Sequence record: SRR31156797_201 | Direction: 5' to 3' (one strand) | DNA length: 20,000 nt | Part shown: positions 1 to 20,000 of the stretch, in pieces | Position numbering within the stretch: position 1 is the stretch's first letter | Layout of the letters: each line of letters opens with the position of its first letter | Made by a program: the position numbers and the translations under genes | Notes under the pieces: generated by a model | The model's input: the letters and a program-made list of their open reading frames with translations, nothing else | Database searches by the model: none | What the model was told of the DNA's origin: nothing

Positions 1-453
1 GTTGCCTTTACTGCATCAATTATGAATGATGAACTGGATAGAATTCATGCTTTGTTCGATGAATATCTTCAAAAACCAGTTTTCAGAAAAGATGTATTTG
101 GTGTACTTAAGCGCTTTTTGCCTTATCGATATATGGATGAAGTAGAAGCAGAAGTTGTAAAAGAGGAGGTGAAGCTCTCAGGAGAATGCATTGCTGTTTT
201 ACCGGAGGTAATATCCAATTTGGAAGATGATTTTTTACCTGAATGGACTAAAATTAAGGACGATTTAATTATTTATGAAATCGAAAATTTTAGTAAAAAT
301 TTATCTGCATTTGCATTTAAGAAATCATGTGGAGTTTTAGATGAATATTGCAAGGAATTGGATATGGCCATTCAATCTTTTGATATTGAATTGATAGAAA
401 AGCAACTTAGTGGTTTCGATATGGTAATTTCTGATTTAAAAACATATTTGTAA
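1..453 (+). CDS. C-terminal part of a hybrid sensor histidine kinase/response regulator (end of receiver domain plus helical Hpt-like tail); 5' end lies outside the window
   Basis: Frame is open from base 1 (VAFTASIMNDE...FDEYLQKPV), matching the receiver-domain 'IAxTA...D.YL.KP' end. The ATG at 22 is probably internal. Stop at 451-453. Confidence 0.75.
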   Translation, partial: VAFTASIMNDELDRIHALFDEYLQKPVFRKDVFGVLKRFLPYRYMDEVEAEVVKEEVKLSGECIAVLPEVISNLEDDFLPEWTKIKDDLIIYEIENFSKNLSAFAFKKSCGVLDEYCKELDMAIQSFDIELIEKQLSGFDMVISDLKTYL

Positions 454-473
454 TTATTAATTCCCAATAATTT

Positions 474-509
474 AAAAAGCTCGTAACAATAACTGTTACG
501 AGCTTTTTT
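474..509 (+). terminator. Intrinsic terminator
   Basis: AAAAAGCTCGTAACA-ataac-TGTTACGAGCTTTTTT, a perfect inverted repeat with T tract. Confidence 0.9.
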
Positions 510-654
510 GTTTATGATTGAATATTGATGAATCCTTTGTTAAAAAAAGTACAAGATTACCCTTATTTTATCCATTTATTACTTTCTAAACACTCCTTAA
601 TTTTGTCTTGTAAATAATCTTAAAGAGCTATTAACTTCTTTTAAATAGATAATT

Positions 655-1293
655 ATGAGTAAAAAAGTATTGTATATAACAGCAAATCCAAAAACCGAAG
701 AGGAATCATTTGGTTTACAAGTGGGAAGAGAGTTTATTGAGGAGTATAAACAGCAGAATCCTATGGATGAGCTTACAGAATTGAATCTTTTTGAAACGGA
801 TGTACCATTATTGAGTGCTACTGCCTTTGATGCATTTGGAGTATTACAAAATGGAGGAAGCCTAGAAGAGTTAAGCAACGAACAGAAATCATTTTTGGGA
901 AGTTTAAATCTACTTTTAGAACAATTTATAGCTGCAGATGCTTATATTTTTGTAAGTCCATTATGGAATTTTTCTATTCCACCTGTATTAAAGGCTTACA
1001 TAGATGTTATTCTGCAAGCAGGCAAAACCTTTCATTATACTGATAATGGACCGGAAGGCTTAATGAAAGGTAAAAAAGCAATCCATATTCAAGCATCTGG
1101 AGGAATCTATAGTAAAGGGAATGCGGTGGAAATGGAATTTGGTCATCGATATTTGAAAACTGTACTTGGTTTTATAGGAATTTCAGACTTGAAGCTGATT
1201 CCGGTTGAGGGTGTGGCAATTGGACATTTAGATGTGAATGAAATAGTGAAATCGTCATCAGAAAAGGCTAGGGAGATGGCATTGGAATTTTAA
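655..1293 (+). CDS. azoR: FMN-dependent NADH-azoreductase (AzoR/AcpD, flavodoxin-like fold)
   Basis: Motifs VLYITANP, PLWNFSIPPVLKAYID, AGKTFHYT..GPEGL, ASGGIY, YLKTVLGFIGI. Confidence 0.93.
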   Translation: MSKKVLYITANPKTEEESFGLQVGREFIEEYKQQNPMDELTELNLFETDVPLLSATAFDAFGVLQNGGSLEELSNEQKSFLGSLNLLLEQFIAADAYIFVSPLWNFSIPPVLKAYIDVILQAGKTFHYTDNGPEGLMKGKKAIHIQASGGIYSKGNAVEMEFGHRYLKTVLGFIGISDLKLIPVEGVAIGHLDVNEIVKSSSEKAREMALEF

Positions 1294-1316
1294 AAGTTGA
1301 TTTTATTCTAATAATC

Positions 1317-1355
1317 ATGCGAATAGAATCATTTTCTGAATCTATTCGCATTTTT
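1317..1355 (+). terminator. Intrinsic terminator after azoR
   Basis: ATGCGAATAGA...TCTATTCGCAT followed by TTTT. Confidence 0.75.
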
Positions 1356-1481
1356 AGTATCTTGGAGATAATGGTAATTGTTAAAAATCCTTTAAATGTC
1401 GGAGTGAAGACATTTTTGACTTTTAAGTATATGTAAAAACAACTATTTTTGTAGTTTAAGTGTCGGACAAATTTTCAACTC

Positions 1482-3851
1482 ATGAAGTTAGATCAATTAA
1501 TATTGACCAATAAAGAAGTTCCTTTCAAGAAATCATTAAGTTTTCTTCCTTTGATTAAAAGAATTAAGGCAGAAACAGGTTGTAGTACAAGATCTTGTAT
1601 TCATGGTAAATCCATTTTGGAATTAGTTGAGAAAACACCTGAGTTAGCAAGAATTGACTTTCCTATTGAAGATACGGAGAGGTTTAAAGATGAAATTCAT
1701 CACCTGATGTCATATTTGATAACTCCAATTCAGTACGAAAATGGGATTGGAGTGGCTTCTACACCTTTCGACGATGATAATTTTTACCATACACCAAAGT
1801 ATTTGGAATTGTATAACAATGAAAATTATGAGATAGAATTGGTAGAGCAAAAGCATCAGGATGAGTGTTTTAAGACTTTCACGATGCTGATGTACGCATA
1901 CATGATGATCCTTCCGAAATATTACAATTTCGGATTGGAAATGGATTATTTGTTCATGTATAAAGTAACTGATAAACTTAACGGATTAGTTAAATATTAT
2001 AAACTGGAGTTTGATAATTCATGTTTAGAACTTAAATATGAAGGAAAACTTCCGAAGCTTAGCGAAGACCAAATTCATCAAATGATTAATGATCCATTGA
2101 ATATGGATTTTTGGCTTAAAACTCTTCCGCTTGACAAATTTACTTTCTGTGGATTTTTATCTTTTTGGTATGTTGATGTGACTCAAATAGAGGTGATCTC
2201 ATCTTTAAAATCGCAATTACTTGAAAAATCGGCAATCATTAATAAAGATAATTTTATTGATTTAGAACAAAGTATTCGCTCATTATTGTCATTGCCGAAT
2301 TTAAATTTAGGTGTAATTGCCATAGGTATGAATCAGGGGAATGTAGAAAACCCCTCTAATTTTTGGCATGGATTTTTAGATCCCAACAAGTATAAATGCG
2401 ATGCTTATCAAGGAACATTTTATGAAGAAGCTGGTCGCTCTAGTGCTCCTGAGTTAATAAATGATTTATCACAGGTAAAAAATCCGGGAAAAATTGAGAA
2501 GGCTTTACTAGATAAAGGAATTCGTAATATAAGTGTAATACCTTTAGAATTCGAGGGAGAACTAATTGGTATGATGGAATTGGGATCTACCAAAGCTTTT
2601 GATATCAATTTTACAAAACTGAGAATTATTAAAGATATTATTCCTGTTTTCTCGATTGCTCTGCAACGTACAAGTGATGAATTGAAAAATAAGATTGAAG
2701 CGACCATTAAGGAAGAGTGTACGGCAATACATCCAAGTGTTGAGTGGAGATTTCAGCAAGCTGCTGCAAATTTATTAGGGAAGAGAGTGGCAGGTGAAAA
2801 TGCAAGGATGGAAGAAATCGTATTCCCTAATGTTCATCCTTTGTATGGTGCAATTGATGTGCGTCATTCATCTGTGATAAGAAATCAAACCATTCAGGAT
2901 GATTTGGTGGAACAATTACAATTGATTCGTAAGGTTCTGACAGCGGTATACGAAATCAGGGAAATGCCTATTTACGATCAGTTGATTTACAAAATTGATT
3001 TCTTTATTAAGAGCATCCGGGATGGACTTTCATCAGGAGATGAAATGAATGTTTTAAATTTTGTTCGCCATGATGTTGAACCACTATTTTCTCATTTTGA
3101 AAAAGATGGGGATGAGGTAAGAAATGCAGTGAATATCTATAGGCAAAATATTGATCCTGAATTAAATATTGTATATAAACGACGTAAGGATTTTGAAGAT
3201 AGTTTAGGATTGATTAATGATTGTGTAACCTCTTATATAGAGAAAGAGCAGGAAAAAGCTCAATTAATGTTTCCTCATTATTTTGAAAAATATAGAACTG
3301 ACGGAGTAGAACACAATATTTATATCGGTCATAGCATTGCAAATAACCAAAGTTTTGATCGTATTTATTTGAAAAATCTACGTTTATGGCAATTGATCAT
3401 TAGTGCAGAGTTGGCACGAAAAACGAAGGCTCTTAAAAAATCCTTGCCAATTCCTTTGGATACGACTGGTTTGATCCTTGTTCACTCCCAACCATTAGCT
3501 ATACGTTTCCGTCAGGATGAGAAGCAATTTGATGTTGATGGAGCCTACAATATAAGATATGAAATTGTTAAAAAACGCATTGATAAAGCTGTAATAAAAG
3601 GAACAAATGAGCGATTAACACAGCCAGATATGCTTGCCATAATCTTTAGTCAGGAAAGTGAAATGACAGAGTATTTAAGGTATTTGGAATATCTAATTGC
3701 CGGAGATTATTTTGAAGATAAGATTGAACAACTTGACTTAGAAGATTTGCAAGGAGTATATGGATTGAAGGCTATTCGTGTGAAAGTGAAAAATGGACCG
3801 GAAGCAATTAATACCCTACAGCTTGCTGAAGATTTAAAAATGGATAATTAA
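1482..3851 (+). CDS. GAF domain-containing protein (789 aa) with a C-terminal region resembling a divergent class III nucleotidyl cyclase
   Basis: GAF signature 'GIRNISVIPLEFEGELIGMMELGS'. C-terminal motifs IDVRHS, EKYRTDGV, ILVHSQP, FDVDGAYN. No obvious signal peptide or TM segment. Confidence 0.75.
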   Translation: MKLDQLILTNKEVPFKKSLSFLPLIKRIKAETGCSTRSCIHGKSILELVEKTPELARIDFPIEDTERFKDEIHHLMSYLITPIQYENGIGVASTPFDDDNFYHTPKYLELYNNENYEIELVEQKHQDECFKTFTMLMYAYMMILPKYYNFGLEMDYLFMYKVTDKLNGLVKYYKLEFDNSCLELKYEGKLPKLSEDQIHQMINDPLNMDFWLKTLPLDKFTFCGFLSFWYVDVTQIEVISSLKSQLLEKSAIINKDNFIDLEQSIRSLLSLPNLNLGVIAIGMNQGNVENPSNFWHGFLDPNKYKCDAYQGTFYEEAGRSSAPELINDLSQVKNPGKIEKALLDKGIRNISVIPLEFEGELIGMMELGSTKAFDINFTKLRIIKDIIPVFSIALQRTSDELKNKIEATIKEECTAIHPSVEWRFQQAAANLLGKRVAGENARMEEIVFPNVHPLYGAIDVRHSSVIRNQTIQDDLVEQLQLIRKVLTAVYEIREMPIYDQLIYKIDFFIKSIRDGLSSGDEMNVLNFVRHDVEPLFSHFEKDGDEVRNAVNIYRQNIDPELNIVYKRRKDFEDSLGLINDCVTSYIEKEQEKAQLMFPHYFEKYRTDGVEHNIYIGHSIANNQSFDRIYLKNLRLWQLIISAELARKTKALKKSLPIPLDTTGLILVHSQPLAIRFRQDEKQFDVDGAYNIRYEIVKKRIDKAVIKGTNERLTQPDMLAIIFSQESEMTEYLRYLEYLIAGDYFEDKIEQLDLEDLQGVYGLKAIRVKVKNGPEAINTLQLAEDLKMDN

Positions 3852-3876
3852 AATTATTATTACTATAAAAATAGGG

Positions 3877-3902
3877 AAGCCTTTCGAAAGAGAGGTTTTT
3901 TT
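3877..3902 (+). terminator. Intrinsic terminator
   Basis: AAGCCTTTC-gaaa-GAGAGGTTT plus T tract; GNRA loop. Confidence 0.8.
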
Positions 3903-4050
3903 ATTCTTTATGATATTGAATATTAACAATTGATACATTTTTAAGTTTAAAAAGGAATTTGTATTATTGTTTGAAGAAATGGTTTTGTATTCAAGCTATT
4001 AAAAATAGAATCCCCACACATTTTATATTTATTTCTGAACTTTAAATTTA

Positions 4051-6261
4051 ATGAGGTACATTTTACTTTGTCTGATTGTTGTCTCTTTCTTAACAAAAGG
4101 TGTTGCGCAATCAAATGTTGATAGTTTACAAAAGAAAGAACGACCAAAAATTGGTTTGGTATTAAGTGGTGGTGGTGCTAAAGGTTTTGCCCATGTTGGT
4201 GTACTTAAGGTGATTGATGAGTTGGGAATTCCTATTGATTATATTTCCGGGACGAGTATGGGGAGTATTATTGGTGGCTTTTATGCAATTGGTTATTCTG
4301 CAGTCGATATTGAAAAAATGATTCTAAGTCAAGACTGGGATAAACTTTTAGCAGATGAGGTATCCCGTAAACATGTCCCTTTTCTTGCCAAGCAAAATTA
4401 CGAGAGACATGTGTTGTCATTTCCGATTAAGCCTAAAGGTATTGAATTGCCAAGTGGAATTGTGAAAGGTCAAAATGTAATTAATTTATTTGAGCGATTA
4501 TCTATAGAATATCATAATGTTGATAATTTTAGAAAATTACCCATTCCTTTTGTTTGTGTTGCTACAGATTTAGAAACGGGAGAGGCCGTAATTTTGGATA
4601 AAGGATATTTGCCTGAAGCCATGAGAGCAAGTATGGCAATTCCAACCGTGTTTTCACCTATCGAAATAGATGGAAAATTGTTAGTTGATGGAGGAATGGT
4701 GAACAATTTCCCAGTAAAGGAAGTGGTTGAAATGGGAGCCGATATTGTTATTGGTGTTGATGTTCAGGCAGGACCAAAATCAAAGGAGGAATTAAATTCT
4801 TTTTTAGATGTTATCAATCAAACAGTATCACTAATGTCTTTAAAAGAATTTAAGAAAAATATTGACTTTGTTGATGTTTACATTAAGCCTGACATTAATA
4901 ATTATTCAGTTGGGAGTTTTGATGAAGCTGATTCCTTGATCCGAAAAGGAGAGGAAATCGGACGAACTTTTATTCCTGCCTTAAAAGCTTTAAAAGATAA
5001 ATATCAATTAAAGAAAAATAAGATAAAAAAATACAAACCACCTGTTGATTCAACAACTTACTACGTTAAAAATATTGAATTTGAAGGTTTAAATGAAGTA
5101 AGTAATTCTCTCTTATCGGGTAAATTAAATTTAGATACTCCTGGTGAAGTGAGTTTGTATCAATTGCAGAAAGGTATTAATCGTGGATTTGGAAGTAGAT
5201 ATTTTGATCATGTCGACTTTAAAATGGTAGGGAATAAGACTAAATCTCTTCAAGTTCGTGTTAAAGAAAGAACAACTAAAAGATTTAATGTGGGATTACG
5301 GTACGATTCCGATAATCAAGCTGGTGTTTTGCTGAATACCACATTTCGTAATAAGTTAAGAAGTGGATCGCAATTATCCTTCGATTTAAAACTGGCAGAG
5401 AGTCCACGATTTGTTACAACCTATTCTATTGATAATGGATTAAAACCGGGACTCACACTACAAGCAGAATATAACGACTGGGAAGTTAATGCTTATGAAG
5501 ACGGAGAAAAAGTAGGGAATTTCGATTTAGATTACGTTAGGTTGGATATAAATACACATTCCATTTTGAAAGAATCATATTCTGTTGGAATTGGTGCAAA
5601 GGCAGAATACTATAAGGTTGCTTCTAATTTTACTATGGTTAATATTCCGGAAAATGAAACTAATGAAGATGATTTTTTCTTTTCATATTATGCATTTTTA
5701 AGGGTGGATTCACATGAAAAGGCTTACTATCCTAAAAAAGGAGTTAGTTTGTATGGAGAATACAAATTGGTAACAAATAATGGAGCAAGTTTGGATGGAA
5801 TGGAGAGACCTGCTTCTATAGCCTATTTAAAATTTCAAAAAGCGATTAGTGTAAGTCCTGCATTAACAATTTATCCAAAGTTTTATGGTAGAGTTATTTG
5901 GGGTAAAAATATTCCAGATTTTTTTATGACTTATACCGGAGGTATTGATCAAACGGATTATTTTGATATTCAGATTCCATTTGTCGGACTGGATAGAATG
6001 GAAATGGCTACTACAAATTCATTTGTGTTCAGAAGTGATTTTCAATACGAATTATTTAAAAATAACTACTTGGTACTAAAAGCCAATTTTGGAAAACTTA
6101 CTGATGACGTTAATAATTCTTTAGATGAAGGAGAATGGATTAGAGGTATAGGTTTAACTTATTCATACAATAGCTTGATTGGTCCTATGGAGTTTTCTTT
6201 AATGTATTCGAATAAAAAAGAGAAAGTTTTGAATTACGTTAGTTTAGGTTTTTGGTTTTAA
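4051..6261 (+). CDS. Patatin-like phospholipase with POTRA and BamA/TamA-type beta-barrel (PlpD/type Vd architecture)
   Basis: Signal peptide; patatin motifs GGGAKG, GTSMG and DGG; POTRA-like 'VKNIEFEGLNEVS...VKER'; beta-rich C-terminus ending in 'SLGFWF'. Confidence 0.88.
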   Translation: MRYILLCLIVVSFLTKGVAQSNVDSLQKKERPKIGLVLSGGGAKGFAHVGVLKVIDELGIPIDYISGTSMGSIIGGFYAIGYSAVDIEKMILSQDWDKLLADEVSRKHVPFLAKQNYERHVLSFPIKPKGIELPSGIVKGQNVINLFERLSIEYHNVDNFRKLPIPFVCVATDLETGEAVILDKGYLPEAMRASMAIPTVFSPIEIDGKLLVDGGMVNNFPVKEVVEMGADIVIGVDVQAGPKSKEELNSFLDVINQTVSLMSLKEFKKNIDFVDVYIKPDINNYSVGSFDEADSLIRKGEEIGRTFIPALKALKDKYQLKKNKIKKYKPPVDSTTYYVKNIEFEGLNEVSNSLLSGKLNLDTPGEVSLYQLQKGINRGFGSRYFDHVDFKMVGNKTKSLQVRVKERTTKRFNVGLRYDSDNQAGVLLNTTFRNKLRSGSQLSFDLKLAESPRFVTTYSIDNGLKPGLTLQAEYNDWEVNAYEDGEKVGNFDLDYVRLDINTHSILKESYSVGIGAKAEYYKVASNFTMVNIPENETNEDDFFFSYYAFLRVDSHEKAYYPKKGVSLYGEYKLVTNNGASLDGMERPASIAYLKFQKAISVSPALTIYPKFYGRVIWGKNIPDFFMTYTGGIDQTDYFDIQIPFVGLDRMEMATTNSFVFRSDFQYELFKNNYLVLKANFGKLTDDVNNSLDEGEWIRGIGLTYSYNSLIGPMEFSLMYSNKKEKVLNYVSLGFWF

Positions 6262-6330
6262 TAGAAATACTAAAAATCAATTGTTCTCGTTTTGATTGGT
6301 AAGATTTAAATTTAATAAAGTAGAATTTGC

Positions 6331-7392
6331 ATGAATTTCAATAAACTTCTCCTATTACTATCTTTAGTGATTTTATTTGGGAATTCGGTGATAGCTCAAA
6401 TCGAATCAGATACTACCAACTATGATTGGAACCCAAGTGTAGTTGGAGTAGGACCAGTAAGAGGATTTGAAGTGTCTTATCATGCGAATTCGAATTTTGA
6501 TATTGGATCAGATTCAGATATTTATGGAAAGGGAAAAGGAGAAATAGATTACAACAGAGTATTTAAAACCAAATTGCGCTTTCCCATTTGGTTGAAAAAA
6601 AATCTAAAAATCGCTGGTAGTTTCGAATATAGCGATGAAGAAATACATTTTAAAGATATTGAAAATACTAGTTATCCATTATATCGAAGTCTTGATGATA
6701 AAAATTTGAAAAGTCTTGGAGGTAGCATTTATTTGATGACTCAACTGAGAAGAAACAAGTATTTTATGATTCGTTTTAATGCAAAATTAAAGGGAGATTA
6801 TTGGAAAGAACATATTGGAGACGTAAGTAAATATACCTTTTTAAAAATGGAGGTATCACCGCTTATTGGCTGGAAGGTGAACAAATATAAATCTTGGGGG
6901 GTAGGAGTTGCATTTTCATATACTTTTGGAGATCCTTTAATTTTTCCAATATTTGCCTACAATCACACCTTTGCTGACAAGTGGGGTGTGGAAGCATTTT
7001 TACCAGCAAAAATAAAATTGCGTTATCAGGCTTCTAAACTTTGCTTTATCAATGCAAAAACTTACTTAAAGGGAGGTAGCTACAGTATACATCTTGACGA
7101 TCCGGCATTAAATGATTTTAAAACATTAGAATTGAGAAGGTCCGATGTGAACTTCTCAATAGAAATTGATAAGGGTATTACAGATTGGTTGTGGTTATCA
7201 TTGGAAAGTGGTTACAGAACAAATATTAATTTTGATGTGACAAACAAGAATAATACGTTTAGCTTATCCGGAAGTAAACTTACAAACGAGAATAATATCA
7301 TTGATTCTTATGCCAAAGGAGGTATGTTTTACAACCTTTCCTTGTTTATTGTTCCATCAAAAACATTACTCAAAAAGATTGGTTTAAAGTAA
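6331..7392 (+). CDS. Outer-membrane beta-barrel protein (DUF6268-like)
   Basis: Signal peptide; alternating aromatic strands; 'WGVGVAFSYTFGDPLIFPIFAYNH...WGVEAFLP' pattern. Confidence 0.65.
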   Translation: MNFNKLLLLLSLVILFGNSVIAQIESDTTNYDWNPSVVGVGPVRGFEVSYHANSNFDIGSDSDIYGKGKGEIDYNRVFKTKLRFPIWLKKNLKIAGSFEYSDEEIHFKDIENTSYPLYRSLDDKNLKSLGGSIYLMTQLRRNKYFMIRFNAKLKGDYWKEHIGDVSKYTFLKMEVSPLIGWKVNKYKSWGVGVAFSYTFGDPLIFPIFAYNHTFADKWGVEAFLPAKIKLRYQASKLCFINAKTYLKGGSYSIHLDDPALNDFKTLELRRSDVNFSIEIDKGITDWLWLSLESGYRTNINFDVTNKNNTFSLSGSKLTNENNIIDSYAKGGMFYNLSLFIVPSKTLLKKIGLK

Positions 7393-7394
7393 GA

Positions 7395-7423
7395 AAGGCA
7401 ATATCCATAACGAATATTGCCTT
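7395..7423. terminator. Hairpin between convergent genes; likely bidirectional terminator
   Basis: AAGGCAATAT-ccataacga-ATATTGCCTT in the 41-bp gap between the barrel gene and lysA. Confidence 0.7.
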
Positions 7424-7433
7424 AAATTATTCC

Positions 7434-8597
7434 TTAAATTGAGTCTATTTCATTTGAGAATATCGAGCTAGCAATATCTCTTAAATTATATCTTGATGCC
7501 ATTGCCTCGCCATAGGCTCCTGTAGTTCTTATGGCAATTAAATCATTCCTTTTAGTTGCAGGCAAATCTACAGATTTACCAAAACAATCGGATGATTCGC
7601 AAATAGGTCCAACCACATCATATTTATCTATAGAACCATTTGAACTAATATTTTCAATTTTGTGATAGGCTTGATAAAGTGCAGGTCGTAATAATTCTGT
7701 CATTCCAGCATCTAAAATGGCGAACTTGGTGTTTACACCATTTTTAACGTAAAGAACTTTAGAAATTACACTTCCACACTGGGCTACAACCGAACGTCCT
7801 AGTTCAAAATGAAGTTCTTGCTTTGGTTTTAAATTCAAAAATTCATCAAAGATTCCAAAGAATGTTGGAAAATCAGGAATCGGATTTTCATCCGGATTTT
7901 CATAATCAACTCCAAATCCTCCTCCTACATTAATATGGTCTACGAATACTTGTCGGTTGGTAAACCATTCCTGAATTTCATTAATTCTTAAACAAAGACC
8001 TTTAAAAACACTTAAGTCGGTTATTTGAGATCCAATATGAAAGTGTAAACCAATTAGTTTAAGGTTTTTTAGGACTTGCAGATTTTCTAAAACACTTTCA
8101 AATTCCCATCGATTAATTCCAAATTTATTTTCTTCGATTCCAGTTGTAATGTAATGGTGTGTATTGGCATTTACATTCGGGTTGATACGAATGGCAATTC
8201 TTGCTGTCTTACCCGCTTCTTCTGCCAATTCGTTAATCAATTCCATTTCTGGTATCGATTCACAATTGAAACAAAAGATATCAGAATCAAGAGCAGTTCG
8301 AATTTCTTTATCTGATTTACCTACACCTGCATAAACGATCTTATCCGATGTAAATCCACATTCTAAAGATCGGTTGATTTCATTACCACTCACACAATCG
8401 GCACCAAATCCATAGGATTGAATTTTTTTCATGATACCATGATTTGCATTTGCCTTTACGGCATAGTGAACATGATATCCATACTTAGAGGATTCGGTTT
8501 GAATTGTATTAAGAGTTTGCTCCAAAATATTCATATCATAGAAATAGAATGGAGTATCTATATTATTGAATTTTTCTATTCTCTTACTGTTGAACAT
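7434..8597 (-). CDS. lysA: Diaminopimelate decarboxylase
   Basis: YAVKAN (PLP lysine), HFHIGSQ, GGGFG, ELGR, RPALY, GPICESSD, GAYG. Confidence 0.97.
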   Translation of the reverse strand: MFNSKRIEKFNNIDTPFYFYDMNILEQTLNTIQTESSKYGYHVHYAVKANANHGIMKKIQSYGFGADCVSGNEINRSLECGFTSDKIVYAGVGKSDKEIRTALDSDIFCFNCESIPEMELINELAEEAGKTARIAIRINPNVNANTHHYITTGIEENKFGINRWEFESVLENLQVLKNLKLIGLHFHIGSQITDLSVFKGLCLRINEIQEWFTNRQVFVDHINVGGGFGVDYENPDENPIPDFPTFFGIFDEFLNLKPKQELHFELGRSVVAQCGSVISKVLYVKNGVNTKFAILDAGMTELLRPALYQAYHKIENISSNGSIDKYDVVGPICESSDCFGKSVDLPATKRNDLIAIRTTGAYGEAMASRYNLRDIASSIFSNEIDSI

Positions 8598-8624
8598 GAT
8601 TAAAAATTGGTTGAAAGTGTAACA

Positions 8625-9935
8625 TTAGAACAAATGATTACTTAATGCCTGAAGAGCAGCAATCTTATCTTCCTGATTTACTAAAACAGAGATGTTGTGC
8701 TTGCTTCCGCCATATGAAATCATACGCAAAGGGATATTTTCAAGAGCACCCAAAACTTTCTTAGCACTTCCTGCTGATTCCGAAATAAAATCACCAACAA
8801 TACAAATAATTGATTGATTTTGATCTATTTCAACACTTCCGTATTTAGCCAATTCGCTTTCTATTTCCTTCAAATTCGAATCATCATCAATGGTTAAAGA
8901 AACGGCAACTTCCGATGTGGTAATCATGTCTATCGGAGTCTTGTAAATTTCGAATACTTCAAAAACTTTGCGCAAGAATCCGTAAGCTAAAAGCATACGA
9001 CCTGATTTAATTTTGATTGCTGTAATTCCATCTTTAGCAGCAATAGCTTTAATCCCTTTTCCAACCAGATCATTGGAGATTAAGGTTCCTGAATCTGTTG
9101 GACTTAGAGTGTTTTTTAAGCGTACAGGTACACTTTGTGATTTACAAGGCATGATACTGGAAGGGTGCATAATTTTAGCACCAAAATAGGCTAACTCAGC
9201 AGCTTCGTCGAAGGATAATTGTTCAAGTGCTTTGGTATTTTCAACATATCTTGGATCGTTGTTGTGAAAACCATCTATATCAGTCCAAATTTGAACCTCT
9301 TCTGATTGCAATACAGATCCTATTAATGAGGCTGTGTAGTCACTTCCACCTCTCTTTAAATTGTCGATTTCGCCATAAACATTTCTACAAATAAAACCCT
9401 GGGTAATGTATAATTTGTGTTCTGTTTCTTCGCTAAGAATTCGGTCTAAATTTTCTTTGATATAGAAATAATCTGGTTCACCATCCTTATCTATTCTCAT
9501 GAAATTTAGAGCAGGTAGGAACACTGAATTAACTCCAGATTCTGACAAATAGTAGTGAAACATAGCAGTTGAAATCAATTCTCCCTGAGCCAAAATCGCC
9601 TTTTCCTGAAGTGTGGTAAAGCTTCGGAAAACAAAATTTCGGATGTAATTAAAATGAGATGTAATTAGCTCATTTCCTTTTGATTTATATTCTTCACTTG
9701 CATATAAATCGACTATTCTTTCTCGATATTGCTGTTCTAACTCAGTGATCTTTTCGTTAGCTAAATCATTCTGTTCCTGATACAATAGTTCCGTAATTTC
9801 AACCAGAGCATTTGTGGTTCCTGCCATTGCTGATAAAACGATAATTCTGGACTCATCCGCCTGGACGAGTTGAGCCAAATTTTTAATTCTCTCAGGCGAT
9901 CCTACTGATGTTCCGCCAAATTTTAAAACTCTCAT
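8625..9935 (-). CDS. lysC: Aspartate kinase, monofunctional with C-terminal ACT domains
   Basis: VLKFGGTSVG, VLSAM, RGGSDYTA, IWTDIDG, EAAELAYFGAKIMHP, TTSEVAVS; 27 bp upstream of lysA. Confidence 0.96.
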   Translation of the reverse strand: MRVLKFGGTSVGSPERIKNLAQLVQADESRIIVLSAMAGTTNALVEITELLYQEQNDLANEKITELEQQYRERIVDLYASEEYKSKGNELITSHFNYIRNFVFRSFTTLQEKAILAQGELISTAMFHYYLSESGVNSVFLPALNFMRIDKDGEPDYFYIKENLDRILSEETEHKLYITQGFICRNVYGEIDNLKRGGSDYTASLIGSVLQSEEVQIWTDIDGFHNNDPRYVENTKALEQLSFDEAAELAYFGAKIMHPSSIMPCKSQSVPVRLKNTLSPTDSGTLISNDLVGKGIKAIAAKDGITAIKIKSGRMLLAYGFLRKVFEVFEIYKTPIDMITTSEVAVSLTIDDDSNLKEIESELAKYGSVEIDQNQSIICIVGDFISESAGSAKKVLGALENIPLRMISYGGSKHNISVLVNQEDKIAALQALSNHLF

Positions 9936-10019
9936 TGGTTAATAGTTTTTTGTAATCCAATTCAATTGGAGTGTTTGTTATTGTATTTGCTTTACTATGT
10001 TTTTTAGAATTATAAGTTC

Positions 10020-10050
10020 AAAAAAAGCCTGCAGAATTTCTGCAGGCTTC
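10020..10050 (-). terminator. Intrinsic terminator/attenuator in the lysC leader
   Basis: Minus strand reads GAAGCCTGCAG-AAATT-CTGCAGGCTTTTTTT, about 85 nt before the lysC start and oriented towards lysC. Confidence 0.88.
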
Positions 10051-10091
10051 TATATTTTATGAGCGTTACATTATTCTACATACAAGTTTTA

Positions 10092-10148
10092 TCACAACTG
10101 TTTATTGCGTTTAATCTGTTTCTTGTGTTTGTAAACTAATATCGTCAT
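10092..10148 (-). CDS. Putative Lys-rich leader peptide of lysC-lysA (MTILVYKHKKQIKRNKQL)
   Basis: Read manually: ATG ACG ATA TTA GTT TAC AAA CAC AAG AAA CAG ATT AAA CGC AAT AAA CAG TTG TGA. Five of 18 codons are Lys; A-rich sequence precedes the ATG; the stop is about 41 nt before the terminator. Confidence 0.68.
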   Translation of the reverse strand: MTILVYKHKKQIKRNKQL

Positions 10149-10258
10149 CTCTTTTTTTTAATTTCTGATGTAAAGATGTATAAAATCCGAACAAAAACAA
10201 TGAAATATTTTCAAATTGTTAAAAAATTAACTGAAAATTATTTTTCAAACGTTTTAAA

Positions 10259-10603
10259 TTAAAATAGAATTCCATTCCAGCCCCAAAAGCCTCTTGGCAC
10301 ATCCATAAATTCAACATACACTCTGTCTTTCGGAATTTTTAGTTTCTCTTCAGCCAAACACGCAAACTTATTCGATAAATCTTTTGTTTTAGTATCTGGT
10401 AATCCGATACTTTTTAGTTGAAGAAAAATGGCTGGATCATTCATTCCTCCTAAGGTCATCTCAATTTTAGGCTCAAATGCTGTCATTACATATTTCTCTG
10501 GTTTTCCCAGTTCGAAAGAAATTAATGTGGAGCATTCTTTCAGAAAATCTTGTTGTTTTCTGCTTGAAAAACTTTTGTTAGTTTGAACTTTTAAATAGGG
10601 CAT
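10259..10603 (-). CDS. MIF-like phenylpyruvate tautomerase family protein
   Basis: N-terminal MP(YLKVQTN) gives the catalytic Pro1; LGKPEKYV, LKSIG, IPKDRVYVEF, WGWNG. Confidence 0.92.
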   Translation of the reverse strand: MPYLKVQTNKSFSSRKQQDFLKECSTLISFELGKPEKYVMTAFEPKIEMTLGGMNDPAIFLQLKSIGLPDTKTKDLSNKFACLAEEKLKIPKDRVYVEFMDVPRGFWGWNGILF

Positions 10604-10736
10604 ATGTAAAAGTTTTAAGGTTAAGAATCAATTGTATAAAGATCTTTAAATAGGTGTTATTCGAAGTAATTTCTCTGAATAACAAGGCATAAGTTATTAT
10701 TTAATCATCTATTTACAAAATTAAGGAAGTTCTTCT

Positions 10737-11093
10737 TTAATTGGATTCTAGTTCCGTTTTAGCATTTTCAACGGTCTTTTTCGAGTTGCCAATAAATATT
10801 TTATCATTGATTAAAAGGACTGGTCGTTTCAAAAATGTGTATTCAGATAGAATGTAATTCTTATAATCATCTTCGGTTAAATTTTGATCTTTAAGTCTAA
10901 GTTCTTTGTATTTCATAGCGCGGCGGCTAAATAAACTCTCATAAGAACCGGCTAGTTTAGCCATCTCTTCCAATTGTTCAGATGTTATTTTATCCAATTT
11001 AATGTCTTGTTGGATAAAATCAGAATCTAAATTCAATTCTTTAATAATACGTTGACAAGTTGAACAATTTCCAAGGTGATATATTTTCTTCAT
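10737..11093 (-). CDS. ArsC/Spx/MgsR family thioredoxin-fold protein
   Basis: IYHLGNCSTC (CxxC), LFSRR, LKRP; 118 aa; 6 bp downstream of the LysR gene. Confidence 0.88.
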   Translation of the reverse strand: MKKIYHLGNCSTCQRIIKELNLDSDFIQQDIKLDKITSEQLEEMAKLAGSYESLFSRRAMKYKELRLKDQNLTEDDYKNYILSEYTFLKRPVLLINDKIFIGNSKKTVENAKTELESN

Positions 11094-11099
11094 TTTCTT

Positions 11100-11996
11100 T
11101 TATTTACTATTACTTATTATTTTATCTATAATTTCTTCTACTTGTTTTAGGTTTTTACTTTGAGTCTGGATCGCGAAATATTTGTCGTAATATGTGGTTT
11201 GCACTCCTTGCCACAATTCCTTAATTGTTCCTGTTTCTATCAATTCATTGCAAACACTTAAAGGTAACAAACACAAACCTTCGTTTTGTTGAATTGCGCT
11301 TAGAATTGCAGTAAGGTTTGGAATAACATACCTGGGTTTAAAATATGGACGTTTTTTGAAATTGTCTATCCAAAATGATTTAATGGTTTCCATTTTATGA
11401 GAATAGGAGTACCAATTTTGTTCGCTAAGCCATTTTTCAGCTTCATCTATTTTTTTTTCATAAATAAAGCGATTAAAAGGAACTGTGTCTAAATCTTTAC
11501 TACATATTAAAATCACTGCTTCTCTGCACAAATGTCTGTATTCAATGTTTTGATAATTGTGTTGTAGTGTGGTAATAATTAAATCCAGTTGCTTTTTGAA
11601 TAATTTATCCTGTAGGTTCTCGGTTTCTCCAAAAGTGAACTCAACATTCATGTCTAGTTGATCCAATATGGATGCAAATGCATAACTAAACATTTCCATG
11701 GGCATTCCAACTCTGGCTGTAGGTCTGTTTTTTAAGGTTCTTCGTTTAAAATTCTCTTCGGTTTTTTCCAATCTTATTATGGCATCTTCAATTTGATTGT
11801 ACAACTGAATTCCATGAGGTGTTGGTAACATTTTACGAGGTTTACGCTCAAATAATTTTACTCCCATATAAGTTTCGAGTGCGGTAAGCTGTTGACTAAC
11901 TCCAGGTTGTGTAAGAAGTAAAGTTTCAGCTGCACCAGTTAATGTGCCTCGTTCATATATTGCTTTAAATGTTCTGTACCATTCAAGATTTACCAT
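11100..11996 (-). CDS. LysR family transcriptional regulator
   Basis: N-terminal HTH 'TLTGAAETLLLTQPGVSQQLTALE...LFER'; 298 aa; divergent from the DJ-1/YqhD genes. Confidence 0.95.
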   Translation of the reverse strand: MVNLEWYRTFKAIYERGTLTGAAETLLLTQPGVSQQLTALETYMGVKLFERKPRKMLPTPHGIQLYNQIEDAIIRLEKTEENFKRRTLKNRPTARVGMPMEMFSYAFASILDQLDMNVEFTFGETENLQDKLFKKQLDLIITTLQHNYQNIEYRHLCREAVILICSKDLDTVPFNRFIYEKKIDEAEKWLSEQNWYSYSHKMETIKSFWIDNFKKRPYFKPRYVIPNLTAILSAIQQNEGLCLLPLSVCNELIETGTIKELWQGVQTTYYDKYFAIQTQSKNLKQVEEIIDKIISNSK

Positions 11997-12091
11997 GTCG
12001 AATAAATAAATTTATATAAAAGTATAAAAAGAATAACTTTATTTATACATGAGAAGGTCTTAAATTTGTGTTAAAATATTTCAGGAAAGTT

Positions 12092-12763
12092 ATGCCAAAA
12101 GTATTGTTCGCTTTAACAAGTCATTTTAAAGATGAGAATGGATGGGAATCTGGATGCTATGTGTTAGAAGTAGCAGTACCCTATTTTCATTTAATTAAAA
12201 ATGGAATAGATATAGATTTTATATCTCCTAAAGGAGGTACAGTTCCAGTTAAAAAATTGGATTTGGATGATCCTAAAGTTCAAAGTTTCTTAAAGGATAA
12301 AGAGGCAGGTGAGAAATTTTATGCATCGAAATTACCTAGTGAGGTAAATCCTGAGGATTACGATGCCATTTATTTTCCAGGAGGTCATGGAGTCGTTTTT
12401 GATTTGCCAAATGATAAGGAAATAGCGGATATTGCTAGTAATATATATGAAAATGGAGGGTTTGTATGTGCAGTTTGTCACGGAGGAGCTGGGCTGTTAA
12501 ATGTGAAAAAATCGAATGGTAAAAATCTTATTGATGGAAAAAATGTAACCGGCTTTAGCAATTGCGAAGAAATTGCGATCGGCACAGACACAAAAGTTCC
12601 TTTTCTTTTAGAGGATGCCTTAAAAGAGAAAGGAGCAAACTACTCATGTGCTGCAAACTGGCAGGAATATGTTGTAGTTGATGAACGAATAATTACAGGA
12701 CAAAATCCAGCATCAGATCTGTTGATGGCTAAGGAATTGGTAAAAGCTTTAAAGAAGAAATAA
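12092..12763 (+). CDS. DJ-1/PfpI (Hsp31/glyoxalase III-like) type 1 glutamine amidotransferase-fold protein
   Basis: VLFALTSH, E..VPY, FPGGHG, AVCHG (nucleophile Cys), VTGFSN.EE, ITGQNPAS. The ATG at 12092 is preferred to the GTG at 12068. Confidence 0.9.
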   Translation: MPKVLFALTSHFKDENGWESGCYVLEVAVPYFHLIKNGIDIDFISPKGGTVPVKKLDLDDPKVQSFLKDKEAGEKFYASKLPSEVNPEDYDAIYFPGGHGVVFDLPNDKEIADIASNIYENGGFVCAVCHGGAGLLNVKKSNGKNLIDGKNVTGFSNCEEIAIGTDTKVPFLLEDALKEKGANYSCAANWQEYVVVDERIITGQNPASDLLMAKELVKALKKK

Positions 12764-12787
12764 TAATTATAAAACAAATAGATAAAG

Positions 12788-13942
12788 ATGGAAAATTTTG
12801 ATTTTTACAATCCGGTAACGGTATTATTTGGAAAAGGAAAAATTGCTGAACTAGATAAGCACATTTCTAAGGATGCTAAAATATTAATGACTTATGGTGG
12901 CGGAAGCATCAAAAAAAATGGTGTTTACGATCAGGTTATGGAAGCATTAAAAGATTTTAATGTAACCGAATTTGGTGGTATTGAGCCTAATCCTCATTTT
13001 GAGACCTTAATGAAGGCAGTTGATATCGTACGTGATGAAAAGATTGACTTTCTTTTGGCAGTTGGTGGAGGTTCCGTATTGGACGGAACTAAGTTTATTG
13101 CAGCAGCAGCTAACTATAAAGGTGAAGATGAGTGGGATATTTTGTCTAAAAGAGCAAATATTGATTCTGCTGTCGAAATAGGTGCAGTACTTACTCTTGC
13201 AGCAACTGGTTCGGAAATGAATAGTGGCGGGGTAATTACCAAAGCAGCTACAAAAGAAAAGATGGCTTTTGGTAATCCGTTGTTGTTTCCTAAATTTTCA
13301 GTCTTAGATCCGGAAACAACTTACTCATTGCCAATGAGACAAATTACAAATGGTATTGTTGATGCTTACGTTCATGTAATGGAGCAGTATTTGACTTACC
13401 CAGTTAATTCACCAGTTCAGGATCGTTTTGCCGAAGGATTGTTGTTGACCTTAATTGAAGAAGGTCCTAAGGCAGTAGCTACCGAGACTCCCAATTATGA
13501 GAACAGAGCCAACTTGATGTGGGCAGCTACCATGGCATTAAATGGTTTGATTGGAATGGGTGTTAAGAGTGATTGGGCAACTCACATGATTGGTCACGAA
13601 CTAACCGCTTTCCATGGTATTGATCATGCCGTTACTTTGGCAATTGTTCTTCCTGGATTGTTGACTCAACTGAAAGAACAAAGAGGAGAGAAGTTGTTAC
13701 AGTATGCTGAAAGAGTATGGAATATTACTGAAGGTACTGATGAGGAGAGAAAAACATTGGCAATTCAGAAAACAGAAGAATTCTTCCAAAGTGTTGGTAT
13801 TGCTACTCGTTTGAGTGATCACAATGTTGGACAGGATAGCATTGATATCATTTCGAATCGATTTAAAGAAAGAGGATATGTTGGTATGCTTCCAGATGTT
13901 GCAGTAACGGATGTTGCTGAGATTTTAGAAGCTCGTTTATAG
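12788..13942 (+). CDS. yqhD: NADPH-dependent aldehyde reductase / iron-containing alcohol dehydrogenase (YqhD/BdhA family)
   Basis: TYGGGSIKKNG (NADPH motif), GGIEPNP, AVGGGSVLDG, ATGSEMN, DWATHMIGHELTA.HGIDHA. Confidence 0.88.
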   Translation: MENFDFYNPVTVLFGKGKIAELDKHISKDAKILMTYGGGSIKKNGVYDQVMEALKDFNVTEFGGIEPNPHFETLMKAVDIVRDEKIDFLLAVGGGSVLDGTKFIAAAANYKGEDEWDILSKRANIDSAVEIGAVLTLAATGSEMNSGGVITKAATKEKMAFGNPLLFPKFSVLDPETTYSLPMRQITNGIVDAYVHVMEQYLTYPVNSPVQDRFAEGLLLTLIEEGPKAVATETPNYENRANLMWAATMALNGLIGMGVKSDWATHMIGHELTAFHGIDHAVTLAIVLPGLLTQLKEQRGEKLLQYAERVWNITEGTDEERKTLAIQKTEEFFQSVGIATRLSDHNVGQDSIDIISNRFKERGYVGMLPDVAVTDVAEILEARL

Positions 13943-13963
13943 GAAATTATAAAAAATGGAATG

Positions 13964-13997
13964 AAAAGTCCTTCTCATATCGAGAGGGACTTTTTTT
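13964..13997 (+). terminator. Intrinsic terminator
   Basis: AAAAGTCCTTCTC-atatc-GAGAGGGACTTTTTTT. Confidence 0.9.
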
Positions 13998-14143
13998 GTT
14001 TGCCTTCGATCTTATTGTGTTGAACGACGTTCCATTAGAGTTGGTCGACAACTTTAAATATCTGATATTTTTGGTCTGTAATTTGCATCCTGTCAGGCGA
14101 ATCCGGATGAAATAGTAATTGTAGAATGATTAAAATTTAGAAA

Positions 14144-14821
14144 ATGAGAAATTCAATTAAGAAGAGATATCGTAGTATTTATTTGTTAGGAATAACTATG
14201 ATGAGTATGGCATTTTTAGCGTCATGTGATGATGAGGGAGCTGAATATGTTGATGAATTGGATACAATCGTAACAAGATATGACGAGAGTTTTGACTTTG
14301 AAGGTGTTCAAACCTATGTAATGCCAGATACCGTTATTTATGTACCCGAAGTGAGTATTAAATCGGAATCAAGAGAAGAATTTGATGAAGTGGTATTAAA
14401 GCAGGTTGCTGAAAACTTCGAGAAGATGGGATATACTCGATTGGAAGAAAATGCGGATGGATCTGAAGATCCAGATGTGATTGTAACGATCAGTTTAATG
14501 GAGAGAGATGTTTATGCTGTTTATCCGTATCCCGGATATTGGTACGACTACTGGGCTTGGTACGATTGGGGATATTGGGGTTTCCCATGGATTGGACCTG
14601 GATATTCGCCTTATTACCCTCCATACTGGGGAGTATATTCTTACTCAACAGGAACTTTGGTTGTAGATATGATTCAGCCAGTTCAGATTGATGAAGAGAA
14701 TCATGTTCCTGTAATTTGGAATGGCTTATTCAATGGAATTGCTTCTTACGGGCTTGATGAGAGAATGCTGGAAGGTATCGACCAAATGTTTGAGCAATCA
14801 CCTTATTTATCACAACAATAA
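14144..14821 (+). CDS. Lipoprotein (DUF4136-like)
   Basis: Lipobox FLAS-C28 followed by acidic DDEG; Tyr/Trp/Gly/Pro-rich loop; 'GTLVVDM...IWNG...GIDQMFEQSP' pattern. Confidence 0.75.
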   Translation: MRNSIKKRYRSIYLLGITMMSMAFLASCDDEGAEYVDELDTIVTRYDESFDFEGVQTYVMPDTVIYVPEVSIKSESREEFDEVVLKQVAENFEKMGYTRLEENADGSEDPDVIVTISLMERDVYAVYPYPGYWYDYWAWYDWGYWGFPWIGPGYSPYYPPYWGVYSYSTGTLVVDMIQPVQIDEENHVPVIWNGLFNGIASYGLDERMLEGIDQMFEQSPYLSQQ

Positions 14822-14833
14822 AATTAGCGGAGT

Positions 14834-15442
14834 ATGAAAAAGATTAGCATATTAATTATTGCACTTATTACCATTGGAACATCATTAGATACTTTGGCAC
14901 AAAAAAGAGGTTTTGTTTCTATAGCATGGAAAACAGGATTAACACTAAATGATTCTAAAAATTATGCAGATGAGTTTAGTTTAGAAGGAGGACAATTTGG
15001 ATTTGAAAGATTTGTAGCCAAGAATTTGAGTTTAGGTATGGATTTAAGTTATTCTCATTTTTATGAGGAATCAGGGAGAATTAGCTACGAAACAGGCAAT
15101 ACAACATATACCGGATCGGGTTTTAAATATTTAGATGCAACACCAATATTGGTAAGTGGGAAATATTATTTAGGTCTGGATAAGCAAGATGCTAAAATAG
15201 TTCCTTATGTTGGAGTAAGTACCGGAACTTACTATATAAAGGAGAGATTAGAGATTGGGTCCATTGCATTTGAAGATGATGGTTGGGCTTTTGGCTTTGC
15301 TCCTCAAGCCGGATTTATGGTACGATTGGACAAAAAAGCATGGTTCTTTACCGATTTTACCTATAATACTATTTTCGAGAGTGGAGATATTGATAAGCAT
15401 ACCTATCTTACCGGAAGCTTTGGGATTAAGATTGGTTTTTAA
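14834..15442 (+). CDS. Small outer-membrane beta-barrel protein (OmpW/porin-like, about 8 strands)
   Basis: Signal peptide; 'GKYY...PYVGVSTG', 'FGFAPQAG'; C-terminal GF; 12 bp after the lipoprotein gene. Confidence 0.8.
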   Translation: MKKISILIIALITIGTSLDTLAQKRGFVSIAWKTGLTLNDSKNYADEFSLEGGQFGFERFVAKNLSLGMDLSYSHFYEESGRISYETGNTTYTGSGFKYLDATPILVSGKYYLGLDKQDAKIVPYVGVSTGTYYIKERLEIGSIAFEDDGWAFGFAPQAGFMVRLDKKAWFFTDFTYNTIFESGDIDKHTYLTGSFGIKIGF

Positions 15443-15461
15443 TTACTTATAAATAATCAAG

Positions 15462-15496
15462 AAGAGGTCATGCCAGTTTATGGTATGACCTTTTTT
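15462..15496 (+). terminator. Intrinsic terminator
   Basis: AGGTCATGCCA-gttta-TGGTATGACCTTTTTT. Confidence 0.88.
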
Positions 15497-15529
15497 AGTG
15501 TTAAGAAATTATGAAATATGGATTTGAGG

Positions 15530-15567
15530 TTTGCAAACTTAAAACAATGTCGTATGTTTGCGTCATT
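15530..15567 (+). promoter_or_regulatory. Bacteroidota sigma-A promoter of the ars operon with an overlapping putative ArsR operator
   Basis: TTTG (15530-15533), 19-nt spacer, TATGTTTG (15553-15560) match the -33/-7 consensus. An imperfect inverted repeat AATGTCGTA-tgtt-TGCGTCATT (15546-15567) covers the -7 box. Confidence 0.75.
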
Positions 15568-15588
15568 AGAAATAGGAGATGATATCAT

Positions 15589-15915
15589 ATGAAGAAACTA
15601 GAACTTTTCGAAACAGAACAACAGGAAATAGCTGCAATGGCAAAGGCTTTATCTCATCCGGCGCGAGTTGCAATATTGCAATTCCTCGCAGCAACACCTA
15701 CTTGTATTTCTGGTGATATATCTGATTTTCTTCCTTTAAGTAGAACAACCGTTTCTCAGCATTTAAAGGAATTAAAATCAATAGGATTGATAAAGGGAGA
15801 TGTGGAAGGATTGAAGATTAAGTATTGTTTGAATGAGGAGGGAATAAGTAAATTGAAGAGTTTATTTGGAGATTTTTTAAGAGAAATAACTCCTACAGAA
15901 AATAATGTGTGTTAG
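15589..15915 (+). CDS. arsR: ArsR/SmtB family repressor
   Basis: KALSHPARVAIL, TVSQHLKELK..GLI; first gene of the ars operon. Confidence 0.9.
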   Translation: MKKLELFETEQQEIAAMAKALSHPARVAILQFLAATPTCISGDISDFLPLSRTTVSQHLKELKSIGLIKGDVEGLKIKYCLNEEGISKLKSLFGDFLREITPTENNVC

Positions 15916-15993
15916 TGAAATTTAAAGAAGAACGGAACAAGACTCAATAGATGAATGTCTTGTTCATTCTTAAATCTAAAAGAGAATAGAAGA

Positions 15994-16416
15994 ATGAAAG
16001 TATTGGTTTTGTGTACAGGAAACTCATGTAGAAGTCAAATGGGTGAAGCAATTTTAAGAGAGATTAATCCAGAATTGGAAGTAGTTTCGGCGGGAACAAA
16101 AATTGCAGATCAAGTGCATCCATTAGCCGTGAAAGCTATGGAAGAAATTGGTGTTGATATCAGCTCTCAACGTCCAAAAATGGTGGATGAGTTTTTGGAA
16201 GATGGCGTTGATTATTTGATCTCTGTATGTGGTGGAGCAAAAGATGCTTGTCCTGCCTTTTTAGGACCTGTTGGAAAGCGTTTGCACATTGGTTTCGACG
16301 ATCCAGCTTATGCTGAAGGAACAGAAGAAGAGATATTTGAGGTGTTTAGAAGAGTGAGAGAAGAAATTCGTAGAGATTTCGCAAAATTTAACGAGGAGTA
16401 CATCCTAAACAAATAA
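15994..16416 (+). CDS. arsC: Arsenate reductase (LMW-PTPase fold, thioredoxin-coupled)
   Basis: [14 protein letters not shown]...ACP, FDDPA. The start is probably the ATG at 15994 (MKVLVL). Confidence 0.92.
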
Positions 16417-16420
16417 GAAA

Positions 16421-17500
16421 ATGGGCGCGTTAAACAAGAAATTATCATTTCTGGACAGATATCTTACTTTATGGATATTTGCTGCGATGGCTATAGGTGT
16501 AGGAGCAGGTTATTTCTTTCCATCGATGGCAGGCTTTTGGAATAAGCTATCGGTAGGAACAACCAATGTACCTATTGCAATAGGTTTGGTGATCATGATG
16601 TATCCACCTTTGGCTAAGGTTAAGTACGAAGAATTAAAAGATGTATTTAAGAATCGTAAAATTCTGCTTCTTTCTTTGGTGCAGAACTGGATATTGGGTC
16701 CAACTTTGATGTTTGCATTGGCAATTATTTTCTTACAGGACTATCCTGAATACATGACAGGATTGATTTTGATAGGTTTGGCAAGATGTATTGCTATGGT
16801 AATTGTTTGGAACGATTTGGCGAAAGGAGATCCGGAGTACGCAGCTGGATTGGTTGCTTTCAATAGTATTTTTCAGGTATTGTTCTTTTCTGTTTATGCT
16901 TATGTATTTATAACCGTATTACCAGAATATTTTGGTTTGCAAGGATCGGTAGTTGATATTACCATGGGCGAAATCGCCGAAAGTGTATTGATCTATTTGG
17001 GAATTCCATTTTTTGCAGGCATGATTACTCGTTACTTTGGTATTAAAGCCAAAGGCAAAGAGTGGTATCAAAAGAAATTCATTCCAAAAATTAGTCCGCT
17101 TACCTTGTTTGCTTTGTTGTTTACTATTTTTGTGATGTTCTCTTTAAAAGGAGAATACATTGTGCAATTGCCATTCGATGTGGTTCGCATAGCAATTCCA
17201 TTGGTCATTTACTTTGTAATCATGTTTTTGATTTCCTTTTTTATGGGGAATAAATTTAAAGCAGGATATGCAAAAACAACAAGCTTGTCGTTTACAGCAG
17301 CGAGTAACAATTTCGAGTTGGCTATTGCAGTTGCCATTGCGGTATTTGGAATCAATTCGGGTGTTGCCTTTGCAGCAGTAATTGGTCCATTGGTTGAGGT
17401 ACCGGTTTTAATTGCACTCGTTAATGTTGCCTTACGATTTAAAGACAAGTATTTTAAGGGAAAGGTAGATGTTGTAAAGTGTGCGAATGATGTAAAATAA
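16421..17500 (+). CDS. acr3: ACR3 family arsenite efflux transporter
   Basis: [47 protein letters not shown]; multiple TM helices. Confidence 0.96.
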
Positions 17501-17542
17501 AATATTGTCAAGTGTATTATTGACACTTGTTTGTAAATTCCT

Positions 17543-17574
17543 AAACCGTGGTTCATTCGAATCACGGTTTTTTT
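17543..17574 (+). terminator. Intrinsic terminator of the ars operon
   Basis: AAACCGTGGTTC-attc-GAATCACGGTTTTTTT. Confidence 0.88.
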
Positions 17575-17650
17575 GTGCAACAATTTATCAATTGAATCAA
17601 GTTCATCATCGGTGATAATCCTTATATTTGGATAAACAAAAATAAAATCA

Positions 17651-19189
17651 ATGATAAAACCCGGATTAAAAATCGGTATTGTACTTACCTTCGTATTGGT
17701 CTTGCCTTCTCTGTTTTTTTCGGCTTACGAGATTGGGAATTTGAGTCAGAACGAGGCGGTAATCGACTCCATTTACTCCGGGCAGTTGGAATCCATAATG
17801 TTTTCCATCAATCAATATTCCGATGATGTATTGAGTGGGTGGGCAAATCAGCTTGAAAAAGAATATGGAGATATCGATCAGATATTGAGTAAAAACTATT
17901 CTTTCGAAGCGATCTCTCTTATCGATACATCGGATTTCCTTTTACATACCAAAGAGAAAATACCTGAAGACAGTATTGCACTGTTGAAGATGAAGCTGCA
18001 AAGAGCATTTGATACAAATGGGAACAAAATAGAAGCTTTGCAGCGATATGTGAAAAGTGGTTATCGAAAAATAGAAAACCTACCTGCAAACTTTACCAAT
18101 AAAAGTCTTTTTGCCTTTGCTCATTTGAACGATTCAAGTAAGGTAAGTACTGTTTTCTTTTTGATAGATACAGAACGATTTATCAGGGAGAATTTGGGAC
18201 CAAAGATTCAGAATGTTGCTCAGGATCGATTTTATATATCGGTATTTAAAGAGAATAGTGAGTTTGAAGTATATTCTAATGTATTGCAGGCAGCCGATGA
18301 TAAGAATATTCGTCAGAAAAAGGAAATATGGCTGCTGCCCGAGTATGATTTGGGCATACAGATGAAAGGAAATACGATTGAAGACTTGGTGCAAAAGCGT
18401 ACTAGAACGAATATCATATTACTGATTGTTATCGATTTTGTCTTGTTGTTTGGGGCATGGTTTGTTTACAGAAACATTCGCAATCAGATGAGGTTGACTC
18501 AATTGAAATCGGAATTTATTTCCAATGTATCTCATGAAATTAGAACGCCATTGGCTTTGATTAATATGTATTCGGAAACCCTGGAAATGGACAGAATTCC
18601 CACAGAAGAAAAGAAGAAGGAATACTATAAGGTAATCAATACAGAAGCCAACCGTTTGTCGAGAATGGTGAATAATATCCTGAATTTTAATAAGATTGAA
18701 AGCGGTAGGAGAAATTATCACTTTGTGAAATGTGATTTAAATGAAGAAATTGAAAGTTTGATTTTTAATTACAAGCAACATCTTGATAAAAATGGCTTTG
18801 AGATCAATTTTACTAAAGTAGAAAGCTTACCTGAGGTGAGTGTTGATCGTGAAGCTGTTTCGGAAGCCATAATCAACTTGATCGACAATGCAGTAAAATA
18901 TAGTGCTGATGTGAAGAAGATAGAAATAGGGACTGTGATGGAAGGTAATATGCTTGGCGTTAAAGTGAAGGATTTTGGCGTTGGTATCGATCGGAAGGAT
19001 CAGGAACTGGTATTTGATAAGTTTTTTCGAGTGACCACAGGTGATCTGGCACATAAAGCAAAAGGATCGGGTATTGGTTTGAGTATCGTGAAGCATATTG
19101 TTGATGCCCACCAAGGAAAAATAGATTTGGAGAGTACCCTAGGAAAGGGGAGTTGTTTTACCTTGTATTTCCCTATAAACAGAAGCTAA
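17651..19189 (+). CDS. Membrane sensor histidine kinase (two TM, periplasmic sensor, HisKA, HATPase)
   Basis: H-box VSHEIRTPL, N-box NLIDNAVKYS, G1 DFGVGI, F-box FDKFFR, G2 GSGIGL. Confidence 0.95.
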   Translation: MIKPGLKIGIVLTFVLVLPSLFFSAYEIGNLSQNEAVIDSIYSGQLESIMFSINQYSDDVLSGWANQLEKEYGDIDQILSKNYSFEAISLIDTSDFLLHTKEKIPEDSIALLKMKLQRAFDTNGNKIEALQRYVKSGYRKIENLPANFTNKSLFAFAHLNDSSKVSTVFFLIDTERFIRENLGPKIQNVAQDRFYISVFKENSEFEVYSNVLQAADDKNIRQKKEIWLLPEYDLGIQMKGNTIEDLVQKRTRTNIILLIVIDFVLLFGAWFVYRNIRNQMRLTQLKSEFISNVSHEIRTPLALINMYSETLEMDRIPTEEKKKEYYKVINTEANRLSRMVNNILNFNKIESGRRNYHFVKCDLNEEIESLIFNYKQHLDKNGFEINFTKVESLPEVSVDREAVSEAIINLIDNAVKYSADVKKIEIGTVMEGNMLGVKVKDFGVGIDRKDQELVFDKFFRVTTGDLAHKAKGSGIGLSIVKHIVDAHQGKIDLESTLGKGSCFTLYFPINRS

Positions 19190-19200
19190 ATACATAAGTT

Positions 19201-19887
19201 ATGTACCCAATATTAATTGTAGAAGATGAGCCCGGAATGCTGATGGGTTTAAAAGACAATCTTGAATTCGAAGGCTATCAGGTGGATGTTGCCGATGAAG
19301 GAGAACTTGGTTTGAAGAAAATAACTGAGAATAAATATAGTTTGGTTTTATTGGATGTAATGCTTCCAAAGATTTCAGGTTTCGACATTTGTAAGAAGGC
19401 AAGAGCTGTTGGAGTGCAAACCCCAATTATATTGCTAACGGCAAGAGGAGAGGAGATTGATAAGGTATTGGGTTTGGAACTGGGTGCTGATGATTACATC
19501 ACCAAACCATTTGGTTTGAGAGAATTGTTGGCTAGAATTAGAGCGGTTTTGAGAAGAACTCAGTCGGTAGATAGTAAGGAAGCCAATACCAATGCCCAAA
19601 TAGGCAGGTTGAAAATAGACTTTTCATCCTTTGAAGGATTTGTGGATGGTGCAGAAGTAAAGATGTCGAGTAAGGAAGTGGAAATTCTGAATGTTTTATG
19701 GGATAAGAAGAACCAAACCGTTAGTAGAGACGATTTGTTGGATAAGGTATGGGGAACAGAATATCAACCAACATCGAGAACCATTGATAATTTCGTATTG
19801 AAGCTAAGACAGAAGATTGAAGACGATCCCAATCATGCTAAAGTTATATTAACGGTGCATGGAGTGGGATATAGATTGGTGTACTAA
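19201..19887 (+). CDS. OmpR/PhoB family response regulator
   Basis: ILIVEDE, LLDVMLP, LTAR, GADDYITKPF; winged-helix tail RTIDNF..KLRQKIE...TVHGVGY. Confidence 0.96.
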   Translation: MYPILIVEDEPGMLMGLKDNLEFEGYQVDVADEGELGLKKITENKYSLVLLDVMLPKISGFDICKKARAVGVQTPIILLTARGEEIDKVLGLELGADDYITKPFGLRELLARIRAVLRRTQSVDSKEANTNAQIGRLKIDFSSFEGFVDGAEVKMSSKEVEILNVLWDKKNQTVSRDDLLDKVWGTEYQPTSRTIDNFVLKLRQKIEDDPNHAKVILTVHGVGYRLVY

Positions 19888-20000
19888 AGCTACAAGTATC
19901 AAGTAACAAGTACAAAGTATAAAGTAACAAGTATAAAGTAATAAGTATAAAGTAATAAGTATAAAGTAACAAGTACAAAGTACAAAGTACAAAGTACAAA
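19887..20000. repeat. 7-bp tandem repeat (AAGTAnn), 15 units plus one degenerate unit, truncated by the window end
   Basis: AAGCTAC AAGTATC AAGTAAC AAGTACA AAGTATA AAGTAAC AAGTATA AAGTAAT AAGTATA AAGTAAT AAGTATA AAGTAAC (AAGTACA)x4 AA. Confidence 0.97.

Follow-up and report, generated by a model that had tools for sequence, protein, structure and literature searches.

Organization of the putative GAF–cyclase gene

Among ordinary metabolic and envelope genes, the window (the whole 20,000-nucleotide stretch of DNA analysed here) carries a gene consisting of a single open frame on the plus strand (1482..3851) that encodes a protein of 789 amino acids. On the basis of the list of open reading frames, the translation and a full-length AF2 model (pLDDT 92.6, pTM 0.83), we divide the gene into an N-terminal domain, a GAF domain, a signalling helix and a predicted cyclase homology domain (CHD) that contains a helical insert. 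The protein is expected to be soluble, and a membrane helix would be unexpected from its hydropathy (maximum of 1.31 in a 19-residue Kyte–Doolittle window). A promoter-like element read from the sequence, TATTTTTG (1444..1451, plus strand), lies 30 nt upstream of the start codon; we take it to resemble the Bacteroidota −7 promoter element TAnnTTTG and give this likeness low weight. A consensus scan placed a terminator-like hairpin followed by a T run, a pattern match only, 19 nt past the stop codon (3870..3905, plus strand), where it stands between the cyclase-like gene and a downstream patatin–Omp85 gene.

The N-terminal domain (residues 1–231; 1482..2174, plus strand) adopts a mixed alpha/beta arrangement in the confident AF2 model. 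Sequence searches of this domain against Pfam, NCBIfam and the PDB returned no match, an Atlas search returned no usable match, and the structure searches sampled the region barely. The GAF domain (residues about 232–404; 2175..2693, plus strand) was delimited by structure alignment and by the family profile. With the single sequence, Pfam GAF_2 matched at E = 0.0033 and 18.1 bits, under the 28.6-bit cut-off, and the family profile matched a solved GAF domain in the PDB (3p01_A) at E = 7.4e-6. In VIA-align, two GAF domains aligned with the AF2 model: 3o5y_B (residues 249–402; Z 12.8, rmsd 3.0, 140 of 147 residues) and 3k2n_B (residues 232–407; Z 11.4). The GAF domain is genuine, although its sequence signal is weak.

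A signalling helix and a kinked helix (residues 405–446; 2694..2819, plus strand; model helices 387–412 and 418–436) lead from the GAF domain into the CHD. This linker is highly conserved in the homologue alignment from which all our conservation counts are taken (148 sequences from several phyla): T414 and H417 are each kept in 146, P418 in 127, and W422 and F424 in all 148. Several of the cyclase structures that match the C-terminal domain reach back to residues 415–419 (6r3q_A, 5m27_A and 4clf_A), and the helix may be compared with the cyclase-transducer element. The CHD begins with strand β1 (residues 447–462; 2820..2867, plus strand; model strand 447–460), which holds D459 (codon 2856–2858) and is followed by S463 and S464. 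A bundle of long helices then forms the insert (residues 463–596; 2868..3269, plus strand; model helices 463–492, 496–514, 520–542, 544–556 and 567–596). The rest of the CHD, placed by the AF2 model and the structure matches (residues 597–771; 3270..3794, plus strand), comprises the β2–β3 hairpin, which carries K603 and D607 (codon 3300–3302), and then β4–β8, with D684, N690, R692, R699 and R766.

Predicted cyclase fold and its putative active site

The original prediction held that the region after the GAF domain is a divergent class III cyclase domain that standard profiles could overlook. Sequence methods do overlook it. The Pfam family PF00211 gave no match in the 789-residue protein even at E ≤ 10, NCBIfam gave no cyclase match, and the PDB yielded no cyclase, whether searched with the single sequence or, at E ≤ 10, with the family profile. 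Comparison by hhalign with 12 canonical cyclase domains was not significant (probability 0.65%, E = 0.088); its sole local match, at that non-significant E value, sets D-I-R-x-S-S of the D459 region against D-I-x-x-F-T of the canonical cyclases. Aligned alone, neither half of the domain gave a significant match; the half after the insert reached E = 0.57, in a different register.

Structure comparison of the AF2 model of residues 440–789 (pLDDT 95.2) bears out the predicted cyclase/palm-type fold. In a Foldseek search of the PDB, all 34 of the matches listed are nucleotide cyclases, with a best E of 2.6e-5 and 21 matches at E ≤ 1e-3. VIA-align, run against 48,161 chains, aligned the model with Cya2 (2w01_A) at Z 12.2 and an rmsd of 3.2 over 183 of 201 residues; of its best 20 rows, 19 are named cyclases and the remaining one is an unnamed hypothetical protein. 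A second structure comparison listed 50 matches, all of them cyclases (Z 10.6–12.5), and the search with the full-length model agrees (GAF, Z 12.8; CHD, Z 12.1). Together the matches cover residues 444–771, and we conclude that the C-terminal domain is predicted to have the class III cyclase fold. GGDEF diguanylate cyclases were considered as an alternative assignment and rejected: the β2–β3 hairpin reads K-Y-R-T-D-G-V-E (family consensus K-Y-K-T-D-G-V-E) with no GG[DE]EF motif, Pfam found no GGDEF match in the 789-residue protein, and neither GGDEF proteins nor other palm enzymes are among the 50 rows of the VIA-align comparison of the C-terminal domain or of the second comparison. The full-length Foldseek list is the only one to contain GGDEF-bearing chains (4zmu, 6et7 and DosP), and there their GAF/PAS parts may carry the match.

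A script located every motif on which the prediction had been built, YGAIDVRHSS at 455–464, FEKYRTDGV at 601–609, LILVHSQP at 664–671 and KQFDVDGAYNIR at 681–692, and confirmed the numbering of D459, K603, D607, H668, D684, N690 and R699. Motifs so short are likely to arise by chance in one sequence, and what lifts these above that level is their conservation in the 148 aligned homologues. The two metal-binding aspartates were said to have counterparts here, and they do: D459 is present in 146 of the 148 and so is D607, and both are missing from the same two sequences. In the model, D459 lies in strand 447–460 near the end of β1, and T606–D607 form the turn between strands 600–605 and 608–616, as in the class III fold; assuming an ungapped β1, the aligned ranges match D459 to residue 396 of 1cs4_A and to residue 1017 of 1wc1_A. 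The proposal that D459 and D607 are adjacent and conserved thus stands in part, through their conservation and their place in the predicted fold.

The surroundings of the aspartates are similarly constrained, with S463 conserved in 147, S464 in 136 and R467 in 146 of the homologues after D459, G608 and R766 in all 148, and, in the α4 region, N690 in 137 (11 have Asp), R692 in 141 and R699 in 147. An Asn-x3-Arg motif on helix α4 is the transition-state motif of class III cyclases. As had been noted, the spacing of Asn and Arg is non-canonical here: the residue four after N690 is not Arg but E694, which is itself conserved (141/148); R692 or R699 nearby may take over the role. The Lys/Asp pair held to specify ATP would be K603 and D684, and it is less conserved (K603 in 112 of 148, with a further 17 Arg; D684 in 128; both together in 97). 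Since these two positions vary more than the catalytic residues do, ‘adenylyl’ specificity is no more than a lead. The LILVHSQP motif is found; its histidine, H668, varies across the family (60 His, 61 Gln).

The long helical stretch between D459 and K603 that the prediction had flagged is also confirmed. The insert comprises about 134 residues and stands in for helix α1, canonical cyclases having only a short α1/α2 at this point, and D459 and D607 are separated by 146–153 residues in all 148 homologues; the long insert is therefore a fixed feature of the family. It is conserved in sequence as well as in length, with R467 (above), D474 (148), E521 (146), R568 (147) and Q594 (147) kept in nearly all of the 148. 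A fixed 134-residue insert in the catalytic core is unusual for the fold, and its role may be novel, either in regulation or in binding the substrate.

Family distribution and the candidate HD–PycTM partner

The putative GAF–cyclase family is sizeable and its members stay full-length, which we count as a sign of selection: 689 clusters match at E ≤ 1e-30, and 4073 of the 7999 candidates scored match at E ≤ 1e-3. Members occur in Bacteroidota, Ignavibacteria, Rokubacteria, Gemmatimonadota and others, under the public names ‘GAF domain-containing’ or ‘hypothetical’. Shorter homologues are mostly fragments on short contigs; a few forms of 398–431 amino acids on long contigs begin at query residues 364–399 and may be sensor-less variants or split genes. 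Precomputed tables assign PF27174, named ‘YeeD’ in the Atlas, to many homologues, including 32%, 33% and 23% of the members of the three nearest Atlas clusters. A literature search for PF27174 found no mention of it, a search for ‘YeeD’ with GAF found no relevant paper, and full-text searches for GAF with cyclase homology domains, for class III adenylyl cyclases and cAMP in Bacteroidetes and for PycTM with HD found no paper on the family or the pairing. If Pfam already describes PF27174 as cyclase-like, the novelty of the family falls.

Among 301 sampled Bacteroidota genomes, 47 carry the family, 46 of them with one match and one with two. We looked for a conserved operon among 80 related loci, and no neighbour family was common to more than 15 of them; the gene therefore stands alone in most of these lineages. 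Ordinary PF00211 cyclases were found by profile search in the genomes of all five relatives searched, at other loci only, so cyclic-nucleotide enzymes are not scarce in this lineage.

A candidate partner emerged from co-occurrence. A PF18967 (PycTM) match is present in all 47 family-positive genomes versus 77 of the 254 other sampled Bacteroidota genomes, and the form of about 400 amino acids in 45 of 47 versus 29 of 254 (Fisher p = 3e-31, uncorrected for phylogeny). All three partners checked combine an HD domain with PycTM, and the HD metal residues are invariant in the six partners aligned. The PycTM gene lies within 2.5 kb of the cyclase-like gene in 24 of the 47 genomes and within 15 kb in 31, and of the 24 closer pairs, inspected by eye, most (20) are convergent and not arranged as an operon. 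No HD–PycTM gene lies in the 20,000-nt window; in a Marinifilum relative it is 268 kb from the cyclase-like gene, and only 4 of the 80 related loci have one within 6 kb. Searched with the PycTM profile, three of four non-Bacteroidota genomes, all of these three being metagenome-assembled, gave no match. The long PycTM form is also present in 29 genomes that carry no member of the GAF–cyclase family, and PF00211 cyclases such as those of the relatives could feed the same HD–PycTM partner. According to a preprint, cNMP cyclases of Pycsar and Pucsar systems are usually partnered by PycTM/PucTM 3TM proteins (bioRxiv 10.64898/2026.08.12.744502).

Proposed function and relation to known systems

With the fold, the conservation and the co-occurrence established by prediction and comparison, we think that the protein is probably an active cNMP cyclase, and the reading that we favour, with somewhat better than even confidence, is a GAF-gated, soluble sensor-enzyme whose divergent class III-type domain makes a 3′,5′-cNMP. 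Two chains would pair as in other class III cyclases; a complex prediction for two copies of residues 440–789 with ATP and Mg, run without an alignment, had a score of 0.00 and a mark of 0.32 and speaks neither for nor against the dimer. D459, which ends β1, and D607, in the turn between β2 and β3, would coordinate two divalent metals, and the triphosphate would be held by the helix start at S463/S464 and by basic residues (R467, R692/R699 and K763/R766). The bound nucleoside triphosphate would be cyclised to the 3′,5′-cNMP, with ATP as a first guess because of the K603/D684 pair, and activity would be switched when the GAF domain binds a ligand, with the conserved helix 405–446 passing on the change. 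In Bacteroidota, the signal would most likely act on, or be removed by, the HD phosphohydrolase–PycTM (pJV1-spdB3 3TM) membrane protein, which in this lineage would be encoded elsewhere in the genome. A broader proposal, which we advance tentatively and regard as rather less than an even prospect, is that Bacteroidota and neighbouring phyla have a housekeeping cyclic-nucleotide circuit whose missing synthase is this family; its product, a cNMP but possibly not cAMP, would control the HD–PycTM protein or be degraded by it.

Other readings of the same domain have to be weighed. It might be catalytic and of cyclase fold, yet act as a different nucleotidyl transferase: the product would be some other nucleotide, cyclic or linear, or a substrate that has been nucleotidylated, and the insert would contribute to a new substrate site. 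The family keeps the Asp pair while placing a conserved Glu (E694, 141/148) at the canonical Arg position, its insert is strongly conserved at fixed length (D474 in 148 of 148, R568 and Q594 in 147, spacing 146–153), and no profile of true cyclases recognizes the domain, all of which suit such an enzyme. We nevertheless think it fairly unlikely, given that all the strong structure matches are cNMP cyclases covered over nearly their whole length, that the co-occurring PycTM partner is of a type known from cNMP systems and that N690, S463/S464 and the basic residues suit cyclisation of a nucleoside triphosphate. We also judge it unlikely that the domain is a pseudo-cyclase, an output module, nucleotide-binding or purely structural, that works through protein contacts instead of a messenger. 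The missing canonical Arg, the variable specificity positions and a match at Z 8.7 to a ‘class III adenylyl cyclase-like ATP-binding protein’ (6yii_A) would fit that role, but the Asp pair, G608, S463, R467, R699 and R766 are kept in 146–148 of 148 sequences across several phyla, as is typical of a working site, and the two sequences without one Asp have lost both, as expected of a cooperating pair.

Finally, the likeness to cyclases could be an artefact of the prediction or reflect a common ferredoxin-like core, the domain being an unrelated alpha/beta fold. Sequence similarity to cyclases is indeed not significant, and generic ferredoxin-like proteins reach Z 8–9.5 in VIA-align; these, however, align over only 74–95 residues, whereas cyclases align over 164–193, almost their whole length, at Z 10–12.5. 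Because two independent runs both yielded a very confident model and the cyclase matches take in the helix before the domain, a property of real cyclases, we consider this explanation very improbable.

Measured against canonical class III CHDs (PF00211; the Cya2 guanylyl cyclase 2W01, CyaC 1WC1, CyaB 3R5G and the mammalian adenylyl cyclase C1/C2 pair 1CS4; Z 11–12.5 over 179–191 residues, rmsd 3.0–3.2), the domain shares the predicted fold over nearly its whole length, an Asp at the end of β1, a second Asp in the β2–β3 turn and a helix leading into β1; it probably also shares the Lys four residues ahead of the second Asp and the Asn that starts helix α4. It differs in escaping profile detection, in the roughly 134-residue bundle that separates β1 from β2, a stretch of about 40 residues in canonical domains, in its Asn-x3-Glu in place of Asn-x3-Arg, with other conserved Arg/Lys near, and in a hairpin that reads T-D-G instead of G-D-[GA]. 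The order of sensor (GAF), long helix and cyclase domain recalls cyanobacterial proteins of the CyaB1/CyaB2 type, which are GAF-regulated class III adenylyl cyclases, and the phytochrome–cyclase fusion 6FHT, the best full-length Foldseek match (E = 1.6e-7, aligned over the GAF domain and CHD, 350 residues). Unlike these, the present protein has an extra 231-residue N-terminal domain, a single GAF domain and a divergent CHD with an insert. The Pseudomonas aeruginosa protein 6YII, in which a cyclase fold is used without proven cyclase activity, is likewise similar in fold (195 residues aligned); it is a weaker match than true cyclases, and the family described here keeps the metal Asp pair almost invariantly. 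A further possible identity is the class V adenylate cyclase, whose single founding member is the Prevotella ruminicola protein AAC12946.1 (accession given in PMC10427991).

Pycsar and Pucsar resemble the present system in the genomic association of an enzyme of cyclase fold with a membrane protein of the PF18967 PycTM type, and Pycsar cyclases are among the VIA-align matches (8jsz_B, Z 11.8; 8jsf_B, Z 10.4; 7r65_A, Z 9.8). Assignment as a defence cyclase (PycC/PucC) was rejected: no PADLOC family matched at E ≤ 1, the neighbours in the window are ordinary and the gene is nearly always single-copy. In contrast to those systems, the family carries a GAF sensor and keeps its full length across phyla, its partner is fused to an HD hydrolase, and the pairs are mostly convergent or, as in the Marinifilum relative, unlinked. 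In these respects the family looks like housekeeping signalling and not like a mobile defence island.

If the family is active, it would constitute a whole branch of cyclic-nucleotide synthases, thousands of proteins, that profile-based censuses of second messengers have missed, and signalling capacity would be under-counted in Bacteroidota, Ignavibacteria, Rokubacteria, Gemmatimonadota and others. The tight co-occurrence with HD–PycTM offers a concrete partner candidate and ties ordinary signalling to the effector module of Pycsar and Pucsar. Should the proposed housekeeping circuit prove true, the PycTM effector module associated with ‘phage defence’ would have a conserved everyday counterpart.

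A GAF protein with a predicted cyclase fold

A single open frame on the plus strand (1482–3851), found by ORF calling and translation, encodes a protein of 789 amino acids within AT-rich sequence (G+C roughly 32%), and a script located every motif quoted in the original prediction at the residues named there. No hydrophobic segment of the protein is long enough to form a membrane helix. Its closest named relatives, as the best of the listed homologue matches, are from Marinifilum, Labilibaculum and Ancylomarina, which places the host in the Marinifilaceae (Bacteroidota). The gene appears to form its own transcription unit, judging from features read in the sequence: an inverted repeat accompanied by a run of T 3′ of the upstream flavodoxin-like gene, an element resembling TAnnTTTG, the Bacteroidota −7 promoter consensus, 30 nt 5′ of the ATG and, from a pattern scan, a terminator-like hairpin 3′ of the stop codon. 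Pfam returned GAF matches alone (residues 310–376), all below threshold; NCBIfam and PADLOC searches gave no match, and a PDB sequence search gave no meaningful match.

AlphaFold2 modelled the full-length protein with a pLDDT of 92.6 and a pTM of 0.83, and residues 440–789 alone with 95.2 and 0.90. The C-terminal domain is predicted to comprise, in order, a strand (447–460), a bundle of long helices (463–596), a β-hairpin (600–605 and 608–616), a helix (627–654), three strands, a helix (691–702), a strand (717–722), a helix (725–740) and two last strands. Foldseek searches of solved structures with the domain model gave nucleotide cyclases in all 34 rows listed, the best being Cya2 (2w01_B, E 2.6e-5), with 21 matches at E <= 1e-3. 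VIA-align, run separately from Foldseek on 48,161 representative chains, placed 2w01_A at Z 12.2 (rmsd 3.2, 183/201 residues aligned), followed by 3et6_B (12.0), 8jsz_B (11.8), 3r5g_B (11.7) and 1wc1_A (11.4); its top 20 comprised 19 named cyclases and an unnamed hypothetical protein (7sua_A). Generic ferredoxin-like proteins reached Z 8–9.5, yet with merely 74–95 residues aligned. A second look at the top 1000 Foldseek chains gave 172 with Z >= 8, and cyclases filled 50 of 50 rows at Z 10.6–12.5. The full-length model yielded the same picture and placed the GAF domain at residues 232–404 (3o5y_B, Z 12.8); some of its cyclase matches extend N-terminally to residue 415–419, and the helix before β1 is therefore also common to cyclases. 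Both search methods thus agree with the earlier claim of a class III cyclase fold in this domain.

Catalytic residues and divergence from canonical domains

Class III cyclases carry their metal-binding aspartates at the end of β1 and in the β2–β3 turn. In both models D459 terminates β1 and D607 lies in the turn, two residues long, that links the hairpin strands β2 and β3. We aligned 148 sequences, comprising the query, 140 of 150 listed representatives (the other ten were truncated or matched in two stretches) and 7 closer relatives; conservation climbs sharply in the C-terminal half, and D459 and D607 are each Asp in 146 of the 148, the same two sequences lacking both. The structural alignments begin at model residue 440 opposite residue 377 of 1cs4_A and at model residue 446 opposite residue 1004 of 1wc1_A. 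Given an ungapped β1, D459 would align with residue 396 in the C1 domain of AC and residue 1017 in CyaC, presumably the first metal aspartates of these enzymes, and these ranges are consistent with D459 being their counterpart. Near the two aspartates, G608 is invariant, and S463 (147/148), R467 (146), T606 (139) and S464 (136) are strongly kept, as are, further along, R766 (148), R699 (147), R692 (141) and N690 (137, with 11 Asp); position 763 is Lys in 82 and Arg in 47. The models and this conservation support the original prediction for the fold and the metal-binding residues.

Other parts of it fared unevenly. The proposed Lys/Asp pair, K603 and D684, is present in the query, but the two residues are less conserved (112/148, with 17 Arg, and 128/148) and occur together in only 97 of the 148. 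H668, put forward as part of a cyclase motif, is not conserved (60 His, 61 Gln). The non-canonical Asn/Arg spacing was correctly described: the canonical Asn-x3-Arg is absent, position 694 being Glu in 141/148.

So was the unusually long insert that hides the domain from profiles: D459 and D607 are separated by 146–153 residues in all 148 sequences, compared with around 40 in canonical domains. For comparison we used 12 canonical cyclase domains from the genomes of five relatives, all of which carry PF00211 cyclases at other loci. Against these, hhalign found a short local match only (E 0.088, probability 0.65%), pairing the family D-I-R-x-S-S with the canonical D-I-x-x-F-T, and the post-insert half alone gave E 0.57; in some of these canonical Bacteroidota domains the corresponding stretch is D-L-K-S-S-T, which resembles the family motif. 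The domain failed the Pfam PF00211 profile test and lacks the canonical Arg spacing, and is therefore classed as a divergent variant of class III cyclases, outside that Pfam family.

That the cyclase fold is an artefact of prediction seems very improbable. We regard it as unlikely that a domain with this fold and these aspartates carries out a different nucleotidyl-transfer chemistry and, ranking after that, doubtful that it is a pseudo-enzyme. The best explanation, which we consider probable, is a divergent class III-type cyclase, gated by its GAF domain, that would produce a cNMP.

Family size and genomic neighbourhood

The family is very large and retains its full length. Among 7999 candidates scored, 4073 proteins were members at E <= 1e-3, and nearly all of the best 120 of these are 770–830 aa long. 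Representatives of 50% clusters numbered 1396 at that threshold and 689 at E <= 1e-30. Source names read 'GAF domain-containing' or 'hypothetical'. Species genomes hold at least 584 family loci, in Bacteroidota, Ignavibacteria, Rokubacteria/Methylomirabilota, Gemmatimonadota, Rhodothermia and proteobacterial MAGs. Six forms of 398–431 aa (P0279, P0339, P0333, P0360, P0302 and P0373), on contigs ranging from 45 kb to 2.4 Mb, start at query residues 364–399 and consist of the signalling helix and cyclase domain only; they may represent variants that lack the sensor, or split genes.

In the window, the gene lies between a flavodoxin-like reductase and a fusion of a patatin-like phospholipase with an Omp85-type outer-membrane barrel (4051–6261, +), followed by a DUF6268 protein. 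Farther along are genes for lysine biosynthesis, an ars operon and a two-component system. At 7434–9935 (−), an ACT-domain aspartokinase adjoins a PLP-dependent protein of the ornithine/DAP/arginine decarboxylase family, and the two are likely to serve lysine biosynthesis as a pair. The arsenic-resistance genes at 15589–17500 (+) encode a regulator of the ArsR type, an arsenate reductase of the low-molecular-weight phosphatase type and a transporter of the ACR3/SBF family.

Across 80 related loci, no family of neighbours is shared by more than 15. The 147 immediate neighbours examined, from 77 loci, included PAP2 phosphatases in 10 loci (Hymenobacter group), polyphosphate kinase in 3, patatin–Omp85 and canonical cyclases in 2 each, one cNMP-binding protein and one HD + PycTM protein. 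The patatin–Omp85 fusion comes after the family gene in L001 and L002 as well, and in L007 it is located 2.6 kb downstream; a calcineurin-like phosphoesterase–Omp85 protein or relative is nearby in L040, L062, L069, L063, L013 and L054. Omp85-fused hydrolases therefore recur beside this family, at 9 of the 80 loci in addition to the window. Polyphosphate kinase 1 is directly upstream in three Cytophagales-type loci (L009, L013 and L063). A canonical PF00211 cyclase sits directly upstream in each of two deltaproteobacterial MAGs (L065:4137–5756, −; L080:4143–5702, −), and one of these two cyclases has a HAMP domain. Directly downstream in a Cytophagaceae MAG is a protein with cyclic-nucleotide-binding and histidine-kinase-type ATPase domains (L048:8416–9813, +), and another MAG has a relative of this protein, with 53% identity, close to the family gene (L023:10782–11732, −).

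The presumed HD-PycTM partner and the putative product

Proteins joining an HD phosphohydrolase domain to the PycTM membrane module (PF18967, pJV1-spdB3 3TM) lie within 6 kb of the family gene in only 4 of 80 loci, and none was found in the window. Among 301 evenly sampled Bacteroidota genomes, 47 carry the family (one match in 46, two in one). PF18967 matches occur in all 47, versus 77 of 254 genomes without the family, and the form of around 400 aa in 45/47 versus 29/254 (Fisher p 3e-31, with no correction for shared ancestry). In 24 genomes no more than 2.5 kb separates the two genes; in 7 the distance is 2.5–15 kb, in another 7 it is larger but still on one contig, and in 9 the genes sit on different contigs. 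Convergent orientation is seen in 20 of the 24 close pairs (strands read by eye), and in two example pairs the 3′ ends of the genes touch or overlap. Across six aligned partners the HD metal residues do not vary. At L095:1273–2460 (+), the HD domain of an HD-PycTM protein faintly matches PDEase_I, a family of 3′,5′-cyclic nucleotide phosphodiesterases (E 7.8e-4; 19.6 bits, below the 24.8-bit cut-off). Three of four genomes searched from other phyla, all three MAGs, had no PycTM match. In a Marinifilum relative the partner, a 397-aa HD + PycTM protein, is on the same contig 268 kb away; in the window's lineage the cyclase gene is not adjacent to its presumed partner.

A preprint describes PycTM/PucTM proteins as 3TM partners of cNMP cyclases in the Pycsar and Pucsar defence systems (bioRxiv 10.64898/2026.08.12.744502). 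By analogy with those systems, a cNMP is the most economical reading of the putative product of this family.

Follow-up and report, generated by a model that had tools for sequence, protein, structure and literature searches.

The window (the whole 20,000-nucleotide stretch of DNA analyzed here) comes from a Marinifilum species, a marine member of the Bacteroidota. On its minus strand, an 18-codon upstream open reading frame (uORF; 10148-10092), a GC-rich hairpin with a U7 tract (10050-10020), lysC and lysA follow one another in that order. The putative first regulated gene, lysC (8625-9935, start at 9935), encodes a monofunctional aspartokinase of 436 aa with Pfam AA_kinase and ACT domains. 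The second gene of the operon, lysA (7434-8597), is lysine-specific and encodes a diaminopimelate decarboxylase of 387 aa (Pfam Orn_Arg_deC_N and Orn_DAP_Arg_deC). A MIF-like gene (10603-10259) lies upstream of the leader, and a LysR-family gene is found nearby.

The leader reading frame, its terminator and flanking elements

Direct reading of the sequence agrees with the first-pass annotation, which had described an 18-codon minus-strand ORF with five Lys codons. The frame, MTILVYKHKKQIKRNKQL plus stop (10092-10148, minus strand), runs from an ATG at 10148-10146 to a TGA at 10094-10092. Its Lys codons (10130-10128, 10124-10122, 10121-10119, 10112-10110 and 10103-10101, minus strand) are codons 7, 9, 10, 13 and 16, which places all five inside codons 7-16. 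The annotation had cautioned that AAA is common in AT-rich DNA, and the caution is warranted: among 196 small ORFs (12-30 codons, six frames, window), 2 contain at least five Lys in 10 codons. Taken alone, the Lys density of the uORF is weak evidence against chance.

An alignment of lysC upstream regions, which the annotation had proposed, revealed that the uORF, its Lys codons, the terminator and a promoter-like element are conserved across three genera and beyond. The uORF frame is open in all 33 distinct leaders from Marinifilum, Labilibaculum and Ancylomarina; the other two frames are open in 1 and 0 of the 33. Lysine is the commonest uORF residue in this set (144 of 630), encoded by 104 AAA and 40 AAG codons that interchange at Lys positions (the KRNK sequence of leader L015, for example, reads AAG..AAG). 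Each uORF carries 3-6 Lys codons, and both their number and their positions vary among relatives. The annotation had also attached meaning to the Met-Thr-Ile start of the peptide; this feature is not conserved, and relatives begin MRFTF, MMAIAL or MNLPL.

The terminator is likewise as the annotation had it, GC-rich and followed by a U7 tract, 41 nt from the uORF. The hairpin GAAGCCTGCAG-AAATT-CTGCAGGCTT occupies 10050-10024 on the minus strand, with a GC-rich core stem (GCCTGCAG/CTGCAGGC, loop AAATT) formed by 10047-10040 and 10034-10027 and a T7 run at 10026-10020. A simple terminator scan listed this palindromic hairpin on the plus strand only; the minus-strand U7 tract was read directly from the sequence. 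Over the 33 sequences, 95.5% of stem cells are paired, and the stem and even the loop are near-invariant across genera. A small hairpin, TCCAAT-TGA-ATTGGA (9956-9970, minus strand), can be read in the stretch that separates the terminator from the lysC start; relatives have a hairpin of other sequence at this position.

Upstream of the uORF is a promoter-like element (10171-10200, minus strand) comprising TTG (10200-10198), 19 nt and CATCTTTA (10178-10171), with a predicted transcript start near 10165. We take it to be a Bacteroidota-type promoter on the assumption that the consensus is TTG-N19-TAnnTTTG, and in the alignment of type-A relatives its position and spacing are conserved. Relaxed -7-like boxes between 10300 and lysC were limited to that of this element and one at 10253. 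In the window, the interval from the terminator to lysC has none, and among 37 relatives a TAnnTTTG turns up in this interval in only 2. A sigma-70 promoter scan, which returned 11 sites against 9.4 expected, was discarded since the sigma-70 model is unsuited to Bacteroidota promoters. Further upstream, an inverted-repeat box, GTTAATTTTTTAACAA (10216-10231, minus strand), is kept in the type-A alignment. A box-like pattern was found in 75 of 151 lysC upstream regions, some of them without the leader. The box is a candidate transcription-factor site that may or may not belong to the attenuator.

In a comparison with four runs, assembled contigs of RNA libraries cover the leader; contigs of this kind carry no information on where transcripts begin or end, on strand or on level, and the libraries may include DNA. 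Run X3, labeled as RNA by guesswork, contributed a contig that crosses the terminator (9929-10147) with no differences. Contig ends near 10146-10153 fall on an A8 run.

Alternative pairings of the leader RNA

RNAalifold on the MAFFT alignment finds the terminator only, because region 1 is not in structural register, and per-sequence folds were used in its place. Minimum-free-energy folds contain a long hairpin whose 5' strand, region 1, consists of uORF codons 1-9 (10122-10148, minus strand) and sequesters region 2, which we call Block II (CTTGTATGTAGAATAATGTAACGCTCAT; 10059-10086, minus strand). The pairing of ACAAG (10126-10122) with CUUGU (10086-10082) noted in the first-pass annotation is part of this fold, and Lys codons 7, 9 and 10 of the window fall within region 1. 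The whole-leader fold has a z of -5.9 relative to 200 shuffles. Across the 33 sequences, the region 1/region 2 duplex beats shuffled region 1 in 19 (mean z = -2.07) and is no better than shuffles in 14, mainly from Ancylomarina. The folds also contain a small inner hairpin (10093-10109, minus strand) that spans the stop codon and the Lys codon nearest to it; at its position, relatives have hairpins of other sequence (AAACA/UGUUU, AACGU/ACGUU, AAACAC/GUGUUU, ACAGAU/AUCUGU).

Block II can pair with region 1 or with both terminator arms and the loop, and the latter ability suggests that it serves as the antiterminator strand. Its ATGT.A.GC is invariant in the 33 sequences. When the terminator is forbidden, the same helix of Block II with both terminator arms forms in 33 of 33, at -4.2 to -16.9 kcal/mol; the value of -4.2 kcal/mol, from L010, is a script artefact that arises because the last Lys codon of that leader adjoins its stop. 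This pairing accounts for 91.9% of cells, compared with 30-55% in slid controls. Among distant members, changes in the loop are accompanied by changes in its partner (AAAUUC/GAAUUU in L019, AAACUC/GAGUUU in L148), and L018 has a perfect 9-bp antiterminator within the uORF (-13.4 kcal/mol). Only one Block II pair shows a two-sided change, and shuffling matches the observed values 33-44 times in 500. Judged from these alignments, the support for the antiterminator is conserved pairing potential, not covariation. In every type-A sequence the antiterminator is weaker than the terminator (about -8 to -17 versus -14 to -26 kcal/mol) and would have to act kinetically.

The antiterminator originally proposed, CUUGUAUGU with AUAUAGAAG (10086-10078 with 10055-10047), fared less well. 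Its paired cells amount to 60.7%, a share within the 30-61% of slid controls and one that 275 of 500 shuffles also attain. We set it aside in favor of the better conserved Block II alternative.

The computed anatomy, its conservation and lysC-lysA linkage, the alternative pairings and the codon swap in a paralogous leader are best explained by a ribosome-mediated leader-peptide transcription attenuator of lysC-lysA that reports the supply of charged tRNA-Lys, a reading to which we assign a probability of roughly 0.8. It implies uORF translation, ribosome stalling and lysine-dependent read-through, all of which we infer. The conserved Bacteroidota-type promoter would set the transcript start some 20 nt ahead of the uORF, and ribosomes would load on the A-rich leader and translate the 18-codon uORF. 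With plentiful lysine, the ribosome would reach the stop codon, Block II (10086-10059) would be masked or re-paired with region 1 (codons 1-9), and the GC-rich hairpin with its U7 tract would form, leading RNA polymerase to terminate at about 10020. If Lys-tRNA were scarce, a ribosome stalled on Lys codons 7, 9, 10, 13 and 16 would keep region 1 covered. The freed Block II would invade the terminator in two steps, pairing with its 5' arm (UGUAAcGCU with AGCCUGCA) before its loop and 3' arm (UGUAGAAU with AUUCUGCA), and the blocked terminator would permit read-through into lysC-lysA.

Codon exchange, riboswitch searches and linkage to lysC-lysA

A second copy of the scaffold is present in six Ancylomarina-like genomes (E 1.8e-7 to 1.2e-5) upstream of thrA, which encodes a bifunctional aspartokinase/homoserine dehydrogenase, and then thrB. 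The thrA leader and the lysine leader have their 5' codons, Block II and the terminator in common. The middle part of the thrA leader contains 5-8 Thr, 2-5 Ile, 3-5 Met and 0-1 Lys in 27 residues. On sequence comparison, this thrA-thrB paralogue, with Thr/Ile/Met in place of Lys codons, is the strongest evidence for codon-based sensing. Other aspartokinase paralogues of the family have their own RNA controls, namely Thr-rich leaders before thrA and a SAM riboswitch.

The codon swap also bears on whether the peptide itself might be the signal. The block AAACGCAATAAAC, encoding K-R-N-K, is near-invariant at the nucleotide level, beyond what Lys codons alone would need, and this over-conservation suggests that an RNA- or peptide-specific constraint may also act. 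Moreover, the motif A-U-A-A-A-C-A is common to type A, to type B and to single divergent members. Type B is a second leader design with an invariant Tyr-Lys codon pair before lysC, found in 11 further family genomes. Its uORFs carry only 1-2 Lys codons beside 2-3 Met codons, which makes the sensed amino acid less clear there, and its antiterminators lie inside the uORF (-12 to -20 kcal/mol). These features could be explained if the K-R/H-N-K or Y-K-Q peptide (or its mRNA context) stalled the ribosome alone or with a small molecule, in the manner of tnaC or erm leaders, in response to a signal other than Lys-tRNA supply. Basic-X-basic motifs are known to be difficult for ribosomes in the presence of macrolides. 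However, the thrA leader swaps exactly the AAACGCAATAAAC block for Thr/Ile/Met codons that match its operon, the Lys codons vary in number (3-6) and position with AAA and AAG interchanging, and what lies downstream is lysine biosynthesis rather than resistance or catabolism. We consider peptide-specific arrest unlikely as the main explanation.

lysC is a textbook target of the lysine riboswitch, often through premature termination, and the first-pass annotation saw no L-box here. Covariance-model searches agree: no lysine riboswitch (RF00168) was detected when the window was screened at the gathering score, when 9800-10400 was screened up to E = 10, or in five related genomes, with four control genomes positive. 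No Rfam family reached its gathering threshold in the leader, leader families included. The scores of Thr_leader (RF00506), Leu_leader (RF00512) and Trp_leader (RF00513) were 20.4, 23.3 and 15.4 bits against gathering scores of 55, 50 and 41. These and other weak matches (MicC, SpF39 and others) are far below gathering scores, all lie over the terminator hairpin, and were taken as chance.

An undescribed riboswitch or protein-binding leader, in which Block II and the terminator sense lysine or a regulator and the uORF is incidental, would fit the unusual conservation of these elements, loop included, the scarcity of two-sided covariation, and the inverted-repeat box and LysR-family gene close by. 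It would leave unexplained why the frame is kept in 33 of 33 leaders with synonymous Lys changes, and a lysine-binding aptamer cannot account for a scaffold that serves thrA-thrB with other codons. The lack of an Rfam match also speaks against it. Room for an aptamer is lacking, with a single small hairpin being all that separates the uORF from the terminator. A ribosome-free switch of this kind therefore seems to us improbable.

Within the family, 73 of 80 genomes have a lysC orthologue, and the covariance model matched in 30 genomes, each time on the same strand and immediately 5' of that gene. lysA follows lysC in all 20 type-A loci and in five of the six further leader-bearing loci fetched. 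The upstream neighbors MIF-ArsC-LysR are present at 12 of the 20 type-A loci and absent from 7; L012 has only MIF, further off. The leader thus stays linked to lysC-lysA even where the upstream genes differ. The model gave two weak matches elsewhere (L167 and L168) and further weak ones in G069, G006, G060, G048 and G079. At L167 and L168 the model picked up ordinary terminators that follow unrelated reading frames, and the G069 match is the opposite strand of the lysC leader itself.

We consider it very unlikely that the leader is an independent small gene, for a small basic protein or a small RNA, that merely sits beside lysC without regulating it. Such a gene would have its own promoter-like element and strong terminator, as observed here, and the E. 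coli trp leader RNA, once released, acts as a small RNA according to an excerpt of PMC12612679. Against this stand the 30 of 30 placements directly before lysC, also with differing neighbors, the lack of a promoter-like box between the terminator and lysC, the conserved alternative pairing with the terminator, and a codon content that tracks the downstream operon. Finally, the notion that the hairpin terminates the MIF-like gene and that the Lys-rich ORF arose by chance in a sequence of low G+C (33.8% in the window) is already contradicted by the distance of the hairpin from the MIF-like stop (209 nt, with the conserved promoter-like element between), by retention of the leader where the upstream gene differs, and by the conserved uORF frame.

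Relation to known leaders and meaning for the Marinifilaceae

The core of the first-pass proposal, a Lys-codon leader peptide and terminator acting as an attenuator in place of an L-box, is strongly supported by comparison, through conservation, linkage, the lack of a riboswitch match and the thrA-thrB codon swap. Most likely, the leader is a classical attenuator of the trpL/hisL/thrL type, with a textbook mechanism and an uncommon specificity for lysine. Like the lysine riboswitch RF00168, it would place lysC under RNA control, but it has no aptamer, and the proposed sensor is the translating ribosome. It resembles E. coli thrL (RF00506) in joining a leader peptide and an intrinsic terminator before an aspartokinase gene, with codons that name the end product, and the Marinifilaceae also have a Thr/Ile version before thrA-thrB. 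It differs from thrL in its Lys codons and lysC-lysA operon, in its presumed Bacteroidota-type promoter and lack of a Shine-Dalgarno sequence, and in an antiterminator strand that would engage a palindromic terminator along both its arms and its loop; the thrL model match covers the terminator alone. The architecture of E. coli trpL (RF00513) is similar, with region 1 in the uORF and, here as predictions, pairings 1-2 (anti-antiterminator), 2-3/4 (antiterminator) and 3-4 (terminator). The amino acid differs, however, and the region 1-2 pairing is weak in part of the Marinifilaceae family.

Lysine specificity is probably not without precedent. Tsubouchi and colleagues reportedly described, in J Biol Chem in 2005, the attenuation of lysine biosynthesis genes in Thermus thermophilus by a short leader ORF that contains Lys codons. 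That leader is said to control the alpha-aminoadipate pathway cluster of a member of the Deinococcota, whereas the leader described here precedes lysC-lysA of the diaminopimelate pathway in the Bacteroidota. The initial characterization of this mode as little described for lysine is tempered by the Thermus case. For the Bacteroidota, text searches of the open literature turned up no account of a lysine leader. Excerpts of PMC3556520, PMC12612679, PMC4117421 and PMC2659441 make no mention of a lysine leader peptide.

The paired lysine and threonine leaders raise a further possibility, to which we give slightly less than even odds: that the Marinifilaceae leaders are a reprogrammable scaffold, a single platform duplicated within a genome from lysC-lysA to thrA-thrB or the reverse, with its specificity changed only by replacing a stretch of some 30-40 nt that holds the sensor codons (Lys versus Thr/Ile/Met). 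The platform would consist of the 5' codons, Block II and the palindromic CUGCAG terminator, with one antiterminator strand invading both arms and the loop; this part of the proposal is as tentative as the first. If correct, the scaffold would be a natural demonstration that attenuator specificity evolves by cassette replacement, and the lysC and thrA leaders would be a ready pair for swap experiments in a phylum without Shine-Dalgarno-led initiation.

For annotation of Bacteroidota genomes, the leader would add a small ORF missing from current annotation, mark a terminator as a regulatory element and not a gene end, and point to a separate RNA control for each aspartokinase isozyme. The leader has no Rfam model. 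Cultured, non-pathogenic marine carriers such as Marinifilum flexuosum DSM 21950, M. breve JC075, Labilibaculum manganireducens and Ancylomarina salipaludis would make for simple experiments, and the presence of Lys and Thr/Ile versions of the scaffold in the same genomes provides an unusually clean comparative case for codon-based sensing. Overall, a whole family of Bacteroidota appears to control lysC and lysA through a leader peptide sensed by the ribosome instead of through a riboswitch.

Anatomy and conservation of the leader

The upstream ORF (uORF) lies on the minus strand, beginning with an ATG at 10148 and running for 18 codons (MTILVYKHKKQIKRNKQL) to a TGA stop at 10094-10092, with Lys at codons 7, 9, 10, 13 and 16. 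A spacer of 41 nt separates the stop from a terminator hairpin, GAAGCCTGCAG-AAATT-CTGCAGGCTT followed by T7 (10050-10020), and lysC starts 84 nt past the T7 tract. Because the first gene downstream encodes a 436-aa aspartokinase with AA_kinase and ACT domains and the second a diaminopimelate-decarboxylase-type protein, the operon is read as lysC-lysA. The uORF, Lys codons, terminator and gene order described in the first-pass annotation are thus all present on this strand. Five Lys per ten codons is uncommon, though not rare, in DNA of 33.8% G+C: at least that many occur in ten codons in 2 of the window's 196 small ORFs, and the case therefore rests on comparison rather than on the window alone. 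A further hairpin, TCCAAT-TGA-ATTGGA (9956-9970, minus strand), stands 20 nt 5' of the lysC start codon and could influence stability or translation; hairpins of other sequence occupy the same position in relatives (CTCCCATTCAATTGGGA in locus L005, CCATTTCCGAAAGAAATGG in locus L002).

A lysC protein query yielded 80 loci in species genomes (L001-L080), the nearest from an uncultured Marinifilum at 98% identity. Scanning them revealed a Lys-rich uORF and the same terminator 5' of lysC in L001-L019 and L068, which belong to Marinifilum, Labilibaculum, Ancylomarina and Marinifilaceae or Bacteroidales MAGs. L068 and L063 apart, the scan did not find the leader in L020-L080 (Vicingaceae, Odoribacter, Prolixibacteraceae and others); L063 was flagged and then rejected, its terminator being unrelated and its ORFs containing just one Lys. 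A family sample of 80 genomes provided 73 lysC orthologues, and 33 distinct leaders were aligned (alignment A1). The uORF frame is open in 33/33 of these, and the other two frames in 1/33 and 0/33. Lys is the most frequent uORF residue (144/630, with 3-6 per peptide), and its codons alternate between AAA (104) and AAG (40). A covariance model of this leader, R1, matched 30 of the 80 family genomes at E <= 2e-10, in every case directly 5' of a lysC orthologue and on the same strand by coordinates; lysA follows lysC in 20/20 named leader-bearing loci. In one Marinifilum MAG (L011/L094) the terminator-lysC spacer measures 244 nt, versus about 85-100 nt elsewhere, and so carries an insertion.

No Rfam family matched the window at gathering score, and a permissive search gave only sub-threshold matches, all driven by the terminator. 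The lysine riboswitch model, positive in E. coli, B. subtilis, T. maritima and L. lactis controls, had no match in five related genomes. The absence of an L-box noted at first pass therefore extends from the window to these relatives.

Alternative pairings of the leader RNA

Per-sequence folds place uORF codons 1-9 (region 1, 10148-10122) in a long hairpin with a conserved downstream segment, Block II (region 2, 10086-10059), with the terminator next; a small variable hairpin within the long one covers the last Lys codon and the stop. The ACAAG/CUUGU pairing recognized by eye in the first-pass annotation belongs to the minimum-free-energy fold. In 19 of 33 leaders the duplex of regions 1 and 2 outscores dinucleotide-shuffled versions of region 1 (mean z = -2.07). 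Ancylomarina leaders form it weakly, and in two loci of that genus (L013, L103) the uORF instead extends into Block II.

When folds were computed with a ribosome on the last Lys codon and terminator pairing forbidden, one and the same alternative appeared in every sequence. In this fold UGUAGAAU pairs with the terminator loop and 3' arm (AUUCUGCA), and UGUA..GCU with the terminator 5' arm (AGC.UGCA); Block II can pair with both arms because each contains the palindrome CUGCAG. The antiterminator originally proposed, 10086-10078 with 10055-10047, is not conserved. The alternative fold is paired in 91.9% of A1 cells versus 30-55% for slid controls, and the terminator in 95.5%. Double duty in both folds accounts for a terminator stem, and loop too, that are near-invariant across genera. 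Nearly all changes in the alternative fold within A1 affect one side of a pair (A-U to G-U, for example) and do not amount to real covariation: of the pattern anticipated for lysC upstream regions, the Lys-rich uORF and terminator are conserved across the 33 leaders, and antiterminator covariation is not seen. Among distant members, loop and partner sequences vary jointly (AAAUUC/GAAUUU in L019, AAACUC/GAGUUU in L148). Since the alternative (about -8 to -17 kcal/mol) is weaker than the terminator (-14 to -26 kcal/mol), it would have to work kinetically, during transcription.

Codon content on related and divergent scaffolds

R1 also identified six second copies of the scaffold in Ancylomarina-like genomes (L161-L166, e.g. 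L162:289-447; E from 1.8e-7 to 1.2e-5). These lie 5' of thrA-thrB: the product of the next gene (thrA, 810 aa) combines AA_kinase, ACT and homoserine-dehydrogenase domains, and the gene after it (thrB) encodes a GHMP kinase. An alignment with the lysine leaders from those genomes (A2) shows four parts in common: an A-rich 5' end, the ATG with the first ~7 codons, Block II (GTGTGGAATAA[C/T]GTGAAGCT) and the terminator (AAGCCTGCAG...TTCTGCAGGCTTTTTTT). The middle segment reads K-Q-I-K-H-N-K-H-Y in lysine leaders and, for example, T-A-T-I-I-T-M-G-S-I-I-T-M in thrA leaders, which contain 5-8 Thr, 2-5 Ile, 3-5 Met and 0-1 Lys per 27 residues. The thrA-leader stop codon falls within Block II. On a constant RNA scaffold, codon content thus tracks the pathway controlled. 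We regard this comparison as the decisive one: such a swap is exactly as expected of a ribosome-sensed attenuator, and is not expected of a lysine-binding RNA or of an unrelated small gene.

Other leader designs were found in the family. Among 40 upstream regions fetched from more distant lysC orthologues, 11 (L116-L121, L128, L129, L134, L139, L146) carry a second design, type B, in which the uORF, for instance MKTRYTNNYKQMMCMQRLFAG, has an invariant Tyr-Lys pair and then Gln, His or Leu. The RNA folds into a hairpin plus a long helix that has the Tyr-Lys codons in its 5' strand. Its terminator differs from that of the first design, and pairing of the terminator 5' arm with GCAGGCU, at the uORF end, yields predicted antiterminators of -12 to -20 kcal/mol. 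These leaders retain only 1-2 Lys codons, with 2-3 Met codons straight after Tyr-Lys (YKQMM), and might sense methionine too. One further region (L148) has its own version, as do L018 and L019 from the protein query; the L018 uORF contains a perfect 9-bp antiterminator (-13.4 kcal/mol). No such leader was recognized in the other 28 of the 40. The lysC-lysA order holds in 5/6 type-B or divergent loci fetched with downstream DNA.

Marinifilum flexuosum (L169, genome G002) and Labilibaculum manganireducens (L170, genome G003) carry Thr-rich leader ORFs of another design ~300 nt 5' of thrA (...ITTTTTTTTTL and MGMSMSETSICTIPTIITTTTTTL), without an Rfam family at threshold. A third aspartokinase paralogue, in Marinifilaceae MAG G005, is preceded by a SAM riboswitch (RF00162, 67.3 bits, L178:121-218). 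Together with the leaders, this suggests separate RNA control for each aspartokinase isozyme.

Transcription and proposed mechanism

A promoter-like element (TTG, 19-20 nt, CAnnTTT(A/G)) lies ~25-30 nt 5' of the ATG throughout the leader alignment; we call it promoter-like by comparison with TTG-N19-TAnnTTTG, which we take to be the Bacteroidota consensus. Even a relaxed pattern finds no -7-like box from the terminator to lysC in the window, and TAnnTTTG occurs in this interval in only 2/37 relatives; lysC transcripts should therefore have to traverse the terminator. About 15 nt 5' of the -33 element is an inverted-repeat box, GTTAATTTTTTAACAA (10216-10231, minus strand). A similar GTTnA...TnAAC box is found in 75/151 lysC upstream regions, including leaderless Vicingaceae and Odoribacter-like ones, and may be a site for a conserved lysC transcription factor in Bacteroidota. 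Genes for a LysR-family regulator, an ArsC-family protein and a MIF/tautomerase-like protein lie immediately 5' of the leader (10259-11996, minus strand). Of the 20 named leader-bearing loci, 12 have this trio, 7 lack it, and in L012 it is displaced; the 12 Marinifilum and Labilibaculum loci all have it next to the leader, and it is missing in Ancylomarina.

We consider a ribosome-mediated lysine attenuator of lysC-lysA the best reading, with a probability of nearly four in five. Sequence comparison and folding show the anatomy, its conservation and linkage, the alternative pairings, the codon swap and the lack of an L-box; from these we infer the transcription start, uORF translation, stalling and lysine response. 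When lysine is plentiful, the ribosome would clear the uORF, the terminator would form and transcripts would stop at about 10020. With Lys-tRNA in short supply, the ribosome would instead stall on Lys codons within and past region 1, and Block II could then capture the terminator arms, permitting read-through into lysC-lysA.

The mechanism is that of a classical attenuator, and novelty is tempered by a lysine leader-peptide attenuator in Thermus thermophilus, reportedly described by Tsubouchi and colleagues in 2005. A full-text search of the open literature returned no lysine leader peptide 5' of lysC or in Bacteroidota. An article on lysine riboswitch distribution (PMC5584792) gave no 'Bacteroidetes' match in the search, and passages of another treat lysC solely as a riboswitch target (PMC2659441). 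The leader gains interest from the natural exchange of Lys for Thr/Ile sensor codons on a single scaffold.
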